From an uncultured Chloroflexia bacterium (GTDB taxonomy: Bacteria > Chloroflexota > Anaerolineae > JAAYZQ01), in contig CAVOXA010000010.1 of assembly GCA_963700285.1 (NCBI GenBank), positions 640,001 to 704,000 on the forward strand: a DNA stretch of 64,000 bases, in the 5' to 3' direction. The translations under genes were made by a program, and so were the position numbers. Positions within the stretch are counted from its first letter, which is position 1. Each line of letters begins with the position of its first letter. The notes under the pieces were generated by a model. It searched no databases. It was not told where the DNA came from and saw only the letters and a program-made list of their open reading frames with translations. Positions 1 to 64,000 of this stretch are shown piece after piece.

Positions 1-1437
1 CGCCTCCTGGAGGATACGCAGCAACTGCACCCCGGTGGCCGGGGGCAGGGCCTCGGATCTGCAAACGGCATCCAGATCATCGGCAAGCTCCAGGCTGACG
101 GGCAGGCCGGTCTGCTCCTCGAAATGGGCTACAGCCCGGCGCAGCACGCCGCACAGGCCCTCGGAGGGCAGGCTGACGATGAGCAGGTTGTCGATGAGCG
201 CGCGCGTGTCCCCCTGCATCTCCAGGGCAACTCTTGCCAGGCGATCCAGGCTGTCCCGGGCCGCTTCGCCCTGTCCCGACTGGAGATAGAGACCGGCGGC
301 CTGGGCTTGCAGGTTGAGGAAGCCCAGGTTCTGAGCAAGCCCGTCGTGCAGCTCCTGGGCCAGCAACTCGCGCTCCTGCAGGGTGGCCTGGACCCACTGC
401 TGTTCCAGGAGCTTGGCCTGCGCCCGGCGTTGTTCGGTCACGTCGCGCATCAGGAGCAGGTGGCCGGTGGTCAGCCCGCGGTGGTCCTGGAGCCGGGAGA
501 GGGCCAGCGCGTAGCGCCGGGCCTCAGCGCCCGGCCCCAGGCTGATCTCGACAGGACCGGCCGCTGGCTCGAGACACCGGCCGGGATCGGGGCAGGCAGG
601 CAAGAGTTCGGACCATGCCTTGCCCCGGGCGCGCGTGGACGATATGCCCAGGATGCGTTCCGTGGCCGCGTTCAGGCTGAGGGCCTGCCAGCGCGTGTCA
701 AACACGACCATCCCATCCTGCATCTGTTCGATGGCGGTACGGCGCGCAGCCGGCAGGGGGTCAAGGATGTGGAAGCCAAAGAGGGCGACGGCATAGGCCC
801 CGGTGGTAAGCCCTATGCTGAGGATGACAGGATCGGGCTGGATTGAACCATGTCCGGCAGCGAGATCCACCGCGTAGAGTGCCCGGCTGACAAGCTGGCC
901 GCCCACCATCAGGGTTACCGGCCAGCGGTGCTGGGGGGAACGGATGAACAGCCAGGCAAAGGCGGTGAGGTTGACCATGACCAGGGCTATGCCGTAGGCG
1001 TTCGTGATCCAGTTCAGCGCGCCACGCGTTGGCTGCACGGAACCGCCAACCGAGAACGCGGGCCAGTACCAGTGGGTGAGATCGTTGGTGAGCACCAGCA
1101 GCAGAACCAGGAACGGAGGAATGGAGAGCAGGATCAAGGTACGGCGGGTCAACCAGCGGCCGGGACTGACATACTCCAGGGCGAAGCACGTGGTGGCAGT
1201 GACGGTGGGCATCTTCCATACCGCCTGGAACTTGAACCAGGCAATCTTGGCTGAAGGATCGGTAGCCAATAGCTCACCGACCGCGCCAACCACCCATAGC
1301 GCCTGAAAGAGGCAGGCGGCGATGAGAGGGCGCGCGCCAGGCACGTCGCCTCGCCGCCAGCTAAACCAGGCCAGGGCGGCCAGCAAACCCAACGTGACAA
1401 GATATGGCCAGATGGTAGCCAAAGAGCTTGGGTTCAT
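1..1437 (-). CDS. Sensor histidine kinase (N-terminal 7TM, probable PAS, HisKA_3/NarX-type); 3'-partial at the window edge
   Basis: Manual translation from ATG 1437 (MNPSSLATIWPYLVTLGLLAALAWFSWRR...). Several TM segments and H-box ERELLAQELHDGLAQNL. The frame is in register with RILQEA at position 1. Absent from the ORF track because there is no stop codon. Confidence 0.85.
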   Translation of the reverse strand, partial: MNPSSLATIWPYLVTLGLLAALAWFSWRRGDVPGARPLIAACLFQALWVVGAVGELLATDPSAKIAWFKFQAVWKMPTVTATTCFALEYVSPGRWLTRRTLILLSIPPFLVLLLVLTNDLTHWYWPAFSVGGSVQPTRGALNWITNAYGIALVMVNLTAFAWLFIRSPQHRWPVTLMVGGQLVSRALYAVDLAAGHGSIQPDPVILSIGLTTGAYAVALFGFHILDPLPAARRTAIEQMQDGMVVFDTRWQALSLNAATERILGISSTRARGKAWSELLPACPDPGRCLEPAAGPVEISLGPGAEARRYALALSRLQDHRGLTTGHLLLMRDVTEQRRAQAKLLEQQWVQATLQERELLAQELHDGLAQNLGFLNLQAQAAGLYLQSGQGEAARDSLDRLARVALEMQGDTRALIDNLLIVSLPSEGLCGVLRRAVAHFEEQTGLPVSLELADDLDAVCRSEALPPATGVQLLRILQEA

Positions 1438-1461
1438 TCTCAGATCCTTCAGCCAGGATTA

Positions 1462-1490
1462 ACTATACCTCACTGCGAGACCAGTGTCAA
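1462..1490 (-). promoter_or_regulatory. Sigma70-type promoter of the histidine kinase
   Basis: TTGACA-17nt-TATAGT on the minus strand, ~25 nt upstream of ATG 1437. Confidence 0.65.
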
Positions 1491-1534
1491 ACCATTCGGC
1501 GGTGCCGCGACCAGAAACGGCTCTCGGGCACATA

Positions 1535-2294
1535 TCAGTGCATACGCGCACAGTCCTCCTCGATCAGGCTCTCGTCCAGGTTCCTGAACCGCCTCGCCGG
1601 CGGACGCGATGCCTGGCGCGCTGATAGCTCGCTCGGTGCCCCGACGCCCCGGCCACGCTGCGGCCGCAAGCCAGCGCCCGGAGGGCTCCGTTCCCCGCCG
1701 AGGTGGGCCTCCTCCTGGCACTCGACCACCAGGCCTGCCCAGAGGGAACCGAGGGGGCCGCGCGGAACTTGCAGGCGACGAAGAGGTCGCGGGCAGTCTG
1801 GAATCGCGCTTCCACCCTCTCCAGGAGCGCCCGATCCTCGGCGTCCAGGCTCTTCACTGAGAAAGGCGAAGGGGTGCCCGAGCCGGGCACCTTGCCAGCC
1901 AAGCGTTTGTAGGCGAAGCTCACCATGCGGTTCGCCAGGTTGCCCCAGGCTTCGGCGCGAGCTCAGCCGAGCGTTTGCCAGCAGCTCGTTGTTGTTCCGC
2001 TCCACGAAATCCTCCCAGGATGACCCTTCGGCGCCCTCAGAGGGGCTTTGGTGTCGCGCGTCTCGGGTGCGGTGGCGGCCAGGCAGAAGCGCAGTGGCTC
2101 GGGATCATACTTGCCCAGAAAGTAGGGCACATCCACGGCAGCCCCCTAGCTCCTGCTGAGCTTGCCATCTTTGAAGTTGAGGGATTCTCAGACACAGGGT
2201 GCAAGATCCCTTCGCTCTGACAGCGCGGGCAACAAGCGCAGAGGTTTGAGTAAAGGACCTCTTTCTCAGCTTCATAACCCAAAGGTAGGGGCAT
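1535..2294 (-). pseudogene. metG: Degenerate relic of the 3' half of methionyl-tRNA synthetase
   Basis: Fragments [70 protein letters not shown] and FRNLDESLIEEDCAR align with metG at 10681-12470, with stops, deletions and short insertions. Confidence 0.85.
1733..2046. repeat. Four 23-25 nt insertions sharing a C(T/C)TCG-N5-7-CTC(A/T)G motif inside the metG relic
   Basis: Present in the relic and absent from the aligned metG at ~1733-1755 (-), ~1849-1872 (-), ~1950-1974 (+) and ~2024-2046 (+). Confidence 0.65.
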
Positions 2295-2604
2295 CAGAGC
2301 CCAGAGCGAAAGCAATCGCCTGATTCACCTCTTCCATTCTTTCGGACGAGAGGGAGGCGATCAGAGAACCCAACTTATGCTTTGGAACCGTCTGGATGTT
2401 GTCCATATTTGCTGCGCAGTCAGTGAGCAGTCCATCTTCTGGAGACAGGAAAACTTCAGACGGAATGTCACGGATGGTTGTCGTGATAGGGGCAACAGTG
2501 AGGGCATTCAGAAAACCGATGGCCGAGTTTCGAGTCAGAATGAGCACCGGGCGGCGCTTGTCCGGTGCTTGGAAGGTATACCAGCGAACCTCGCCGCGTC
2601 TCAT
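2272..2604 (-). CDS. mazF: Type II toxin, MazF/PemK-family endoribonuclease
   Basis: MRRGEVRW...DKRRPVLIL...TVAPITT...ANMDNIQTV pattern; 110 aa. Confidence 0.9.
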   Translation of the reverse strand: MRRGEVRWYTFQAPDKRRPVLILTRNSAIGFLNALTVAPITTTIRDIPSEVFLSPEDGLLTDCAANMDNIQTVPKHKLGSLIASLSSERMEEVNQAIAFALGSDAPTFGL

Positions 2605-2837
2605 GACGCACCCCAGGCCTGCTCAGCTTCCCACACGTCAAACTCGCCAGGCTCGACAGGATGGCGGGCATAGCCCTCGGCGTGTTTCTTCTCCATTTCG
2701 GCGATAGCGTGCCGCTGCAAGGCGAGCTCCAAAGCCTCGCGAATGAAGGCAGAGCGGGTCGTGTTCAAGGTCTGGATCATTTGATCCACCTCGGCCAGCA
2801 GAGGTTCATCAATCGTCATCTGGATAGTCTTCATCAT
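2601..2837 (-). CDS. Ribbon-helix-helix (CopG/MazE-like) antitoxin
   Basis: MMKTIQMTIDEPLLAEVD...TRSAFIREAL; ATGA overlap with the toxin; RBS GAGGGA before ATG 2837. Confidence 0.85.
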   Translation of the reverse strand: MMKTIQMTIDEPLLAEVDQMIQTLNTTRSAFIREALELALQRHAIAEMEKKHAEGYARHPVEPGEFDVWEAEQAWGAS

Positions 2838-2871
2838 ACTATCCCTCATCCCAATGTTGATTCTAATACAT

Positions 2872-2900
2872 ATTATACTCAACATTGAGTCGCGAGTCAA
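2872..2900 (-). promoter_or_regulatory. Sigma70 promoter of the TA operon with an overlapping inverted repeat (likely operator)
   Basis: TTGACT-17nt-TATAAT; inverted repeat ACTCAA-TG-TTGAGT overlaps the spacer and -10. Confidence 0.7.
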
Positions 2901-2955
2901 ATGAGTCTGTGGCCGGGTACAGACTGTCAAATCGCCTCTCAGCGGCAATGAGGAC

Positions 2956-2983
2956 AAAGAGTCGGGACGCGTATCCCGGCTCC
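2956..2983 (-). terminator. Probable intrinsic terminator after the second metG 3' copy
   Basis: Hairpin GAGCCGGGA-TACGCG-TCCCGACTC (one mismatch) followed by TTTGT. Confidence 0.45.
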
Positions 2984-3008
2984 CGAATCCTGACTCGCGG
3001 CTTCCCGC

Positions 3009-3105
3009 CTAGCCCTCCAGCCGCGCGTACTCCTCTTCGATCACGCTCTCATCCAGTTTCTTGAACAGCGGCGCTGGCTGGCGCAACGCTTTCCCCGACG
3101 GCAGT
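3009..3105 (-). repeat. metG: Second copy of the last ~31 codons of metG
   Basis: [31 protein letters not shown] versus [31 protein letters not shown]; 13 mismatches in 97 nt by hand count, mostly synonymous. Confidence 0.9.
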
Positions 3106-3282
3106 GCGCTGTGCCCTCAGGCCCCGAGGGCAGTGTGCCCTACCCTCCAGGCTCTATCAAGCAAGGTTCTGCCAGCGATCGCCGCGCGGACATAGACCAC
3201 GCCGTGATCATCGTCATGTCGCGCTGTGGCCGGCTGCATTGGTGCCCGGATTACGTCATGTTGCCAACCCGCTGTGTAGGCG

Positions 3283-3740
3283 CTATGGTGCCACCGGACA
3301 CGTCTCCGCGTGCAAATACTTGAGGCACTCCTCCTGCGTCCACCAGCGCGTCAGCCGCGAAGAAGCCAATGAAACCAGGTCCTCAACCGGCAGGACGTAC
3401 AGGCGGATCTTCTCGCCAAAGTAGCTGCCAACAAAGGCGAGCCTCCCGTCGGGACTGAACCCGTTGAAGGTGGCGTACTCGTCTAGCCCCGAGAACCTGA
3501 ACAACAACTGTCCTGCGGTCGGGCTGCCGGGATCGACGTCCCAAAGGTAGAGCGAGCCATCGCCCTGGTTCACCGCCAGGCGGTTGCCGTCAGGGCTAAA
3601 GACGGGGCTTAGAGCCGATGAGGTGTGGCCGAGTGTGAACAACTCCTCGCCCGTCGAAAGATCCCAAACTTTGGCCGTCGTGTCCAGGCTGCCGGTCGCC
3701 AGGCGCCCACCATCCGGGCTGAAGGCGATGTCCATGACCA
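3283..3740 (-). pseudogene. C-terminal fragment of a WD40-repeat protein
   Basis: DIAFSPDGGRLATGSLDTTAKVWD and VFSPDGNRLA repeats, tail LTRWWTQEECLKYLH; no credible start, 5' part missing. Confidence 0.75.
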
Positions 3741-3793
3741 CAGTGGCGGATGTAGGACACAGAGAACAGCAGACTAGAAACAGGAGGTGGGAA

Positions 3794-4374
3794 GTGAGAA
3801 CACGTTTGATGGCAATCACCCTGCTGGCGCTGATGCTAGCGTTCCCTGGGACACTACTTGCCCAGGAATCAGACCCGGAAGCACTGGTCAGATCTCTCTA
3901 TGAGGCATTGAACACAGGCGACATTGACGCAGCCCTGGCCTTCTACGCCGCCGACGCGGTCGAGAGCCTTGGCGACTTTGGTACGTTCTCGGGCAAGGAA
4001 GAGCTCCGTTCTTCCTTTGAAACCGAGGCAGCACGCAACGCAACCTGGGAGTTAGAGGACTTCCAGGTCGAGGGAGACACGGTCACCTTCACGAACCGCT
4101 ATACAAACAATAACCTGCGGGCCCTTGGTGTCACGCTTGAGGGCATTGAGGTAATCACGATCCAGGACGGCAAGTTCACGACGGATACCTGGACCGCGAC
4201 GGAGGAATCACTTGCAGCACTTCAGGCAGCCATGGCCGCCTTGCCGGAAACGGGGGGGAGGTCGTTCCGTTCCACGTTGCGGTTATGGCACTGGGCGGGC
4301 TGGCAGTCGCTGGCGGACTTGGCATGCAGTTGCTGCGCCGCCGTTCGTTCGATGCATCGCAGTCGAAGGGATGA
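3794..4374 (+). CDS. Secreted SnoaL/NTF2-like protein with an LPXTG sorting signal; frameshifted in a G7 run
   Basis: AGGAGG + GTG 3794, signal peptide, DPEALVRSLYEALNTGDIDAALAFYA. LPETGG is followed, after adding one G at 4252-4258, by EVVPFHVAVMALGGLAVAGGLGMQLLRRR. Confidence 0.7.
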
Positions 4375-4438
4375 AAGGCGTGTTGGAGAGACCAGGAGTT
4401 CAAGAGACGAATGCTGAGCTCCTGGTCTCCCGCCACCG

Positions 4439-4708
4439 ATGACAGCGCCATTAGCCGCAATGCGTCCTGAAGCCGAAAGTGCACCCATCGTGAGCGAACA
4501 GAGACAGCCGTACATGGCCTACCTGCTGCGCCTGTGGCGGGTTGGTAAGGAAGGTGAGGCAGCATGGCGGGCCTCCCTGGAGGACGCCCACACCGGCGAG
4601 CGCCAGGGCTTTACAAACCTGGCAACCCTGCTGGCGTTCCTGGAAGCAGAGACCGAGAGGAGCGAGTCAGCCGCCAGCACTCCGCCTGGCCCGCGTGCAC
4701 ACGGGTGA
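4439..4708 (+). CDS. Small hypothetical protein (YLLRLWR...WRASLE...TGERQGF type)
   Basis: 89 aa ORF; recognisable small-protein motif, function unknown; start uncertain. Confidence 0.6.
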   Translation: MTAPLAAMRPEAESAPIVSEQRQPYMAYLLRLWRVGKEGEAAWRASLEDAHTGERQGFTNLATLLAFLEAETERSESAASTPPGPRAHG

Positions 4709-4724
4709 CGGGGAGCCGGCGCCT

Positions 4725-4824
4725 GGACCCCGTAAGCCACGCCCACGGCATAGTGTTCCTCTTCCAGGCCACGCATGAGAAAGGCGGCGATCCGCCGCTC
4801 ATCTTCGACCACCAGGAAACGCAT
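4725..4824 (-). pseudogene. N-terminal stub of an OmpR-type response regulator receiver domain
   Basis: MRFLVVEDERRIAAFLMRGLEEEHYAVGVAY, after which homology is lost; RBS GGGAG. Confidence 0.7.
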
Positions 4825-4895
4825 GGCGACTCCCTGTTGTTTGTTGCCTGTACCCAGCCGCTGCTCCAAAGTAGTTGGCCCGGTCACAGGATAAG

Positions 4896-6880
<1,985 letters not shown>

Positions 6881-6884
<4 letters not shown>

Positions 6885-8260
6885 TCCGCCACTGCAATCT
6901 CAAAGCCGACGACGACGAGCTGACCGGGCTCTATCTCACCGTCTGTGGGTGTGATTTCGACAAAGCCGTCCGCCGAGAGTCCGGGTTCGACGGTGACATA
7001 TTCCAGTGCGCCGTCTCTTTGTACCTGGACGCGCGACGAGCCGTCCGCGACCAGGGACAGGGCGCTGAGCGGCGCCGCGAGGACGGCGCCGCTGGTCGAT
7101 TCGACGGGGATGGTCAAGCGCAGGGAAAAGCCATCCAGCGTCAGAGGCGTCTCGTCAACCAGGACCTCAAAGTAGATGTGAAAGCCATCCACGCCTTCTG
7201 TGCCGGGGATGCCCGCCACGCGCGCCACGACGCCACTGGCCGTGATGCCCAGGTCGGGTTCGTCGATGGCCACGGCCATGCCGGGTTTGACCAGGGGGGC
7301 TTCTTCGAGCGGCAGGGAGGCGTCGATGGCCAACTGGTTGTTCGTCGCCAGCGCCACCGGGCCGACGGCCTCGTCGCCGACGGCGATTTCGGGCTGCTCG
7401 ATACGCACGGGCAGCGCGGGGACGAAGATCAGCTCGTCGGCGGGAACCCCCAGGCCGATGCGCGCCCGCGCCGCCTCGAGGTCGGCGGCGAGACGGGCGG
7501 CGTACTCGCTCAACCTCTGGGCCTCGCGCCCGGCAGCCGCCTGTTCGTCGAGGGCCGACTGGACGATGTATTCGCCAACCGCCGGGGGTTCGCCGACGGC
7601 CTGGGCGCGCGCCGCCTCGACGGCCAGCGGCGCGGCCGCGACGGTGTCCTGGGCGGCCAGTTTTTCGTTGGTCGCCAGGGCCAGGGTCTCTTCAAGGTCG
7701 CGGATTTGGGCCAGTTGGTCGGCGGTGGGGCCAAAAGGCTCGAATCCCGCCGAGGCATACCAGTCGCCCACCGCCAGCTCCGTCTGCTCGTCAAAGGCGC
7801 CGTCCAGCGGGCCGGGGTCAAAGCCGAGGCGCGTCAGTCCACGCTCCAGTTGCAGGACGTCCTCCCCGCTCACCCCCGGTGTGAGGTCGCGGTACACCGG
7901 AACGTCGCCTTGCAGGACAAAGACCGGCCGCCCGGAGGCGGTCAACAGCAAGTCGCCCTCGTCCAGTTGAGCTTCGCGCGCCGGCAGGGTGCTGATCACG
8001 CCGGGACCTGCTTTGAGCGCTGAAGGAACCAGCGTGAGCGACTGCGGCAGGCCAAAGCGGGCCGTGCCCCGGGTGACAACGTCGGAGGTGAGGACGCGCT
8101 TCTCGATGGGCACAAGAATCGGCGAGGGGGTGGGCGGCGCGGTCCGGGCCGCGACCTCGGCCGGGGATTGGATGCGCGAGCCGGCCAGCCAACTCCCCAC
8201 GGAGGCGACGACGACCACCCCCAGGAGGATGAACGCGGTGGTGATTTGTTTTCTGCTCAT
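6881..8260 (-). CDS. Efflux adaptor (MFP-like) with a peptidoglycan-binding domain
   Basis: N-terminal TM; YRDLTPGVSGEDVLQLERGLTRLGFDPGPLDGAFDEQT PG-binding motif; overlaps the ABC gene start; start reassigned to ATG 8260. Confidence 0.8.
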
Positions 8261-8290
8261 GGTTGCCTCTTGTACTCGACGGGAGTCTCG

Positions 8291-8386
8291 GTAAGCCCGA
8301 GGCGAAAGCCGCCGGACTGAGAGGGCAAAGCCCTTCGGGCTAATACCAGCCCTTTCACGGGCTTTGCTCGCTCCACCCGGAGTCCA
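8291..8386. repeat. Nested palindromic (REP-like) intergenic element
   Basis: GCAAAGCCC...GGGCTTTGC outer arms enclosing AGCCC-TTC-GGGCT and AGCCC-TTTCAC-GGGCT hairpins; adjacent GGC-GAAA-GCC. Confidence 0.5.
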
Positions 8387-8388
8387 AT

Positions 8389-9429
8389 TTACTGGGGCGG
8401 ATCGGCGTACAACTCGCGCTCGATGCGGTCTTCGACAGGCTCGATGATCTTGGTCTCGCAATCAAAGGTGACGATGCCAACGGCCAGCTCTTCGGCGCGC
8501 AGCGCTTCGAGGGCGGCCCGGGCGTCGGGCGACAGGGATTCGACCGGCAGGCCGCCGGTGATTTCAGCCAGGCGCCGGCGAAAGTCCGGCTCGATGTCGT
8601 CGGGATGGGCGTAGTCAAAGCCGGCGGCTCGCACGCACTCGGTAAATTTCGTGATGGCGGCGGCCATGCGCGGATCCTGGCGGATCAAAACATCCAGAGG
8701 ATTATAGTAGCTGGCGCTCATTTGCTCGGGGGTAAAGACCTGCTCGATGGCCTGGCGCGTGCAGCCCCCGGTACGGGAAAAGTCCTCGATTTCGAGGGCC
8801 ACGGCAAAGGTGGCGTCGCTATGCTCACCAAAGAGGGTATGATTGTAGGCCACCTGGTCGGTGGGCGACAGGCTGTTAAAAATCTGCACGTTTTGTTCCC
8901 CCAGGCCAAGTTTGGCCGGGATCGTCTCGGCGGCCAATTGCGGGGCCAGGCCGGTGTAGAGCGTCGAAACGCCAAAGCCATGGCGGGCGATGAATTGTCG
9001 CTCAGTCAAGCCGGGCAGAGATTTGTCGGCGGTCATGCCCCGGCGCACGGTGTGGTAATCGGCGGCGACGTACTCGAAGCCGGCATCCTGCATACAGGCG
9101 GCAATCAGCGACTCAACCTTCTCGATGTTGGTTACGAGTTCTGCCCACGTCATGCCAAACTCCTCGCCCCCGGGCAGCCCCGCCACGGACGCGCCGCTGG
9201 TCTGCACCAAGAGCCCCTTGATTTCCTTGACCGGGCCGCAGGCCGAGAGGAACAGGCCGAAACTGAGGACGAGCCCCACGAGCACTTGTTTCTTTCGACC
9301 ACGCCGCGCAAGCTTTTGTAACCCATAAAGCAGGGACAGGGCAATCGGCAATCCCAGCGCCACCGGCAGCACACCGGCTTCTGGGTTCAGACCGGGTTCG
9401 ATGACCTCAGTATTCTGGTGCCTCTTCAT
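8389..9429 (-). CDS. Hypothetical lipoprotein associated with the MacB exporter
   Basis: Lipobox-like LFLSAC; repeated CMQDAGFEY / CVRAAGFDY motifs. Confidence 0.7.
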   Translation of the reverse strand: MKRHQNTEVIEPGLNPEAGVLPVALGLPIALSLLYGLQKLARRGRKKQVLVGLVLSFGLFLSACGPVKEIKGLLVQTSGASVAGLPGGEEFGMTWAELVTNIEKVESLIAACMQDAGFEYVAADYHTVRRGMTADKSLPGLTERQFIARHGFGVSTLYTGLAPQLAAETIPAKLGLGEQNVQIFNSLSPTDQVAYNHTLFGEHSDATFAVALEIEDFSRTGGCTRQAIEQVFTPEQMSASYYNPLDVLIRQDPRMAAAITKFTECVRAAGFDYAHPDDIEPDFRRRLAEITGGLPVESLSPDARAALEALRAEELAVGIVTFDCETKIIEPVEDRIERELYADPPQ

Positions 9430-10031
9430 GATTTTACATCCTCCGTGAGTTGAAAGAAAATGTCCTGCAAACGGTTGCCGCTATCGGCGTCGAAATTCAG
9501 CACCGGGATTCCAGCCTGCACCAAGGCGTATGACACACGGTTTTTGAGTTGCACATCGGCGGGGGTGTTTTTGCCGATGCTGTGTTCGATTTGCAGTTCC
9601 AACACGTCGCTTTTGCCGCCGTTCTGGAAAAAGTCCTTCTCCGGCAACCCGACTTCTTTCAGCAGGGCGACGGCGTTTTCCTTCGCCTGGGCGGGCTTGC
9701 GCCTATAGTGCTGGCCGAAATAGGCCAGGAATTCCACGCCGGTCATCTGTGGCGGAAAGCCCAGGCTCTCCGGCAGGACGCCAATTTTGCGGCGGATCTG
9801 TTCCGGGTGAGCGGAGCTGTCGCCGCCCACCTGGAACTGCCCCAAGGCCGGTTCGAGTATTGTCGTCAGAATGGGGATGGCAGTCGTCTTTCCGGCGCCA
9901 ATTGGTCCCCAAAAGTCCAGGATGCGTCCAACCTGTAGCAAAAAGGACAAACCACGCAGGGCCGGTTTGCCATCGTGGTTTTTGGTCAGGTTTTCGGCGA
10001 CCAGGATTTGGGAATCATTGGTTGGCATCAC
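9426..10031 (-). pseudogene. ABC-2 type ATP-binding protein with an internal deletion
   Basis: Walker A GPIGAGKTT present; signature motif and Walker B absent; the sequence jumps to a C-terminal LQDIFFQLT. Confidence 0.7.
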
Positions 10032-10123
10032 AAATCTCTTTTGTCAGCAGTTCGCCTTTGCCTTTTTTCAGAGAACGTTCTGAGCTCATCATAGACCGCC
10101 CAGATTACAGGATGATGAGAGTT

Positions 10124-10640
10124 TCATGAGAAATCTTTCATTTCAGGTCTGGCCAAAGCGCTACTCCGCCGTGAAGAACGTGCCCCCCGTGAGGGTCTGG
10201 TTGCCGCTTCCTCCAGGGCCAGGATTTCGAGTTCGTACAGCGTGCCCGGCTCAAGGAATTCGGTGGGCACGGCCGGGCTGTTGCGATCGGGGGGCAGGTG
10301 TACATCGTGATCGGGCAGGAGAACCCGTACGGGTCGTCGTGCTCGACCTTGGTGATGATGACCTCGTAGCCGCTGATCGCCACCGGCGTGCCCTCCACGG
10401 TTTCGGTCATGTCTTCCCATTGGATCACCATGCCGTCGGTGGACACCACCACATCCCCGGCCTCTTCCTCGTCGGCCATTGCCGGGTAGACGAGGGCGGC
10501 AGCGCGGGCACAGCGCAGGAGAAGGGGCCTCGCCGATCAGGCTCGCGCCGTCGTACGAAAGGGCATGCACCTCGTACAGGCCCTCCGGGAAGCCCTTGAG
10601 GTCCTCGAAAGAGAATTCCTCGATGGATGTCTCCCGGCTC
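10124..10640 (-). pseudogene. Frameshifted fragment of a hypothetical protein
   Basis: Coding-like pieces in different frames (IEEFSFEDLKGFPEGLYEV; GMVIQWEDMTETVEGTPVAISGYEVII; VPTEFLEPGTLYELEILALEE); no start codon. Confidence 0.5.
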
Positions 10641-10680
10641 TCAGAATTCAGAATAGGCCATACAGCCGTTGGGTATACAC

Positions 10681-12470
10681 TCACCCTTCCAGCCGCGCAT
10701 ACTCCTCGTCGATCACGCTCTCGTCCAGCTTCTTGAACAGCGGCGCCGGCTGGCGCAGCGCCTGCCCCGGCGGCAGTTCACTCGGCGCCCAGGTGCCGAT
10801 GGCCCCGCTGTGGTCGTAGGTCAGCGCCAGGTGGCTGCGCGTCTCTTCCTGGTACTCGACCACGTGCTGCGTGCCAAAGAGCTGGCCGTCGTAGCCCAGG
10901 TACTCGTGGAGCTGCTGCGCCGTGTGGGGCAGGATGGGCGCCAGGATCGTCTTCAGGTTGTCCACGACCCGCAGGATGACGTACACCGTCGTCGCCGCGG
11001 CGGCCTGGTCCTCCTTGATCTGGAACCAGGGCGCCTTGCGGTCCAGGTAGCCGTTGGCCTCGCGGGCCAGGGCCAGCGCCTCGCCCAGGGCGGCGCGGAA
11101 CTTGCAGGCGTCGTACAGGTCGCCCACGGTCTCGAAGCCAGCCTCGACCTTGGCCAGCAGCGCGCGGTCCTCGTCGTCCAGCTCGCCCGGCTCGGCACCT
11201 GGCCGTCAAAGCGCTTGTAGGCAAAGCTCAGCATGCGGTTGGCCAGGTTGCCCCAGGTGGCCACCAGCTCGTTGTTGTTGCGCTCGACGAAATCCTCCCA
11301 GGAGAACTCGGTGTCGCGCGTCTCGGGCGCGATGGCGGTCAGGTAGAAGCGCAGCGGCGTCGGGGTCGTACTTGCTCAGGAAGTAGGGCACGTCCACGGC
11401 ACGCGCCCCGGCTCTTGGAGAACTTGCCCCCTCGAAAGTTCAGATACTCGTTGGCAGGCACATCGTAGGGCAGGTTCAACTGCGCCTCGCAGTCCTCGCA
11501 GTACAGCCGCCCCACGGCCAGCAGCTCCGCCGGCCAGATGACGGTGTGGAAGGGGATGTTGTCCTTGCCGATAAAGTTGTAGATCCGCGCCTCGGGATCG
11601 TACCACCACTCCTGCCAGGCGTCGGGCGTGCCCTGGTTCTTGGCCCACTCGACGCTGGCCGAAAAGTAGCCGATGACCGCCTCGAACCAGACGTAGAGGC
11701 ACTTGCCCTCGTAGCCCGGCAGCGGCATCGGGATGCCCCAGTCGATGTCGCGGGTGATGGGCCGCCCGTGCAGGTCCTTGACATAGTTGCGGGCAAAGTT
11801 GATGACGTTGGGCCGCCAGTGGTCCTTGTCGTCGCAGATAGTCGCCCAGCTCCTCGCTGAGCTTGGCCAGGTCGAGGAAGTAGTGCTCGGTCTCGCGCAG
11901 TCTCCAGGTCGGTGTCGCCGCTGGCCTTGCTGCGCGGGTTGATCAGCTCGGTCGGCTCCAGCAGCTTGCCGCAGTTGTCGCACTGGTCGCCGCGGGCGTC
12001 GGGATAGCCGCAGTGAGGGCACTCGCCCTCCACGTAGCGGTCGGGCAGGAAGCGCCCCTCCTGCGGGCTGTAGAGCTGCTGCTGCACCTCCTTGTACAGG
12101 TAGCCGTTCTCCAGAAGCCGCAGGAAAGATGTCCTGCGAGACCCGGTGGTGGTTCTCGGTGTCGGTGTGGGTGAACAGGTCAAAGGTCAGGCCGATCTGC
12201 TGGTAGGTCTCCAGGAAGGTCTGGTGGTAGCGCTCAAAGATCTCCCGCGGCGAGACGCCCTCCTCGTCGGCGCGGACGGTGATGGGCGTGCCGTGGGCGT
12301 CGGAGCCGGAGACCATCAGCACGTCGTTGCCCATCAGTCGGTGGTAGCGGGCAAAGATATCGGGCGGCAGGTAGGCGCCGGCCAGGTGCCCCAGGTGTTG
12401 GTACGCCGTTGGCGTAGGGCCAGGCCACGCCGATCAGGATTTTGCGGTGTTGCACACCGTTGGCCATCAT
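10681..12470 (-). CDS. metG: Methionyl-tRNA synthetase (short form, Zn knuckle); multiple frameshifts as sequenced
   Basis: [68 protein letters not shown] and KFSKS spread over several frames; RBS AAGGAG. Confidence 0.92.
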
Positions 12471-12483
12471 CGTTCTCCTTTCA

Positions 12484-14354
12484 ATCGAGTAGGGGGCGGC
12501 GGCTAACCGCCCCCTCTCACACCACCGGACATGCGGGTCCGCATCCGGCGGTTCGTCAAGCTTGACGCAGTTGCCGGTATCGCTGCCCAATGCCCTCCAG
12601 CCCCAACTTCTGCCAGTAGGCATTACTCATAGCTTCCTTCACCACCGGTGTTCTGGACATCCGCCACGGACTCGTTCCCACTGCGCCCAGGGCTGCTCGC
12701 TCTCGCGGTACTCCCAAAGCCACTAGCGCTCGGTAGCGGGTCCGTCCCCGTTTCCATCGTTTCCAGACCATCTGCCTCAGCCTGCGTCTTATCCAACTGT
12801 CAAGGCCGTCAAAGACGCTGGGTGTATCTGCCAGTCGAAAGTATCCGATCCAGCCTCGTACATACTGGTTCACTTCTCGGATTACTTCCTCCAGTTTCCC
12901 CGAGCGGGTTCGTCGCGTCAGCCGCCGTAGCCTCCAACGAAAGCGTTGCAGCGATTTGGTTGCGACTCGGATTCGCACTTCTCCCCGGTACTTGTAGAAA
13001 CTAAACCCCAGGAACTTGACCTTACTCGCCCGGTCCACCTTGCTCTTCTGGCGATTCACCTTCAGCTTCAGCTTCTTTTCCAGAAACTGGACCACACTGC
13101 CCATCACTCGCTCACCTGCCCGCCGCGTTTTCACATAGATGTTGCAGTCGTCGGCATACCGCACAAACTTGTGCCCTCGCTTCTCCAGTTCCTTGTCCAG
13201 GTCGTCGAGCATGATGTTCGACAGCAGCGGTGACAGTGGCCCGCCTTGCGGCGTCCCTTCTTCCGTTTCCATCACTACCCCGTTGACCATCACCCCCGAT
13301 TCCAGGTAGGCCCGGATCAGCTTCAGCACTCGTTTGTCTTTCACCACACGCGCCACTCGGGCCATCAGCATATCGTGGTTCACCCGGTCGAAGAACTTTT
13401 CCAGGTCGATATCCACCACCCAGTCGTACCCTTCTTGCACGTACCCCTGGGCCTGCTTCATGGCACCGTGCGCACTCCGCCCTGGTCGAAACCCATAGCT
13501 GTGTGGAGAAAAGTGCGGCTCAAACAGCGGTGTCAGAACTTGGGCTATGGCTTGTTGGATGAAGCGGTCCACCACCGTCGGTATCCCAAGCTGCCGCTCC
13601 CCGCCATCCGGTTTCGGTATCCCTACCCGGCGCACGGGGCTCGGCCGATACCGCCCTCCGTCCAGAGCTTCCCGTATCTCAAGCCAGTGGTTGATGAGGT
13701 ACGGTCGCAGCTCTTCCACCGTCATCCCATCTACCCACGGCGCGCCCCGGTTGCTCTCGACTCGTTGCAGAGCTCGTAGCAAATTCTGTCTTTCCCAGAC
13801 CTGCTCCCACAACCCTACGCCTGCGTTGGATTGCCCTTCGTCTCGTGCCGGAGATTGCTCGACCCTCTGGTCAGTCCCCAGCGGCTTCACCCCCTTCCCC
13901 TGTCCAGTAGTACCCCTATCCGGGGCAGTCTGTCTTCTGGGCTCATCTCGCGAACTGCTCAAAGGTCCTCCTACTTGACGTTCAGCCCTTCCCAGCCAAT
14001 GCAGCTGGTACTATGGCCTCTGCTGACTCCTGCCGCCTCAGCCTGGCCTCTCGACCAGGGTTACCATCTGCATGGCTTGACGGCAGGTCTCCCCAGGTAA
14101 GAACGTTGACTTTCCCTGCACACTTGCCCCATTTACTGCTTTGGCCTTTGATTGCATCGGGCTTCGTTGTCTCTTGCCAACTCGCCCGGCCGCACAGCCT
14201 CCTATGTGGTTCGTGTTCCTCAAGTCGCAGGTTTGCCTCCGGCTTCCTTCAGACCCCGCCTCGACGGCGACGCCCTTGCCCTTGGCTAACGGTTGGTGCA
14301 ATCAACCTCCGTAAGGGACTTTCACCCTCTAGTCAACGCCCATGCTGGGCGCAC
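12484..14354 (-). mobile_element. Group IIC intron, apparently full length
   Basis: 5' GTGCGCCCAGCATGGGCG at 14354, directly after a terminator T-tract; domain V GAACCGCCGGATGCGGACCCGCATGTCCGGTGGTGTGAG; domain VI ending CCCTACTCGAT at 12484. Confidence 0.93.
12556..13962 (-). CDS. ltrA: Group II intron reverse transcriptase/maturase without an endonuclease domain
   Basis: RQLGIPTVVDR, SYGFRPGR, DIDLEKFFD, GTPQGGPLSPLLSNI, RYADD, FLGF, GWIGYF. Confidence 0.95.
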   Translation of the reverse strand: MSSSRDEPRRQTAPDRGTTGQGKGVKPLGTDQRVEQSPARDEGQSNAGVGLWEQVWERQNLLRALQRVESNRGAPWVDGMTVEELRPYLINHWLEIREALDGGRYRPSPVRRVGIPKPDGGERQLGIPTVVDRFIQQAIAQVLTPLFEPHFSPHSYGFRPGRSAHGAMKQAQGYVQEGYDWVVDIDLEKFFDRVNHDMLMARVARVVKDKRVLKLIRAYLESGVMVNGVVMETEEGTPQGGPLSPLLSNIMLDDLDKELEKRGHKFVRYADDCNIYVKTRRAGERVMGSVVQFLEKKLKLKVNRQKSKVDRASKVKFLGFSFYKYRGEVRIRVATKSLQRFRWRLRRLTRRTRSGKLEEVIREVNQYVRGWIGYFRLADTPSVFDGLDSWIRRRLRQMVWKRWKRGRTRYRALVALGVPRERAALGAVGTSPWRMSRTPVVKEAMSNAYWQKLGLEGIGQRYRQLRQA

Positions 14355-14385
14355 AAAAAACGAGCGGGGGGGGGTCCCCTCGCTC
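14355..14385 (-). terminator. Intrinsic terminator in the metG leader (intron target site)
   Basis: GAGCGAGGGG-ACCC-CCCCCCGCTC followed by GTTTTTT. Confidence 0.85.
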
Positions 14386-14437
14386 TGGGTTAGACAGTCT
14401 GAATGGGTTCCGTGCGCGGAACCGGACGGCAAGGGAT

Positions 14438-14548
14438 TCAACCTGGTCTGAACATGGTCTGTGTCTGGGGGAGGGCCCCCATGAAACCCTTCGCCGCCGA
14501 TATCGGGCGGGCAGTATGCTGTTGCCAGTACCTATTCCGGTAGAACAT
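14438..14548 (-). CDS. Putative 36-aa metG leader peptide
   Basis: GAGGAG-ATT-ATG; MFYRNRYWQQHTARPISAAKGFMGALPQTQTMFRPG*; stop codon 52 nt before the terminator hairpin. Confidence 0.5.
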   Translation of the reverse strand: MFYRNRYWQQHTARPISAAKGFMGALPQTQTMFRPG

Positions 14549-14631
14549 AATCTCCTCTACCATTCTGAGATGAGCCCCTTCAGGTTCAGCACTGCCCAGT
14601 TCCTCTCTCCGCAGACTTGCCGGACAACGCC

Positions 14632-14660
14632 ATTCTACCACAGTTCAACAAAGAGCGCAA
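14632..14660 (-). promoter_or_regulatory. Sigma70 promoter of the metG leader
   Basis: TTGCGC-17nt-TAGAAT with an extended -10 TG. Confidence 0.65.
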
Positions 14661-14728
14661 GTACTCACCACAGCGGGCTTTCGAAGCTGAACTGAAGCCC
14701 ACTATCAACCCCAGGGTTTTCGCCCGAG

Positions 14729-15010
14729 TCCCCTGGTCAGCCCACCGGGGCCGCCCTTTTCCGCCAGGCGCAAGCGGGATGCCGAGACAGTCTGGTGCGA
14801 CTCATGGCAGCGCACGAGGGTTTAGTCCACGCCGTCGTGCGGAAGCAGGTCTTGGGCGACCTGCCGTTTGCCGAGGCCTTGCAGGCGGGTCGCCTTGGCT
14901 TGTAGCACGCCATCCTGGGCTTTGATCCCGAGCAGAGAACAGCCTTTTCCACCTACACCTGGACCCCCATTATGCACCACGTCTGGCGAGAGGTCAAGCT
15001 TGCCGAGCCA
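14729..15010 (+). pseudogene. Sigma70 region-2 family relic
   Basis: LFRQAQAGCRDSLVRLMAAHEGLVHAVVR...ALQAGRLGL*HAILGFDPEQRTAFSTY with an in-frame TAG at 14903-14905; no region 4 seen. Confidence 0.65.
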
Positions 15011-15981
15011 GCGTGTGACGTTTACGGTGTTTGCCAGGAGACATGGCAGGTATGGATCAGGCCGTAAATTCGACCTAGCACATTCGGCGACACACAGACG
15101 CCGAGTCTCACGCCCACGGCAATGTCGGAGAGCGGGTGGGTGGCGGCCGGCCTGCAGGTACGCATCACCTTCGACGAGGGGTCGGGCGCCGCCGTCCACA
15201 ACACCTTGGGCGTAGGCACCGTGCTGGCCTTGGGCATCGGAGAACCTAACAACTGATCTGGGAGAGGATCTTCGGCTCTGAAGATGACACCGAATCCAGG
15301 GGATTGATCGAATCAGACCTAGACGGATTCGGGCAGAGACCTGGCCGAACCGGAAGGCAAGATGGCAACTGGGTGGATACGGTCAGCCGAGAGCCGCAAA
15401 AGCACCTTGGAGCGGTTGGGGTTCAAGCGAATGCTGGTGCACGGGCTACCTCCTGGCCACGTGACCAGCCTGCAGGGTGGCTTTGGCTAACCACAACACC
15501 CTGGTCCGGCTCATCCGCGAGGCGACCGCTTTCAGGTAGCCTCGACGGCTTGAGCCGTTCTACCGCTCCCCTCTCAGTCTTGTTTCTGCGTGGGGGATTG
15601 CCCCCTGCCACCAGCCTCCACTTCTGCTTCTTATCCGGCATGTATGAGGCTTGGGACACGGGTCTCCCGATCTTGGCTGCTTGGGCACCCCCGTTCTTGC
15701 CCGATCCACTGTGCAACTGCGGCCCCCACATTCGCCCGCACACTCCTGCCACCCAGACCCCTGTGCCGCTTACCCCAATATCTGGGCCAGCAGCCGGGAG
15801 CTACCCCGCATATTGTGCCCGTGGCCCCTCAACCCGCTGCGAAAGCCCCCTAGAAACAGAGTTTGTCAAGACTCCTGTCTTGGGGTATACTGTTCCGGCG
15901 CTTGCAGTCCGCTCCGCGCGGGGTTTTGCGCGCACCGCATGGATGCTCAAGCGTTCGTACTTGACAGTGAGGAGTTACTGG

Positions 15982-16668
15982 TTGAAGACTGCCATCATCA
16001 TCCCGGCCCGAAACGAAGAGATACCTCTACCAAACGTCATTGCTGAAATTCCATCGGACGTGGCCGATTTGGTGGTTGTCGTGGACAACGGCTCCACCGA
16101 TCGCACGGCCGAGGTCGCGCAGCAGGCTGGAGCCATCGTGGTCTGCGAACCACAGGCGGGCTACGGTTATGCCTGTGCGGCTGGCGTGCGGGCCTCTGGC
16201 GAACGTGGTGCTGAGGTATTTGTCTTTCTCGATGCGGACGGTAGCTTTGATCCCGCCCAGATCTCCGACCTGCTGGCTCCTATCAAGACCGCGCAGGCCG
16301 GCCTGGTGCTGGGCTCGCGACCGGCGGGCGGGATGGAGCCCGGGGCCATGCCACCGCACGCTCGCTTTGGCAACTGGCTTGTAGCGCAGCTGATGCGGCT
16401 GCTCTACGGTCTGCGTGTCACCGACCTGGGACCGTTCCGCGCCATCAGGGCTGGCTTGCTTGCCCAATTGGATATGCAAGAGATGACCTACGGCTGGCCC
16501 ACCGAAATGATGGTCAAAGCTGCCCGGCAGGGCGTACGCGTCGTCGAGGTGCCGGTACGCTACAGGGTGCGGCGTGGCGGGCGCTCCAAGGTCAGCGGGA
16601 CGGTCCGTGGTACGATTCTGGCCACCTATTTCATCCTGTCAGTGACACTGCGGTACGCTTTTCGCTAG
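15982..16668 (+). CDS. GT2 glycosyltransferase (polyprenol-phosphate sugar synthase-like)
   Basis: IIIPARNEE, VVDNGSTD, FLDADGS, DLGPFRAIR, TYGWPTEM; start reassigned to TTG 15982 after GAGGAG. Confidence 0.88.
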   Translation: MKTAIIIPARNEEIPLPNVIAEIPSDVADLVVVVDNGSTDRTAEVAQQAGAIVVCEPQAGYGYACAAGVRASGERGAEVFVFLDADGSFDPAQISDLLAPIKTAQAGLVLGSRPAGGMEPGAMPPHARFGNWLVAQLMRLLYGLRVTDLGPFRAIRAGLLAQLDMQEMTYGWPTEMMVKAARQGVRVVEVPVRYRVRRGGRSKVSGTVRGTILATYFILSVTLRYAFR

Positions 16669-16688
16669 AGGGGAAATCTTGAGGTTTG

Positions 16689-17675
16689 ATGTCGCTGCCT
16701 TTGCCCAACGAACTGTACATCGAGGTAACCAATCGCTGCAACTCATTGTGCGAGACCTGCGTTCGCACCTTTATGACACGGGAACCGCTCCGCGATTTGA
16801 CATGGGACGAGTTTCGCACCCTGGTGGACCAGGTACCTGCCCTGGAGCGAACGGTGCTCCACGGCATAGGTGAGCCGTTGCTCAACCGTTACCTTGTGGA
16901 CATGGTCGCCTACCTGAAAAACCGTACAAATCCGCCTCAGGTGCTCTTTAATTCCAACTCCATCCGCCTCACTCCAGAGCTTCAGGCATCACTAATAGAC
17001 GTCGGGTTGGACGAATACCGGATCTCCACGGACGCCGCCCACAGGGCGCTATACGCCCATATTCGCGGGGTAGACGGGTTTGACCAGATGACGGAGAACG
17101 TCCAGAGCTTTGCCCAGCGGATCCGGAAGATGGGACATGGACCGCGGCTGTCCCTGTGGTTCACCGCTATCTATGAGAACGTCGGCGATCTGCCCGACCT
17201 GGTACGTCTAGCTCATCGCCTCGGGGTGAGCGAAGTCTATGTCCAGAGAATGGTTTATTACGATGAGGGCATGGCGCGCCCGCAGCAATCCGTTTTCCGG
17301 ACACTAGAGGCCACGGAGAAGGAGCTTCTCGAGGAGGCCGAGGCGTTGGCCGAAGAACTGAACATCAGTTTCCGCGCTTCGGGAGCCACCTCCCCCCGGC
17401 AAAGCCTGCTGTCGTCCGACGGCGACAAGAGGCCGTGGTCCCAATGTCGCCGTCCCACGTCGCTGATGTACATCTCGGCGAATGGCAACGTCCTACCCTG
17501 TTGCCTGTCGCCCTACACGACCCGCGACTATCCGGGGCTGATCCTGGGCAATGCCTTCGAGGCATCTTTGGCCGAAATCTGGAATAGTGCAGCCTATCAG
17601 CGATTCCGAACCGCGCTACAAAGCGATACACCGTGGGAGTCATGCGACCGGTGTGGCGTGTTTTGGAGTCTGTAG
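16689..17675 (+). CDS. Radical SAM protein with a SPASM/twitch domain
   Basis: CNSLCETC, LHGIGEPLL; C-terminal CRRP...GNVLPCC...CDRC. Confidence 0.9.
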   Translation: MSLPLPNELYIEVTNRCNSLCETCVRTFMTREPLRDLTWDEFRTLVDQVPALERTVLHGIGEPLLNRYLVDMVAYLKNRTNPPQVLFNSNSIRLTPELQASLIDVGLDEYRISTDAAHRALYAHIRGVDGFDQMTENVQSFAQRIRKMGHGPRLSLWFTAIYENVGDLPDLVRLAHRLGVSEVYVQRMVYYDEGMARPQQSVFRTLEATEKELLEEAEALAEELNISFRASGATSPRQSLLSSDGDKRPWSQCRRPTSLMYISANGNVLPCCLSPYTTRDYPGLILGNAFEASLAEIWNSAAYQRFRTALQSDTPWESCDRCGVFWSL

Positions 17676-17777
17676 AGAGGTCTAGCCTTTGTGCGATCTG
17701 CGATGAATAGGTTTGGCCCCACCTGGGAGTCAACCCATACCCACCGGTCAATCTACCGGAAGAAAGGGAGGAAAGCG

Positions 17778-20432
17778 ATGAATGCCAAGGCACTGCATCT
17801 GTTCGGGATAGTCATAAGCCTGTTGGCTGCCGCATTACTGATCGCCTCTTGCGGTTCCGCACCCGAGCCCGCAACTCCGTCAACTGCTGCCGAGCCTACT
17901 CAATCACCGGCCGAGCCCACAGAACTACAGAAACCTACAGAGGCACCAGAACCTACCGCCGCCCAAGCAACCCAGACGCAGGAGGGAGAGGTTCTGTTCC
18001 CGCCAGAAACGCCATCGGCCGTGCGTGGCAAGGCGGTTTTCACGGCCGATTGCGCCGCGTGCCATGGCGCTGCGGGCGATGGTTCCGGGCTAGCGGGCGC
18101 GGCCAACTTCACCGACCTGGAATTCATGCGCAACGCAAAGCCCGCCGAGTTCTTTGCGGCCATCCGCGACGGCGTCGAAGGTACTGCCATGCCCGCCTGG
18201 GGTGCGACGCTGAGCAAAATGGATATCTGGGACGTGCTCTACTACGAACGGACCTTCGCCACCTCGCCGGAGAACGTGGCCCAGGGGAAGGCATTGTTCA
18301 CCGCCAACTGCACAACCTGTCACGGCGCTGCGGGCGACGGCTCAGCATTGAAGGGTGCCGCTGACTTTACCGATCAGGAGTTCATGAGCAACGAGGATCC
18401 AGCCGAGTTCTTTGAGGCCGTCACCAACGGCGTCGAAGGTTCGGCCATGCCTGCCTGGGGCGCGAGCTTTGACGAGGACCAAATCTGGTCCCTGATCGAC
18501 TACCTCTCGACCTTTGCCTACGAATACCCAGAGGGAGCAGCAGCGGCACCAGAGCCAACACCAGAACTAACCGGAGTCGAGCCCACAGCAGCGCCCGAGA
18601 CGGGTGACGCCACGCCATCGGGGATGCCTTCGGCGGTGCGGGGCAAAGCGGTCTTTACAGCCAACTGCATCGCCTGCCACGGCGAAGCGGGTGATGGCTC
18701 GGCCCTGGACGGTGCGGCCGATTTTACTGACTTGGAGTTCATACGCGGCAAGAAGCCAGCCGAGTTCTTTAAATCCATCCGCGATGGTGTTGAGGGCTCG
18801 GCCATGCCAGCCTGGGGAGAGACCCTGAGCGAGGCGGAGATTTGGGATGTGCTCTACTACGAGAGGACCTTTGCCACGTCGCCGGAGGAGGTCGCGCAGG
18901 GTCAAGAACTATTTGCCGCCAATTGCGTGACGTGCCACGGCCAGGCAGGCGACGGCTCTGGGTTGGCGGGCGCAGCCAACTTTACCGACCGTGAGTTCAT
19001 GGACAACAAGGATCCTGCCCAGTTTTTTGAGGCCATCACGGCTGGCATCAATGGTTCAGCCATGCCTTCCTGGGGCGACATCCTGGATGAAGATCAGATC
19101 TGGGCTCTAGTCAACTACCTCTGGACCTTTGCCTACGAGTACCCGGGAGCTGTTGAGGCAGAACCCGCACCAGAGATCGAATTGCCGCAGGAACCTGATC
19201 CGGCCGTGGGAGCGCAGGTGTGGCAACAGAAGCCCTGCATCGGCTGCCACGGCGCGGAAGCGGAGGGCGACATCGGTCCCAAGCTGGCCGGGACGCCGCT
19301 GCAGTTCGACGAGGCATTGTTCCGTGTGCGCGTCGGCAAGGCCCCAATGCCCGCCTTCAGCGAGGCGCAGGTCAGCGACCTGGAATTGCAGCACATCTTT
19401 GCCTGGCTGGAATCCCTGACCCCGCCTACACCCACCCCTGAGCCCACTGATACACCACCACCAGCCTCAAGCGGCCCGACGGCGACGCCCAAACCAGCGC
19501 TGCCGCCATCCGGACACTTGATGGCCTTCTGGGAACACGTCAACTGGGTCAAAGTCCACTCTGACTTTGCCAAGGATGGTACTCCTGACCTCGGCAGTTT
19601 GCAGGACCGGGTACGCCAGGCTAAGGAACGGGCCAACAGCGCCTTGCAAGAAGCCGATCTGGCCATCGCTGACATCCCGAATCGGCAGGCCCAAAACACC
19701 ATCAGGGAAGTCAAAGGATTCATAAACGAGATCCTTGGTCATGCTGACGCTGCCCTAGCAACGCAGGACTTGAACACCGCACGCAGCGAGGCTGGCAAGA
19801 TGGTCGAGATCTCCCGGCTGGACGCCTGGCCCCGGGCCTCGCAAGCGGTCCAGCAAGCTGGGTTTACCGGTTCCGTGCTGGTACGGGTCAAGAACCAAAA
19901 CGGCAGCCCCATCGCCGGTGCCCTTGTCACTGCTCTGACAGCGCTGACGCCGTCTGGCGGCCAGACCGACGCCAATGGCCAGGTACTCATTCCCGATCTG
20001 GCTGCAGTACGGGTGATGCAGGTCAAGGCCTACAAGGATGGCCTAGTATACCACGAGGTGAATGTCACCGTCCCGCAGGGCGGCCGGGCGGTCGCTGACA
20101 TCACGCTGCCCGGCCCACCCGCCGCAGGCCAGACGCCGGTTGTCTCCAATCCTAGCATTAACCCCGCGTCGGGGCCAGGCGATGCCCAGGTCACTTTTCG
20201 TATGACGGGCACTGATCCGCAGGGCCACGCCAACATTGCTGAAGACCAGGTCTTTGCCCTGAATCCTGAGCTGGGTGAGGCTTACATCCTGCGCTCAGCG
20301 GGCGGCGACAACTGGGATGCGACCGTTGATCTACCCAACCTCGAACCCGGGATCCATACCTGGTACTTTTTCATCGTGGACCACCAATGCAACACCAGCA
20401 ACGTCGTGCCACTGACCTACACAGTACAGTGA
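17778..20432 (+). CDS. Pentaheme c-type cytochrome lipoprotein with Pro/Thr linkers and C-terminal beta-sandwich domains
   Basis: Lipobox LIAS-C; CAACH, CTTCH, CIACH, CVTCH and CIGCH, each with a distal MP(A/S)(W/F) Met ligand motif; start ATG 17778 after GGAGG. Confidence 0.9.
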   Translation: MNAKALHLFGIVISLLAAALLIASCGSAPEPATPSTAAEPTQSPAEPTELQKPTEAPEPTAAQATQTQEGEVLFPPETPSAVRGKAVFTADCAACHGAAGDGSGLAGAANFTDLEFMRNAKPAEFFAAIRDGVEGTAMPAWGATLSKMDIWDVLYYERTFATSPENVAQGKALFTANCTTCHGAAGDGSALKGAADFTDQEFMSNEDPAEFFEAVTNGVEGSAMPAWGASFDEDQIWSLIDYLSTFAYEYPEGAAAAPEPTPELTGVEPTAAPETGDATPSGMPSAVRGKAVFTANCIACHGEAGDGSALDGAADFTDLEFIRGKKPAEFFKSIRDGVEGSAMPAWGETLSEAEIWDVLYYERTFATSPEEVAQGQELFAANCVTCHGQAGDGSGLAGAANFTDREFMDNKDPAQFFEAITAGINGSAMPSWGDILDEDQIWALVNYLWTFAYEYPGAVEAEPAPEIELPQEPDPAVGAQVWQQKPCIGCHGAEAEGDIGPKLAGTPLQFDEALFRVRVGKAPMPAFSEAQVSDLELQHIFAWLESLTPPTPTPEPTDTPPPASSGPTATPKPALPPSGHLMAFWEHVNWVKVHSDFAKDGTPDLGSLQDRVRQAKERANSALQEADLAIADIPNRQAQNTIREVKGFINEILGHADAALATQDLNTARSEAGKMVEISRLDAWPRASQAVQQAGFTGSVLVRVKNQNGSPIAGALVTALTALTPSGGQTDANGQVLIPDLAAVRVMQVKAYKDGLVYHEVNVTVPQGGRAVADITLPGPPAAGQTPVVSNPSINPASGPGDAQVTFRMTGTDPQGHANIAEDQVFALNPELGEAYILRSAGGDNWDATVDLPNLEPGIHTWYFFIVDHQCNTSNVVPLTYTVQ
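18012..19146 (+). repeat. Internal duplication of a diheme module (615-nt period)
   Basis: PSAVRGKAVFTA...FAYEYP occurs at ~18012-18531 and ~18627-19146. Confidence 0.85.
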
Positions 20433-21154
20433 GACGCTGGGCGGCGCCCCTGGCACTCTTGGGGCTCGTGCCGCTACTAACCTTGGCGCTGAGGCCGGGG
20501 GCAATGCCTCCGGCCCCGGCCTCTTTGCCCTTGGTCGATCCCGAACTGGGCGTGCCCGTAGGCGAGCCACTCATTTCAACTGCCACAGACGCGAAACTGG
20601 CCATGGACGGCGTCGTCGAGGCAGCTTGGGAACAGACACCAATGCTGTCCGTGCCCTTGCACTATGGATTGCACAGCGACGAACAGGTGGGCGTGCTGGC
20701 ATTGCGGTCGCTGCACGACACCGAGAACGTTTACTTTCTGGCCCGATGGCCCGCCGCTACACACGGCGGCGAGCCTGACGTCTGGCACAACCTCATTACG
20801 GTCCACTGGCGCTTGGTGGACCCAGGCCACGTCTCGGGTGAATCCACGGGGAGCGATGGATTGGCCTGCACGGTGGGCTGCCATACCGCCACTGCCAACG
20901 GGCAGGGCCAGATCGTCGGCATCCGCCCCGAAACGATTCCGCCGGGATTGAGCGAAAACCTGCCTGCTGGCGGCGGCTGGTCGGATGGTGAGTGGCTTGT
21001 GGAATGGAGCCGGCCCAAGGTCAGCGAGAGCCCCTACGACCAGAACCTTAGCGATCCTGAACAATCCTATCGCTTCTTTGTCAAGCTGTTTCTGGGATTG
21101 GAGGGTCAAGCCGACCCCGTGTCCAACGTTCACAGCCTGAGGCTTGGCCAGTGA
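20429..21154 (+). CDS. Exported DOMON/ethylbenzene-dehydrogenase-gamma-like heme-binding protein
   Basis: Signal/TM, MDGVVEAAW, LRSLHDTENVYFLARWP, CTVGCH, GGWSDGEWLVEWSR; GTGA overlap with the cytochrome stop. Confidence 0.65.
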   Translation: MRRWAAPLALLGLVPLLTLALRPGAMPPAPASLPLVDPELGVPVGEPLISTATDAKLAMDGVVEAAWEQTPMLSVPLHYGLHSDEQVGVLALRSLHDTENVYFLARWPAATHGGEPDVWHNLITVHWRLVDPGHVSGESTGSDGLACTVGCHTATANGQGQIVGIRPETIPPGLSENLPAGGGWSDGEWLVEWSRPKVSESPYDQNLSDPEQSYRFFVKLFLGLEGQADPVSNVHSLRLGQ

Positions 21155-23214
21155 AATACCGTGGGCCAACATTAGCGACAAGGATCGCGCGTGATTTTGC
21201 CCCACTGTTGGCGGTGGGCCTGCTGGTAGCAGTTTATGTAGCCACCTTGGGCACCATGTCGCTGCGCCGGCACCAGAACCTCCGGACCAACGCCCTGGAT
21301 CTGGGCTATACGGATCAGGCCGTATGGAATACACTCCACGGCCGGCCTTTCCGCTTCTCCACCTACCTGGACGCCGCTTACTACCTCGATATCCCCATCC
21401 AGGTGTTCCGAGATCCCGGCATGCTCCTGGGTTACCACGTTGAACCGATCCTGGCCGCCATCAGCCTCCTCTACCTGGTCCACGATGGGCCGGAGACATT
21501 GCTGTGTTTGCAGACGGTGATCATCGCCCTGGGGGCAATTCCAGTTTATTTCCTTGCACGTTCCCGCTTCGAAAGACAGAACACGGTGACCAGGGAAGGG
21601 CACGCAACGCGCAACACGCCATACGTCGCACGTTGGATCCCCATCGGCTTTGTCCTCCTCTATCTGCTCTCCCCTCCGCTGCAAGCCACAAACTTGTCGG
21701 ATTTTCACGCCGTGGCGCTGAGTCCGGCCTTTCTACTGGCAGCTTTCTATTTTCTCGAGACCGACCGGCCCTGGGGCTTTGCCATTTTTGCCGTCCTGGC
21801 CACCATGACCAAAGAGGAGGTAGGCATCATCGTCGCTATGATGGGCCTGTGGGCGGCCTTGGTGCGGCGACGATGGGCGTTGGGTCTGGGGATCGCCGCC
21901 TTTGGCGCGGGCTGGTCGCTGCTCGCCTTCCAGGTGATCTTGCCCCATTTCAACGGCCTCGGCAGCTCGGCCTTCCTGGTACGCTATGGCCAGTTTGGCG
22001 ACAGTCCCGCCGGCATCCTTCGCAATATCGTGCAGCAGCCGCACCTTCTCACGGATTGGCTGCGTCGCTCCGACGTTGTGCGGTACCTGCGTGATCTGTG
22101 GCTCAGCAGCGGGGGACTGGCCATCCTATATCCGTTCAGTCTGGTGATGGCCCTGCCCTCCCTGGCGCTTAACCTCTTTTCCCGTTATGCCTGGATGCGC
22201 TCGGGCGGTGGGCATTACTCGGCGGCCATCGTCCCGTTCCTGGTGATCTCGGCGATCTATGGGGTGGCCTGGCTGGCAGGGAAGACTGACAGATGGGCAG
22301 ACGGGCGAACCGGAAAATGGCAGGTACACCAGTTCATTACCATTCTGCTTGTATGTGGGGGACTGGTCGTAGCGTTGAGAAATCAGTATTACAGTGGCAT
22401 CTTGCCGTTGTCGAGGCGATTCGCTCTAGAGCCAGTAAGCGAGCATGCTCGCCGTGCCGGGCCGTTCATTGAACAAGTCAACGCTCTGCCACCCGATACA
22501 CCCATCTCGGCAAGCTCGGGTCTTTACCCCCACGTAGCTCACCGGGAAAAAGCCTATCTATTTCCCACCATCAGCGATGCAGAGTTCATCCTGCTGGATG
22601 TGACCGGCCCATCCAGTCCCGTGGGCGCCGGAGATCAGTACCAGATCGTACGCGAGCTGCTGGATTATGCCGAGTTCGGCGTAGCCGAGAGCGACTATGG
22701 ATTCCTGCTCCTGGAGCGTGGTCTCGACGAATACCGGTTTTCACCTACCTTTTACGCTGCCTTCCTCGCTGGCAGTAGATCACCGCAGAACCCGGTTGGT
22801 GCGGATTTTGGTGGGCTGTTGCGGTTGGAGGGCTTTGATTGGGACGTGCGCCCCGTGGTCCGCCCCGAGCAAGTCGTAGAGATTGCGACCTATTGGCAGG
22901 CACTGTCCCCCCTGGACAACGACTATCGCCTGGTCTTCTTTTTCTGGGACAAGGATGGCCGCCTGGTACGAATTCAGCCGGAGGAACAGGTGGTACACTG
23001 GTATCCCACCTGGCTGTGGGAGCCTGACCAGGTGACTAAGGTGACACTGCCCCCGCTGCCTGTGGGCGATCTGGCCCGTATGGGGGTAGCGGTACTGGGT
23101 CCAGGCATCGAAAACTCGGACATCGAGGGCCGCATTGTGCCCATAACCCGGGCAGGGGAGCAAGACCTGGTACTCTGGGAACAAGACACAATTCTGGAGC
23201 TAACGAGACCTTAA
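21151..23214 (+). CDS. DUF2079-type polytopic membrane protein (probable GT-C glycosyltransferase)
   Basis: ALDLGYTDQAVWN, LGYHVEPI, DFHAVAL, TKEE, HYSA; many TM helices. Confidence 0.8.
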   Translation: MKYRGPTLATRIARDFAPLLAVGLLVAVYVATLGTMSLRRHQNLRTNALDLGYTDQAVWNTLHGRPFRFSTYLDAAYYLDIPIQVFRDPGMLLGYHVEPILAAISLLYLVHDGPETLLCLQTVIIALGAIPVYFLARSRFERQNTVTREGHATRNTPYVARWIPIGFVLLYLLSPPLQATNLSDFHAVALSPAFLLAAFYFLETDRPWGFAIFAVLATMTKEEVGIIVAMMGLWAALVRRRWALGLGIAAFGAGWSLLAFQVILPHFNGLGSSAFLVRYGQFGDSPAGILRNIVQQPHLLTDWLRRSDVVRYLRDLWLSSGGLAILYPFSLVMALPSLALNLFSRYAWMRSGGGHYSAAIVPFLVISAIYGVAWLAGKTDRWADGRTGKWQVHQFITILLVCGGLVVALRNQYYSGILPLSRRFALEPVSEHARRAGPFIEQVNALPPDTPISASSGLYPHVAHREKAYLFPTISDAEFILLDVTGPSSPVGAGDQYQIVRELLDYAEFGVAESDYGFLLLERGLDEYRFSPTFYAAFLAGSRSPQNPVGADFGGLLRLEGFDWDVRPVVRPEQVVEIATYWQALSPLDNDYRLVFFFWDKDGRLVRIQPEEQVVHWYPTWLWEPDQVTKVTLPPLPVGDLARMGVAVLGPGIENSDIEGRIVPITRAGEQDLVLWEQDTILELTRP

Positions 23215-23876
23215 TGGACAACGTACTCATCATGGTCGCCAAGGAGCCGGTTCCTGGCCTAACCAAGACGCGCCTTTGCCCTCCTTTTACTCCAGTAGGC
23301 GCAGCCGGGTTATACTGCTGTTTGTTGCTGGACACGCTGGCACTGATGTCGCGGGTGGAGGTGGCTGATCATACCATAGCGTACACACCCGACAAGGCCC
23401 AACCCTATTTCGAGAAACTTGCACCCAACGGCTTCAGGCTGGTACCACAGCAGGGTGCCGACCTGGGGGAGCGATTGGCCAATGCTCTGCGCTACCATTT
23501 TGAGCTGGGTTTCCAGCGCGTCGTCATCATGAACAGCGATGGCCCCACGCTGCCCCTGGCCTGCCTGGAAGAGGCATTCTCGGAGCTCGATCGCGCCGAC
23601 ATTACCTTGGGGCCGAGCCATGACGGTGGCTATTATCTCATCGGCATGAAGCGTCTTTATCCGGAGCTATTCCAAGGGATCGCATGGAGCACAGAGCGCG
23701 TGATTCCTCAGACGCTGGCAGCATGTCACCGGCTCGGGCTAACGGTGCACCAACTGCCCGAGTGGTATGATGTCGACACAGAGGCCGATCTGAAACGATT
23801 GCGCCATGATCTGGCCTGCGATCCGGCGTTGGCACCCAGCACCGGGGCCTTTCTGAGCCACAAACAGCCGGACTGA
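23214..23876 (+). CDS. DUF2064/TIGR04282-type GT-A/CofC-like transferase
   Basis: AKEPVPGLTKTRL, QQGADLGERL, SDGPTL, LGPSHDGGYYLIG, WYDVDT. Confidence 0.88.
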   Translation: MDNVLIMVAKEPVPGLTKTRLCPPFTPVGAAGLYCCLLLDTLALMSRVEVADHTIAYTPDKAQPYFEKLAPNGFRLVPQQGADLGERLANALRYHFELGFQRVVIMNSDGPTLPLACLEEAFSELDRADITLGPSHDGGYYLIGMKRLYPELFQGIAWSTERVIPQTLAACHRLGLTVHQLPEWYDVDTEADLKRLRHDLACDPALAPSTGAFLSHKQPD

Positions 23877-24419
23877 CTATTTGCCCAGGCGGCGAGCAGC
23901 CAGCAGCAACCCGATGACGCTCATACTGTCCATGATCTCACCCTCCAGGGCCATACGCAACGACTTGTCGAAGGGAAAAATCCGGCGCTCCAGAAATTCG
24001 GTCTCGTCGGGCAGTGCTTGGGCAGGTGCCAGATCCTCGCCAATGTAGAGGTGGGCCGTCTCGTCGCAAATGCACTTGGAGGTATAGTAGCTGCTGATGG
24101 GGATCAGCCGCCCGGCATGATAGCCAGCCTCCTCGGCCAACTCCCGCTGGGCTGCTTGGTCCAGCGTCTCTCCCTGGTGCACGCCGCCGGTTGGGATCTC
24201 CCAGCGGTGGTTCTCGCCCTGGACATAGCGGTACTGGCGCACTAGCAGCACGTGGCTGTCATCGACAAAGGGTACCACTCCCACGCAATTGCCAAAGGTA
24301 ACCACACCGTAGACAGTCGTCCGGCCATCGGGCATCTCGGCTACATCCTCGCGCAGGCGCATCCAGGCATTCTCATAGACGAGCAGGCTGGATTGTGTTT
24401 TCCATGGTTTCGGCTTCAT
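23877..24419 (-). CDS. NUDIX hydrolase (ADP-sugar pyrophosphatase-like)
   Basis: Nudix box GGVHQGETLDQAAQRELAEEAG; LVRQYRY; start uncertain (24419-24437). Confidence 0.88.
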   Translation of the reverse strand: MKPKPWKTQSSLLVYENAWMRLREDVAEMPDGRTTVYGVVTFGNCVGVVPFVDDSHVLLVRQYRYVQGENHRWEIPTGGVHQGETLDQAAQRELAEEAGYHAGRLIPISSYYTSKCICDETAHLYIGEDLAPAQALPDETEFLERRIFPFDKSLRMALEGEIMDSMSVIGLLLAARRLGK

Positions 24420-24426
24420 GGGCATC

Positions 24427-25431
24427 TCACGGCACAATAATCGTCGTACAGACGTTGCCCCCCCGGGGAAGGTCTTTCTCAGGCGCCACGTTGAAGGCCA
24501 GATCTATCCTGTCACCACGCACCAACGGACAGTAGATGTCGGGCTGGTTGAGGTCGCCCAGTAAAGCGCGGCGGCTGGCGCATCCCCCGCCACAGCTCGC
24601 CACGTGGGGGCACTCTCTACAAGCATCGGGCACCAGTCGGGCTCGCTGGAACTGTTCGCTCTCCAAGATGCGCTCGGCGGTCAACCCAGACAGATCCTCC
24701 AGGGTCAGGTCAGGCTGGGGCCAGTAGACGCAGGGGGTGATGTAGCGCTGGGGAGTGATACGGATGCTGTGCCGGCCACAGGGCGATCCCGTGAGGCTGT
24801 CGAGTCCCAGCATGGCATTGACGATCGGCTCACTTGTGCTAAGCAACTGTCCAGAGTCCAACAACCGCCGGAACGCCTCCCAAAACTGGCCGTAGCTGAG
24901 CATGTACTCGTTCTGTCCCACCGGCTGGTAGACGTTGACTCTGAAATTCGTCCCCAGATCGCGGGCCACGGCGACCAGCCTGTCCATCTCTTGATAGTTA
25001 GTGTTCATCAGCGTCGCCAGAATCGTCACCTCGATGCCGTAAGCGTGGCAGCGATCAATGGCATCAACAACACAGGTCCAATTGCCCTCGCCCCTAAAGG
25101 CATCCTGAGCTTGTGGTGTGGCGAAATCTACCGACAGCTCCACGTCGTGAAACTGGCGCAACAGCGATGGCGGCATTTCGTTCAGGCTGTAACCGTTGCT
25201 GGCCATGCTCACCTTGATGCCCCGCTCGCTCAGGTACTCGACGATCTGGGGAAACTGGGGGTGCAGCAGGCTCTCGCCGGTTCCCATGTTGAAGGATGCC
25301 GCCTCTAGCGTATCGCTGATGGCGCGGATCTCGTCCAAGCTGAGCTGGTAAATGCGGTCCTGAGGACGGTAACAGTGGGCACAACTCAAGTTGCAGTCGT
25401 TGGTTATGCCAATACCGATCGACACTTGCAC
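24427..25431 (-). CDS. Radical SAM protein with a SPASM domain
   Basis: CNLSCAHC; C-terminal PCG...TPCVY...CRECPHVASCGGGC...YC; start reassigned to GTG 25431 after AAGGAG. Confidence 0.88.
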   Translation of the reverse strand: MQVSIGIGITNDCNLSCAHCYRPQDRIYQLSLDEIRAISDTLEAASFNMGTGESLLHPQFPQIVEYLSERGIKVSMASNGYSLNEMPPSLLRQFHDVELSVDFATPQAQDAFRGEGNWTCVVDAIDRCHAYGIEVTILATLMNTNYQEMDRLVAVARDLGTNFRVNVYQPVGQNEYMLSYGQFWEAFRRLLDSGQLLSTSEPIVNAMLGLDSLTGSPCGRHSIRITPQRYITPCVYWPQPDLTLEDLSGLTAERILESEQFQRARLVPDACRECPHVASCGGGCASRRALLGDLNQPDIYCPLVRGDRIDLAFNVAPEKDLPRGGNVCTTIIVP

Positions 25432-25516
25432 AATAGGCTCCTTCCTAAACTGAATCTCGTTCAGTCCAAACCTCGGACATTTTTCCAGTTGCTTTGGCTG
25501 TTTGCGCCCCAGCCAC

Positions 25517-26359
25517 TCAGTCAAATTCAGTACATGAATCAACCCGCGAAAACCTCTTGGGTCTGTGGGCAACCATTTGAATGTACCGGGCCAATTCGTT
25601 GTATGGAGGGCGAGCGGCCACGGCTTTTTCCAAATGGAGCAAGGCGTCAAAGAAATCTGGGTCATCCAGGCGCTCGCGAGGTACATAGTCAGCAAAGACG
25701 CGAACCCCGTAGAGCCCCGTCACGTTCAGTCCCATCTCGCAAAGCCAGGCGCCTACTTTTTCAGCGGTATAGGCCACGCCAGGAATGTCGAACAGGGTGG
25801 CACAAAAGCAACCCTTCTCAAGGGTTGCCAGGGCCGCGTATGGATCCAAGCTCGACCAAACCTGGCGCAGTACCTCGGCGTGCTGATTGACAAAGGACAC
25901 CGACAGCACCCCGCCATCGCGCAACAGCCCGACCAGCGCCCCGAGGCTGGCGCGAGGATCGGGGAGAAACTCTATCAGAGTATGACAGGTGATGACATCG
26001 AAGAATTGGGGAGCGAATGATTCCGCCGTCTGGTCTGCAGACAGGTGGCAGTATGTGATCCGCGCCCGGACATCGCCAGGCAGCTCCTGAGCTGCCTGGC
26101 GTGCCCGGTCAAGCATGGCCGGCGCATAGTCCGACAACCAGACAGAGTATCCATGCAACGCCAGACGCAGAGCCAGTTCACCTGAGCCACCGCCCACATC
26201 TAATGCACGGGGCCGAAGGCCCGGGTCCATAGCATCGAGCAGGCTTGGAGCCAGGTTATGCCAGGTCACCTCCCTGCGGATGCGGCCCAGTGGTCTTTGG
26301 TTGTACTCTGCCCATGCCTCAGCGCCCACGTCGAAGCGCGTTCTTGAATCAACGTTCAT
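25517..26359 (-). CDS. Class I SAM-dependent methyltransferase (SmtA/CmoM-like)
   Basis: ALDVGGGSG, FDVITCH, GVRVFADY, LARYIQMV. Confidence 0.85.
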   Translation of the reverse strand: MNVDSRTRFDVGAEAWAEYNQRPLGRIRREVTWHNLAPSLLDAMDPGLRPRALDVGGGSGELALRLALHGYSVWLSDYAPAMLDRARQAAQELPGDVRARITYCHLSADQTAESFAPQFFDVITCHTLIEFLPDPRASLGALVGLLRDGGVLSVSFVNQHAEVLRQVWSSLDPYAALATLEKGCFCATLFDIPGVAYTAEKVGAWLCEMGLNVTGLYGVRVFADYVPRERLDDPDFFDALLHLEKAVAARPPYNELARYIQMVAHRPKRFSRVDSCTEFD

Positions 26360-26477
26360 CGCCGCGCCGATTATATCATAGCCAAAAGCTATTGTCCAGG
26401 TTCTGATTCCAGCTTTTGGGTTTCGGCTTGTTACAGCTCCCTGGCTCTGGTCGCCTATTTCTTTATGGACTTTGCTG

Positions 26478-27563
26478 CTATGCCGTGGCTTTGCTCACCA
26501 ACACACACAGCTCGGCTGTTTCTGAGACACACCGCGCCTCGGTCACGTCCTGCTCGGTGAACCTGGCCATCAAGATCTCCCGGTCGCCCGTGCGTGAGTA
26601 GTCGTAGATGATAAAGATCGTACCATCTGGCGCCTGGACCCCGTCCGGGTACGAAATGCCGACTCGCCCATCCAGTAACAATCCCCCATACCACATCTGC
26701 CCCTCATCCTCTGAGAGAAAGGCCATCAGGTCTTGGCGCTCTGTACGTTGGTCTATCGGGCCGTGCTTCACCAACAGTAGTCTGCCCGAAGCAAGGCGTC
26801 GAATGAAGAAACGAGCCGTCGGATGCTGGATAGGAGAGGGCTTCAATGGGCTCCATGTCCGGCCGCGGTCGGTGGAAGTACTCTCACCGAGGCCATAGGT
26901 TGTCCGGACAAGCATCCACAGTGTGCCATCCATCCGCTCGACGATCATATGTTCGTCAAAACTGCGTACCTCAACCGGGACATTGCACCCACCACGTACC
27001 CGCCAGGTCTGACCTCGGTCGGTCGAGACAACCACTTTGGCGCTATCGTCCGTTTCTCGCCACGTGGATGCCGGCAGGACCCATTCACCCGAGGAGAGGA
27101 CAATGGGTTTGCCCATCATGACCCCATCCGCGAGGCGTCGGGGTTCAGACCATTGCGACTCCTCGTCATCCGGCTTGTCGGTGGTCAAAGCCCATACCCC
27201 GGCAATGGTTCCCTCGTGACCAATCGCCTGGGCCCAGAATGCCCAAAGGCGTCCATCCGGATCCACCCACGCCTGAGGATCAAAAGCCCGTACCGGCCCA
27301 TCGCCGTCGGGGTCGATGATCAGCTTCTCTCCTGACCAGGTATGGCCATCGTCCCCGCTGGTTGCCAACGTTGCATAGTTAAAGTGGTCTTCCCTGGTTC
27401 CCTGACCTCCATACCAAATGGCCCACAAGCGCCCCCTCTGGCTGCGCGCCAGGCTCGGTATGCCCTGGAATCGCCGGGTAGCGCTACCATATTCCGGACC
27501 GGGCTTTGAGATCACCCAGGGTGGGTTGAGGTACAACGGCTGCGATGCTGCATGACCGGGCAT
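26478..27563 (-). CDS. BNR/Asp-box sialidase-family protein
   Basis: Asp boxes SGDDGHTW, STDRGQTW, STDRGRTW, SEDEGQMW; FQGIP; SYPD. Confidence 0.85.
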   Translation of the reverse strand: MPGHAASQPLYLNPPWVISKPGPEYGSATRRFQGIPSLARSQRGRLWAIWYGGQGTREDHFNYATLATSGDDGHTWSGEKLIIDPDGDGPVRAFDPQAWVDPDGRLWAFWAQAIGHEGTIAGVWALTTDKPDDEESQWSEPRRLADGVMMGKPIVLSSGEWVLPASTWRETDDSAKVVVSTDRGQTWRVRGGCNVPVEVRSFDEHMIVERMDGTLWMLVRTTYGLGESTSTDRGRTWSPLKPSPIQHPTARFFIRRLASGRLLLVKHGPIDQRTERQDLMAFLSEDEGQMWYGGLLLDGRVGISYPDGVQAPDGTIFIIYDYSRTGDREILMARFTEQDVTEARCVSETAELCVLVSKATA

Positions 27564-27937
27564 GAATCATTCCCCCCTTGGGCAGTAAGCCACTGCTCAG
27601 CTTGAGACTCGTGGTCGAAAAAGTGAATATCATCACCCTGATTGCATTCATGGATCAGTTCCCGGAATCTCTGGCTTTTGATCCCAGCCAAATCCGCAAC
27701 AATGGCTACCCTCACCTGATAGACCGATAGTTTATGAAACAAGGCGCCCGCAAGCCCGGAGCTAAGGTCAAAGAACTCGGGATGCAAGTGCTCTTCATCA
27801 AGCAGGATTCGGCTCGATTCAATGCCATAGCACTCGGCCAGCAGATCCAGCACATCTGCCTCGCTCGTGAGTATTCCGCTTTGGGGCACACATCTAACAT
27901 ACTCACCTGTCGGAGTCTGAACTACCTCTCCAATCAT
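27512..27937 (-). CDS. DUF4180-family protein
   Basis: LHPEFFDLSSGLAGALFHKLSVY...SQRFRELIHECNQG. Confidence 0.8.
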   Translation of the reverse strand: MIGEVVQTPTGEYVRCVPQSGILTSEADVLDLLAECYGIESSRILLDEEHLHPEFFDLSSGLAGALFHKLSVYQVRVAIVADLAGIKSQRFRELIHECNQGDDIHFFDHESQAEQWLTAQGGNDSCPVMQHRSRCTSTHPG

Positions 27938-28045
27938 GTCTGTCCTCTCTCGCCGTACAGCTAACGCTGTGGCCTTGTTCTCGGTTCAGGAGATGATTCG
28001 CCAGAGATTTGCTGGATCCGAGCTGGTCCGCTGGATCGCAGTTCC

Positions 28046-28897
28046 TCAGATCTCGACAAGAATATATTCATCATAATCACATTTGGGCCTGTATCCGATT
28101 TTCTGGTAGACGCGGGTCGCCGCTGCGTTGGACTGGTCCGCGAACAGCGCACAGTACTCCCAGCCTGCTCCGAGAAGCGTCCGGCTCAACGTGCTGACAC
28201 AGGCAGTCGCGTATCCCTGCCCTCGCAATTCCGGTGGGGTATAGACCAAGCTTATGCTGACGCCGTTTCTGGTGGGCCGAGTCTTCATGGCAATAGAAAC
28301 GGGTCTCTGCACCTCGAACAGGTAGATATCCCCATCCCCTATACGTGCTCTTGCCGCTCGCCGTGATTCTTCACGCTCTGCCTGGCCAAAGATCTCGCTG
28401 TGGAAGCCATACCACCACCGGACCACCAAGTCAGCATCTTGCTGCGTGGCCAGCCTCAGTTTTCCGGGTTCTGTCACCAGGTCGGGCGCCTCTCGCAGTT
28501 CATATACGATCTGCCGCCGCTCAAGGTCAAAACCGTTCCCGGTGACCTCCGCCCACCGCGCGGCAACTCCTCGCGCAACCTCGCTTGGCCCCATAACGCC
28601 AGCAGGCCGCCACCCTTCCCTGACCAGATCATCAACCAGAATCCTAGCAATGGCATCGAGATCACCTTGCTGAGCACAAACGACCAGCTTGTGGGGTGGA
28701 GTCATCACGACTGCCAACATAAGCCCATTTTCATCTTCTACCGTCTTCAGGCAAGGGCCTGCCTGGAACCATTCTGGATGTCGTACGAGTTGTCCACAGA
28801 TGCCCAGCATTAAGCTGTTGGCCGCTTCATTGGACTCGAGTTCCGTTTGCGTGTTCTTGAGGAAAAGCCTTGGGTCGGTGTAGGTCCAGACCTTCAT
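28046..28897 (-). CDS. GNAT acetyltransferase (FR47-like C-terminal domain)
   Basis: VYTPPELRGQGYA, LFADQSN...YQKIGY. Confidence 0.88.
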   Translation of the reverse strand: MKVWTYTDPRLFLKNTQTELESNEAANSLMLGICGQLVRHPEWFQAGPCLKTVEDENGLMLAVVMTPPHKLVVCAQQGDLDAIARILVDDLVREGWRPAGVMGPSEVARGVAARWAEVTGNGFDLERRQIVYELREAPDLVTEPGKLRLATQQDADLVVRWWYGFHSEIFGQAEREESRRAARARIGDGDIYLFEVQRPVSIAMKTRPTRNGVSISLVYTPPELRGQGYATACVSTLSRTLLGAGWEYCALFADQSNAAATRVYQKIGYRPKCDYDEYILVEI

Positions 28898-28924
28898 GCT
28901 CCGTCTGTCACTGCTTTCTGGTAC

Positions 28925-29641
28925 TCACCCTGACAGTCTGCCCAGGCGGTCTGCGATCTCGCGCAGGTGTTCCCACTCGTGCTCGAGCATGCGGCGCAAC
29001 ATCCGCCGGGCTGTCCAGGTGACCTGGCCGCGCTGAGTCATCTGCGTACGCTCCGCTTCAGTCATTGTCTGCAATCGCACCAATGTGATGCTCCATGCCT
29101 GTTCCAGGGCCGGTACGAGCCTCTCTGAATCCTCCCGTAGGGTTCGGAGGAAAGGGGGCAACTCGATGATCTTGCCCAAAGCCGCGCGCAGATAGGCATA
29201 TTGGGAGTCGGCAACGTGTGTCACGATGCGGTGGATGGACCAGCCGCCGGCGGCTGGTTCGGCCACCAGTTGTTTGTTCGGTAGGTTTCGAACCAGGTCC
29301 AGCAGGTCCGCCCGCAGCCAGCCCAGGCGCTGGACAAAGATTGCCTGCTCCGCAGTACTCAGAGGATCAAAATCGGGTCCAAAGCCAGGCGCTGGGTTTC
29401 CGTTGCCCAACCATGGGCCTTCCATGACGTGTTCAACCACGACTGTGGTGAGATCGTCCTCTGGCTGGATGTCCTGATCCTGTTCTTGCAGGAAGCGCAG
29501 GTAGGCGCGGATCGCCGCTGGCGTCACCTCCAGGGCAGCATCCGTCGTTGGTCCCTGAGCGATACAGCCCAGCAGATCCAGCACATGGACCATCGTCTTC
29601 TGCCGGCGTGGGCCAGATTCGAGGTAGAGACTATATCCCAT
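28925..29641 (-). CDS. HicB-like N-terminal domain fused to a DinB-family domain
   Basis: HVLDLLGCIAQGPTTDAAL; WSIHRIVTHVA; WTARRMLRRMLEHEWEH. Confidence 0.7.
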   Translation of the reverse strand: MGYSLYLESGPRRQKTMVHVLDLLGCIAQGPTTDAALEVTPAAIRAYLRFLQEQDQDIQPEDDLTTVVVEHVMEGPWLGNGNPAPGFGPDFDPLSTAEQAIFVQRLGWLRADLLDLVRNLPNKQLVAEPAAGGWSIHRIVTHVADSQYAYLRAALGKIIELPPFLRTLREDSERLVPALEQAWSITLVRLQTMTEAERTQMTQRGQVTWTARRMLRRMLEHEWEHLREIADRLGRLSG

Positions 29642-31082
29642 TCGGTCCTCCAGAATCCGCTACCATCCTTCGTATCTCGCGCACCAGGCCTTTGATCTCA
29701 CCCAGACCTGTCGCCGGGTTTGTCAGCGTAAGACGCAGGTAACGCCGGTCGTTCAGCAAAGCTGACGATATGTAATAGTCGCCCAGGGCAAGTAGCCTGT
29801 CCCGCAGCGCCAGATGTCCAGCATCGACCCCCTTCAGGCCGAAGCAAAGGATGTTGGATTGCGGCTCCACCGGGCACTCGAAATCGGGCAAGCTCTGGAG
29901 ATAGCTATAGACTTTGGCCGTGAGATCAAACTGCCGCTCGATATACTCGGCCATCCCCGCTTCCCCCATAGCAGCCAAGACCATGAAGAACTTGAGCCCT
30001 AATACGGGCTTGGTACACTCGATCGTCCGGTGCAGAAAGTCAAAGCCAGGCTGCTCCTTGGGGTAAAAGAGGTAGCTGCCCTCCTGGGTGAAGGCGCCAT
30101 CGAGCATCCGGGCATCGCGTACCAGTAGGGCCGTGCAGAAGGCGGTGACGCGCATTAGCTTGTGCATGTTCATCGTAAGCGAATCTGCCAGCTCGATCCC
30201 CTGCATCAAATGCCGGTACTTTCTGGTCAGGATGGCCGGCCCTCCGTGGGCGCCGTCGACGTGGAACCACAGGTCTTGTTCCCGGCAAAATGCACCAATC
30301 TCCTGCAAGGGATCGTAGAGACCTACTGCCGTATTGCCCGCGTTCGCGATCAGTGCCACGGCCTGTTTTCCCTCAGCCTCGACCCGCGCGTATGCGGCCG
30401 GCAGTTGGTCTGGGATGATAACGCCGCGCTCGTCGATCTCCAGCGGGTAGACAGCCCGGTGCCCCATGCCCATGATGCCGGCCGCCCGGGCAATAGAGTA
30501 GTGCGCCTCAGCCGAGGCCAGTAGGACCAAATTGCCCGGGTTGCCCTCCTGCCAGACTTTGGGCGTGAGCCGTGTACGGGCAACGATCAAGGCCGTCAGG
30601 TTGGCCAAGGATCCGCCATGGGTCAGGATGCCTCCGCCACAGATCTCATCCGCCGCCTGCTGAGGGGGCGGAGGGGCAGGCGTCCAGCCCACCTTCTCCA
30701 ACAGCCAGTTGACGAGGAAATACTCGATAGACACCGAAGCCGGGCCGAATTCATAGATCGACCCATCACTGCTCACGAAATTGTCCACCAAGCCTGCCAG
30801 CGCTGCCATGTAGTGGGGAACAGCCTGCTGATGCGCAATGTTGGCCGGATGGTAAAAGCGCGTGATGGCTGACAGGTACTCATCCACAAACCTCGCCAGT
30901 TTTTCTCCCGACAAACCACCCTCGCTGACAAGCAAAGATAGCTCCATATCGGCTACCAGCTCGCTCATTGGCGGTTGGCGAATAACAGGGCCTTCGCCCG
31001 ACACAGATCTTTCATAGAAATCACTCAAGGCCTGGACAATGATCGCAACATCAGCCTCAAAAGTCTGCCCGGCTTCTGCCAT
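29631..31082 (-). CDS. Group II PLP-dependent amino acid decarboxylase (Ddc/GAD-like)
   Basis: GGSLANLTAL, AHYSI, WFHVDGAHG, MNMHKL. Confidence 0.9.
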   Translation of the reverse strand: MAEAGQTFEADVAIIVQALSDFYERSVSGEGPVIRQPPMSELVADMELSLLVSEGGLSGEKLARFVDEYLSAITRFYHPANIAHQQAVPHYMAALAGLVDNFVSSDGSIYEFGPASVSIEYFLVNWLLEKVGWTPAPPPPQQAADEICGGGILTHGGSLANLTALIVARTRLTPKVWQEGNPGNLVLLASAEAHYSIARAAGIMGMGHRAVYPLEIDERGVIIPDQLPAAYARVEAEGKQAVALIANAGNTAVGLYDPLQEIGAFCREQDLWFHVDGAHGGPAILTRKYRHLMQGIELADSLTMNMHKLMRVTAFCTALLVRDARMLDGAFTQEGSYLFYPKEQPGFDFLHRTIECTKPVLGLKFFMVLAAMGEAGMAEYIERQFDLTAKVYSYLQSLPDFECPVEPQSNILCFGLKGVDAGHLALRDRLLALGDYYISSALLNDRRYLRLTLTNPATGLGEIKGLVREIRRMVADSGGPNGI

Positions 31083-31153
31083 TGTGTTCCTCTCTTAATC
31101 AGCATTCCTTCATTCACTCCCAATACTCCTGGCCGATGACCCGCAGGCCGGTA

Positions 31154-32623
31154 CTAATCAGCCAATCCGGCGTACTTGCACACAATCTCCAGTGCCCTTA
31201 CAAGGGACTTTGCTCCAAGCCTTACATATTCCTCAATGAGCTGGCCATTCTCGTCCAGCGTTCCAAGCCCAGGGCTGAGGAAAATCTTGCCGCTGTAGAT
31301 CGTCGCTGGCTCAACACCCATTTCTACCTGTGCGGAAACAATCGGATTGGTGTTGGCCCACAGATCTTCCAGGGTAAAGATAGGAATGCCAAAATCTCTG
31401 CCATCCCAGGTCCGTTCATAGTTCACTTCGGTGCCGCCGAGCTGGTAGGTCTTGGTAAATATCAACTGTTGTCGGAAGCGGCTGGGCTCCAGTGATTGAA
31501 ACTCTTCCACAATGATGTTGTGGTATTGATCGATGGGGTCCGTAACCAGCTCTGGCTGGTCTCGCAGGATCCGCAGATAGGCAAGTAGTCCAACCAGGGC
31601 GTCCCGCCCCGGGTCACTGTAGGTAAATACCGCTTTCCCGTGGGAGGAGACTTCACCATACCGTTGCCCGCCAAGGCCCATCCCCTTGCGAACAGGGTTG
31701 ATGGCTTCATCCTTGCCAATAATGAGCCCAGTTGCAGGCGCTCGCCCGGGCTTGTCCATGCTGTAGGTGATGATATCGCAGTCGATATGGCGGGGATCCA
31801 TCCCAATGAAGGGAATAGAGCCGCCGGTATCAACGATGTAGGGGACGTCAAAGTCCCTGGCAACTTTTCCCAGCATCTGCAACAAAACCGGCGTGCTGTT
31901 GCCATCCAACTCACCGTGCCCGTAACTTGGCGTATCGTAGCCGATGGCCGTTACGCCTGTCAGATAGGCACTATGGCGGTTGGCTACCTTTTGGATGTTC
32001 TCCATCGTTTTCCCTGCGTCCACCCTGGTCAGAAGTGAAGTGGGGTTGTACCGGATCCCATGGGATTCGTACCGGGCGCCGACCATCCGAACGTAGAGCG
32101 TCTCCAGGTTGGCTAGGCTCTTGCCCTCAACGCCAAGCTCGCCACCGGCTATCGTGCGATCGACCAGCAGATTCTTGTACTTGGGCGGGAACGCCCGGCC
32201 ATAGCCGCCCAACCATTCATAGTCCTCCGAGTAAGGCATCAGCACGCGGGCGCGATAGATGTCACCGTGGCGCATGGAGGGCGGAGCGCACAATGTTTCG
32301 AGACTGATCCTGAGAGCAGCTTCGCAGGTATTTGCTACAGCAACATCGTATTCATCCCCATACACGTCCTTGACGACAGCTCGTAACTCATCCTCGATGA
32401 CGCGGACGGGCAAGGTTCGACCACCCCTGTTGGCTTCGATGATCTTGTCCAGGACATAGTTGGGCAGATTGCCAGGCCGGGATGAGCTTCCCGCATAGAG
32501 CCCGATATCGGTACCCAGTTTCCTGGCGCCAAGGCTATCGCCAAACTGGCGGGCCTCCTCCAAGATCTTGGGGGTGTGCTCGTAGATCTGCTGGTACCAT
32601 TGGTAGCGGTATTTTAACTTCAT
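31154..32623 (-). CDS. Uncharacterised fold-type I PLP-dependent enzyme (SelA-like)
   Basis: VPYIVDTGG...DIITYSMDKPGRAPATGLIIG with a candidate PLP lysine. Confidence 0.6.
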   Translation of the reverse strand: MKLKYRYQWYQQIYEHTPKILEEARQFGDSLGARKLGTDIGLYAGSSSRPGNLPNYVLDKIIEANRGGRTLPVRVIEDELRAVVKDVYGDEYDVAVANTCEAALRISLETLCAPPSMRHGDIYRARVLMPYSEDYEWLGGYGRAFPPKYKNLLVDRTIAGGELGVEGKSLANLETLYVRMVGARYESHGIRYNPTSLLTRVDAGKTMENIQKVANRHSAYLTGVTAIGYDTPSYGHGELDGNSTPVLLQMLGKVARDFDVPYIVDTGGSIPFIGMDPRHIDCDIITYSMDKPGRAPATGLIIGKDEAINPVRKGMGLGGQRYGEVSSHGKAVFTYSDPGRDALVGLLAYLRILRDQPELVTDPIDQYHNIIVEEFQSLEPSRFRQQLIFTKTYQLGGTEVNYERTWDGRDFGIPIFTLEDLWANTNPIVSAQVEMGVEPATIYSGKIFLSPGLGTLDENGQLIEEYVRLGAKSLVRALEIVCKYAGLAD

Positions 32624-32624
32624 A

Positions 32625-32945
32625 TTCCTCGATCCTTCCTACCCGGTGCAGCCTGCAACCTGCCGCTCAGGGGCCAGTGCGGGATCTGCGAACCCAGGGG
32701 TATCCCCAACTTGTTCTGCAAGGAAAACTCAAAAAGCCAGCTGGCAGCGCTGACATCCAGGGCCGTCAGCCCAATGGCATTGAAATAGATCAACTCATCC
32801 CGCTCCCTGACCGGTACCTTCCAGGGAGGATGTCCCTCAGGTTGGCATAGAATTGGTCCCGGCCAATGAGCCCATCAATCAGATCCCGAATTTTCATGAA
32901 CTCGCCCTCCTGCACAGCAAACGATAGCATCCGGTGATTTGGATG
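32625..32945 (-). pseudogene. C-terminal relic of an ornithine cyclodeaminase/mu-crystallin family protein
   Basis: ...FYANLRDIL / GKVPVRERDELIYFNAIGLTALDVSAA..., frameshifted and without an N-terminus. Confidence 0.55.
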
Positions 32946-32949
32946 CGTC

Positions 32950-33951
32950 TCAACAGACCGGCTCGGTTGGAAACTCCTCCGATGGGACTATTGTACGGCG
33001 CTCGGCAATGGACTTTTTCAGAGCCGCCTCAAACTGCAGTTCAAGGAGTCCGGCGTACCCTGGAACGGGAGGTGGGGCGCCGTTGCGGATTGATTCGAGA
33101 TAGGCATCGACTGATTTCTCGAAGGATTCCTCGTATTTCTTCCAGCGGGAGGTTTCGCGACTTGGCCGGTAAATTTCGTGGACGCTATCGCCATAGTCCA
33201 GTATCTCCATATCCTGGTCCAGACCCCGGAAGTGAACACGCCCGCGCTCAAAGCCAATGATCAATTCGAATAGTGGAAAGTCCCAGTTGATTGCGCTGGT
33301 TCCGAGAATGGTACCCGTAGCATTCTCACCAATAAGGTACGAGGCTACAACGTCCGGTACATCTCCGGCATCAAGAAAGGGGTAGGTTTTCGCGCCCACT
33401 TGGGCAGAGATTTCGCGCAGCGGGCCGGCGAACTGGAGGATCAGGTCAATGCAGTGGCTCCAGGTAGCGAAATGAGACAAGGCGACGACATTCACAGCAG
33501 CGCCAAACCTGCGCTCCTGAATCAGCCGTTTGGCCCGCCACGTCTGGTCGAAAAACCGATAGTTGAAAACCATCGCCACCTCGACTCCAGCCTCTTGGGC
33601 TTGCTGAAGCAGTGTCTTTCCGTCCCAAAAATCCTCCTGAACAACGTTTGCCTGTCCTCTCCGCGCAACCAAGGGTTTCTCCAGGAAGAGACGTCTGGGT
33701 TTGAAGGGAAGCAGTGCCTGTGTCGCTTCCAGACGCTGCTCTTCGCCGGTCAGCACAAAAATCGTGTCGGGTCGCCGTTCGCATAATTCCTCTGGCGAGT
33801 GGACGATTCGTACTCCGAACTTCCGTCCAACCATCTCCGCCCGCTCTGGTGTCCGGGAATAGCAGGTGAGAGATACGTCCCTATGCCGCAGCAAGCTCGG
33901 GATGTAGTTCTTTACAGCCACTCTGCCTGTGCCGACAATGCCGATTTCCAT
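32950..33951 (-). CDS. Gfo/Idh/MocA oxidoreductase
   Basis: MEIGIVGTGRVA, LFLEKPL, VFNYRF, HCIDL; start ATG 33951 after GGGAGG. Confidence 0.88.
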   Translation of the reverse strand: MEIGIVGTGRVAVKNYIPSLLRHRDVSLTCYSRTPERAEMVGRKFGVRIVHSPEELCERRPDTIFVLTGEEQRLEATQALLPFKPRRLFLEKPLVARRGQANVVQEDFWDGKTLLQQAQEAGVEVAMVFNYRFFDQTWRAKRLIQERRFGAAVNVVALSHFATWSHCIDLILQFAGPLREISAQVGAKTYPFLDAGDVPDVVASYLIGENATGTILGTSAINWDFPLFELIIGFERGRVHFRGLDQDMEILDYGDSVHEIYRPSRETSRWKKYEESFEKSVDAYLESIRNGAPPPVPGYAGLLELQFEAALKKSIAERRTIVPSEEFPTEPVC

Positions 33952-34049
33952 CGTGTCCCTCCCATACTGCCCTGCAAAAGCTGAATACGTCAAACCTCCA
34001 CAGACCCAAACGTGCGTGATATCCCGCTGGATCCCCCGGCATGCGTAGG

Positions 34050-34982
34050 CTAAGCCCCGAGAAAGCCACCGATCAGGCCCTGCTGCCCCCGCGCAAATAG
34101 ATCGCTCGCCATTGGTTTCTTTCCGGCCATCTGTACCACTTGCAACTCCAAGAGCCCACTGCCCGTCGCCACTCCCAGGCCACTGGAGAGTGCAATTATC
34201 TGTCCGGGCACCCCTTCTCCCCGCCAGTCCGCCAGGGGCTTTGCCCTGAGTACCTTGAGCCTGCGCCCCTCCCACATCGTGAAGGTTCCGGGCCATGGAT
34301 CATAGGCCCGTATCTGGCGGTCCAGGTACTCGGCTGGCTGGCTCCAATCCAGCAGCCCATCCTCTTTCTTCAGTTGGTCACAATAGGTGGCCAGCGCCTC
34401 GTCCTGTAGCTGCGCCTGGATCTCGCCCGCTAACCAGCTGGCAAGCATCTCGATCAGCAACTGCGCCCCTTGCTCGGCGAGCTTGGCCGTCAGCGAACCG
34501 GTCGTATCGTCCGGTGTGATGGGGCACTCCCCCTGGGCCAAGATGGGGCCCGTGTCCAGCCCTTCGTCCATGCGCATGATCGTCACACCGGTGATGGGCT
34601 CGCCAGCCAGGATCGCCGCAGTGACGGGTGCTGCCCCCCGGTATCTGGGCAGCAAGGAGGGATGGATGTTCAAACAGCCATGGGGTGGCAGCTCAAGGAC
34701 AGGCCGTGGCAAGAGCTGGCCATACGCAAAGACGGCGATCACCTCTGGCCGCCAGCTGGCAATATAATCTAGTGATTCAGATGCCTTCAGGGTTGCTGGC
34801 TGGAAGACTGGCAGCCCTCGCAGCAGCGCGGCCTCCTTGACTGGCGACGATACCACTTTCCTGCCCCGGCCAGTCCGTCTTTCTGGTTGGGTGACCACGC
34901 CCACCACCTCGTGATCTTTGTTCAGTGCATCCAGGGTCGGAACCGCAAACTCCGGAGTTCCCATAAAAACCACACGAGTCAT
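34050..34982 (-). CDS. fmt: Methionyl-tRNA formyltransferase
   Basis: VFMGTPEFA, NIHPSLLPRYRGAAP, MDEGLDTG, PWPG. Confidence 0.97.
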   Translation of the reverse strand: MTRVVFMGTPEFAVPTLDALNKDHEVVGVVTQPERRTGRGRKVVSSPVKEAALLRGLPVFQPATLKASESLDYIASWRPEVIAVFAYGQLLPRPVLELPPHGCLNIHPSLLPRYRGAAPVTAAILAGEPITGVTIMRMDEGLDTGPILAQGECPITPDDTTGSLTAKLAEQGAQLLIEMLASWLAGEIQAQLQDEALATYCDQLKKEDGLLDWSQPAEYLDRQIRAYDPWPGTFTMWEGRRLKVLRAKPLADWRGEGVPGQIIALSSGLGVATGSGLLELQVVQMAGKKPMASDLFARGQQGLIGGFLGA

Positions 34983-35261
34983 CCTTCACCTCGCTATCGC
35001 GCAATGCGTACTGTATCAGACACGCTAAGAATTGTATCACACTTCGAGGTACCGGCCAAACACTGGGTTCTGACCCATAACTCTGAACACTATCTCATGT
35101 GATGTTCAGTACCTGGCTCTGGGGTGATATGGTCTGAACGAAATATGTCCTCGGCGAGATCTATTCTGTCACGAGGTGTTGTCCCTGGCCAGGCCGCGAC
35201 GCTGGACAGTTCGCCGCGGTTGTTGTATACTCAGATCATAGTGGTGGAAAGGAGATCTCAG

Positions 35262-36404
35262 ATGCAAGTAAAAGATGCCAAACCCACGGTCCGTACCGCG
35301 GTAAGGCGCGCGCGCGCCGAAACCTACCTGCTGATCTCGCTCGTTGCTTTGGCAGGTTCTGTGATCGCCACCCGCCTCTTCTTGGAAATCACCGGCTACC
35401 CGCAGCTTGGCAACAGCGAACTGCACATCGCCCACGCCCTGTGGGGTGGGCTGCTGCTGCTGGCAGCGGCGCTCCTGCCACTCATCGTGGCCAACAGATG
35501 GGCCTTCATTACGAGTGCCATCTGCAGTGGAATAGGTGTCGGTCTATTCATTGACGAGATAGGCAAGTTCATCACCCAGAAGAACGATTACTTTTTCCCC
35601 GCAGCCGCCCCCGTGGCCTATGCCTTTTTCCTGCTCATGGTTCTGCTGTTCCTGCTTGTAAGGCGGCGGAGCGCCCACAGCCCCCGGGCAGAGATGTACC
35701 GGGCACTGGCTGGTCTGCGAGAGTTGCTGGACAACAACCTCGACACCCATGAGCTGGAGATGCTACTGGGACGACTAGAGGCTGCGAAGCAAGCAGACCA
35801 GACCCACGTAGCTGGGTTGGCAGCAACGTTGTCCACCTATCTCCAGGAAACGCATATCCCGCTCGTGCCAGCCAGACCCAGTCTCTGGAAGCGAAGCCAT
35901 GCCGAGCTTGAGCGCTGGGGCCATCGAGTTGGACGCCGCCCACACCGTGTCCTAATCCTGTTATCCATGGCCGTGCTGAGCGTGGGCATGATCCTTGCTG
36001 TCGTGCTGCCGATCTTTGTGGTCGCAGCGCCAGAGACCACAGGGCAGAGACTGCTGACCTGGCTGGTGACGCAGGATGATGTTCAGACGGCAGGCAGCCG
36101 ATTATGGTTTTATGCGCGCGTCCTGCTGCAAGGGATCGTCGGGTTTTTTGCCCTGAGCGCAATCTACTACTTTTCCCAGGGCCGGGAGCTACGGGGCGCC
36201 TATGCAGCGCTTCTCGCGCTTCTGATATCGTTGACCGGTGTCCTCCTGCTGTCTTTCTACCTGGATCAGTTCAGCGCCACGGCCACGGCCTTGCTTCAGT
36301 TCGGCGTGTTGCTCCTCGTCATTGCCTACCGCCGCTGGTATCTGGAAACAGGACCAGCCCTTGACCAACGGGCCAAGTACAACGTGCGTACAGAATCGAC
36401 GTAA
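35262..36404 (+). CDS. Hypothetical polytopic membrane protein
   Basis: LHIAHALWGG, GLFIDEIGKFIT; many TM segments; RBS AAGGAG before ATG 35262. Confidence 0.8.
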   Translation: MQVKDAKPTVRTAVRRARAETYLLISLVALAGSVIATRLFLEITGYPQLGNSELHIAHALWGGLLLLAAALLPLIVANRWAFITSAICSGIGVGLFIDEIGKFITQKNDYFFPAAAPVAYAFFLLMVLLFLLVRRRSAHSPRAEMYRALAGLRELLDNNLDTHELEMLLGRLEAAKQADQTHVAGLAATLSTYLQETHIPLVPARPSLWKRSHAELERWGHRVGRRPHRVLILLSMAVLSVGMILAVVLPIFVVAAPETTGQRLLTWLVTQDDVQTAGSRLWFYARVLLQGIVGFFALSAIYYFSQGRELRGAYAALLALLISLTGVLLLSFYLDQFSATATALLQFGVLLLVIAYRRWYLETGPALDQRAKYNVRTEST

Positions 36405-36546
36405 AGCTTGTACAGCAATCGCCTGCAGAGTTCATGCGGATCAACTGGAAAGGAGGTGCATCCAATAGCCAGAGCGTTGTTCCTGCAAAGGCAGTTCTCG
36501 AATCAGTACCTGATCTTCAATTCTCAATTGAAACGAGGAGGACAAA

Positions 36547-36822
36547 ATGTGTGACCTTTTTGGCTGGATCATTGTTGGCGGTCTCATCGGCTGGCTGGCG
36601 AGTATCATCACCGGGCGCAACCAGCGACAAGGCTGCATGATGAACATCATCGTTGGTGTGATTGGCGCAGCCCTCGGAGGGTTGGTCTACAACCTAATTA
36701 CCGGCCGCGGCTTCGCCTTTGACTTTGGCAGCTTTGACATCACCAGCATTGGCGGCGTTGTGGTGGCCCTGATCGGCGCTGTGGCTCTGCTTGCCATCCT
36801 CAACTTTATCCAAAGACGGTAG
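36547..36822 (+). CDS. GlsB/YeaQ/YmgE (transglycosylase-associated) stress membrane protein
   Basis: WIIVGGLIGWLAS...NIIVGVIGA...ALIGAVALL. Confidence 0.9.
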   Translation: MCDLFGWIIVGGLIGWLASIITGRNQRQGCMMNIIVGVIGAALGGLVYNLITGRGFAFDFGSFDITSIGGVVVALIGAVALLAILNFIQRR

Positions 36823-36829
36823 GCGAACC

Positions 36830-36864
36830 TGGAGACTGGCAACGCTTGGCCACCTCCCTTTTTT
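36830..36864 (+). terminator. Probable intrinsic terminator
   Basis: GGAG-AC-TGGC...GCCA-C-CTCC followed by CTTTTTT. Confidence 0.5.
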
Positions 36865-37123
36865 AGGCAATAGCTCCCAATGTGACCTGCCAGGTATCCA
36901 AACGGTGTGGAACCTGGCAGGTTGTTGAATGACAGAACCCGCAAAGTATGGTACACTGTCACTGCGAGTTCCCCGGAGGCCGGATGTGTCTTTTACAGCA
37001 TCTTTTCTACGGGCTCGACAGAACAACAAACAATGCCTGTTACTGGTGCATGGTTGGCACTGTGACTTACCATGGTCGTCCGTTGAGCGAAGAAACAGGC
37101 AGCGGTTTGAGGGAGGTTGAATC

Positions 37124-37510
37124 ATGAGCAAGGTCTATCTGCACAGAGCTGGCGCGCCAGACAGACTACTGGGGAGTGTCAGATCGGATGGTCGTGTCTA
37201 CAGAAGCTACCCCGGCCCCGACGACTATGTTGGGCGCGTGGACCTAGAGACCGGCAGGGTACATGCCCAGCGATTGGGACCCGACGAGTATATCGGCCGG
37301 ATAGATCTGGACAGTGGCAAGGTCTGGCGAGACGTGGAAGCTGGTCTCGACGAACACCTCGGTTGGGTGGACGAGAAGGGTGAGATGCGCTACGATGTTG
37401 CTGGCTGGACGGATGAGTACATCGGCCGGATTGAACGCGAGGCATCCCTGGCTGAGGCTGGCGCCGCCTTCCTGTTGCTGGTCTGGCCTGCATTTGCGGC
37501 ACATCAATAA
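37124..37510 (+). CDS. Hypothetical protein with four short beta repeats
   Basis: Repeats of (P/T)D(D/E)Y(V/I)GR(V/I)D; RBS GGAGG. Confidence 0.7.
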   Translation: MSKVYLHRAGAPDRLLGSVRSDGRVYRSYPGPDDYVGRVDLETGRVHAQRLGPDEYIGRIDLDSGKVWRDVEAGLDEHLGWVDEKGEMRYDVAGWTDEYIGRIEREASLAEAGAAFLLLVWPAFAAHQ

Positions 37511-37608
37511 TCTGACTTTCGTACAAGGTGTGGTATCCTACGCTCAGTCCGACCCACAGCGTACACCACAAGACAACGGCATGGAGTTTCGACACAAGGA
37601 GAGTTCAT

Positions 37609-38094
37609 ATGTCATACTTGGTTGTAATCACATTTCAAGACTCCGACGAAGCCAAAGAGGTCCGAGATGCTCTGGAGCAGGCGCAACACGAACACACAGT
37701 GCGCCTCGACGATTCAGCCGTAGTGGTCAAGGATTCAGGTGGCACAGTCCACGTACACAATGAGGTATCCCGTGGCGTAAAGGTGGGGGCACTCGGCGGC
37801 GGCGCCATTGGTCTTTTGGCTGGCTTTCTGCTCGGTGGACCCATCGGTGGCCTTGTCATCGGAGCACTTGGCGGCGCGCTGGGGGGAGACCTGGCTGGCT
37901 TGAGTATTGACGGGAGGTTCATCCACGACGTGAGCGAGGCCATACAGCCAGGCACATCGGCCCTGTTTCTCATGATCAAGGAGGAAGATCCTGGATCTGT
38001 CATCTCTGCCCTGGATCCCTACGAGGGACAAGTGTACCACACATCATTGCCGCCGGACGTCGAGGAGAAGCTCCGCCAGGTGCTGAGTGACTAG
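37609..38094 (+). CDS. DUF1269-family membrane protein
   Basis: [10 protein letters not shown], Gly-zipper [18 protein letters not shown]. Confidence 0.85.
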
Positions 38095-38209
38095 GTTGAG
38101 AATCCGATGAACACACTCCTCCAGGAGTGAGTGGCGGAGGTGATCGCCGGTCGAGACAAAACGATCGTCGCTGGCTGGATGGCAAAATGAAGGAGAGATC
38201 AGAAACAGA

Positions 38210-39634
38210 ATGAGGATTCTTTTGGTCAGCCCTAAATCGACCGTGTGGAGTTCCCGCACGCACATCCACATGGGCTTGGGCTATCTGGCCGGGGCGCTCA
38301 TCGACGCTGGCTACGACAGTGTGACACTTTTTGATGCTGCGGTAGAGGATGAGGACCTCAGCGTGCACTTGACGCGGGAGCGCTACGACGTTGTGGGCAT
38401 CTCCAGTCCCACCCCCCTCATCTACGAGGCATGGGAGGCGGCAGCTCAGGCCAAGGCGCAGGAGGCCGTTACCATCTTGGGCGGCCCCCACCTCACGCTC
38501 ATGCCCGAGGAATCCATACAACGGCCAGAAGTGGACCTGGTCGTACGTGGCGAGGCGGAAGACACCCTTGTCGAGATCCTGCGAGAAATCGAGCAGCACG
38601 GTGGTCCCAACACGCAACTTGAAGCCTGCAACCTGCAACCGATCCGCGGCCTAAGCTGGAAGGATGCTTCAGGCCGAATCATCCACAACCCCGAACGGCG
38701 CTTGCGCAGGGACATCGGGGCCATCCCCTGGCCAGCTTACCACCTGTTCAAGATCGACCGCTACACCAACCTCCAGCCCCTGACGGACGGGCTCGATCCC
38801 AACGCCCGGACCTATACCCTGGTGACTAGCCGTGGGTGCCCCCACCAGTGTATCTACTGCTCCAAACCCATCACCGGCAATACCTGGCGCCCGCGTTCAC
38901 CGGAAGACGTGGTGGCAGAGTGGCGCTATCTGGTACAGGATATGCGGGCCACCGAAATCGGTATCACCGACGATGTCTGGAACCTGAACCTGGATCGGGC
39001 CAAGGAGATATGCCGGAACATCATTGCCGAGGGATTGAATCACGTGCCCTGGGTCACCGTCCACGGCATGCGCGTCGACAACACCGACGCTGAACTATTC
39101 GAACTCATGAAGCAAGCCGGCTGTAAGCGGGTCGGTTTTGGCGTGGAGAGCGGCAACCAGGCTGTATTGGACGCCATCAAGAAACGGCAAACGCCCGATG
39201 ACGCGCGGAAGGCTTTCAGGGAAGCCAAGGCGGCCGGGCTCCAAACTATGGGATTCTTTATCTTTGGCCTTCCTGCCGACACCGAAGAATCCATGGAGGA
39301 TACCATCCGCCTGGCGTTGGAGTTGGACCCCGACCTGGCCAACTTTATGCTCGCAGCACCCTATCCCGGCACGGAGCTTTGGGAAATTGCTCAGCGGGAC
39401 GGCCGCCTGTTCAGCATGGACTGGCGCGACTATGCCATCCACGATGAAAAAGCCCGCTACGAGCTGCCGTCATTGCCACCCGAATTGGTGGAGCGCAAGT
39501 GGCATGAGGCCTATCGCCGTTTCTACCTGCGTCCTGGCCGCATCTGGCGTAAGGCAATCGCTCCTGATACATGGCGCCGATTGCCGGAATACGCCAGCAA
39601 TTTTGGACGCTTCTTTCTGGGGCGCAAAACCTAG
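38210..39634 (+). CDS. Cobalamin-binding radical SAM protein
   Basis: HMGLGYLAG, ILGGPH, VRGEAE, TSRGCPHQCIYC, FGVESG, PYPGTEL. Confidence 0.9.
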   Translation: MRILLVSPKSTVWSSRTHIHMGLGYLAGALIDAGYDSVTLFDAAVEDEDLSVHLTRERYDVVGISSPTPLIYEAWEAAAQAKAQEAVTILGGPHLTLMPEESIQRPEVDLVVRGEAEDTLVEILREIEQHGGPNTQLEACNLQPIRGLSWKDASGRIIHNPERRLRRDIGAIPWPAYHLFKIDRYTNLQPLTDGLDPNARTYTLVTSRGCPHQCIYCSKPITGNTWRPRSPEDVVAEWRYLVQDMRATEIGITDDVWNLNLDRAKEICRNIIAEGLNHVPWVTVHGMRVDNTDAELFELMKQAGCKRVGFGVESGNQAVLDAIKKRQTPDDARKAFREAKAAGLQTMGFFIFGLPADTEESMEDTIRLALELDPDLANFMLAAPYPGTELWEIAQRDGRLFSMDWRDYAIHDEKARYELPSLPPELVERKWHEAYRRFYLRPGRIWRKAIAPDTWRRLPEYASNFGRFFLGRKT

Positions 39635-39642
39635 GTCACGGG

Positions 39643-39670
39643 TTGACATTTCGAACAGGATGGGTATAAT
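39643..39670 (+). promoter_or_regulatory. Consensus sigma70 promoter of tRNA-Tyr
   Basis: TTGACA-16nt-TATAAT. Confidence 0.8.
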
Positions 39671-39699
39671 ACGGCATAATAGGTGTTTGGTAGCGCTTT

Positions 39700-39784
39700 G
39701 GGCAGGTACCCGAGTGGCCAAAGGGGGCGGACTGTAAATCCGCTGGCTCAGCCTACGGAGGTTCAAATCCTTCCCTGCCCACCA
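39700..39784 (+). tRNA. tRNA-Tyr(GTA)
   Basis: GGGCAGG acceptor stem, anticodon loop CTGTAAA, long variable arm, GGTTCAAATCC, encoded CCA. Confidence 0.97.
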
Positions 39785-39786
39785 AC

Positions 39787-39814
39787 AAGGTCCCTCCAAG
39801 AGGAGGGACCTTTG
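39787..39814. terminator. Hairpin terminator after tRNA-Tyr, possibly bidirectional
   Basis: AAGGTCCCTCC-AAGA-GGAGGGACCTT. Confidence 0.75.
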
Positions 39815-39912
39815 ATATTTCATATCTTCAGCGCATGCCGGGAGTCTCCCTAGTAGGAACGGAACACTACATCGAGACAGGAGGCCAGAAAATGCGTAGT
39901 GGCGCTCTATGC

Positions 39913-40659
39913 CTATGCCTGGCCTCGTTGGCGCAGAACCTCGTATAGTGCAATCGCCCCCGCGACGCCCGCGTTCAACGACTCCACCTGCCCATGCATC
40001 GGCAGCCGGATGAGATAGTCGCAGGTCTCCCGGACCAGTCGCGCCAGCCCCTGGCCCTCACTGCCCACGACCAATCCCAGTGGCCCCCGCAAATCCGCCT
40101 GCGTGTGCAACTGCACACCGGGCACTGCTTCCAGCCCGGCCAGCCATACCTCTTTTGATTTCAGCCATTCCATGGCCCGCACCAGGTTGGTCACTTGCGC
40201 CACACGCACATGTTCGGCTGCGCCTGCCGAGGCCCTTACCGCGGCTGGCGTCACCCCCGCCGCCCGTCGCTCGGGGATCACCACACCGTGAATTCCGGCC
40301 GCCTCAGCGGTGCGCAGCAGAGAGCCCAAGTTCTGGGGGTCCTGCACATGGTCCAGCAGCAGGAGAAAGGGCGGCTCGCCGCTTTGCTGGACTGTTTCTA
40401 GTAGGGCCTCCAGCTCTACGTAGGGGTAGCCTGAAACCTCAGCGGCGAGGCCCTGATGATTGACCTCGCCGCCCCCTTTATCCAGATCCTTGCGTGCCAC
40501 CATCTGGACCGGTATACTGGTCCGATCAGCCAGTCTGAGAACCTCTCCCACGAGCTCCGTGGTCTTGAACTCCCTGGCCAGCAGCAGTTTAAATATCTGT
40601 CGCCGCCCAGCCCGGACTGCCTCGCGCACCGGCTGGCGCCCGTAGAGAATCTCGTGCAT
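39913..40659 (-). CDS. rlmB: 23S rRNA (Gm2251) 2'-O-methyltransferase
   Basis: NHQG, DPQNLGSLLRTA, VGSEGQG, ESLNAGVA; follows cysS. Confidence 0.93.
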   Translation of the reverse strand: MHEILYGRQPVREAVRAGRRQIFKLLLAREFKTTELVGEVLRLADRTSIPVQMVARKDLDKGGGEVNHQGLAAEVSGYPYVELEALLETVQQSGEPPFLLLLDHVQDPQNLGSLLRTAEAAGIHGVVIPERRAAGVTPAAVRASAGAAEHVRVAQVTNLVRAMEWLKSKEVWLAGLEAVPGVQLHTQADLRGPLGLVVGSEGQGLARLVRETCDYLIRLPMHGQVESLNAGVAGAIALYEVLRQRGQA

Positions 40660-40675
40660 CCGTACTCACCACACT

Positions 40676-42145
40676 CTACTGGCCGAGTCGCCAGCGCGTA
40701 CCCTCCGGTCCATCCTCCAAGGCAATGCCCATCTCACTGAGCTGGTCGCGGATCGCGTCGGCCCTGGCCCATTCCCGGGCCTGGCGTGCCTCCTGGCGCA
40801 TGTCGACGAGCATCCGTACCAGGCCATCCACCACATTATGATCTGCCTGGGATGTGCTGCCTGAACCTGTCCCTTCATCGAAAAGGATGCCGAGCACATC
40901 GCTGCCCAGGGTCCGGTAGACCTCGTCCATCGCTTCCAGCGTCGCCCGGCTCACTGGCTTGCCGGAGTTGAGGTGAGCGTTCACTTTATGGCTCAGATCG
41001 AACAACGTCGCAATAGCTCGAGGCGTACCAAAATCGTCGTCCATCACCTCCTCAAACCGGGCCCTGTGCTGCTCCAGTTTGGTCAGCCATGCTTCATCGA
41101 CCTCGTCGCCCTCGGCATTCCGCAGCCGTTCGCGGATCAGGCCCACGGTGCTGGTCAGCCGCTCCAGGCCCCGCCCCGCAGCCGCTATGGCTTCTTCGCT
41201 GAAATCGGTAGGTGAGCGATAGTGGCTGCTCAACACAAAGAAACGGATCGTCATGGGACCGTGCCGGGACAGCATCTCCTTAATGGTAATGGCATTGCCT
41301 AGACTCTTGCCCATCTTGACGCCGTCTACGGTGACCATGTTGTTGAGCAGCCAGTAGTTGCAGAACGACTCGCCGGTGGCAGCCTCGATCTGGGCAATCT
41401 CGCACTCGTTGTGCGGAAAGATATTCTCCAATCCACCACCATGGATGTCAAAGGGCTGCCCCAGGTATTTGGTGGCCATCACCGAACACTCCACATGCCA
41501 GCCGGGATAACCCCAACCCCACGGGCTGGGCCAGCGTAGAACATGTCCCCTCTCGGCCTTTTTCCAGACGGCAAAGTCCGCCGGGTGGCGCTTTTCCAGG
41601 TTGATCGCGACTCGAGCGCCCTCCTCCAGTTCGTCCACCCTACGCCCAGACAGCTTGCCATACTCTGGCCAGTTGGACACGTCAAAGTAGATGGAACCGT
41701 TGGCTTCGTAGGCGTGTCCCTTTTCCAGCAAAACCTCTGCCAGACCTATCTGCTCGGTAATATGGCAACTGGGTCGCGGTGAGATGTTGGGCCGCACCGC
41801 ATTCAGAGCGTCCATGTCCTCAAAGTAACTGCGCATGTAGGTCTCGACCAGCTCCATAGGCTCGACACGGTCTGCCGCAGCCCGTTTGAGGATCTTGTCT
41901 TCCCCCTCGTCGGCGTCATCGGTCAAGTGGCCGACATCGGTGATATTTTGCACGTAGCGCACCTTGTAGCCTTTGTAGCGGAGATAGCGAACGATTGTGT
42001 CGAACGAGAGATAGACCTTGGCATGGCCAATGTGTGCGTGGTCATAGATCGTAGGCCCGCAGACATAGATGCTGACAAATCCTTGGTGGATGGGCTTGAA
42101 TTCTTCTTTTCGACGCGTCATATGGTTGTACAAAGTTAGTGTCAT
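40676..42145 (-). CDS. cysS: Cysteinyl-tRNA synthetase
   Basis: [36 protein letters not shown]. Confidence 0.97.
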
Positions 42146-42309
42146 TTGTGTGTCCCCTTGGTGGTTGACTTGGATCAGGCATCAATGCCAACTGAAGCTC
42201 CAATTGGAGCCCTTGCCGTAGGATGCTGCCATACTCACTGACAGCACCTCCCAGTACAGATGCAGATCCGCGTCCAACCCCAGGGTGCTCTTGGCGTATC
42301 TTGCATATT

Positions 42310-43050
42310 TCACTCAGCCGCCTTACTACTCTCTGGCGGTTGCACGTTGGCTTGCTGCGCCACGACGATCAAGGTTACCGCTGTATCGACGGATACTCGT
42401 CCACTATTGATAACTAGGTGATACAAAGTGGGGTCCGAGCGGTCTACGCCGTGATAGCGGCGCACATAGTCGCTCCTGGCCCGGTCACTAGCTCGTACCC
42501 GGCTCTGTGCAGCCCGCCACGCTAGACCCTCACGGTCCGCCACGGCTCTGATCCGATCATCAAGAGGGGCAACGATCTGTACGTGCAGGGCGTCTGGATG
42601 CTTTCTTAGCAGGACTTGGCCTCCACGCCCAACGACCAAAACATTGCCTTCTCGGGCCGAACCCCGGATCACCAGACCAACCATGCGCACATAACTCTCC
42701 AATGAGGCGCTGATAGGCGGGACCGTGAGCGAAAACAACCCAGTAAGGGGAATGGACAGGCTGGAAGGTTCGCTGTAAGGCGTGTTGAGCTCGCCAGCCG
42801 GTGGTGCCGAAAAGGCAGAGGCTCTCTGCAAACTGGGCATGGCACGCAAGGCGTTGAGCATCCGGTCAGCTAGCCCCCGTTCCCCCTCATGCTCCAATTC
42901 GGCCAATGCAACCTCTGGCACACCTGCTCTTTGCGCTGCTCGATGGATCGTTGCAGCGTCGATCAGCCGCAGGTCCAGCTCCCGGGCCACCTTGGCAGCA
43001 ATCTCCTCACCATGACTGCCTAGCTGGCGAGATAGGGTAATCACGGGCAT
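42310..43050 (-). CDS. Cytidylate-kinase-like family protein
   Basis: VITLSRQLGSHG, VVGRGG, YHLVINS. Confidence 0.85.
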   Translation of the reverse strand: MPVITLSRQLGSHGEEIAAKVARELDLRLIDAATIHRAAQRAGVPEVALAELEHEGERGLADRMLNALRAMPSLQRASAFSAPPAGELNTPYSEPSSLSIPLTGLFSLTVPPISASLESYVRMVGLVIRGSAREGNVLVVGRGGQVLLRKHPDALHVQIVAPLDDRIRAVADREGLAWRAAQSRVRASDRARSDYVRRYHGVDRSDPTLYHLVINSGRVSVDTAVTLIVVAQQANVQPPESSKAAE

Positions 43051-43057
43051 TTTTTGC

Positions 43058-44107
43058 TCACCTATTCAAATCTGGCTGGGCAAAGACCAAACGCCCTTCC
43101 GTCTTCTGCAGCACCTTTTTCACCAGGACAGGGATTGTGCGGCCGATATATGGCCGTCCTTCCTCGACAACGATCATGGTACCATCATCCAAATACCCAA
43201 CCCCTTGCCCTAGCTCTTTGCCTTCCTGGATGATTCTGATCGAGATCGTCTCCCCCGGCAGCAATACAGACTTGACGGCGTTGGCCAGTTCGTTGATATT
43301 TAGCACCATCACCCCCTGAAGTTGAGCCACTCGGTTGAGGTTATAGTCGTTGGTGACCACGGGGCATCGGAGGGTCTTGGCCAGCATGATGAGTTTGTCG
43401 TCCACTTCCCGGGCTTCTGGGGCGTCCATATCCGTGGTACGCACCGGCACGACCGACTCCTCCTTCAGCCGGTTAAGCATTTCAAGCCCCCGACGCCCCC
43501 GGTTGCGCCGCAGGCTATCGGAAGAATCGGCAATATGCTGCAGTTCATTCAAGACAAAGCGAGGAACCAGCATCGTTCCTGAGATGAAGCCAGTCTGGCT
43601 GACATCGGCAATACGTCCATCTATGATGACGCTCGTGTCGAGCAAAACTACTTGTTCATCCTGGGGAGCTTCAGCGCTTTTGGAGAAACGGCTACTGAGG
43701 AGCGCAAAAAGGTCTTTCCGGCGCATCGTTGCCACCATTACGCCCAGATAGCCAAACAGGATCGCACCAACGAACGGCATGACATCGCCAAAAGGCGACG
43801 GCAAGTTGGCCAGAACAGGTGACAGCAGGGCGGCAACGATCAAACCCACAATCAGACCCACGATAATAGCAAAGAGTTCTTTGGCCGGTAGTTCCTGGAT
43901 TTTGTGCCGCACATATCGGATCGGCTTGATCGTCACCCATGGTGCCACCAGCGCCCCAATTGCTGCCCCTGCCAGCGTCAGAGCCACCACCGAATATCGA
44001 AGATAGGACTCCGGTAGTGCAGTACTGGCCAGGTATTCTCCAAGACGCCAACCAGCTGCTCCCAGGAGGATCATTCCAAACAATCGCACCGCAATTTCCA
44101 AGATCAT
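43058..44107 (-). CDS. Membrane PIN/TRAM-domain protein (YacL-like)
   Basis: LLDTSVIIDGRI, RGRRGL, TNDYNLN, QGVGYLDDGTMIVVE. Confidence 0.93.
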   Translation of the reverse strand: MILEIAVRLFGMILLGAAGWRLGEYLASTALPESYLRYSVVALTLAGAAIGALVAPWVTIKPIRYVRHKIQELPAKELFAIIVGLIVGLIVAALLSPVLANLPSPFGDVMPFVGAILFGYLGVMVATMRRKDLFALLSSRFSKSAEAPQDEQVVLLDTSVIIDGRIADVSQTGFISGTMLVPRFVLNELQHIADSSDSLRRNRGRRGLEMLNRLKEESVVPVRTTDMDAPEAREVDDKLIMLAKTLRCPVVTNDYNLNRVAQLQGVMVLNINELANAVKSVLLPGETISIRIIQEGKELGQGVGYLDDGTMIVVEEGRPYIGRTIPVLVKKVLQKTEGRLVFAQPDLNR

Positions 44108-44360
44108 GGAATCTAACCTCCCAAGTTGTTATTCACTTTCCTAGGCTTGGGTCCCGCACGGCTCGGTGCGAGCAACCAGCCAACTGCCATACAAGATTCT
44201 ACATAGGGCCTCCTCCTTGGATTCCGGCCGAACCACATGGTACATAGTTCTTGCCGGCACGTTGTCGATTCCGTCTGCCAACAACTAGAAATGAAAACTC
44301 GACATTGTCTCAAGCGCTACTTCACGAACAAGGATAAATGGTCCTTCACCAACTGCCCCT

Positions 44361-44389
44361 ATCTTAACACATTCCAAAGCAAATGTCAA
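44361..44389 (-). promoter_or_regulatory. Sigma70 promoter upstream of the PIN/TRAM gene
   Basis: TTGACA-17nt-TAAGAT, giving a leader of ~250 nt. Confidence 0.65.
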
Positions 44390-44396
44390 TGAGATT

Positions 44397-45809
44397 TCAT
44401 AGACGACTGGCAGATGCGCTAGCCGGTCCCAGCGCGACGGCTAGCGCATCTGCCAGAGAACGTACTGGGATCGGTTCGATACCATCCGGAATATCCGGAA
44501 TCCGGCGATGGGTACCCGGTACAACGCACCGGCCAAAGCCCAACTTGGCTGCCTCATGCACGCGTCGCGACAGCTGACTTACAGTACGCAATTCACCAGA
44601 CAGGCCAATCTCTCCCACAGCCGCCAGGTCACTTGGCAGCGGCATGTTCTGAAAGCTTGAGGCGATAGCCAGGGCCAGTGCCAGATCGGCCGCAGGCTCG
44701 CTAATCCGCAACCCACCAACCACGTTCACAAAAATATCCTGGTCGGCCAGGCGCAGCCCCACCCGTTTCGAGAGGACCGCTGCTAGTAGCAACAGCCGGT
44801 TAAAGTCCACGCCATTCGCCGTGCGCCGCGGAAGCCCGAAACTAGTCGTACTGGCCAGTGCCTGAATCTCAACCAAGAGGGGCCGCGTGCCCTCCATCGT
44901 TACAGCAATCGCTGAACCCGCCGCATCCGGCAGTCGCTCAGCCAGGAAAGCTTCCGAGGGATTGGTTACTTCGACCATGCCCTCCTCTGTCATCTCGAAC
45001 ACCCCTACTTCGTTGGTCGAGCCAAACCGGTTTTTCACGCTTCGCAACAAGCGGTGGGCATGAAAACGGTCGCCCTCCAGGTAGAGCACGGCATCCACAA
45101 TGTGTTCTAACACACGCGGTCCGGCAATAGCTCCTGCTTTGGTCACGTGTCCTACCACAAAGATCGGTATCCCACTTACTTTAGCCAGGCGTAACAAAGT
45201 CGAGGCGCAGGCTTTGACTTGGCTCACGCTCCCTGCAGCCGAGTCCAATTCCTCGGAAGAGATGGCCTGGATCGAGTCTACCACAACCAACTGCGGCCTC
45301 AACTGCTCGATGTGAGCCACAACCTGGCCCAGCAATACCTCTGAGACGATATAGAGACCCGGCTGCTGCAAGCCCAGGCGGTCAGCTCGCAGTTTAATCT
45401 GGTGTACCGACTCCTCACCCGAGATGTACAGGACTACAGGTGTGGTACCTAGTCCAGCACTATCCTCTTCGGCCAGTTGTGCCGAGACTTGTAGCAACAG
45501 AGTAGATTTGCCGATACCCGGATCCCCTCCGATGAGTACCACAGAACCCGGAACAATGCCGCCCCCCAATACCCGTGACAGCTCATCGTTGGCCACCGGC
45601 AAACGCTGTGATTGGTCAGCTTTGATTTCCGGCAATGATTGCGGTTGACTGGCCAACATCGAGGCATGTAGACCTGGCCGGGCCTTGCGCGACTCGATCA
45701 CAGTCTCTGCGAGAGTATTCCATTCACCACAAGCATTGCACTGCCCAGTCCACTTCAGGGCCGTTGCCCCGCACGACTGGCATACATACCGGACACGTGT
45801 TTTGCTCAT
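44397..45809 (-). CDS. radA: DNA repair protein RadA/Sms
   Basis: CQSC...CNAC zinc finger, GDPGIGKST, KNRFG. Confidence 0.97.
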   Translation of the reverse strand: MSKTRVRYVCQSCGATALKWTGQCNACGEWNTLAETVIESRKARPGLHASMLASQPQSLPEIKADQSQRLPVANDELSRVLGGGIVPGSVVLIGGDPGIGKSTLLLQVSAQLAEEDSAGLGTTPVVLYISGEESVHQIKLRADRLGLQQPGLYIVSEVLLGQVVAHIEQLRPQLVVVDSIQAISSEELDSAAGSVSQVKACASTLLRLAKVSGIPIFVVGHVTKAGAIAGPRVLEHIVDAVLYLEGDRFHAHRLLRSVKNRFGSTNEVGVFEMTEEGMVEVTNPSEAFLAERLPDAAGSAIAVTMEGTRPLLVEIQALASTTSFGLPRRTANGVDFNRLLLLAAVLSKRVGLRLADQDIFVNVVGGLRISEPAADLALALAIASSFQNMPLPSDLAAVGEIGLSGELRTVSQLSRRVHEAAKLGFGRCVVPGTHRRIPDIPDGIEPIPVRSLADALAVALGPASASASRL

Positions 45810-45967
45810 CCTTGCTCCTGCTCGCTCAACGTAAGCACCCCTCTTGTGAGAACGGTCGGAGGCGAAACCCTTTTAAAAAAGAGGTCGATTTCTAATACCA
45901 GAAATCGACCTTCCAGTTCACTACGGTGTTGCCACCGATCTTTATGCTACCATATTAGCTTGGCGGC

Positions 45968-48484
<2,517 letters not shown>

Positions 48485-48753
48485 GCTGTCTTCCTCTCAC
48501 CAGAAGAATTGCATCCAGGTTCTGGGCTCATTATATCCGGGCACTGGCCGAAAGTGGGTAAGCCGTGTCACACAGAAGATGTGTTCACGAAGCGTAGAAG
48601 AGCACCCTCTGTGACGACAACTCTCCGCAGTGATGCAGATTCTCGACAAGGCGCGTAGCAGGCGGCCTACAGACAAAAATGCGATAGATCTACGATGCTT
48701 GGTCTAAAGAGTCGATCCAAGCGCCAGTTGTAAGGAAAAAAACGCCAGGAGAT

Positions 48754-50232
48754 CTAGATATCTTCACTGGGTTCTGAGGCGTCGCCTTCTTCGATCTCTT
48801 CCGGTACTAGCATCTCGGTGAGTCCGTCCACCTCTTCTAGCGCCTCATCAGGCACGCCCACCTCTGTAGGCTCTGGTACCTCGGCGAACTCGTCCATCTC
48901 CGTGGGCGTTTCCGCTTCCTCGAGTTCTCCCTCTGCCTCGAGTGACGCCTCCGCCTCCTCAAGCTCAGCACGCCAATCCAGATCAGCATACGCCGGATCT
49001 GTGACCCGTATGAGACTCAGCCCCATCCGCCTTCGCTTAGGGTCAATACGGATGATCCGCATTACGTGCTTCTCACCCTCGTGGACGACCTCTTGGGGAT
49101 GGTTGATCCGCCTGGCGCTTAGCTCGGAAATGTGGATGAGCCCTTCGATCTCGTCGTTGACCAGTGCAAAAGCGCCAAAATTGGTTAGCCGCGTAATGGT
49201 CCCTTCCACCAACTGCCCCTCGTAATAGCGGCTTTCCACGGTTGACCAAGGCTCCGGCTCCAGTCGTTTCAGACTCAGGGCAATGCGCTTTTTCTCCCGG
49301 TTGATGCCCAGAACATAGACGTCGACTTTCTGGCCCACATCCAGGACATCAGCCGGCTTGGCTGCACGGTCCCAGGACAACTCTGAAAGATGTACAAGGC
49401 CGTCAGCCCCACCCAAGTCAACGAAGGCGCCAAAGTCGGAGAGACTGCTGACCACACCGGAGCGGACTTCACCCTCACGCAACTCGTCCAGCAGTGTCTC
49501 TTTCTGCGCATCGCGCCACTGTCGCAACGCCGCTCGCTCGGACAAGATCAGACGTTTGCGCCGTCGGTTGATTTCGATGACCTTGACCTGTATGGGCATG
49601 CCAACCAGTCTCGCCCACCGCTCCTCTGGTTGCTGGTTCTGGCGACCTTGGTGCTCGCGAGACAACTGCGAGGCTGGAGCAAAGCCTCTGAGTTTACCCA
49701 GTCGCACGATCAGGCCGCCCTTATTGAAGCCAGCCACCTGGCTCTCAAACCAGTCGCTTGCTTCGTACAACGCTTGGGCGCGACGCCAATCGGTCTCTTC
49801 TTCGGCACGACGGATCGACAATACCAGGCTTCCATCCTGGTCTTCGGGACGAACGATGTAGACCGGGATGGTATCCCCAACCTGCATGTCATCCAACCCT
49901 TGTCGCCCCAGACCTTCCAGTTCCTTGCCCCGGACGACACCCTCGGACTTGGCGCCGACGTCGATCAGGATCTCAGTTGGGCTTACGCTAACGATTTCGC
50001 CGTCAACGGTGTCACCCTGCCTCAGTTTCCTGAAACTGAACGCCTCTTCCATCAGATTGCTCATTGGATGCTCGGCTGGTTCTTCCTGGGGCATGCCGCC
50101 ATCCACGAAATTGCTCATCAGATTTTCGGTGATTTCTTCCTGGGCCGCACCGTCATCCATGAGTCCTTCCTCGTTGCTCTGCTTCTCCTCCATAAAGACG
50201 GAAACTCCCCCTGCATCAAGTTTATCAACCAC
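48754..50232 (-). CDS. rpsA: 30S ribosomal protein S1 (four S1 domains, acidic extensions)
   Basis: NKGGL, FGAFVDLGGADGLVHLSELSW, FGAFA...EGLIHISEL; start uncertain (50232 or ~50193). Confidence 0.9.
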   Translation of the reverse strand: MVDKLDAGGVSVFMEEKQSNEEGLMDDGAAQEEITENLMSNFVDGGMPQEEPAEHPMSNLMEEAFSFRKLRQGDTVDGEIVSVSPTEILIDVGAKSEGVVRGKELEGLGRQGLDDMQVGDTIPVYIVRPEDQDGSLVLSIRRAEEETDWRRAQALYEASDWFESQVAGFNKGGLIVRLGKLRGFAPASQLSREHQGRQNQQPEERWARLVGMPIQVKVIEINRRRKRLILSERAALRQWRDAQKETLLDELREGEVRSGVVSSLSDFGAFVDLGGADGLVHLSELSWDRAAKPADVLDVGQKVDVYVLGINREKKRIALSLKRLEPEPWSTVESRYYEGQLVEGTITRLTNFGAFALVNDEIEGLIHISELSARRINHPQEVVHEGEKHVMRIIRIDPKRRRMGLSLIRVTDPAYADLDWRAELEEAEASLEAEGELEEAETPTEMDEFAEVPEPTEVGVPDEALEEVDGLTEMLVPEEIEEGDASEPSEDI

Positions 50233-50887
50233 ACGACGGAACCAGCATCAATGACGGTTCCACCTGGATGATAGACCAATTATACCGCCTTTTTTCCCAA
50301 AAGGCAAGAACGGATCTGGCTAGGCTTTCGCAGCAGGTCAAAAGCTGTGGGTACAATATGTGGAGATGCTCTGCCCCACCTGCCAGACATCGTGGCAAAG
50401 GACACAGAGGTATGGGTTGTACGAGTTCGTGAACAATTTTTGGGCGGCAATTGCGCGGCAGTGAGCGTCCTGTGCGCAATGGGTGAGTCCTCAACGCACA
50501 GCGGAGAGCGGTCGCCTCGCGAATGAGACGGACCAGGATGCGCTGTTGAAGCTCTGCCCAACGAGATCGTACAGGGCACTTGTCAGTTCCTGATCGAGTT
50601 CCTCAGCAAGGTCCGGCATGACATTCGTTGTTGGCATCTCCGCCAAGAAAACTTCGGTGTCTCGGCCCAGTTCCTGGCCCCGGCGATAAACCTGACGCCC
50701 CCGCGACAACTGCTTTGACTGGGAAAGTACGGTATGCTATAATTGGCAGGGCATTGGAGCCTCGTGGGTGCTGTTGAAGCCCGCTGGCGTGACAGAGAGA
50801 CGGAAAAGTGGCTATGGTTAACGGGCCTTGTGTGGACCGGAACGAGGCCAGCTTCCAGGAGATCTGCGCCCTTCCAGTTCTCTGAGA

Positions 50888-51105
50888 TGGCTCGCGAGCT
50901 GCAGCGGAGGGGTACAGGCATGCACGGCGATGAGACTGCGATCCTGAAGCTCTTGTCTCAGGGGGCGACGAACACGGGATTGCGCGGGAAACCCACTGGA
51001 GCGAGGTCACGGTCAAGCGCAAGCTACAGATCATCTTTGACAAGCTGGGCATCGAGGATCGCACCAGTGCCTCAGTCGAGGCCGTCCGCTGCGGTCTTGT
51101 CCAAG
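50888..51105 (+). pseudogene. LuxR-type HTH fragment, frameshifted
   Basis: ETAILKLLSQGATN / IARETHWSEVTVKRKLQIIFDKLGIEDRTSA, frameshift near 50978. Confidence 0.65.
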
Positions 51106-51310
51106 ACCCCGCAGGCAACTCTGCTCCTCAGAATAGCCTACTCTACCCGTTCCGCGTCGCGGCCAAAAGGGCTGCGTGGTCCGCAAACTGATACTAAACA
51201 GGACCTGAGATCTGGGATGTTATGTGACATGATCGGCACAATGCGGGAGCCAATTCCTAGTGCACCACACTGTGCAGAGGCAGATCTTCTAGGCAAGGAG
51301 CAACCAGCTT

Positions 51311-52345
51311 ATGAAGGTGACTGTATTATCGGGCGTCGAAAAGCTGACGATTGAAGACAGGCCGATCCCCAGCATTGGCCCAGGCGAGGCGCTTGTGAAA
51401 GTAGAGGCATGTGGCATCTGCGGCACGGATGTGCACGCCTATCTGAGCGGCAGCCTCTACCCTCTCGGTACGGTGATGGGGCACGAACCAACTGGAACCC
51501 TGATCGACGTTGGATCAGAGGTAGAGGGTTTTCAGCCGGGAGACCACGTCGCCCTGTACGGCCTTGCCGCCTGTGGCACATGCCCTGCCTGCAGGCGCGG
51601 GCTGGACTACTACTGTACCAACAAAACGGAGTTGGGCAGTAGCAACCAACTGGATGGCGCCTATGCCGAGTACGTCAGGATCCCCTACGCTGATAGGATG
51701 CTGGTCAAGATGCCGGACCAACTTACATTCGAGGAAGCCGCATTGGCCGATCCTCTTGCCACATCACTGCACGCGATCCGTTGCTCACGCTTCAAGCCAG
51801 GCGACACGGTGGCGGTGCTTGGCGCCGGACCCATCGGCCTGTTGGCTGTCCAATTGCTCAAGATCAGCGGCGCCAGCCTGGTCATTTGCACCGAGGTCTC
51901 GCCGCAGCGGTCAACCATTGCCAAGGAGCTAGGAGCTGACTGCGTCTTGAATCCTGTCGAGGAGGGCGAAGCATTGACCACTCGAGTTGCAGAGATGACG
52001 GGTGGGATGGGCGTCGATATCGCCTTTGAGTGCGCCGGTATGCCAGCCGCCTTCCGACAGTCATTCGATGTTGTCCGGCCGGGTGGGCAGGTGATGGCTG
52101 TGGGTGTGATCGAACAGGAAACCCCTGTGAATCCCTTGGGCATCGTGATCAAGGAGATCGATCTAAGGGGCTCACTGGCGTGCAACAAGTACGAACTTGA
52201 ACTAGCCGTCGGATTGCTTGCTCAGGGAAAGGTGAATACCGAGCTAATGCTCTCGGACACCATCTCCCTGGATGATATCGAGGCGCGAGGCTTCAGACGG
52301 CTGTTATCATCTCCTGAGGTGGTCAAGATCCTGGTCAAGCCCTGA
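51311..52345 (+). CDS. Zn-dependent medium-chain alcohol dehydrogenase
   Basis: CGICGTD, GHE, CGTCPACRRG...C, GAGPIG. Confidence 0.92.
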   Translation: MKVTVLSGVEKLTIEDRPIPSIGPGEALVKVEACGICGTDVHAYLSGSLYPLGTVMGHEPTGTLIDVGSEVEGFQPGDHVALYGLAACGTCPACRRGLDYYCTNKTELGSSNQLDGAYAEYVRIPYADRMLVKMPDQLTFEEAALADPLATSLHAIRCSRFKPGDTVAVLGAGPIGLLAVQLLKISGASLVICTEVSPQRSTIAKELGADCVLNPVEEGEALTTRVAEMTGGMGVDIAFECAGMPAAFRQSFDVVRPGGQVMAVGVIEQETPVNPLGIVIKEIDLRGSLACNKYELELAVGLLAQGKVNTELMLSDTISLDDIEARGFRRLLSSPEVVKILVKP

Positions 52346-52450
52346 GTGGGGAGAACTACAGAGACACCGAGGGTTCTGGAGCAAGGGCTTGCGGGTGCTG
52401 TGTTCTCTAACTCTGTGTCTCCGAGGATCCGTGTCCGGAGCTGGTTTCCC

Positions 52451-53032
52451 TCAGGCTCTGACCTCATCCGCGCAGAGCTTCTGACCCAGAGCATAGGCTT
52501 GGGCGATAATCTCCGCGTTCTCCTGTATATCGCCAGCAGCGTCGGCGCTGCCGTAGACCATGTCCACGATCTCAGCGCCCACATACCTGTAGGCATCCTG
52601 AAAGGTCCTGAACGCATTCACGGCGCCAGAATCGAAGGGGTCCGAGTCTCCGTAGGTCATGACGATTCCGATCTTTTTGCCTCTCAGGAGGTAGCCGTCA
52701 GCATCGACCAGGGCGTAGCAGCGATCCATGAACAGCTTGGTCTGGGCCGAAACCGTGAACCAATAGACGGGGCTGACAATCACGATAGCATCGGCATCCA
52801 GGATCCTCGGATAGAGCAACTGCATGTCATCCGAGACAACACAGCCTCCAAAGGGCTCCGTGTGACAGGCATCACAGGCGTCGCAGGGACTGATATCCAT
52901 GCCATGGAGGTAGAAGCTTTCGACATAGGCCCCGGCGGCTTTGGCACCTTCGGCCACCTTGTCCGCCAGGATGGCACTGTTGCCTTTCTCCCTGGGACTT
53001 CCCTTGACAATGACGATCCTTTTGCTTGCCAT
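52451..53032 (-). CDS. Iron-sulfur flavoprotein (flavodoxin-like)
   Basis: GSPREKGNS, CDACDAC...C, SPVYW, KLFMDR; start ATG 53032 after GGAGG. Confidence 0.88.
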   Translation of the reverse strand: MASKRIVIVKGSPREKGNSAILADKVAEGAKAAGAYVESFYLHGMDISPCDACDACHTEPFGGCVVSDDMQLLYPRILDADAIVIVSPVYWFTVSAQTKLFMDRCYALVDADGYLLRGKKIGIVMTYGDSDPFDSGAVNAFRTFQDAYRYVGAEIVDMVYGSADAAGDIQENAEIIAQAYALGQKLCADEVRA

Positions 53033-53150
53033 ATAAACCTCCGCGTCAGTCTTGTTCACGCGCATCCGTTAGGCCAAATGTCCAGCCCGGATTCTGTACT
53101 GCCTGATTGTACCATCAGTCATCCAGGGAGCCAAACAGGGCCAGGCCAGG

Positions 53151-53594
53151 CTACTTTGCCTGCAGGCCAGGTTCGTAGACAAGGATGGCATCTCGCCAAG
53201 CGCCGGGCATGGGGATCGAGCCTTGTTGGGTATAGTCATAGCAGACCTGAATGGTCTTTCCGGTAGCAATCTCGCCACCCTCGGTTTCCAATACATACGC
53301 AAAGTGAAAGCTCTTGTTGCCCAGGTAACTGACACGCACCCAGACGGTCACTGTCTGTCCCAGATAAGCAGACGCTTTGTAGCTGCAGGAAGCATCCGCC
53401 ACGATCATGCCAATTGACTCAAAATCGTTGTCCTGCCACAAGCCTGCCTCGCGCAGGTACCTTACGCGGGCGTGTTCCATGAAGGTGAAATAGGCCACAT
53501 TATTGAGATGGCGCTGGGCATCGATGTCGGCGTAGCGGATGGGAATATCCACAGAACAACGGAATTGTTGGCGATCATACTCGTTGTCGGGCAT
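53151..53594 (-). CDS. Acyl-CoA thioesterase (YbgC/FadM hotdog fold)
   Basis: IRYADIDAQRHLNNVAYFTFMEHAR. Confidence 0.88.
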   Translation of the reverse strand: MPDNEYDRQQFRCSVDIPIRYADIDAQRHLNNVAYFTFMEHARVRYLREAGLWQDNDFESIGMIVADASCSYKASAYLGQTVTVWVRVSYLGNKSFHFAYVLETEGGEIATGKTIQVCYDYTQQGSIPMPGAWRDAILVYEPGLQAK

Positions 53595-53633
53595 TCATGC
53601 ACCTCCCAAAGCCCTGCCTGGCATGGATTGCTG

Positions 53634-54974
53634 CTAGGCGAGATCGTGTTTCTGGCAAAAGTCCTCGAGCACTTGTTCCAGGTCTGGCCGGCCGATCTCC
53701 TGCAGGTTGTAGTACACACGGGTTGACGGCTTGTCGATGTTGATAATGCGGCTCAGGTCAATGGGCGTACCGATAACTACGGCATCGCACTCGGTGGCGT
53801 TGATGGTTGCCTCCAGATCCCTGAGCTGCTGCTCGCCGTAGCCCATGGCCGGAAGCAGGACGCCGATGTTGGGGTAGGTCTCAAAGGTTTCCTTCAACCT
53901 GCCCACCGTATAGGGTCGCGGATCTACAAAGCCGGCCGCGCCAAACTTTTGGGCGGCAACCATGCCAGCCCCGAACTGCATTTCGCCATGGGTCAGGGTT
54001 GGCCCATCCTCGACCACAAGGACCTGCTTGCCTTTCACTACCGAGGGATCGTCCATGTCCAGCGTCGAGGCGGCATCCACCACGATGGCATCGGGATTCA
54101 CGGCGGCGATATTCTTGCGTACGGCGTCAATGCCGGCACGATCGGCGCTGTCCATCTTGTTGATGACCACCACGTCAGCCATGCGCAAGGTAATCTCACC
54201 GGGATAATAGGTCAGCTCGTGTCCGGGTCGGTGGGGATCGACAACGGTGACGTGCAGATCTGACTTGTAGAAAGGAAAGTCGTTGTTGCCGCCGTCCCAA
54301 ACGATTACGTCACAGCCGTCGGGATCGTTCTCCGCAGCCCGCAGGATGGCTTCATAGTCGACACCAGCGTAAATTACGTTGCCCCGCACGACGTGCGGCT
54401 CATACTCTTCCATCTCTTCGATGGTGCAATGGTGCCTGTCCAGATCCTCGATGGTGGCAAAACGCTGTACGCGCTGGGCAACCAAGTCACCGTAAGGCAT
54501 AGGGTGGCGGATAGCTACCACGTTAAGCCCCTTTGCCATCAGGAGTTCGATGATGCGGCGCGATGTCTGGCTCTTGCCGCTTCCTGTGCGCACAGCCCCC
54601 ACCGAGACGACCGGTTTTGTGCTTTCGATCTGGGTGTCCTTGGGCCCGAGCAGCAAGAAACTGGCGCCGGCTGCCTGGGCAATGGCGTTGACGGCCATCA
54701 CGTGCTGGTAGGGGATGTCGCTGTAGGAAAAGACACACTCGTCCACGTCAAGGTCTTGGATCAATTGTGGCAGGCTAGCTTCGGCGTGGATAGGGATGCC
54801 CTCTGGGTAGACCTTACCCGCCAGTTCCGGTGGATAGCGCCGGCCTTCGATGTCGGGGATCTGAGCCGCCGTGAAAGCCACAACGTTGTAGGCATTGTTG
54901 TCCCTGTAGTAGGTGTTAAAGTTATGAAAGTCCCGTCCAGCCGCGCCAAGAATGATGATATTTCTCTTGTCCAT
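53634..54974 (-). CDS. COG2403 P-loop protein (cDPG synthetase-like; arginine synthetase ArcE type)
   Basis: ILGAAGRDFHNFN, AVRTGSGKSQT, IRHPMPYG, EEMEEYEPH, WDGGNND, VEDGPTLTHG, LPAMGY; start ATG 54974 after GAGGAG. Confidence 0.8.
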   Translation of the reverse strand: MDKRNIIILGAAGRDFHNFNTYYRDNNAYNVVAFTAAQIPDIEGRRYPPELAGKVYPEGIPIHAEASLPQLIQDLDVDECVFSYSDIPYQHVMAVNAIAQAAGASFLLLGPKDTQIESTKPVVSVGAVRTGSGKSQTSRRIIELLMAKGLNVVAIRHPMPYGDLVAQRVQRFATIEDLDRHHCTIEEMEEYEPHVVRGNVIYAGVDYEAILRAAENDPDGCDVIVWDGGNNDFPFYKSDLHVTVVDPHRPGHELTYYPGEITLRMADVVVINKMDSADRAGIDAVRKNIAAVNPDAIVVDAASTLDMDDPSVVKGKQVLVVEDGPTLTHGEMQFGAGMVAAQKFGAAGFVDPRPYTVGRLKETFETYPNIGVLLPAMGYGEQQLRDLEATINATECDAVVIGTPIDLSRIINIDKPSTRVYYNLQEIGRPDLEQVLEDFCQKHDLA

Positions 54975-55047
54975 GTTCTCCTCTGCTTTGTCGAATTGGG
55001 GCCGCTCTGAGGAACCTGCGCCCCCAGCCAGATTTTCAGTTGAGCTT

Positions 55048-56190
55048 TTAGTAGCCCGGAAGCTGCTTGGGAAAGTAATCCTCCAGTATCCCCTCTCGGT
55101 AGACATCGGCCGTAGCGCAATGCAGGCCGCCGCCAAAGGCTCCCACATCCCAGAAGGGCACTGGGATGACCTCAAAACCTAGCTTGTCAAACTGCTCCAT
55201 CTGCGCTGTCTCGCTGGCTTCCACGCAGATGGTATTGGGATCGAGCATGAGGGTGTTCATCGATAGCCAGACACTGCAGTAACAGAGCGGCGGTTTCTTG
55301 TCAAGCGCAGGGGCTGCGCACTCGACAATCTCCCAATCGTTCTTTCTGAACAATTCTACCATCTCGTCGTAGAGCGGGGCGCGCTCGCGGTTGCTGAGGG
55401 CCAGTCCAGGCCGCAACAGCACAAAAGTCGCGTCAATATGTGTGGGATCGGGCTCACGGAATAGCACCTCGTGGATGCGGTGATTGGGAAAGTGACGGCG
55501 CAGCCATTCGATGCCTGCCGCGTTTGTGGTCAGGGATCGTTGGGCAAAAAGGTCCTTGCCGGCGCGCCCCACGTCAGCCGCGTCGAAGAGGGGTTCTTTT
55601 TCAGTGAGTGCCCACGATTTTTTGCAGGTATAGTCTCTTATCTGCTCTTCCGCTATCTTGGTCTCGAACTCTTGCCAAAAACCGAGGTTGTAGGAAGCGT
55701 CGCTCAGCCGGGGCTTGGGAGCCGATTCCCATCGAAAGTTAGGGTCCTCATCATAGTACTGCTGAAGGAGCGGCCGGTAGCAGAGGTATTCGAACCAACG
55801 GCTGCGGTAGGACATGGTTGCTTCCAAGATTTCGTTGCCCACCGTGAGCAATACGTCCCGGGGCGGCATACAGCCGCTCATCGAGTCCTGGACCCAGTCC
55901 GGGGTCTGTACTTTCTGACTGAAATCCAGCGGCGTGGGCCGGTCCACCCGGATCCCACGTTTCTGCAGCAAGGCTGCAAAGTTGTCCATCTGCTCATTGG
56001 CCCTATCTTCCATTTCCTGGGGCAGCAATCCATAGGTACCCAGGGGAAAGCCGTATTCGGGCCAGTCACGCTGAACCGCGGGCTCGGGCGCCTGGACCAT
56101 CGCCCCCGTAGCCACGCCGATAATGACGTGCTTGAGGGGGTCCCATTCGTTCCAAGAGTTCACCACTGTCGGGTTCTTTTCGGTTTTCAA
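55048..56190 (-). CDS. Amidinotransferase (glycine amidinotransferase/StrB family)
   Basis: NSWNEWDPL, PRDVLL, FDAAD (Asp), HIDAT (His), GGGLHCAT (Cys); TTG start after GGAGG. Confidence 0.92.
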   Translation of the reverse strand: MKTEKNPTVVNSWNEWDPLKHVIIGVATGAMVQAPEPAVQRDWPEYGFPLGTYGLLPQEMEDRANEQMDNFAALLQKRGIRVDRPTPLDFSQKVQTPDWVQDSMSGCMPPRDVLLTVGNEILEATMSYRSRWFEYLCYRPLLQQYYDEDPNFRWESAPKPRLSDASYNLGFWQEFETKIAEEQIRDYTCKKSWALTEKEPLFDAADVGRAGKDLFAQRSLTTNAAGIEWLRRHFPNHRIHEVLFREPDPTHIDATFVLLRPGLALSNRERAPLYDEMVELFRKNDWEIVECAAPALDKKPPLCYCSVWLSMNTLMLDPNTICVEASETAQMEQFDKLGFEVIPVPFWDVGAFGGGLHCATADVYREGILEDYFPKQLPGY

Positions 56191-56258
56191 GCTATCCTCC
56201 CAGAAGGGCCAGAAAGATGGTGGGCGCCCCAGACCGGCACAAGATCCAATTGTTCCCT

Positions 56259-56423
56259 ATCATGGATCAAGTCACGCATCCTGTCAAGTACTGGATGGTA
56301 TCAGCTACTGTGCCAAAGGGGCCCAAGGGATCTTTTTTCCCTGCGGGCACGGAGAGGGGCTCGATCTTGTTTTCAGAAGTGACCGAACTGGGACTTGACA
56401 GCCTACCCCCTATGAGCGATACT
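56259..56423. promoter_or_regulatory. Divergent promoter pair for the amidinotransferase and gabT
   Basis: Minus strand TTGACA-17-CATGAT (56287-56259); plus strand TTGACA-17-GATACT (56395-56423). Confidence 0.55.
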
Positions 56424-56566
56424 AGAGCAGCAGTGATTTGCTGGCTGTCCCTTGCACAGCCTGGAATGCGGAGTCCAAGAGATGTATTCTGTAGCGTTTC
56501 AGAGGCGTACGGGACTGCAATTGCAGATGCTGTCCCATCATTTGACCAAGTTGAGGAGGAGGAACG

Positions 56567-57836
56567 ATGAAGGATCCCAAGGAAAGTCTATGTCCTATCT
56601 TGAGCCACTACACGTCTATTGAGGTCGACCGGGGTGAGGGACCATACCTGTATGCGACCAATGGCCGTCGGTATCTGGATCTGACGACTGGCATCGGCGT
56701 AACCAACACCGGGCACTGCCATCCCCAAGTTGTGGCAGCCGCCCAGGCTCAGGTTGGCAAGCTGATCCATGGCCAGGCCAATATCGTCTACCACAAGCCG
56801 GCGTTAGAGCTGGTACAGGAGTTGCAGCAGATCCTGCCACCGCACCTGGATGGTTTCTTTTTCGCCAACTCCGGGGCGGAGGCCATCGAGGCAGCTATGA
56901 AACTGTCGCGACATGCCACGGGCCGGACCAATATGGTTGTCTTTCAGGGGGGATTCCACGGCAGGACCATCGGGTCCGTGTCTCTGACCACGTCGAATCC
57001 TATATACCATTACAAGTACCAACCTCTCATGTCGGGCGTGTACGTGGCGCCCTTTCCCTATAGCTATTACTATGGTTGGTCGGAGAAAGAGACTGAGGCC
57101 TTTTGTCTCAAGCAGTTGCGCCATTTGCTGGCCTCACAGACGGCGCCAGAAGAGACGGCAGCCATGCTCGTTGAGCCGGTGCTGGGCGAAGGCGGCTACG
57201 TCGTACCGACACCCGGCTTTCTTGCCAGCGTGCAGGGGATCTGCCGCGAGCACGGCATCCTGCTGATTGCGGATGAGGTTCAATCTGGATTCGGCCGTAC
57301 CGGAAAATGGTTCGCCCACCAGCACTTTGGGGTCGAGCCAGACATCGTAGTGATGGCCAAGGGTCTGGCCTCTGGTTTCCCGCTAAGCGGCATCGCGGCG
57401 CGGTCGGATCTGATGAGGCACTCGCCGGTCGGCTCCCAGGGAGGCACCTATGGCGGAAACGCGGTCGCCTGCGCGGCCGCGGTGGCGACCTTGCGCGTGT
57501 TGGGGGAGGAAGGCTTGATCGAGAACAGCGCAAGGATGGGAGCCAAGCTTGATGAATCAGCTCAAGGCGCTGCAGGAACAGTTTCCCGTCATTGGTGAGG
57601 TGCGCGGCCTTGGCCTGATGGTGGGCGTCGAGTTCACCTCGGCAGACGGCAGTCCGGATTCGGCAACGGCTAAAGCAGTGGTGAAAGTATGTCTGGATGA
57701 GGGTCTGATCTTGCTTACTTGCGGTACCTATGGCAACGTGATCCGCTGGATCCCGCCTCTGATTATCAATGATTCTCAACTGGATGAGGCATTGAGTATT
57801 TTCGCAGGGGCCCTGAATGCAGTCGTAGCCGTTTAG
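56567..57836 (+). CDS. gabT: Class III aminotransferase, 4-aminobutyrate aminotransferase-like; one frameshift near 57549
   Basis: NSGAEAIEAA, FHGRT, EPVLGEGG, ADEVQSGFGRTG, MAKG, GGTYGGN; the C-terminus (VRGLGLMVGVE, IRWIPPL) is in another frame. Confidence 0.8.
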
Positions 57837-57959
57837 CCTGCGTCCTTTTGAGGTGATAGAACCTGGTGGGAGCACAGTGCGCGTCTTTCTCGTGCTCCCA
57901 TCGAGAGAACGCCGCTGGCCCAAGATCCAGAGGCGCCGCACTTGAGGTGAAATGGGACA

Positions 57960-59213
57960 TTGACGATATTCAATCTAGCCTACGGCGACACGCAATTGGA
58001 TGTAGATATGCCAAGCGCCAACGTGCTGGGGGTGCTTGAGCCCCTGAGCAGCGGACCACCGCGGGACGAAGCGGAAGTGGTGCGACTCGCTCTCGCTCAG
58101 CCCATCGGCTGCCCCTGTCTGCGGGATCTGGTGCGTGCTGGACAACGCGTGGCAGTCATTACCAGTGACCTGACGCGCCCCTGCCCGTCGGAACGGCTAC
58201 TTCCCTTCCTATTGGACGAGCTGGCAGAGGCTGGCATCCGGGATGAGGACATGACCATCGTCCTGGCCCTGGGCCTCCACAGGCCAATGACGGAGCCAGA
58301 GATTATGGCGGCAGTAGGACCGGCTGTCTACCAGCGCGTACGGGTGCTCAATCACGATCCGGCGGATGTCATCCGGCTGAGCATTACCTCACGGGGTACT
58401 CCTATCGATGTCTTTCGTGCGGTGGTGGAAGCCGATGTGCGCATCTGTGCTGGGAACCTGGAACTGCACTATTTTGCCGGCTACTCTGGCGGGGCCAAGG
58501 CGATTCTGCCTGGCTGCGCCTCCAAGGCGACGATCCAGGCAAATCACGCCATGATGGTCATGCCGGAGGCATGCGCCGGGCGTCTGGACGGTAACCCAGT
58601 TCGCGCGGATCTAGAAGAGGGGGCGGCGATGGTGGGGATAGACTTTATCCTCAACGTTGTGGTGGACAGCGAGCATCGCATCGTAGCCGCAGTTGCGGGC
58701 GAGGTGACTGCTGCCCACCGGCGGGGGTGTGAACTGGTGGCGGAGCAAGGGATTGTACCCGTGGCTGAGCTGGCTGACATCGTGCTGGCCAGCGCTGGCG
58801 GATTCCCAAAAGACGTGAACTTGTACCAGGCGCAGAAGGGGCTGGACAACGCGGCCCACGCCGTACGGCATGGGGGAGCCATCGTCCTGGTGGCGGAATG
58901 CCGCGAGGGCCTGGGTAATGCCACCTTTGAGGCCTGGTTGCGGGAGGCAAGCTCACCGGATGAAGTGCTGGAACGAATCCAGAAGGAGTTTGTCCTGGGT
59001 GGTCACAAGGCGGCGGCTGTAGCTTCCGTGCTGAAGAAGGCGGATGTCTGCTTGGTCTCCTCCATGCCGGCGGACTTGGTCAAAAGCTGTGGATTGATCT
59101 CCTTTGATGACGTCCATCAGGCCGTACGGTCCGTGCTTGACCGGCAGGGAGAATCTGCTCGTGTCCTTGTCATGCCACAAGCGGGATCTGTTTTGCCGGT
59201 TCAGACTGTCTAG
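57960..59213 (+). CDS. larA: LarA-superfamily nickel-pincer racemase/epimerase
   Basis: SDLTRP, ALGLHR, HYFAGYSGGAK, GGFPKDVNLYQAQK; substrate uncertain. Confidence 0.85.
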   Translation: MTIFNLAYGDTQLDVDMPSANVLGVLEPLSSGPPRDEAEVVRLALAQPIGCPCLRDLVRAGQRVAVITSDLTRPCPSERLLPFLLDELAEAGIRDEDMTIVLALGLHRPMTEPEIMAAVGPAVYQRVRVLNHDPADVIRLSITSRGTPIDVFRAVVEADVRICAGNLELHYFAGYSGGAKAILPGCASKATIQANHAMMVMPEACAGRLDGNPVRADLEEGAAMVGIDFILNVVVDSEHRIVAAVAGEVTAAHRRGCELVAEQGIVPVAELADIVLASAGGFPKDVNLYQAQKGLDNAAHAVRHGGAIVLVAECREGLGNATFEAWLREASSPDEVLERIQKEFVLGGHKAAAVASVLKKADVCLVSSMPADLVKSCGLISFDDVHQAVRSVLDRQGESARVLVMPQAGSVLPVQTV

Positions 59214-59281
59214 CAACGATGGGTTCTGGCTGAGTATGGCATGGACAGAGGCTGCACTTGTTGTCCGTCTTGCCCTTCCAT

Positions 59282-59310
59282 TTGACCGTGCCCAAGATTT
59301 GAGGTATAAT
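59282..59310 (+). promoter_or_regulatory. Sigma70 promoter of tRNA-Pro
   Basis: TTGACC-17nt-TATAAT. Confidence 0.75.
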
Positions 59311-59325
59311 CGTGAGTTGTAATGG

Positions 59326-59402
59326 CGGGGCGTAGCGCAGTCCGGTAGCGCACTTGAATGGGGTTCAAGTGGTCGCCCGTTCAAATCGGGCCGCCCCGAC
59401 CA
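59326..59402 (+). tRNA. tRNA-Pro(GGG)
   Basis: CGGGGCG acceptor stem, CTTGA-ATGGGGT-TCAAG anticodon arm, GTTCAAATC, encoded CCA. Confidence 0.95.
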
Positions 59403-59562
59403 CGAAGAAGATGGTCGATGGCGTGTTGCTGTCGGCCATTGCTTTATCCCGAGCACGGTCCCTCCGTGCCCTGCGAGTGGAGATAGCGTCGTCGAAGCAG
59501 AGATGCAGACAGCTTCGTCATGGACGAGACCTGGCTGGCGCTTTCTCGGAGTTGAGAAGCAG

Positions 59563-61066
59563 ATGGACAGCGTTGTTCATGCATGTGAGGATCTAACAGA
59601 AGAGGATATCGCGTTTCTGGAAGAGATCGAGGGGAACCTGGGCATCCTGGCTGACTCTGAGCCGGGCCGACGTCGCTCATGTATTGCCCTCTCGACGCTG
59701 AACGAGCGGTGGTGGTGGCCCAAGCCAGGCCTCACTCGATCCTGCCCATCTACAGCGAGTCGCTGGTTGGGCGGCAGGTAGGCTTTGCCGACGAGCCTGA
59801 CGTGATGCGGGCGCTGACGGAGGGCCGCCGGGGCTTCACCGAGGTTCGCCGTGGCGATGGCAGGCGGCAGTCTCCAGCCAAGGGAGCGCCTATCGTTCAG
59901 GAGACCTATCCGATCTGGGACGACGATGGGCAGGTGATTGCGGCGATCTGCATCGAGACGAACCTGATCGAGCGGGAGCGCCACCGGCGTCGCAGCAAGG
60001 TCTTTCAGCGAGCGCTGAAGCAGTTTCAGCGCGATGGTGTTGGCCGGGCAGTTGCAGGGCGCCGACCAATTGACGCCCTTTGCCGAGCACGATGGCGTCA
60101 TGGTCGTGGATGCCCAGCATCGCATCCAGTACGTCAGCGGCATTGCCACCAGCCTCTACCGCAAGCTGGGCTACGTCGGCGACCTGCTGAAGCGGCACAT
60201 CGAGGATCTGGAACTGGATGATCAGCAGCCTGGTCCTCGAGGCCCTGGAACAGGGCGACTGCTATCGAGCGCGAGATACAGGTCGGCGATCTGGTCTGGG
60301 TCAAGAAGGCGATCCCCTGTTTGCTCCCGCGCAAGGGGCTGCGCCGGCTGCTCACGCCAGGCGATAGGCGCCCTGGCGGCTGGAGGGCGCTCTGGTGACC
60401 ATCCACGACGAGACCGACGCCCGCCGCCAGGAGGAGGAGCTCCAGGTCAAGGTGGCCATGATCCAGGAGATCCATCACCGGGTCAAGAACAACATGCAGA
60501 CCATCGCCTCGCTGCTGCGGCTCCAGTCGCGCCGGGCCGAGTCGGAAGAGGTCCGGCGGGCGCTGCAGGAGGGCATCAACCGCATCCTGAGCGTGGCCGT
60601 GATCCACGAGTTCCTGGCCCACCAGGATGCCCGGGTCATCAACATCCGGGATGTGAGCCAGCGGATCATCAACCAGATCCGGGAAGGGGTGCTGGATCAG
60701 GAGAGGGGGATCCGCCTGGACTTGCGCGGTCCCAACATCTACCTGCCCACCCAGCCAGCCACCGTCTGCGCTCTGGTGATCAACGAGTTGCTGCAGAATG
60801 CGCTGGAGCATGGCTACGAGCGCCAGGAAGGTGGTACCGTCACCGTCAACCTGCAGGACGATGGCGAGCAGATCACCATCTCGGTGGACGACGATGGAGT
60901 GGGGCTGCCAGAGGACTTTGACCTGGCACAGACCAGCAGCCTGGGCCTGCAGATCGTCCAGACCCTGGCCGAAGGTGATCTCAAAGGCAGTTTTGAGCTT
61001 CACGGCAGGGACAAGGGCGTCTCGGCTGTCGTAACGTTCCCCAAACACAGCCAAGGAGGTAAGTAA
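59563..61066 (+). CDS. Cytoplasmic PdtaS/EutW-like histidine kinase; several frameshifts as sequenced
   Basis: N-terminal GILAD...VVVAQARP, PAS-like DGVMVVD, HisKA_2 QEIHHRVKNNMQ, NELLQNALEH, DDGVGLP, SLGLQIV. Confidence 0.85.
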
Positions 61067-61669
61067 TGGCAGAGCGGACACGAGTAATCATTGCCGATGA
61101 CGAATCCATCATTCGCATGGACCTGCGCGAGATGCTGACCAACCTGGGCTACCTGGTCGTCGGCGAGGTGGGCGATGGGCGGAGCGCGGTCAACCTGGCC
61201 CGCGAGCTCAAGCCCGACGTCGTGGTCATGGACATCAAGTTTGAGGGAGACGAGTTTGATGGCATCGACGCTGCCCGCATCCTGACCGAAGAGAAGATCG
61301 CCCCGGTGCTGCTTCTGACAGCGTACAGCCAGCGGGAGTTGGTGGTGCGGGCCAGGGAGGCGGGGGTGGTCGGCTACCTGGTCAAACCTTTCCGCGAGGC
61401 GGACCTGGTCCCGGCCATCGAGGTGGCGCTGGCGCGCTTTGACGAGTTCCAGGCCATGGAAAAGCAGGTTGGCGACCTGGAAGAGGCCCTGGAGACCCGC
61501 AAGTTTGTGGATCGGGCCAAGGGCATCCTGATGGACTCGCAGGAGCTTGACCGAGGCCGAGGCCTTTCGCAGGATCCAGAAGATGAGCATGAACACCCGC
61601 AAGCCGATGAAGGATGTGGCCGAGGCCATCATCCTGGCCCACCAGACCCAACAACAATCGGTTTTCTAG
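61066..61669 (+). CDS. ANTAR-domain response regulator (PdtaR/EutV-like); frameshift near 61548
   Basis: IADDESIIRMDL, LLTAYSQ, YLVKPF, ETRKFVDRAKGILM, then EAEAFRRIQKMSMNTRKPMKDVAEAI in another frame. Confidence 0.88.
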
Positions 61670-61690
61670 CGTGCTGTCAGTAGGCATGTC

Positions 61691-61730
61691 AGGACCCAGC
61701 CCCGAGCAAGAGACTGGGTCCTTTTTGTTT
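61691..61730 (+). terminator. Intrinsic terminator
   Basis: AGGACCCAG...CTGGGTCCT followed by TTTTGTTT. Confidence 0.8.
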
Positions 61731-61920
61731 GGTTTTATTGAGCCGCGGAAGACGCCCGGATCATCCGATTCCTGTTTCGAACACCCCAGGAATCGCTGAT
61801 TTGTAGTTCAGTCGATTTTCAGGTATAATAACGCTGTTCAGAGTGAGTTGTGCGGAAATTGCTGTATCCAGATCCCGTTTGGCCACTGGTCGATCAGCCA
61901 GCTAGGAAGGACCCGCTCTG

Positions 61921-62940
61921 TTGGCATCCCAGCACGATGCGCCGAAATCTCATGATGAGCAGATCGCAGCACTCATGGAGCGGGGGCGGGCCGCCGCCCA
62001 CGCCGGCCAGCAGGCTCGCGCCCAGCGCTACTTTGCCGCTGTGATAGAGATCGATCCATCCTACGAGGAGGCGTGGCTGGAACGGGCCGCCGTCGTCGAG
62101 GATCCTCAGGAGGCGATGGCACATCTGGCCCAGGTGTTGATGCTCAATCCTGGAAACGAGCTGGCCCGGCAAGAGCTGCGTTCTTTGCGGCAATCGGCTG
62201 GCAACCTGCCACCCTACCGTGGAATCCTCCCAACAGCGGTTGCCCACTCGCCCGTGCCAGCTTCCAAGCCCCTGTTGCCGCGCCTGCTTACCTTTGCCTG
62301 GGTATTGGTGGCGATGGTACTCCTCCTTCTGCTCGTAGGTGGTGCTCTGTGGGTAGATGCACCCCAAGCTGTGGTGGCAGCGCTGATGCCCACAGATACC
62401 CCCACTCCTACGCCGACATTCACGCCTACCTCCACGCCAACGTTCACGCTGACGCCTACATCAACCAACACGCCCACCTCTACCGCGACCCCGACGCCCA
62501 CGACAACGCCAACTGCAACGCATACACCGACATTCACACCAACGCCGACGCGACGTCCCACAAAGGTTCCGGCCGACCAGAGCGAGTCGGAGAAGTGGAT
62601 CGAGGTCGACCTATCCAAGCAACGGCTCTGTGCCTATGAGGGACAAAAGACAGTTTTCTGCGCTCCTGTATCCACGGGTACGAGCCGCTACCCCACGGTG
62701 AAGGGCAGGTTCGAGATCTATGCCAAGTACAGTTCTACCCGGATGCGCGGGCCTGGCTATGACCTGCCCAATGTCCCCTGGACCATGTACTTCCACAGGA
62801 GCTATGCCATCCACGGCACCTACTGGCACAACAGCTTTGGGCGGCCCATGAGCCACGGCTGCGTCAACATGAAAACATCCCAGGCCAGGCGACTTTATCA
62901 GTGGGCCCCCCAAAAGACGCTGGTGGTCGTCCATCGCTAG
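61921..62940 (+). CDS. L,D-transpeptidase (YkuD) with an N-terminal TPR-like domain, TM helix and Thr/Pro linker
   Basis: WIEVDLSKQ, VSTG, AIHGTYWH...SHGCVNM. Confidence 0.9.
   Translation: MASQHDAPKSHDEQIAALMERGRAAAHAGQQARAQRYFAAVIEIDPSYEEAWLERAAVVEDPQEAMAHLAQVLMLNPGNELARQELRSLRQSAGNLPPYRGILPTAVAHSPVPASKPLLPRLLTFAWVLVAMVLLLLLVGGALWVDAPQAVVAALMPTDTPTPTPTFTPTSTPTFTLTPTSTNTPTSTATPTPTTTPTATHTPTFTPTPTRRPTKVPADQSESEKWIEVDLSKQRLCAYEGQKTVFCAPVSTGTSRYPTVKGRFEIYAKYSSTRMRGPGYDLPNVPWTMYFHRSYAIHGTYWHNSFGRPMSHGCVNMKTSQARRLYQWAPQKTLVVVHR
62395..62556 (+). repeat. Low-complexity Thr-Pro coding repeat
   Basis: (T-P-T-x)n linker inside the L,D-transpeptidase. Confidence 0.8.
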
Positions 62941-62970
62941 AGGGCGCGCTGGGGAGCGTGGGAGAAAGCC

Positions 62971-63315
62971 ATGATCACTCCTGCTGGTGTGGAATGTCGC
63001 TACTACTATGCCGATTACTATCGGGGGCGCGAGCGCCAGGAATGCCGCCTCCTTGACCAGAACCCGCAGTCGGAAGCCTGGCGGCCGGAGCTGTGCAAGA
63101 ATTGTCCGGTGCCCGGCATTCTTCGGGCCAATGCCTGCCCGAACCTGGTACTGGAGGGCCGTGTCGAGAAGCGCTTCTTTGGGTTGTCGCGTCAGGTTGC
63201 CGCCAGGGCCGTCTGCTCCAAGTACCTGGTGGCAGTTCCCGAGCCGCAGATTGGCTGTGGCCACTGCCACGAGGAACGCTCTGGCGCGGCCTTGTTCAAC
63301 TCCTCTGAACGATGA
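62971..63315 (+). CDS. Small Cys-rich hypothetical protein
   Basis: ECRYYYADYYRGR, ECRLL, CKNC, NAC, VCSK, GCGHCH; RBS GGAG. Confidence 0.75.
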   Translation: MITPAGVECRYYYADYYRGRERQECRLLDQNPQSEAWRPELCKNCPVPGILRANACPNLVLEGRVEKRFFGLSRQVAARAVCSKYLVAVPEPQIGCGHCHEERSGAALFNSSER

Positions 63316-63331
63316 ATCCTGCGTGACCACT

Positions 63332-64000
63332 TTAACCCCTTGCGCCTCGTAACCACGAGACCGACGATCGCCAGACATGGAATTCGGCGATCCCCCAGCT
63401 GAACTGCTCAGAAGCCCTGGTGGTTCTTACGCGGATCTGGCTTGCCAGCTTGGATGGGAACTGAACATCCACCTCGCCCCAGTTGTCATTACTCTGTCCC
63501 ACTGGCTCCCACGCCTGACCGTCGGGAGAGATCTCGACGACAAAGCCCCGGGGCAACTCGTTATTGGGGTGCTCCAAGGTCACCCGTTCTATGCGACGCG
63601 GGCTGCCCATGTCGACCACAAACCACATCTCTGGTTTCTGCTTGACCGCTCGCGTGCTCCAACTGGTTGACAGTCGCGCGTCGATCGCTCTGTACGCGTC
63701 TTTGCTATAGTGACTGGCCTGAGCCCCAATCCAAGGTCGCGTTGCACTGACAGCAATCTCGCTGATCATCCAAGTAGCCGGCCAATCAGGCTGCCCCGTT
63801 TGCTCCACGCGCAGATAGCGGGCGCCGACCGGTGCAAAGGCCACATCGATGTCGGTCCAATTCTGGGCTTGTTCGGCCACCAGACGCCAGTTGCGGCCGT
63901 CTTCTGATAGTCTGACCCGGTAGCCGACGGGAAAACCCCGGCCGGGACTGGAAACCCTGGCCCGATCCAGAACCAACACCTGACCCAAGTCGAGCTGAAA
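63332..64000 (-). CDS. Tandem discoidin (F5/8 type C) domain protein; 5'-partial
   Basis: SEDGRNW, ARYLRVE, AIDARLSTSWST, WFVVDMG, PRGFVVEISPDGQAW, WGIAEF. Confidence 0.8.
   Translation of the reverse strand, partial: FQLDLGQVLVLDRARVSSPGRGFPVGYRVRLSEDGRNWRLVAEQAQNWTDIDVAFAPVGARYLRVEQTGQPDWPATWMISEIAVSATRPWIGAQASHYSKDAYRAIDARLSTSWSTRAVKQKPEMWFVVDMGSPRRIERVTLEHPNNELPRGFVVEISPDGQAWEPVGQSNDNWGEVDVQFPSKLASQIRVRTTRASEQFSWGIAEFHVWRSSVSWLRGARG

Follow-up and report, generated by a model that had tools for sequence, protein, structure and literature searches.

An invariant AUG in a conserved leader peptide upstream of metG in Anaerolineae: a probable Met-tRNA-sensing transcription attenuator

Introduction

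How is metG, the gene for methionyl-tRNA synthetase, controlled in a bacterium in which several other synthetase genes are preceded by T-boxes? The question is raised by a 64,000-nt stretch of DNA from an uncultured Chloroflexia bacterium (hereafter the window), on whose minus strand a promoter, a short upstream open reading frame (uORF) and an intrinsic terminator precede metG, with a group II intron between terminator and gene. An earlier note on this DNA had proposed a leader-peptide attenuator that senses Met-tRNA through the last AUG of the uORF, and had remarked that Met codons are few for a classical device of this kind. Attenuation of a synthetase through a leader peptide has a precedent in pheM-pheST. 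Met is an awkward amino acid for such control, because initiation of the leader peptide itself needs Met.

Results and discussion

Leader layout and conservation within the family

Inspection of the sequence confirmed the leader elements on the minus strand (Table 1): the promoter, the GAGGAG sequence, the 36-codon uORF with two internal Met codons, the small hairpin and the terminator lie where the earlier note had placed them. The 36-residue peptide has no match in Pfam or NCBIfam. A program scan of the window for promoters and terminators listed neither the leader promoter nor the leader terminator, whose support is conservation.

Table 1. Features of the metG leader, its surroundings and related loci (window positions, or locus handles for other genomes)
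Feature	Position or locus	Strand	Basis
sigma-70-type promoter TTGCGC-17-TAGAAT with TG extension (TTGCGC 14660-14655; 17 nt; TAGAAT 14637-14632)	14632..14660	-	sequence; TTGC..TG-n-TA-nn-AT aligned in 17/17 family leaders
VLNLKGLISEW*, the 11 codons left of a RelB-like antitoxin ORF after internal deletion; stop overlaps uORF RBS	14557..14592	-	
Shine-Dalgarno sequence of leader ORF, GAGGAG	14552..14557 (14557-14552)	-	sequence
36-codon leader ORF MFYRNRYWQQHTARPISAAKGFMGALPQTQTMFRPG	14438..14548	-	frame kept among relatives
R-x-x-S-A-A-K-G motif codons (-9 to -2 from invariant Met)	14486..14509	-	variation mostly synonymous
segment 1 CGGCGGCGAAGGG, predicted anti-antiterminator strand; partner segment 2	14487..14499	-	helix 1:2 in MFE fold
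invariant AUG, first internal Met (14482), inferred main control codon	14480..14482	-	17/17 family leaders
short hairpin UGGGGG-CCCU-CCCCCA, starting on U/G of the invariant AUG	14466..14481	-	39/39 leaders
second internal AUG (14455), 5 codons before UGA, likely auxiliary	14453..14455	-	Met enrichment
segment 2 UCCCUUGCCGU, directly 3' of UGA; partner segment 1 or terminator 5' arm	14426..14436	-	
small hairpin in 2-3 spacer, differing between genomes	14406..14423	-	fold, alignment
intrinsic terminator (stem 14385-14362, U6 14360-14355)	14355..14385	-	two-sided changes at 2/9 pairs
group II intron directly 3' of terminator U-tract	12484..14354	-	Rfam RF02001, RF01998, RF00029
intron RT/maturase ORF	13962-12556	-	Pfam RVT_1 and GIIM
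metG, methionyl-tRNA synthetase, in several frames in the assembly	10681..12470	-	Pfam PF09334, PF19303; tblastn with intact relative
Met-cluster leader with terminator before metG, ten other Anaerolineae families	L033, L038-L053, L057, L069, L071, L076, L141-L180		
module as C-terminal tail of upstream gene (genomes G023, G139, G109, G072, G167, G039, G052, in order)	L355, L357, L358, L359, L362, L351, L350		

Family sets were selected by metG or by overall similarity, never by the motif described below. Among 23 family genomes, a promoter, a uORF of 31-40 codons and a terminator are found in all 16 that have a match to the metG N-terminus; because these 16 have the whole of it, the arrangement goes beyond chance, and the uORF on which the earlier note built its case is conserved in relatives. 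Two further genomes (G012 and G006) carry the leader unit, and five family genomes, 71-87% complete, have no metG match. The layout has exceptions: the stop codon reads CGA in G011, and the ORF of G015 is cut short after 6 codons.

Nine consecutive C and an A-C mismatch occur in the window terminator, probably through a long-read error; in the same-genus genome G001 the stem is perfect. No sequencing run was found to contain half of the window. The four sequencing runs compared, at 85% likeness, represent contigs of relatives and give near-zero cover of 14375-14676.

An invariant AUG between a peptide motif and a hairpin

The first internal Met codon of the uORF (14482) is invariant within R-x-x-S-A-A-K-G-x-M in 17/17 family leaders. 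These follow an ST-type S-A/T-A-K/T-G-x-M-G pattern with Arg or Trp at -9, and their differences concentrate at third codon positions, the motif codons including AAA/AAG and CGN/AGG alternatives. Over codons -9 to -2, single-base differences are synonymous or non-synonymous in a proportion of 2105:494 in frame, compared with 454:2246 and 215:2435 when the same codons are read out of frame; these counts are pairwise among kin, non-independent and partly circular. Likewise, in a set of 39 unique leaders from 60 loci, partly circular in that 22 were picked using the motif, an in-frame start, either SD-led or leaderless, is present in 37, compared with 4 and 3 for the two alternative frames. The distance from Met to stop varies in whole codons and is 12, 13 or 14 in 15/17 family leaders. 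A short, translated-looking leader ORF with its frame and start kept by conservation thus lies before metG, and it holds a codon for the amino acid of the downstream gene product; conservation at the level of residues extends over about ten positions before the putative stall site.

Three prime of the AUG the pattern is reversed. In the 39-leader comparison GGG and CCC are nearly fixed at third positions, and codon replacements after the AUG (GAG, CGG, CGT) are matched by changes in the partner arm, with both arms of the hairpin replaced in G259, G030 and G052. A hairpin beginning on the AUG is present in 39/39 leaders, against 11.9+-2.8 under synonymous randomisation. The third-position bias before the AUG, followed by the reversed pattern and the hairpin after it, indicates on comparative grounds that selection acts on the peptide up to Met and on the RNA hairpin from Met onward. 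The invariant AUG, the hairpin on it and the helix between segments 1 and 2 described below are features that the earlier note did not contain.

A second Met stands at +6 to +9 in 13/17 family leaders and is absent from those of G003, G015, G019 and G021; Met occupies 17/119 codons at +6 to +12, compared with 2/306 upstream codons. It is also missing from most leaders of other families, and from 23/37 new metagenome leaders among the matches listed. A conserved Met codon does exist, in the first internal AUG; the earlier note's choice of the last AUG as the control codon, on the other hand, fails in the relatives that lack it, and this second Met is likely an auxiliary codon. The note had remarked on the small number of Met codons, and there is one invariant AUG and no tandem run or cluster in the window.

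The invariant AUG could also be read as a start codon that senses initiation by fMet-tRNA, or the ORF as a means of fixing a constant read-through. An SD-like AAGGG stands 4 nt before the AUG, a spacing too short for a Shine-Dalgarno sequence, and its AAG is changed to AAA or ACG in 12/39 leaders. In T4 gene 32, a hairpin that follows the start codon was observed within the A site (PMC7282821), which speaks for such a start; the codons upstream of the invariant AUG, however, are under peptide-level selection and have starts of their own. We consider an internal start or a fixed read-through very improbable.

T-box, SAM and other RNA sensors

Rfam models matched the intron and tRNAs only in the whole window. 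They gave 0 matches at E<=10 in 14300-14800, so that neither a T-box nor a SAM element is found there. In 20 related loci, a search at E<=1 brought up no relevant model, but two unrelated sub-threshold matches. The same T-box model detects six T-boxes elsewhere in the genome (E 1.7e-19 to 2.1e-11, below the gathering score), five of which precede pheS, thrS, trpS, serS and valS as read from the downstream peptides. The T-box or SAM hit that would have explained the leader otherwise in the eyes of the earlier note is therefore lacking in a genome where the T-box model does match elsewhere. As a side observation, the first ORF downstream of the T-box at G000:C1:12858-13171 (L129) is not an obvious synthetase.

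Like the T-box riboswitch (RF00230), in which the charging of tRNA decides between terminator and antiterminator in front of synthetase genes, the metG leader combines this kind of target with this kind of switch; unlike it, the leader has no model match and no T-box bulge, and carries a translated-looking uORF. The T-box antiterminator has a UGGN bulge that pairs with tRNA NCCA, and inspection of the alignment by eye found no UGGN bulge in pairing 2:3. A sensor independent of the ribosome, either an atypical T-box in which AUG is the specifier or a site to which MetRS binds, with the ORF incidental, would suit an invariant AUG with conserved structure beside it and a genome that has T-boxes for other synthetases. 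Against it stand the missing Rfam matches and bulge, as well as codon-periodic conservation and frame-specific starts, and we give this explanation hardly any credence.

A proposed four-segment RNA switch

In family leaders, the S-A-A-K-G codons (segment 1) pair with segment 2, and segment 2 may alternatively pair with the terminator 5' arm (pairing 2:3). The antiterminator complementarity in the window, UCCCUUGC (14436-14429) with GCGAGGGG (14383-14376), has the 8 bp and two G-U that the earlier note had given it, and 93% of its cells pair among relatives. All changes in 2:3 are one-sided, by G-U only, with two-sided change at 0/8 pairs and 500/500 shuffles as high; the covariation that the note had hoped for is thus missing from this pairing and present in the terminator. 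Helix 1:2 is 91.9% paired, with two-sided changes at 3/11 pairs. Helix 1:2, AUG hairpin and terminator together contain 11 cells with two-sided changes, versus 3.3+-1.5 when shuffled (0/500 as high), a count that sequence kinship can inflate. In a duplex-against-shuffle test on helix 1:2, 0/19 leaders reached z<=-2, and the fold of the whole window leader is no better than its shuffles (z -1.05).

An intrinsic terminator precedes metG in 17/17 family leaders and in 25/39 overall, with energies of -14.7 to -19.7 kcal/mol in 19 leaders. It is absent from 14/39; 13 of these, when examined, display no consistent RBS switch, and RBS masking or C-rich (Rho-site) sequence gives no consistent signal for the 14.

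Folding states were computed for 19 family-type leaders on the transcript up to the terminator loop, with the ribosome position masked. With the ribosome at the invariant AUG, pairing 2:3 dominates (probability >0.5) in 15/19. At the last Met it dominates in 17/19, the state being identical to that at the invariant AUG where a second Met is lacking. At the stop codon 2:3 is found in 1/19, a result that follows from the mask itself. Without a ribosome, 1:2 dominates in 10/19 and 2:3 in 7/19. In the equilibrium fold of the full transcript the terminator mostly prevails in every ribosome state; because the finished terminator wins at equilibrium, control would have to be kinetic.

Taken together, the comparative data lead us to consider the metG leader as probably a ribosome-mediated transcription attenuator that senses Met-tRNA, with the invariant AUG as its main control codon. 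When Met-tRNA is ample, the ribosome would get to the UGA and cover segment 2, or depart and allow 1:2 to re-form; with segment 2 covered or held in 1:2, the terminator would form and metG would be off. When Met-tRNA is scarce, the ribosome would stall at the invariant AUG (and at the second AUG, if present) and cover segment 1, which would block helix 1:2 and leave segment 2 free to capture the terminator 5' arm, so that metG would be transcribed, in the window through the intron.

As a plain classical attenuator, the leader would be controlled by the near-stop AUG, and the S-A-A-K-G codons and the hairpin would be kept only as RNA, for helix 1:2 and as a polymerase pause hairpin. The frequent second Met of the family, the release of 2:3 by a ribosome at that position and the pairing of segment 1 with segment 2 are all in agreement with this idea. 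Nevertheless, the second Met is absent from the family and metagenome leaders counted above, and the motif varies at third positions and persists in families with quite different downstream RNA, which makes control by the near-stop AUG quite unlikely.

How could a single AUG suffice? In the model of PMC1183508, a single rate-limiting codon affords either poor sensitivity or little read-through, a weakness that would explain the conservation of extra features. Within the proposed attenuator, the peptide motif and the hairpin might lend the single codon sufficient sensitivity, perhaps in the manner of T4 gene 60, where a nascent peptide and a 12-nt hairpin with the A-site codon exclude RF1 and near-cognate tRNA (PMC5462505; PMC7282821). 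Alternatively, the hairpin might exert its effect at the entry channel for mRNA, 3-5 codons before the AUG, for which a spacing of 11-12 nt is described (PMC7282821; entry-channel action some codons earlier also in PMC8861025), or it could be an RNA-polymerase pause.

Met-cluster leaders in sister families

For the sister set, 124 regions upstream of metG were taken from 42 further families of the class, and 62 of these regions contain a terminator. Among the 62, 32 have an in-frame M-x(0-2)-M cluster with a stop codon after it, versus 3.4+-1.9 when shuffled, 3 on the reverse strand and 18/544 control genes of the window's genome. Clustering of this kind is seen for none of 11 other amino acids; Phe is slightly raised (14 vs 6.9+-2.5). 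Examples are MxMPSGAP in family f39 and MMRR..SGA in f14. These leaders are like that of the window in target, position, class and presumed signal; they contain M-M, M-x-M or M-M-M without a common peptide motif, whereas the window type has the motif and one AUG. The two types separate by family, with one overlap. The sister clusters, together with the conserved uORF and terminator, uphold the earlier note's preference for a Met-tRNA-sensing attenuator over a T-box, although not the control codon that it named.

In family f23 (L028-L032), a short hairpin with a U-tract lies right after the promoter, before metG, without a Met ORF; a different control may act at metG there.

The clusters also bear on a further explanation, by which R-x-x-S-A-A-K-G-x-M would be an arrest peptide that responds to a ligand: the ribosome would be stalled by free Met, by SAM or by some other small molecule present in the tunnel, Met would be kept as a residue rather than as a hungry codon, and the same RNA switch would read the stall. 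Residue conservation over about ten codons is enough to reach the tunnel constriction, the module can also stand at the C-terminal end of a long gene upstream (see below), and SAM-induced arrest exists in a plant gene of the Met pathway (PMC3083191). In the family leaders, however, a stall turns metG on, so that a stall caused by Met or SAM would raise MetRS at Met plenty. Plain Met-codon clusters at the same place in sister families, the second Met enriched downstream and the constraint on the residues following Met as RNA, not as peptide, argue likewise against an arrest peptide, which we judge unlikely.

Wider distribution of the module

A degenerate pattern run across all species genomes of GTDB gave 34 matches, of which 29/29 in Chloroflexota lie upstream of metG, against 0/5 elsewhere; Arg at -9, a position outside the search pattern, is present in 27/29 metG-linked matches and 0/5 others. 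The pattern used on metagenomes left out the hairpin 3' arm and found at least 120 loci, 105 of them unique among the matches listed. Among these listed matches, the hairpin is present in all 42 that lie before metG, in 3/53 unlinked ones and in 2 of 10 loci with too little flank.

A covariance model applied to 150 genomes of the class added members in families f2, f18, f22 and f46; of the loci inspected, 15/17 new ones lie before metG, with the AUG kept in 15/15. Applied to 123 metG-anchored regions of the class, a search that omitted L063 (53 nt), the model yielded 16 strong matches and one weak match from other families, the AUG being retained in every one, and on 24 longer loci of the class it found no real match. 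Overall, at least 12 families of Anaerolineae possess the module. With a relaxed motif, 401 genomes of the phylum (including, apart from G000, 48 from the class) contained no metG-linked case outside the class. This motif matched 26 times beyond the window, never upstream of metG by next-ORF reading and once with the hairpin; eight of these matches are the end of a gene preceding another that we take to be recR-like.

Three families, namely f2 (5 genomes) and those of G039 and G052, have the module at the C-terminus of a long gene upstream (Table 1), which in G023 is a GT2 glycosyltransferase. Related genes of G131, G062 and G045 stop at a similar point without the module, a hint that the leader originated from such a gene end or became fused to it.

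This distribution suggests a tentative extension of the proposed attenuator, namely that R-x-x-S-A-A-K-G-x-AUG and the hairpin might constitute a portable single-codon sensor of tRNA charging, in which the peptide would hold the ribosome while Met-tRNA competes with the hairpin over the A-site AUG. Such a module could be combined with terminator switches, with leaders that have no terminator and with the C-terminus of an ordinary upstream enzyme, whose translation would then become the sensor for the next gene. We regard the portable sensor as possible, with clearly less confidence than the attenuator itself.

In a separate observation, L310 has the full leader of motif, hairpin and terminator, with no metG signature in ~300 nt downstream; it is possibly another target or a rearranged locus.

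Comparison with known systems

The metG leader would work like the trp, his and pheST attenuators and shares most of their defining features, with the exception of the control-codon run. In common with trpL, hisL, thrL and pheM-pheST it has a short uORF, a cognate codon in the control region, a predicted 1:2/2:3/3:4 design and an intrinsic terminator, along with a stop codon just 5' of segment 2 and, as in pheST, an aminoacyl-tRNA synthetase as target. It differs from them in its presumed Met specificity, in one invariant codon rather than a run, in the peptide motif and hairpin on the control codon, and in the presence of the module on terminator-less leaders and as an upstream-gene tail. A general attenuation model for leader-peptide systems is given in PMC1183508.

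A likeness for the motif and hairpin is the take-off site of T4 gene 60, in which a nascent-peptide signal also comes right before a codon in the 5' part of a short, GC, A-site-sized hairpin; in that phage gene it is a UAG that is hidden, RF1 and near-cognate tRNA are kept out, and bypassing results (PMC5462505). In the metG leader, by contrast, the codon is AUG, a Met-tRNA-dependent pause is predicted, and folding in the A site is supposed by analogy.

TnaC is a metabolite-sensing arrest peptide. The metG leader resembles it and Arabidopsis CGS1 (PMC3083191) in a residue-conserved motif that ends at the likely stall site, and departs from both in that its direction of control fits starvation, not excess.

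Anaerolineae thus appear to hold two solutions for metG side by side, Met clusters and a single AUG with peptide and hairpin. The single-AUG type departs from the rule by which a large number of control codons is required for sensitive attenuation; its 57-nt element has dozens of natural variants. If true, the portable sensor would be an undescribed route to amino-acid sensitivity from one codon, and the fusion with a glycosyltransferase end suggests that such sensors can hide in annotated genes and escape uORF searches.

A genome-wide attenuator survey by the Lyubetsky group reportedly includes Chloroflexi, and it could list the metG leader. In the literature searched, whose coverage excluded most subscription papers, no Met-sensing leader-peptide attenuator was found described, and the available part of PMC4833913 makes no mention of methionine.

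Intron, metG and neighbouring sequence

Once the intron is removed, the terminator U-tract adjoins UGAAAGGAG, and the same join occurs in G001, which is naturally free of the intron; the earlier note's suggestion that the U-tract would then abut the metG RBS is thereby borne out. The intron is single copy in the genome by blastn, and its ends are matched by the joint 14354-12484 in the sequencing runs, that is, in contigs of relatives. It is IIC-like by position only, assigned on its insertion site after the terminator stem-loop, in line with group IIC introns inserting directly downstream of terminator stem-loops (PMC1702495). Because it adjoins the attenuator terminator, its transcription would depend on read-through, and because the metG RBS sits in the 3' exon, splicing would not be needed for translation. 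The splits in the metG frame are probably long-read errors. Longer inserts between leader and metG are observed in L254-L256 too.

Upstream of the uORF, the antitoxin remnant of the window has a longer counterpart in G001 (L023:2166-2420, minus strand), a RelB-like ORF (Pfam PF18506, E 1.1e-8) between promoter and uORF whose stop likewise overlaps the uORF RBS; no toxin partner lies between promoter and uORF. Further upstream of the promoter, a ~300-nt element (14677-14978) has three more genomic copies at ~95% identity as well as some weaker matches, and all four sequencing runs of relatives' contigs cover it.

What the first reader, a model, noticed from the sequence alone, without database searches (positions are those of the whole stretch)
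15982..26359. Uncharacterised glycosylation plus double radical SAM cluster wrapped around a multiheme surface cytochrome
Seen: the plus-strand run GT2, SPASM rSAM, pentaheme lipoprotein, DOMON-like heme protein, DUF2079 and DUF2064, with the last four joined by overlapping stop/start codons. It abuts with no gap (23876/23877) a convergent run of methyltransferase, SPASM rSAM and NUDIX. Established: GT2 + GT-C pairs build and transfer polyprenol-linked sugars; DUF2064/TIGR04282 proteins co-occur with radical SAM enzymes and are GT-A/CofC-like. Inference: the locus makes a radically modified nucleotide-sugar (or similar group) and transfers it outside the membrane, possibly onto the Pro/Thr-rich linkers of the co-encoded cytochrome or onto a redox-active glycolipid.
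Basis: partly seen in the sequence, partly recalled or inferred. Interest (0 to 1): 0.7.

Follow-up and report, generated by a model that had tools for sequence, protein, structure and literature searches.

The report
Radical-SAM sugar-capping cluster with cytochrome
Nine real genes, conserved as a set across several bacterial phyla, likely build an unusual sulfur- or selenium-bearing sugar on a lipid carrier and likely attach it outside the cell, as the tuberculosis methylthioxylose cap pathway does, while the co-encoded surface cytochrome pair is likely a redox partner of that sugar rather than its target.

Summary
The nine genes, their overlaps and the zero-gap junction are real. The set is a conserved pathway: a DPM-synthase-like GT2, a CofC-like TIGR04282 protein, a GT-C transferase (DUF2079 folds like STT3/ArnT), a BtrN-like twitch radical SAM enzyme, a second radical SAM enzyme, a methyltransferase and an ADP-ribose-type NUDIX. 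The convergent half is a local inversion of a normally co-directional operon. The cytochrome's C-terminal domain occurs only beside this cluster (8 of 8 genomes). The radical SAM enzymes are not AhbC/AhbD, and ArsS is absent.

The core matches actinobacterial GT2-DUF2064-GT-C clusters of the methylthioxylose (MTX) type, but three slots are swapped. The twitch enzyme stands where the NAD epimerase stands. rSAM2 alternates with an Rv1681-like enzyme ending in Sec/Cys-Gly. The cytochrome-DOMON-DUF2079 cassette alternates with DoxX-GT87.

Best reading (about 0.5): a lipid-linked, chalcogen-bearing pentose cap with a haem-c redox arm. Glycosylation of the cytochrome's Pro/Thr linkers is poorly supported. 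No product or activity was measured. Verdict: new variant of a known kind.

The parts
15982..16668 (+). GT2, polyprenyl-phosphate glycosyltransferase type; same clade as the GT2 of actinobacterial MTA-phosphorylase/epimerase clusters
   Evidence: PF00535; only PDB hit is DPM synthase 5mlz; tree
16689..17675 (+). rSAM1, twitch-type radical SAM enzyme, BtrN-like, with an extra invariant Cys272; predicted sugar dehydrogenase or epimerase
17778..20432 (+). Penta-haem c lipoprotein. Conserved core: last haem domain + four-helix bundle + transthyretin-like domain + Ig-like domain
20429..21154 (+). Exported EB_dh/DOMON-like protein with invariant CX3CH; predicted c-type haem
   Evidence: PF09459 44 bits; alignment; NXR-C 7b04 hit; N-terminal hydrophobic segment
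21151..23214 (+). DUF2079 membrane protein, GT-C fold, invariant Asp50 in the first external loop
23214..23876 (+). DUF2064/TIGR04282, CofC-like; predicted nucleotidyltransferase for a sugar-1-phosphate
   Evidence: (TIGR04282 201 bits; TIGR03552 CofC 42 bits)
23877..24425 (-). NUDIX hydrolase, ADP-ribose-pyrophosphatase-like, cluster-specific subfamily
   Evidence: fused to DUF2064 in L218
24427..25431 (-). rSAM2, radical SAM/SPASM enzyme of an unnamed family with an invariant C-terminal Cys328 (CTT)
25517..26359 (-). Class I SAM methyltransferase, weakly CmoM-like, not ArsM; travels with rSAM2

Best explanation
The cluster likely makes a sulfur- or selenium-substituted pentose, likely loads it on a polyprenyl phosphate and likely transfers it to an envelope acceptor outside the membrane, as a radical-SAM variant of the methylthioxylose (MTX) capping route, with the cytochrome and DOMON-haem pair likely serving as its extracytoplasmic redox arm. 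Proposed order, all inferred: (1) rSAM2 with the methyltransferase supplies a 5'-substituted, methylated adenosine-derived pentose, or methylthioadenosine comes from general metabolism. (2) DUF2064 activates the pentose-1-phosphate as an NDP-sugar, and the NUDIX edits or recycles it. (3) The twitch enzyme rSAM1 epimerises or oxidises a ring carbon in place of the NAD-dependent epimerase. (4) GT2 makes the polyprenyl-P-sugar. (5) DUF2079 transfers it to an unknown glycan, lipid or protein. (6) The haem-c pair moves electrons to or from the cap, for example to re-reduce an oxidised thio/seleno-ether. Shown here: gene content, folds, motifs and co-occurrence. Not shown: any substrate, product, acceptor or electron flow.
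For: Relay anatomy: GT2 resembles DPM synthase; the DUF2079 model (pLDDT 93, pTM 0.92) matches GT-C folds, led by STT3, PglB, ArnT and DPY19, among the 28 hits at E<=0.001; DUF2064 is CofC-like. Kinship: among 72,556 plasmid records, 10 of the 16 GT2 hits at E<=1e-15 rank above the archaeal and Bacillus ones, and the 9 of these 10 that were opened all lie next to DUF2064. The window GT2 and 7 actinobacterial ones share a branch apart from 7 own-genome paralogues (SH-aLRT 98; inner branch 96; quick tree). Those 7 actinobacterial loci hold an NAD epimerase (6 of 7), MTA phosphorylase (3 of 7), a Mo enzyme (6 of 7) and rSAM1 in 0 of 7, whereas 0 of 80 rSAM1 loci hold the epimerase or the phosphorylase. 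rSAM1's best PDB match is BtrN, with four cluster Cys aligned and one extra invariant Cys. Chalcogen hint: rSAM2 alternates with an Rv1681-like rSAM3 (both 2, alone 30 and 30, neither 18, of 80 loci). rSAM3 ends TGA-Gly/Ala-stop in 39 and Cys-Gly-stop in 3 of 42 distinct C-termini, with a conserved downstream hairpin, beside TusA, DsrE and YedF-like genes. rSAM2 has its own C-terminal Cys in 49 of 49 aligned rows (redundant rows included). Redox slot: cytochrome goes with DUF2079 (9 of 12, the other 3 contig-limited; 0 with GT87), DoxX goes with GT87 (34 of 42), and cytochrome and DoxX meet in 1 of 80; 25 of 34 long loci hold one of these partners.
Against: No biochemistry. The M. tuberculosis gene sequences could not be compared, and the primary MTX paper was not held. 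9 of 34 long loci show no redox partner. The Sec evidence concerns rSAM3, which is not in the window (it lies about 535 kb away); no window gene has an in-frame Sec. The window lacks TusA/DsrE and any MTA phosphorylase, and the genome's own phosphorylase gene is frameshifted in the assembly. The genome has generic NAD epimerases elsewhere, so the rSAM1/epimerase exchange holds only at locus level, and it is confounded with taxonomy. In Methylobacterium rSAM1 sits beside an aminotransferase, which fits a keto/amino sugar as well. No catalytic Mo or thiol subunit accompanies the cytochrome here. Loci were picked by rSAM1 similarity and are not independent.
Confidence: 0.5

Rival explanations
1. 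Same lipid-linked relay, but the sugar carries no S/Se: rSAM1 oxidises a ring hydroxyl to give a keto, amino or epimerised sugar, and the cytochrome pair is a co-regulated passenger or a sugar-sensing module.
For: BtrN is the best structural relative; an aminotransferase adjoins rSAM1 in L217; minimal loci hold only GT2, DUF2064, rSAM1 and DUF2079 (L086, L089, L104, L117); the DOMON profile also weakly hits a CBM9 xylanase domain (E 0.014).
Against: Does not explain the Sec/Cys-terminated rSAM3, the sulfur carriers, or why three unrelated redox modules fill one slot.
Confidence: 0.2
2. One reading: DUF2079 glycosylates the co-encoded cytochrome or DOMON protein (Pro/Thr linkers or a sequon) with the modified sugar.
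For: Cytochrome-DOMON-DUF2079 is a tightly linked cassette (DOMON in 52 of 54 and DUF2079 in 31 of 36 metagenome loci with room); top fold hits are protein glycosyltransferases; an N-T-S sequon near the C-terminus occurs in 30 of 36 rows.
Against: P/T linkers are common here (29 of 157) and vary between orthologues; 32 other GT-Cs are encoded; 7 of 16 DUF2079 loci lack the cytochrome; DUF2079 has no WWDxG motif (sequence); the divergent clade has Phe in place of the Asn.
Confidence: 0.13
3. An arsenosugar-like route: rSAM2 acts like ArsS on a methyl-arsenic species and the relay exports an arseno-ribose.
For: TIGR04282 is named for arsenosugar clusters; an ArsM-like methyltransferase (133 bits, cut-off 263) accompanies rSAM3 in some loci; ArsS is also a Cys/Sec-bearing rSAM (model name).
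Against: No ArsS in the genome (best 47 bits, cut-off 300; rSAM2 30 bits); the window MT scores 24 bits on an ArsM model and GT2 42 of 182 on TIGR04283.
Confidence: 0.13
4. The radical SAM enzymes are haem-synthesis or cytochrome-maturation enzymes (AhbC/AhbD/NirJ) serving the cytochrome.
For: They neighbour haem proteins and score weakly on those models.
Against: Scores 41-56 bits against cut-offs 500-650, while the real pair lies at C1:423878-427162 with 464 and 634 bits; 68 of 80 rSAM1 loci show no cytochrome domain.
Confidence: 0.02

Closest known systems
Methylthioxylose (MTX) capping pathway of M. tuberculosis lipoarabinomannan (MtxS Rv0539, MtxT Rv0541c) and the matching actinobacterial GT2-DUF2064-MT-GT-C-MTAP-epimerase-Mo clusters
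   Same: Polyprenyl-P-sugar synthase plus GT-C logic (PMC8780516 figure legend; PMC12088412 passage). Same GT2 clade and adjacent DUF2064 as the actinobacterial clusters seen. That Rv0535, Rv0536 and Rv0540 are the MTAP, epimerase and DUF2064 is recalled, not read.
   Different: No MTAP or NAD epimerase; two radical SAM enzymes and a NUDIX instead; DUF2079 instead of a GT87-type GT-C; c-type cytochrome pair instead of a Mo enzyme; no lipoarabinomannan host.
Arsenosugar cassette (ArsM, ArsS TIGR04167, TIGR04282, TIGR04283)
   Same: TIGR04282 member over cut-off; methyltransferase plus radical SAM pairing.
   Different: ArsS, ArsM and TIGR04283 not met.
Twitch radical SAM dehydrogenases/epimerases (BtrN, NeoN, HygY)
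   Same: Four auxiliary-cluster Cys align with BtrN. NeoN uses a Cys as H donor and HygY becomes a dehydrogenase on losing one Cys (PMC10991966 passage and a reference title in it).
   Different: Local profile match only (68 bits); substrate unknown; whether Cys272 is the H donor is untested.
M. tuberculosis Rv1679-Rv1681 (FadE16, SBP-like, radical SAM)
   Same: Relatives of all three occupy the rSAM2 slot in other genomes (286-395 bits).
   Different: Below the family cut-offs; absent from the window; function unknown.
Type II DMSO-reductase gamma subunits (EB_dh, NXR-C 7b04)
   Same: DOMON-like haem-binding domain.
   Different: CX3CH motif points to covalent haem c; no Mo catalytic subunit nearby.

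Membership tests
MTX-type capping cluster | Polyprenyl-P GT2 of the clade found in MTAP/epimerase clusters | tested here: met
   (quick tree, SH-aLRT only)
MTX-type capping cluster | Direct orthology to MtxS (Rv0539) and MtxT (Rv0541c) | not tested
   No call supplied those sequences
MTX-type capping cluster | Adjacent DUF2064/TIGR04282 | tested here: met
   201 bits, cut-off 134
MTX-type capping cluster | GT87-type GT-C in the cluster | tested here: not met
   Window has DUF2079; a GT87-like gene lies at the satellite locus
MTX-type capping cluster | MTA phosphorylase and NAD epimerase in the cluster | tested here: not met
   None among the window genes; 0 of 80 rSAM1 loci
MTX-type capping cluster | Product is 5-methylthio-xylofuranose | not testable with these tools
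   Needs chemistry
GT-C superfamily (DUF2079) | GT-C membrane fold with an acidic residue in external loop 1 | tested here: met
   (invariant D50)
Oligosaccharyltransferase STT3/PglB | WWDxG motif (recalled) | tested here: not met
   Absent from the sequence
Arsenosugar cassette | ArsS (TIGR04167) | tested here: not met
   Best 47 bits in the genome, cut-off 300; genome 89% complete
Arsenosugar cassette | ArsM and TIGR04283 | tested here: not met
   24 bits on an ArsM model; 42 of 182 bits on TIGR04283
AhbC/AhbD | TIGR04546/TIGR04545 score | tested here: not met
   41-56 bits; true pair elsewhere
GeoRSP / MftC | TIGR04303 / TIGR03962 score for rSAM2 | tested here: not met
   109 of 400 and 94 of 265 bits
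Twitch radical SAM (BtrN-like) | CX3CX2C plus four-Cys single auxiliary cluster | tested here: met
   five Cys kept in 81 of 82 rows, one truncated
Twitch radical SAM epimerase | Active-site Cys as H donor | tested here: inconclusive
   Extra invariant Cys272 has no BtrN counterpart; not aligned to HygY or NeoN

The most novel reading that the evidence does not exclude
Diverse bacteria decorate their envelope with a radical-SAM-made thio- or seleno-pentose that works as a renewable surface redox cofactor, wired to the cell by interchangeable modules: DoxX, a Mo enzyme with cytochrome b, or, here, a new multi-haem lipoprotein plus a CX3CH DOMON cytochrome. The tuberculosis MTX cap would be one late branch of this system.
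Probability: 0.25. Interest if true: 0.85.

Novelty: new variant of a known kind. Interest (0 to 1): 0.58.

Why it matters
It places several long-orphan families (DUF2064, DUF2079, two unnamed radical SAM families, the Rv1681 family) in one testable pathway and suggests that MTX-like capping reaches far beyond mycobacteria. The slot swaps give direct predictions: rSAM1 as a radical epimerase or dehydrogenase, rSAM2 and Sec-rSAM3 as alternative donors, and the cytochrome pair as a redox partner. A cultured carrier of the rSAM1 core exists (Methylobacterium). Earlier scan notes already flagged the core on other genomes; the cytochrome-DOMON-DUF2079 cassette and the exclusion patterns are what this locus adds.

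Tried and rejected
AhbC/AhbD, ArsS/ArsM, GeoRSP and MftC assignments: rejected on scores. Hidden Sec in window genes: none; rSAM1 and rSAM2 orthologues end on mixed stop codons. Fold searches of the cytochrome core gave only generic four-helix, transthyretin-like and Ig-like matches and no functional clue; PDB sequence searches with its profile and the DUF2079 profile gave nothing significant; the Atlas gave only leads under 0.9 for that domain and unnamed clusters for rSAM2. The profile search of 1.84 billion representatives never ran, so the cytochrome domain's range outside Anaerolineae-like hosts is open. Invariance counts from alignments A6 and A7 were not used for the motifs by which their rows had been picked; A2 and A3 were used instead. 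Folding energies of the 60-nt stretches after the rSAM3 TGA are mostly not below shuffles; the SECIS reading rests on position and compensating stems, with no formal covariation test. Paper searches listed no description of this cluster; subscription papers are not covered. The primary MTX paper, the 2024 MTX paper and the HygY paper were not held; no supplements were read, and those of the MTX papers may bear on the gene roles.
Full report
Observation. The last four plus-strand genes are joined by GTGA, GTGA and TAATG overlaps, and the NUDIX stop abuts the DUF2064 stop at 23876/23877. Pfam and NCBIfam confirm the labels. Only TIGR04282 passes a specific cut-off for a whole protein's identity; the cytochrome passes CcoP through its repeats. 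Relatives are named Anaerolineae, so the host is likely of that class.

One pathway, not a chance cluster. rSAM1 orthologues (47% identity or more) occur in 25 of 301 class genomes (37 at the looser E-value). TIGR04282 passes its cut-off in 30 of 301: in 22 of those 25, with split copies in 2 more, and in 8 genomes without rSAM1. rSAM2 occurs in 11 of 301, all with rSAM1. The cytochrome C-terminal domain occurs in 8 of 301, all within about 8 kb of rSAM1. These counts include the own genome and a same-genus one. In 63 metagenome loci found from the cytochrome side, the DOMON gene follows in 52 of 54 with room and DUF2079 in 31 of 36. In the best 80 of 580 rSAM1 loci from GTDB (Chloroflexota, Methylomirabilota, Acidobacteriota), the 34 long ones hold GT2 27, DUF2064 32, a GT-C 31, NUDIX 17, and rSAM2 or rSAM3 26. 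rSAM1 and rSAM2 are co-directional in 28 of 32 loci; the convergent layout is seen only in close relatives.

Anatomy. GT2's only PDB hit is DPM synthase. The DUF2079 model is confident and matches GT-C folds, with modest TM-scores of 0.3-0.4. DUF2064 is CofC-like, which I read as a nucleotidyltransferase (inference from recalled CofC/MobA motifs). rSAM1 aligns to BtrN's auxiliary-cluster cysteines and has one extra invariant Cys. PMC10991966 (passages seen) states that NeoN uses a Cys as H donor, and cites the HygY title on the same point. rSAM2 keeps seven Cys beyond the SAM motif, the last being C328. The NUDIX resembles ADP-ribose pyrophosphatases. The cytochrome's conserved core is one haem-c domain, a four-helix bundle, a transthyretin-like and an Ig-like domain; extra haems are duplications. 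The DOMON protein has an invariant CX3CH and resembles NXR-C. A complex prediction of the two gave weak support: median 0.45 (runs 0.54, 0.45, 0.00), best of 3 controls 0.00, runs agreeing in at least 1% of contacts, partner pLDDT at least 65. The mark was reached by 116 of 157 solved and 2 of 215 mismatched pairs, but at 0.60 or under by only 18 solved pairs and both mismatches. I give it little weight.

What it is not. The genome's AhbC/AhbD lie on another contig at 634 and 464 bits; the window enzymes score 41-56. ArsS is not found. GeoRSP and MftC cut-offs are missed.

Closest known system. An earlier scan note pointed to the MTX pathway, and I tested what I could. PMC8780516 (figure legend) and PMC12088412 (passages) state that MtxS (Rv0539) makes the lipid-linked MTX donor and MtxT (Rv0541c) transfers it; PMC8081860 (passages) names both enzymes. 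The primary paper was not held. The roles of Rv0535, Rv0536 and Rv0540, and the oxidation of MTX to a sulfoxide that MsrA reverses, are recalled. Actinobacterial plasmid loci show the set GT2, DUF2064, MT, GT-C, MTA phosphorylase, NAD epimerase and Mo enzyme. Their GT2s group with the window GT2 (26 hand-picked rSAM1 loci, 10 plasmid loci, 7 paralogues; quick tree, no bootstrap).

Three slot exchanges. (1) Epimerase versus rSAM1: 6 of 7 actinobacterial loci have the epimerase and none has rSAM1; 0 of 80 rSAM1 loci have the epimerase or the phosphorylase. (2) rSAM2 versus the Rv1681-like rSAM3: together in 2 of 80 loci, alone in 30 each; at genome level 3 of 25 have both and 21 at least one. 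All 21 loci with an MT or MT2 hit over threshold also have rSAM2. rSAM3 ends in TGA-Gly/Ala-stop (39 of 42) or Cys-Gly-stop (3 of 42), with a SECIS-like hairpin. This genome has such a copy at C10:121873-122715 plus SelA, SelB and tRNA-Sec. (3) Cytochrome-DOMON-DUF2079 versus DoxX-GT87, or a Mo enzyme with cytochrome. L070 carries a partial GT87-like ORF beside DUF2079 that fell under the threshold. These samples are related genomes, so the tallies overstate independence.

Mechanism. The lipid-linked relay is well supported (about 0.85). That the sugar is an MTX-like S/Se pentose and that the haem pair is its redox arm is inference (about 0.5 jointly). It is not excluded, given the tight cassette and a sequon in 30 of 36 rows. 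Against my reading: 9 of 34 long loci have no redox partner, the window has no sulfur carrier, no phosphorylase and no catalytic redox subunit, and an aminotransferase beside rSAM1 in Methylobacterium suggests other sugar outcomes.

Verdict. Real, conserved and uncharacterised in the literature searched. It is a new variant of a known kind (MTX/arsenosugar-style lipid-linked capping), with an undescribed cytochrome cassette. Interest 0.58.

Noticed in passing
G000:C10:121012-126648 (L215): Satellite locus in the same genome: DoxX, Rv1681-like radical SAM ending T-TGA-G-stop (likely selenocysteine), DoxX, TusA-like, CesA-like GT2, and a convergent GT87-like gene; the genome has SelA, SelB and tRNA-Sec.
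   Followed up: yes
window 12484-14271 (-): Group II intron with RT/maturase (12556-13962) just upstream of a methionyl-tRNA-synthetase-like gene that is broken into frames (gene label recalled from motifs).
   Followed up: partly
window 14696-15490: Degraded ORF fragments with internal stops, resembling a transposase remnant (label recalled), between the intron and GT2.
   Followed up: no
G000:C22:22368-23125 (-): The genome's MTA-phosphorylase-like gene is split by frameshifts; assembly error or pseudogene not determined.
   Followed up: partly
L031:12086-14812: In the same-genus genome DUF2079 and DUF2064 form one 908-aa ORF and the NUDIX is split; real fusion or indel unknown.
   Followed up: no
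L218:3726-6889: Miltoncostaea plasmid has GT87-GT2 and DUF2064-NUDIX fusions with rSAM1, rSAM3, Rv1679/Rv1680-like genes, DoxX and selD.
   Followed up: partly
L217:4903-11906: Cultured Methylobacterium carries cytochrome b, Mo enzyme, DUF2064, GT87, rSAM1, GT2 and an aminotransferase: a tractable test system.
   Followed up: partly
L117:7100-8131 and L111:3496-4527: A radical SAM + DUF3463 gene (HpnH-like, recalled) lies divergent to minimal GT2-DUF2064-rSAM1-DUF2079 loci, hinting at a hopanoid acceptor there.
   Followed up: no
G000:C1:485346-487841: Second DUF2079 (33% identical) next to other membrane glycosyltransferase-like genes; the genome has 32 PMT_2-type GT-Cs over cut-off.
   Followed up: partly
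L073:10498-18803: Variant with a second tri-haem cytochrome, a rhodanese and a ferric-reductase-like membrane protein inserted in the cassette.
   Followed up: partly

Follow-up and report, generated by a model that had tools for sequence, protein, structure and literature searches.

The agmatine deiminase pathway consists of AguA, putrescine carbamoyltransferase and carbamate kinase. It hydrolyses the guanidino group, as do the ureohydrolase routes (agmatinase, guanidinobutyrase), and such routes yield one ATP or none. In the available part of PMC12623156, guanidino groups other than that of arginine are broken down by hydrolysis, with urea or carbamoyl compounds as products, and most of the energy is lost in the routes described. 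In Thermococcus kodakarensis, where ArcE chemistry has been shown, an ArcE-ArcB-ArcC pathway takes imported arginine as fuel, gains two ATP per amidino group and leaves ornithine as the product (PMC11032458; PMC13260591; both in part). ArcE is reported to be reversible in vitro and in vivo, and TK2200 rejects agmatine (PMC11032458, same sections).

Characterised bacterial amidinotransferases are biosynthetic in the portions available of PMC2242806 and PMC4887976. One of them, AmtA, converts homoarginine and ornithine to arginine and lysine in vitro, and the transfer is reversible (PMC4887976, in part). HsvA is a polyamine amidinotransferase according to its PDB title.

Here we describe a locus from an uncultured Chloroflexia bacterium, within a stretch of 64,000 nucleotides (the window), in which an amidinotransferase (AT) gene is paired with an ArcE-family gene. 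It is reasonably probable, from sequence comparison, that the two form a catabolic amidino shuttle with ornithine as carrier. The resemblance to T. kodakarensis lies in the LpxK-like fold match, the ornithine carbamoyltransferase (OTC) and carbamate kinase partners and the two ATP per amidino group; unlike in that pathway, ornithine would be recycled as a carrier through the AT, and guanidino compounds other than arginine could also serve as fuel. The likely substrates and the amine products are those of the agmatine deiminase and ureohydrolase routes, but the shuttle would give two ATP, and it would use OTC instead of putrescine carbamoyltransferase. No description of an AT-ArcE combination or an amidino shuttle was found in the literature searched, and the word 'amidino' was not found in the available text of PMC13260591.

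Structure of the locus and its two central proteins

The features of the locus are listed in Table 1. The coordinates agree with the sequence-only reading, which had placed the AT 73 nt upstream of the ArcE-family gene in the same orientation; the GAAGRDFHNFN motif that it named is present at residues 10-20 of the ArcE-like protein. No terminator-like site was called in the spacer, and the two genes are putatively co-transcribed. The AT starts at TTG, preceded by GGGAGGA, and the ArcE-like gene at the ATG at 54974, preceded by AGAGGAG. A 513-aa frame with a TTG start, proposed for the latter by the ORF tool, overlaps the AT and is an unlikely start. The divergent gap between the AT and the aminotransferase measures 376 nt (56191-56566) and holds two sigma70-like sites with a perfect TTGACA, one per direction. 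A scan of 50000-62000 for RNA families gave one tRNA and otherwise no riboswitch or RNA family. The thioesterase keeps its position in a same-genus genome (G001) and in G007. In RNA run X9 short contigs are identical to 55017-55276 and 58047-58242; carry-over of DNA is uncontrolled there, and the contigs are no evidence of expression.

Table 1. Features at the AT-ArcE locus (positions in the window)
Feature	Position	Strand	Remarks
Hot-dog acyl-CoA thioesterase	53151..53594	-	39 nt downstream of ArcE
ArcE-family gene	53634..54974	-	446 aa, P-loop TGSGKS; predicted ATP-forming arginine deiminase / arginine synthetase
AT/ArcE spacer	54975..55047	-	73 nt; holds ArcE ribosome-binding site
Amidinotransferase (AT, AGAT/HsvA/StrB1 family)	55048..56190	-	380 aa; predicted donor:ornithine amidinotransferase
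Sigma70-like promoter match TTGACA-17-CATGAT	56259..56287	-	faces AT-ArcE; consensus match only
Sigma70-like promoter match TTGACA-17-GATACT	56395..56423	+	faces aminotransferase; consensus match only
Class-III PLP aminotransferase, split	56567..57836	+	closest to PRK08117
LarAH6-family nickel-pincer racemase (malate racemase model)	57960..59213	+	NF052593

The AT matches human AGAT (1jdw) with 288 bits in phmmer (E 1.4e-84). The catalytic triad that had been read from the sequence is indeed intact, with D203, H251 and C358 at the positions of AGAT Asp254, His303 and Cys407. AGAT Asp170, Asp305, Arg322 and Ser355, which we take to be residues of the arginine/ornithine site, correspond to D112, D253, R270 and S306. 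The predicted structure (pLDDT 95.9) aligns in Foldseek with AGAT at TM 0.87-0.88 and with ADI/DDAH at 0.53-0.58. By triad and modelled fold the protein is a member of the amidinotransferase family (EC 2.1.4), distinct from ADI/DDAH. The window AT resembles AGAT, AmtA, CyrA/AoaA, SxtG, StrB1 and HsvA in fold (TM 0.82-0.88), triad and arginine/ornithine-site residues, but is only 36-40% identical to them.

The 300-flap reads EPDPTH in the AT and DPNPMH in AGAT, with D248 and T250 in place of Asn300 and Met302. This does not name the acceptor, because CyrA, a glycine enzyme, also departs from AGAT there. The flap was rejected as a label of the donor, as its residues vary by AT subclade and are not uniform even among known glycine enzymes. 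In the alignment, one linked subclade (L190, L230, L231, L234) has Trp at the position of Arg322. No AT-ArcE or AT-OTC fusion was found among 17 longer AT homologs (weak evidence).

The ArcE-like protein is 62% identical over 435 aa (572 bits) to a homolog from Thermoflexus hugenholtzii. Thermoflexus is named as an ArcE-carrying genus in PMC11032458, the SI of which takes BLASTP E<1e-100 to TK2200 and a length >380 aa as the criterion for ArcE (both in the parts available). The model (pLDDT 92) matches LpxK (4EHY, E 1e-8), a fold match also reported for TK2200 (PMC11032458, in part), and thus combines an LpxK-like P-loop fold with weak similarity to cyclic 2,3-diphosphoglycerate synthetase (cDPGS). 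No Pfam or NCBIfam family was found beyond a weak CobW match, and COG2403 is a label taken from the sequence-only reading. One tblastn match, a single copy, was found in the source genome of the window (G000), and ArcE is common in the class (52/61).

Close homologs carry the NCBI name 'cyclic 2,3-diphosphoglycerate synthase', under which the protein would be a cDPG synthetase unrelated to the AT. This reading is scarcely credible. Similarity to the solved cDPGS amounts to 33.6 bits and covers residues 222-325 only, about 100 residues and not the full length, with 14% structural identity and a TM of 0.45 to 8ORU. The nearest clade comprises OTC-carbamate kinase-ArcE operons, both partner genes occur in trans in G000, and one relative (P0127) is fused to a carbamate-kinase-like domain. 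Weak similarity and operon context together effectively refute the cDPGS name, and the ArcE-like placement on which the sequence-only reading depended is supported by the Thermoflexus match and the low cDPGS identity.

The protein belongs to a subclade apart from the class-typical ArcE (86-92% to three relatives against 58-66%). This separation could fit a changed specificity, by which a non-arginine guanidine would be deiminated directly with ATP formation, for example agmatine to N-carbamoylputrescine. Coexistence with arginine deiminase points the same way: both occur in G000 and in 3/11 linked genomes against 2/43 class genomes with ordinary ArcE, counts that include no match over the TIGR01078 cut-off and that, being small and non-independent, make a poor basis for argument. 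We regard direct deimination as very unlikely. Across 99 ArcE homologs that have no AT beside them, 172 columns are conserved; the protein keeps every one of these, with no AT-linked substitution, and arginine is therefore the likely substrate; the rejection of agmatine by TK2200 also speaks against the change (PMC11032458, in part).

Linkage of AT and ArcE across genomes

The sequence-only reading had called for a survey of gene neighbourhoods. The pairing is kept in 22 genomes and four metagenome contigs from several bacterial phyla. ArcE lies co-oriented and at most 4 kb downstream of the AT at 10 of 80 genome loci, that is, at 10/27 non-Pseudomonadota loci long enough (7/34 dropped as too short) and 0/46 Pseudomonadota loci; such counts overstate independence, the genomes being related and operons moving horizontally. 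The window's AT clade occurs in five of 300 other genomes of the class (an evenly drawn sample), and in three of these five ArcE is co-oriented within about 7 kb, a pairing far beyond chance. Genomes whose first AT is unlinked gave nine window-type ArcE copies; seven of them have a different AT paralog (39-73% identity to the window AT) no more than about 6 kb away, and the contigs of the other two end too soon.

The linked ATs fall into at least five subclades in a FastTree tree of 63 sequences that omits most Pseudomonadota, and their full-length ArcE partners form one clade, apart from L190, in a tree that lacks TK2200 and cDPGS and is rooted on a divergent representative. Plain OTC-carbamate kinase-ArcE operons fall in this ArcE clade too. 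Of 80 ArcE loci from metagenomes, with identities of 68-81% and many of them short, only four show an AT. A sample of 250 genomes from the phylum of L050 yielded no copy of the L050 AT and so says nothing on linkage.

Loose co-location would explain part of this pattern. ArcE would then serve ordinary arginine catabolism and the AT would be an optional salvage gene with no closed ATP-yielding cycle, drawing on guanidino compounds for arginine or nitrogen, or on arginine for ornithine; the aminotransferase may then serve ornithine instead of the freed amine. The AT of G001 is missing roughly residues 61-345, with ArcE and the aminotransferase kept, and in G007 an OTC takes the place of the AT with the rest of the locus kept. 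The single copy in G000 and the frequency of ArcE in the class suit this reading, as does a true ornithine aminotransferase near the L057 operon. The AT clade also thrives without ArcE in SAR11 and Photobacterium, and ArcE was not found in 6/18 further anaerobe-lineage MAGs with the AT clade nor in 5/5 such Pseudomonadota genomes. We nevertheless judge loose co-location unlikely, as distinct AT subclades were repeatedly recruited into the same OTC-carbamate kinase-ArcE operon and G064 and G072 hold a second, window-type ArcE beside the ordinary one, both of which argue for coupling.

Partner genes and the probable direction of the proposed cycle

At five of ten linked loci an OTC lies between AT and ArcE, and at two of them a carbamate kinase as well. 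The operon OTCs score above cut-off on PRK04284, an arcB-type model, but on TIGR04384 (putrescine carbamoyltransferase) 5/5 reach only 288-298 against a cut-off of 500. Ornithine is thus the probable carrier, and the enzyme type is a further point against direct deimination of agmatine. The window locus is without transporter, OTC or carbamate kinase. The refuting case of a genome lacking both enzymes does not apply, as G000 encodes OTC and carbamate kinase above cut-off, in trans at G000:C1:203760-206029. Beside them lie two arginine deiminases, so ArcE is not required there and is not the sole arginine sink.

A class-III aminotransferase lies within 6 kb at 7/10 linked and 3/17 unlinked loci. 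A true GabT stands in the operons L050, L052 and L084; at L087 a putrescine aminotransferase fused to AOR is accompanied by a polyamine-type ABC transporter, L079 has an SSADH-like neighbour, and creatininase occurs at L058, L222 and L224. Importers (ABC, SSF, TRAP) lie beside or inside several operons, and agmatinase genes are frequent neighbours. The catabolic shuttle is strengthened by these additions of OTC, carbamate kinase, importers and amine-catabolic genes in related operons. Described amidinotransferases serve biosynthesis, whereas the AT clade here occurs in catabolic-looking operons.

All four shuttle reactions are reversible. Run in reverse, carbamate kinase, OTC and ArcE would consume ATP in charging ornithine anew with CO2 and ammonia; the AT would pass the amidino group to an acceptor and make a guanidino product such as guanidinoacetate, creatine or an osmolyte. 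The biosynthetic role of the characterised bacterial ATs and the reversibility of ArcE are compatible with this. At L233 a methyltransferase separates AT and carbamate kinase, and three close AT homologs are fused to a glycosyltransferase, both of which look biosynthetic. Even so, we think the reverse cycle quite improbable. Most neighbouring genes encode importers, hydrolases, aminotransferases or aldehyde oxidoreductases, the operon OTCs are arcB-type, and G000 has argG; ArcE is expected to be catabolic where argG is present (PMC11032458, in part), and the T. kodakarensis carbamate kinase was unable to supply carbamoyl phosphate for growth (PMC13260591, in part).

The genes divergent from the pair had been described as GabT-like and LarA-family. 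A single extra base near 57550 breaks the aminotransferase into two pieces, 56567-57598 and 57549-57836. The base is absent in G001 and in a related-strain contig of run X4; the frameshift is probably an assembly artefact. Orientation and likeness to GabT hold, but by curated cut-off the gene is not GabT: the intact G001 ortholog scores 403.7 on TIGR00700 (cut-off 506.65) and the window pieces 308 and 87, and the best model of the ortholog is PRK08117 (535, cut-off 574). The hand-off to GabT is therefore weaker than had been supposed, all the more as in G007 the aminotransferase is divergent from OTC-ArcE with no AT. The LarA assignment is confirmed on the + strand (LarAH6 model NF052593, 533 bits, cut-off 500), and a larC match over cut-off is present in G000. 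LarA occurs near 3/80 AT loci, none of them ArcE-linked, which gives it no support as a pathway member; its presence is probably incidental.

The proposed amidino shuttle and its significance

We infer the substrate of each protein, the direction and the donor by comparison with relatives and neighbours. In the catabolic shuttle, ornithine would receive, through the AT, the amidino group of a guanidino compound other than arginine, which gives arginine and an amine. ArcE, OTC and carbamate kinase, the latter two acting in trans in G000, would break the arginine down with up to two ATP and return ornithine. The net reaction would be R-NH-C(=NH)NH2 + 2 ADP + 2 Pi -> R-NH2 + CO2 + 2 NH3 + 2 ATP. 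The freed amine would pass to an omega-aminotransferase and an aldehyde oxidoreductase. As an estimate from neighbours, a C4 donor (agmatine or 4-guanidinobutyrate, taken together) is the best guess for the window AT and slightly favoured; guanidinoacetate from creatinine is a better fit to a different AT subclade.

On a broader reading, to which we give an even chance, the cycle is modular and energy-conserving: in anaerobic sediment bacteria a single ArcE-OTC-carbamate kinase engine would be fed by interchangeable ATs, each paired with an importer of its own. Agmatine, guanidinobutyrate, creatinine-derived guanidinoacetate and other guanidines would yield two ATP for every amidino group, and ornithine would be the catalytic carrier of a urea-cycle-like loop run backwards for energy.

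If correct, the shuttle would be a new route of substrate-level phosphorylation and the first catabolic role for bacterial amidinotransferases found in the literature searched. In soils and sediments, agmatine, creatinine and related compounds would have an anaerobic route to ammonia, and both a rare AT clade that is so far uncharacterised and many proteins wrongly named cDPG synthase would gain a function.

The window locus and its two enzymes

The amidinotransferase, arginine synthetase (ArcE)-like, class-III aminotransferase and LarA-family genes lie where the sequence-only reading placed them, and their re-checked coordinates are listed in the table. The divergent gap between amidinotransferase and aminotransferase spans 376 nt, with one sigma70-like match each way. 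The reading frame of the aminotransferase is broken by one extra base near 57550, which is absent from the same-genus genome G001 and from a related-strain contig in sequencing run X4. Because the window's own genome assembly (G000; 7.05 Mb, 89% complete) contains many further one-base indels, with argG in three pieces, the base is likely an assembly error, a view resting on relatives' sequences and the assembly's indels.

Features of the window, of its genome (G000) and of fetched loci (L); OTC, ornithine carbamoyltransferase; AOR, aldehyde:ferredoxin oxidoreductase
Feature	Location	Strand or direction	Remarks
ArcE-like gene	window 53634-54974	minus	446 aa; GAAGRDFHNFN motif
Amidinotransferase	window 55048-56190	minus	stop 73 nt before ATG of ArcE-like gene
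Class-III aminotransferase	window 56567-57836	opposite to the two above	
LarAH6 gene	window 57960-59213	opposite to the first two	
tRNA-Pro(GGG)	window 59326-59402		directly after larA
Histidine kinase gene, then response regulator	window 59503-61683		kinase disrupted by several one-base indels
OTC and carbamate kinase	G000:C1:203760-206029		both over cut-off; next to two arginine deiminases
Two arcA copies, OTC, carbamate kinase, DcuC/NhaC-type transporters	G000:C1:192058-207351 (L001, L002)		ArcE elsewhere in genome
Second amidinotransferase	G000:C5:68555-69598 (L003:8535-11790)		distant (35%); then DDAH/ADI-like gene and M20 peptidase
Three tandem divergent amidinotransferases	L071:10013-13630		Anaerolineaceae MAG; between ABC and ECF transporters
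Putrescine aminotransferase (above cut-off) fused to AOR	L087:5821-8985	divergent from amidinotransferase	Desulfosarcina MAG
Amidinotransferase relic before ArcE	L211:9351-9695 (G001)		residues ~61-345 deleted (~285 codons); neighbours kept

The solved proteins nearest to the window amidinotransferase are human AGAT (288 bits), HsvA, SxtG and StrB1. Its catalytic triad (D203/H251/C358) is intact, as are D112, D253, R270 and S306 of the arginine/ornithine site, whereas D248/T250 stand at the positions of AGAT Asn300/Met302. The structure model (pLDDT 95.9) gives TM scores of 0.82-0.88 to amidinotransferases versus 0.53-0.58 to the related deiminase folds ADI/DDAH. By predicted structure and retained residues, the protein is an amidinotransferase. 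Few genomes carry its clade: it turned up in only 5 of 300 others of the class, and the amidinotransferase of L050 had no match in 250 genomes sampled from that locus's phylum.

The partner held up as ArcE-like: against solved cyclic 2,3-diphosphoglycerate synthetase it gives only 33.6 bits over ~100 residues and 14% identity by structure, so that its being such a synthetase is scarcely credible. A structure search matched LpxK 4EHY, the structure also matched to the Thermococcus kodakarensis ArcE (TK2200) in the text of PMC11032458, which likewise places the genus Thermoflexus among ArcE carriers; the Thermoflexus hugenholtzii homolog is 62% identical over 435 aa. Close homologs carry Anaerolineae names. 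In a 147-sequence tree the protein falls inside a 37-leaf clade of amidinotransferase-linked proteins and those of OTC-carbamate kinase-ArcE operons, outside of which lie the class-typical ArcE copies. For comparison, 99 homologs without an amidinotransferase in the fetched locus were used (26 judged on 1.5-kb flanks only). All 172 columns with 95% or higher conservation among them are retained in the window protein and in a 14-member amidinotransferase-linked set. Arginine is therefore the likely substrate, and a changed specificity is very improbable. Elsewhere in the family, P0127 (766 aa) joins a carbamate-kinase-like domain and ArcE in one polypeptide.

Conservation and loss of the pairing

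The pairing is real and, as the sequence-only reading required, strongly conserved. It recurs across several phyla, in 22 genomes (including G000 and G013) and 4 metagenome contigs. ArcE lies co-oriented within 4 kb downstream of the amidinotransferase in 10 of 80 fetched genome loci, from Chloroflexota, Desulfobacterota, Acidobacteriota, Actinomycetota and one Bacteroidota bin (short contig). Outside Pseudomonadota this amounts to 10 of the 27 loci long enough to judge (7 of 34 were left out as too short), against 0 of 46 within it. OTC stands between the two genes in five of the ten and carbamate kinase in two. An even class sample yielded three ArcE-linked genomes among five bearing the amidinotransferase, the exceptions being unlinked (G011) or on a short contig (G377). 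Where the first amidinotransferase was unlinked, seven of nine fetched window-type ArcE copies (from ten in those genomes; two contigs end too early) lie within ~6 kb of another one. In a tree of 63 sequences the linked amidinotransferases belong to no fewer than five subclades; kinship and horizontal transfer lower the independence of all linkage counts. The Anaerolineaceae MAG with three tandem copies has a fourth in an amidinotransferase-OTC-ArcE operon (L229).

Viewed from metagenome ArcE loci, many on short contigs, an amidinotransferase is visible in only 4 of 80, while several hold a simple OTC-carbamate kinase-ArcE operon; the standard module is thus that of ArcE, with the amidinotransferase as an extra. 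Some findings speak against a catabolic partnership. G001 retains a relic of the amidinotransferase, and in genome G007 OTC occupies its position. This may reflect differential loss from an aminotransferase/amidinotransferase-OTC-ArcE locus such as L076, or else the amidinotransferase may be dispensable. ArcE was not detected alongside the clade in 6 of 18 additional MAGs from anaerobe lineages, nor in any of 5 Pseudomonadota genomes. Loose co-location or salvage is nevertheless unlikely.

The same amidinotransferase clade occurs without ArcE in Pelagibacteraceae (L098-L127) and in Photobacterium, Vibrio and Parendozoicomonas (L077-L096). In many of the SAR11 loci the gene follows one for a creatinase-like M24 hydrolase; in Photobacterium a sodium:solute symporter accompanies it, and L090 has glycine-reductase genes beside it. 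Some contexts look biosynthetic. A methyltransferase lies between amidinotransferase and carbamate kinase in L233, and three close amidinotransferases (P0414-P0416, 1064-1080 aa) are fused to a GT2 glycosyltransferase. A further point against the catabolic reading is that Trp aligns at the Arg322 position in one linked subclade. A cycle run in reverse for biosynthesis is distinctly unlikely.

Neighbours and possible donors

Of the linked loci, 7 of 10 have a class-III aminotransferase no more than 6 kb away, versus 3 of 17 unlinked ones. The GabT partner of the sequence-only reading stands in part: the window aminotransferase falls below the GabT cut-off, but those of L050, L052 and L084 are true GabT. 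The one in L087 is the putrescine aminotransferase fused to AOR, and an ornithine aminotransferase lies near L057. Within the sister group of the window amidinotransferase, L079 has SSADH-like and GabT-like genes, and L067 and L082 have omega-aminotransferase, alanine dehydrogenase and AOR, L067 adding a polyamine-type ABC transporter and a ureohydrolase. Creatininase occurs in a different subclade (L058, L222, L224). Several importer types lie beside or inside linked operons; the window locus has no transporter.

Close amidinotransferases (75-79%) in L210 (G007:C8) and L212 (G011:C3) lie amid MttB-family methyltransferases, corrinoid proteins and a URO-D-like methyltransferase, a context suggesting that N-methylated guanidines are demethylated before their amidino group is transferred. 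In L085 a dimethylamine methyltransferase directly follows the amidinotransferase.

A candidate route to ATP

The most economical reading, in which we infer every step for this organism, is that the amidinotransferase would convert donor and ornithine to amine and arginine, ArcE would convert arginine, ADP and Pi to citrulline, NH3 and ATP, OTC would split citrulline into ornithine and carbamoyl phosphate, and carbamate kinase would draw ATP from the latter. The text of PMC11032458 gives -6.8 kJ/mol for the ArcE reaction and two ATP per arginine for the three enzymes, and that of PMC4887976 describes an amidinotransferase, AmtA, able to load ornithine from a non-arginine donor. The OTC and carbamate kinase that the sequence-only reading needed to recycle ornithine are both over cut-off in G000. 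Of 11 linked genomes searched, 9 gave a carbamate kinase match, 7 of them over cut-off. Each of the five operon carbamoyltransferases tested scores as an OTC of arcB type and falls short of the putrescine carbamoyltransferase model. A closed catabolic cycle is moderately probable. The G000 deiminases could take the arginine instead of ArcE, for one ATP; arginine deiminase co-occurring with ArcE is called exceptional in the text of PMC11032458.

A literature search, with most subscription journals outside its coverage, found no paper on an amidinotransferase coupled to ArcE and no co-mention of 'amidinotransferase' with 'arginine synthetase' or 'diphosphoglycerate synth'; this covers text, and the gene-cluster and tree figures S2B, S10 and S11 of PMC11032458 might show such neighbours. 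Most likely the pairing extends the arginine synthetase pathway described in 2024 (PMC11032458): whereas the fuel there is arginine, the window system would add other guanidino compounds.
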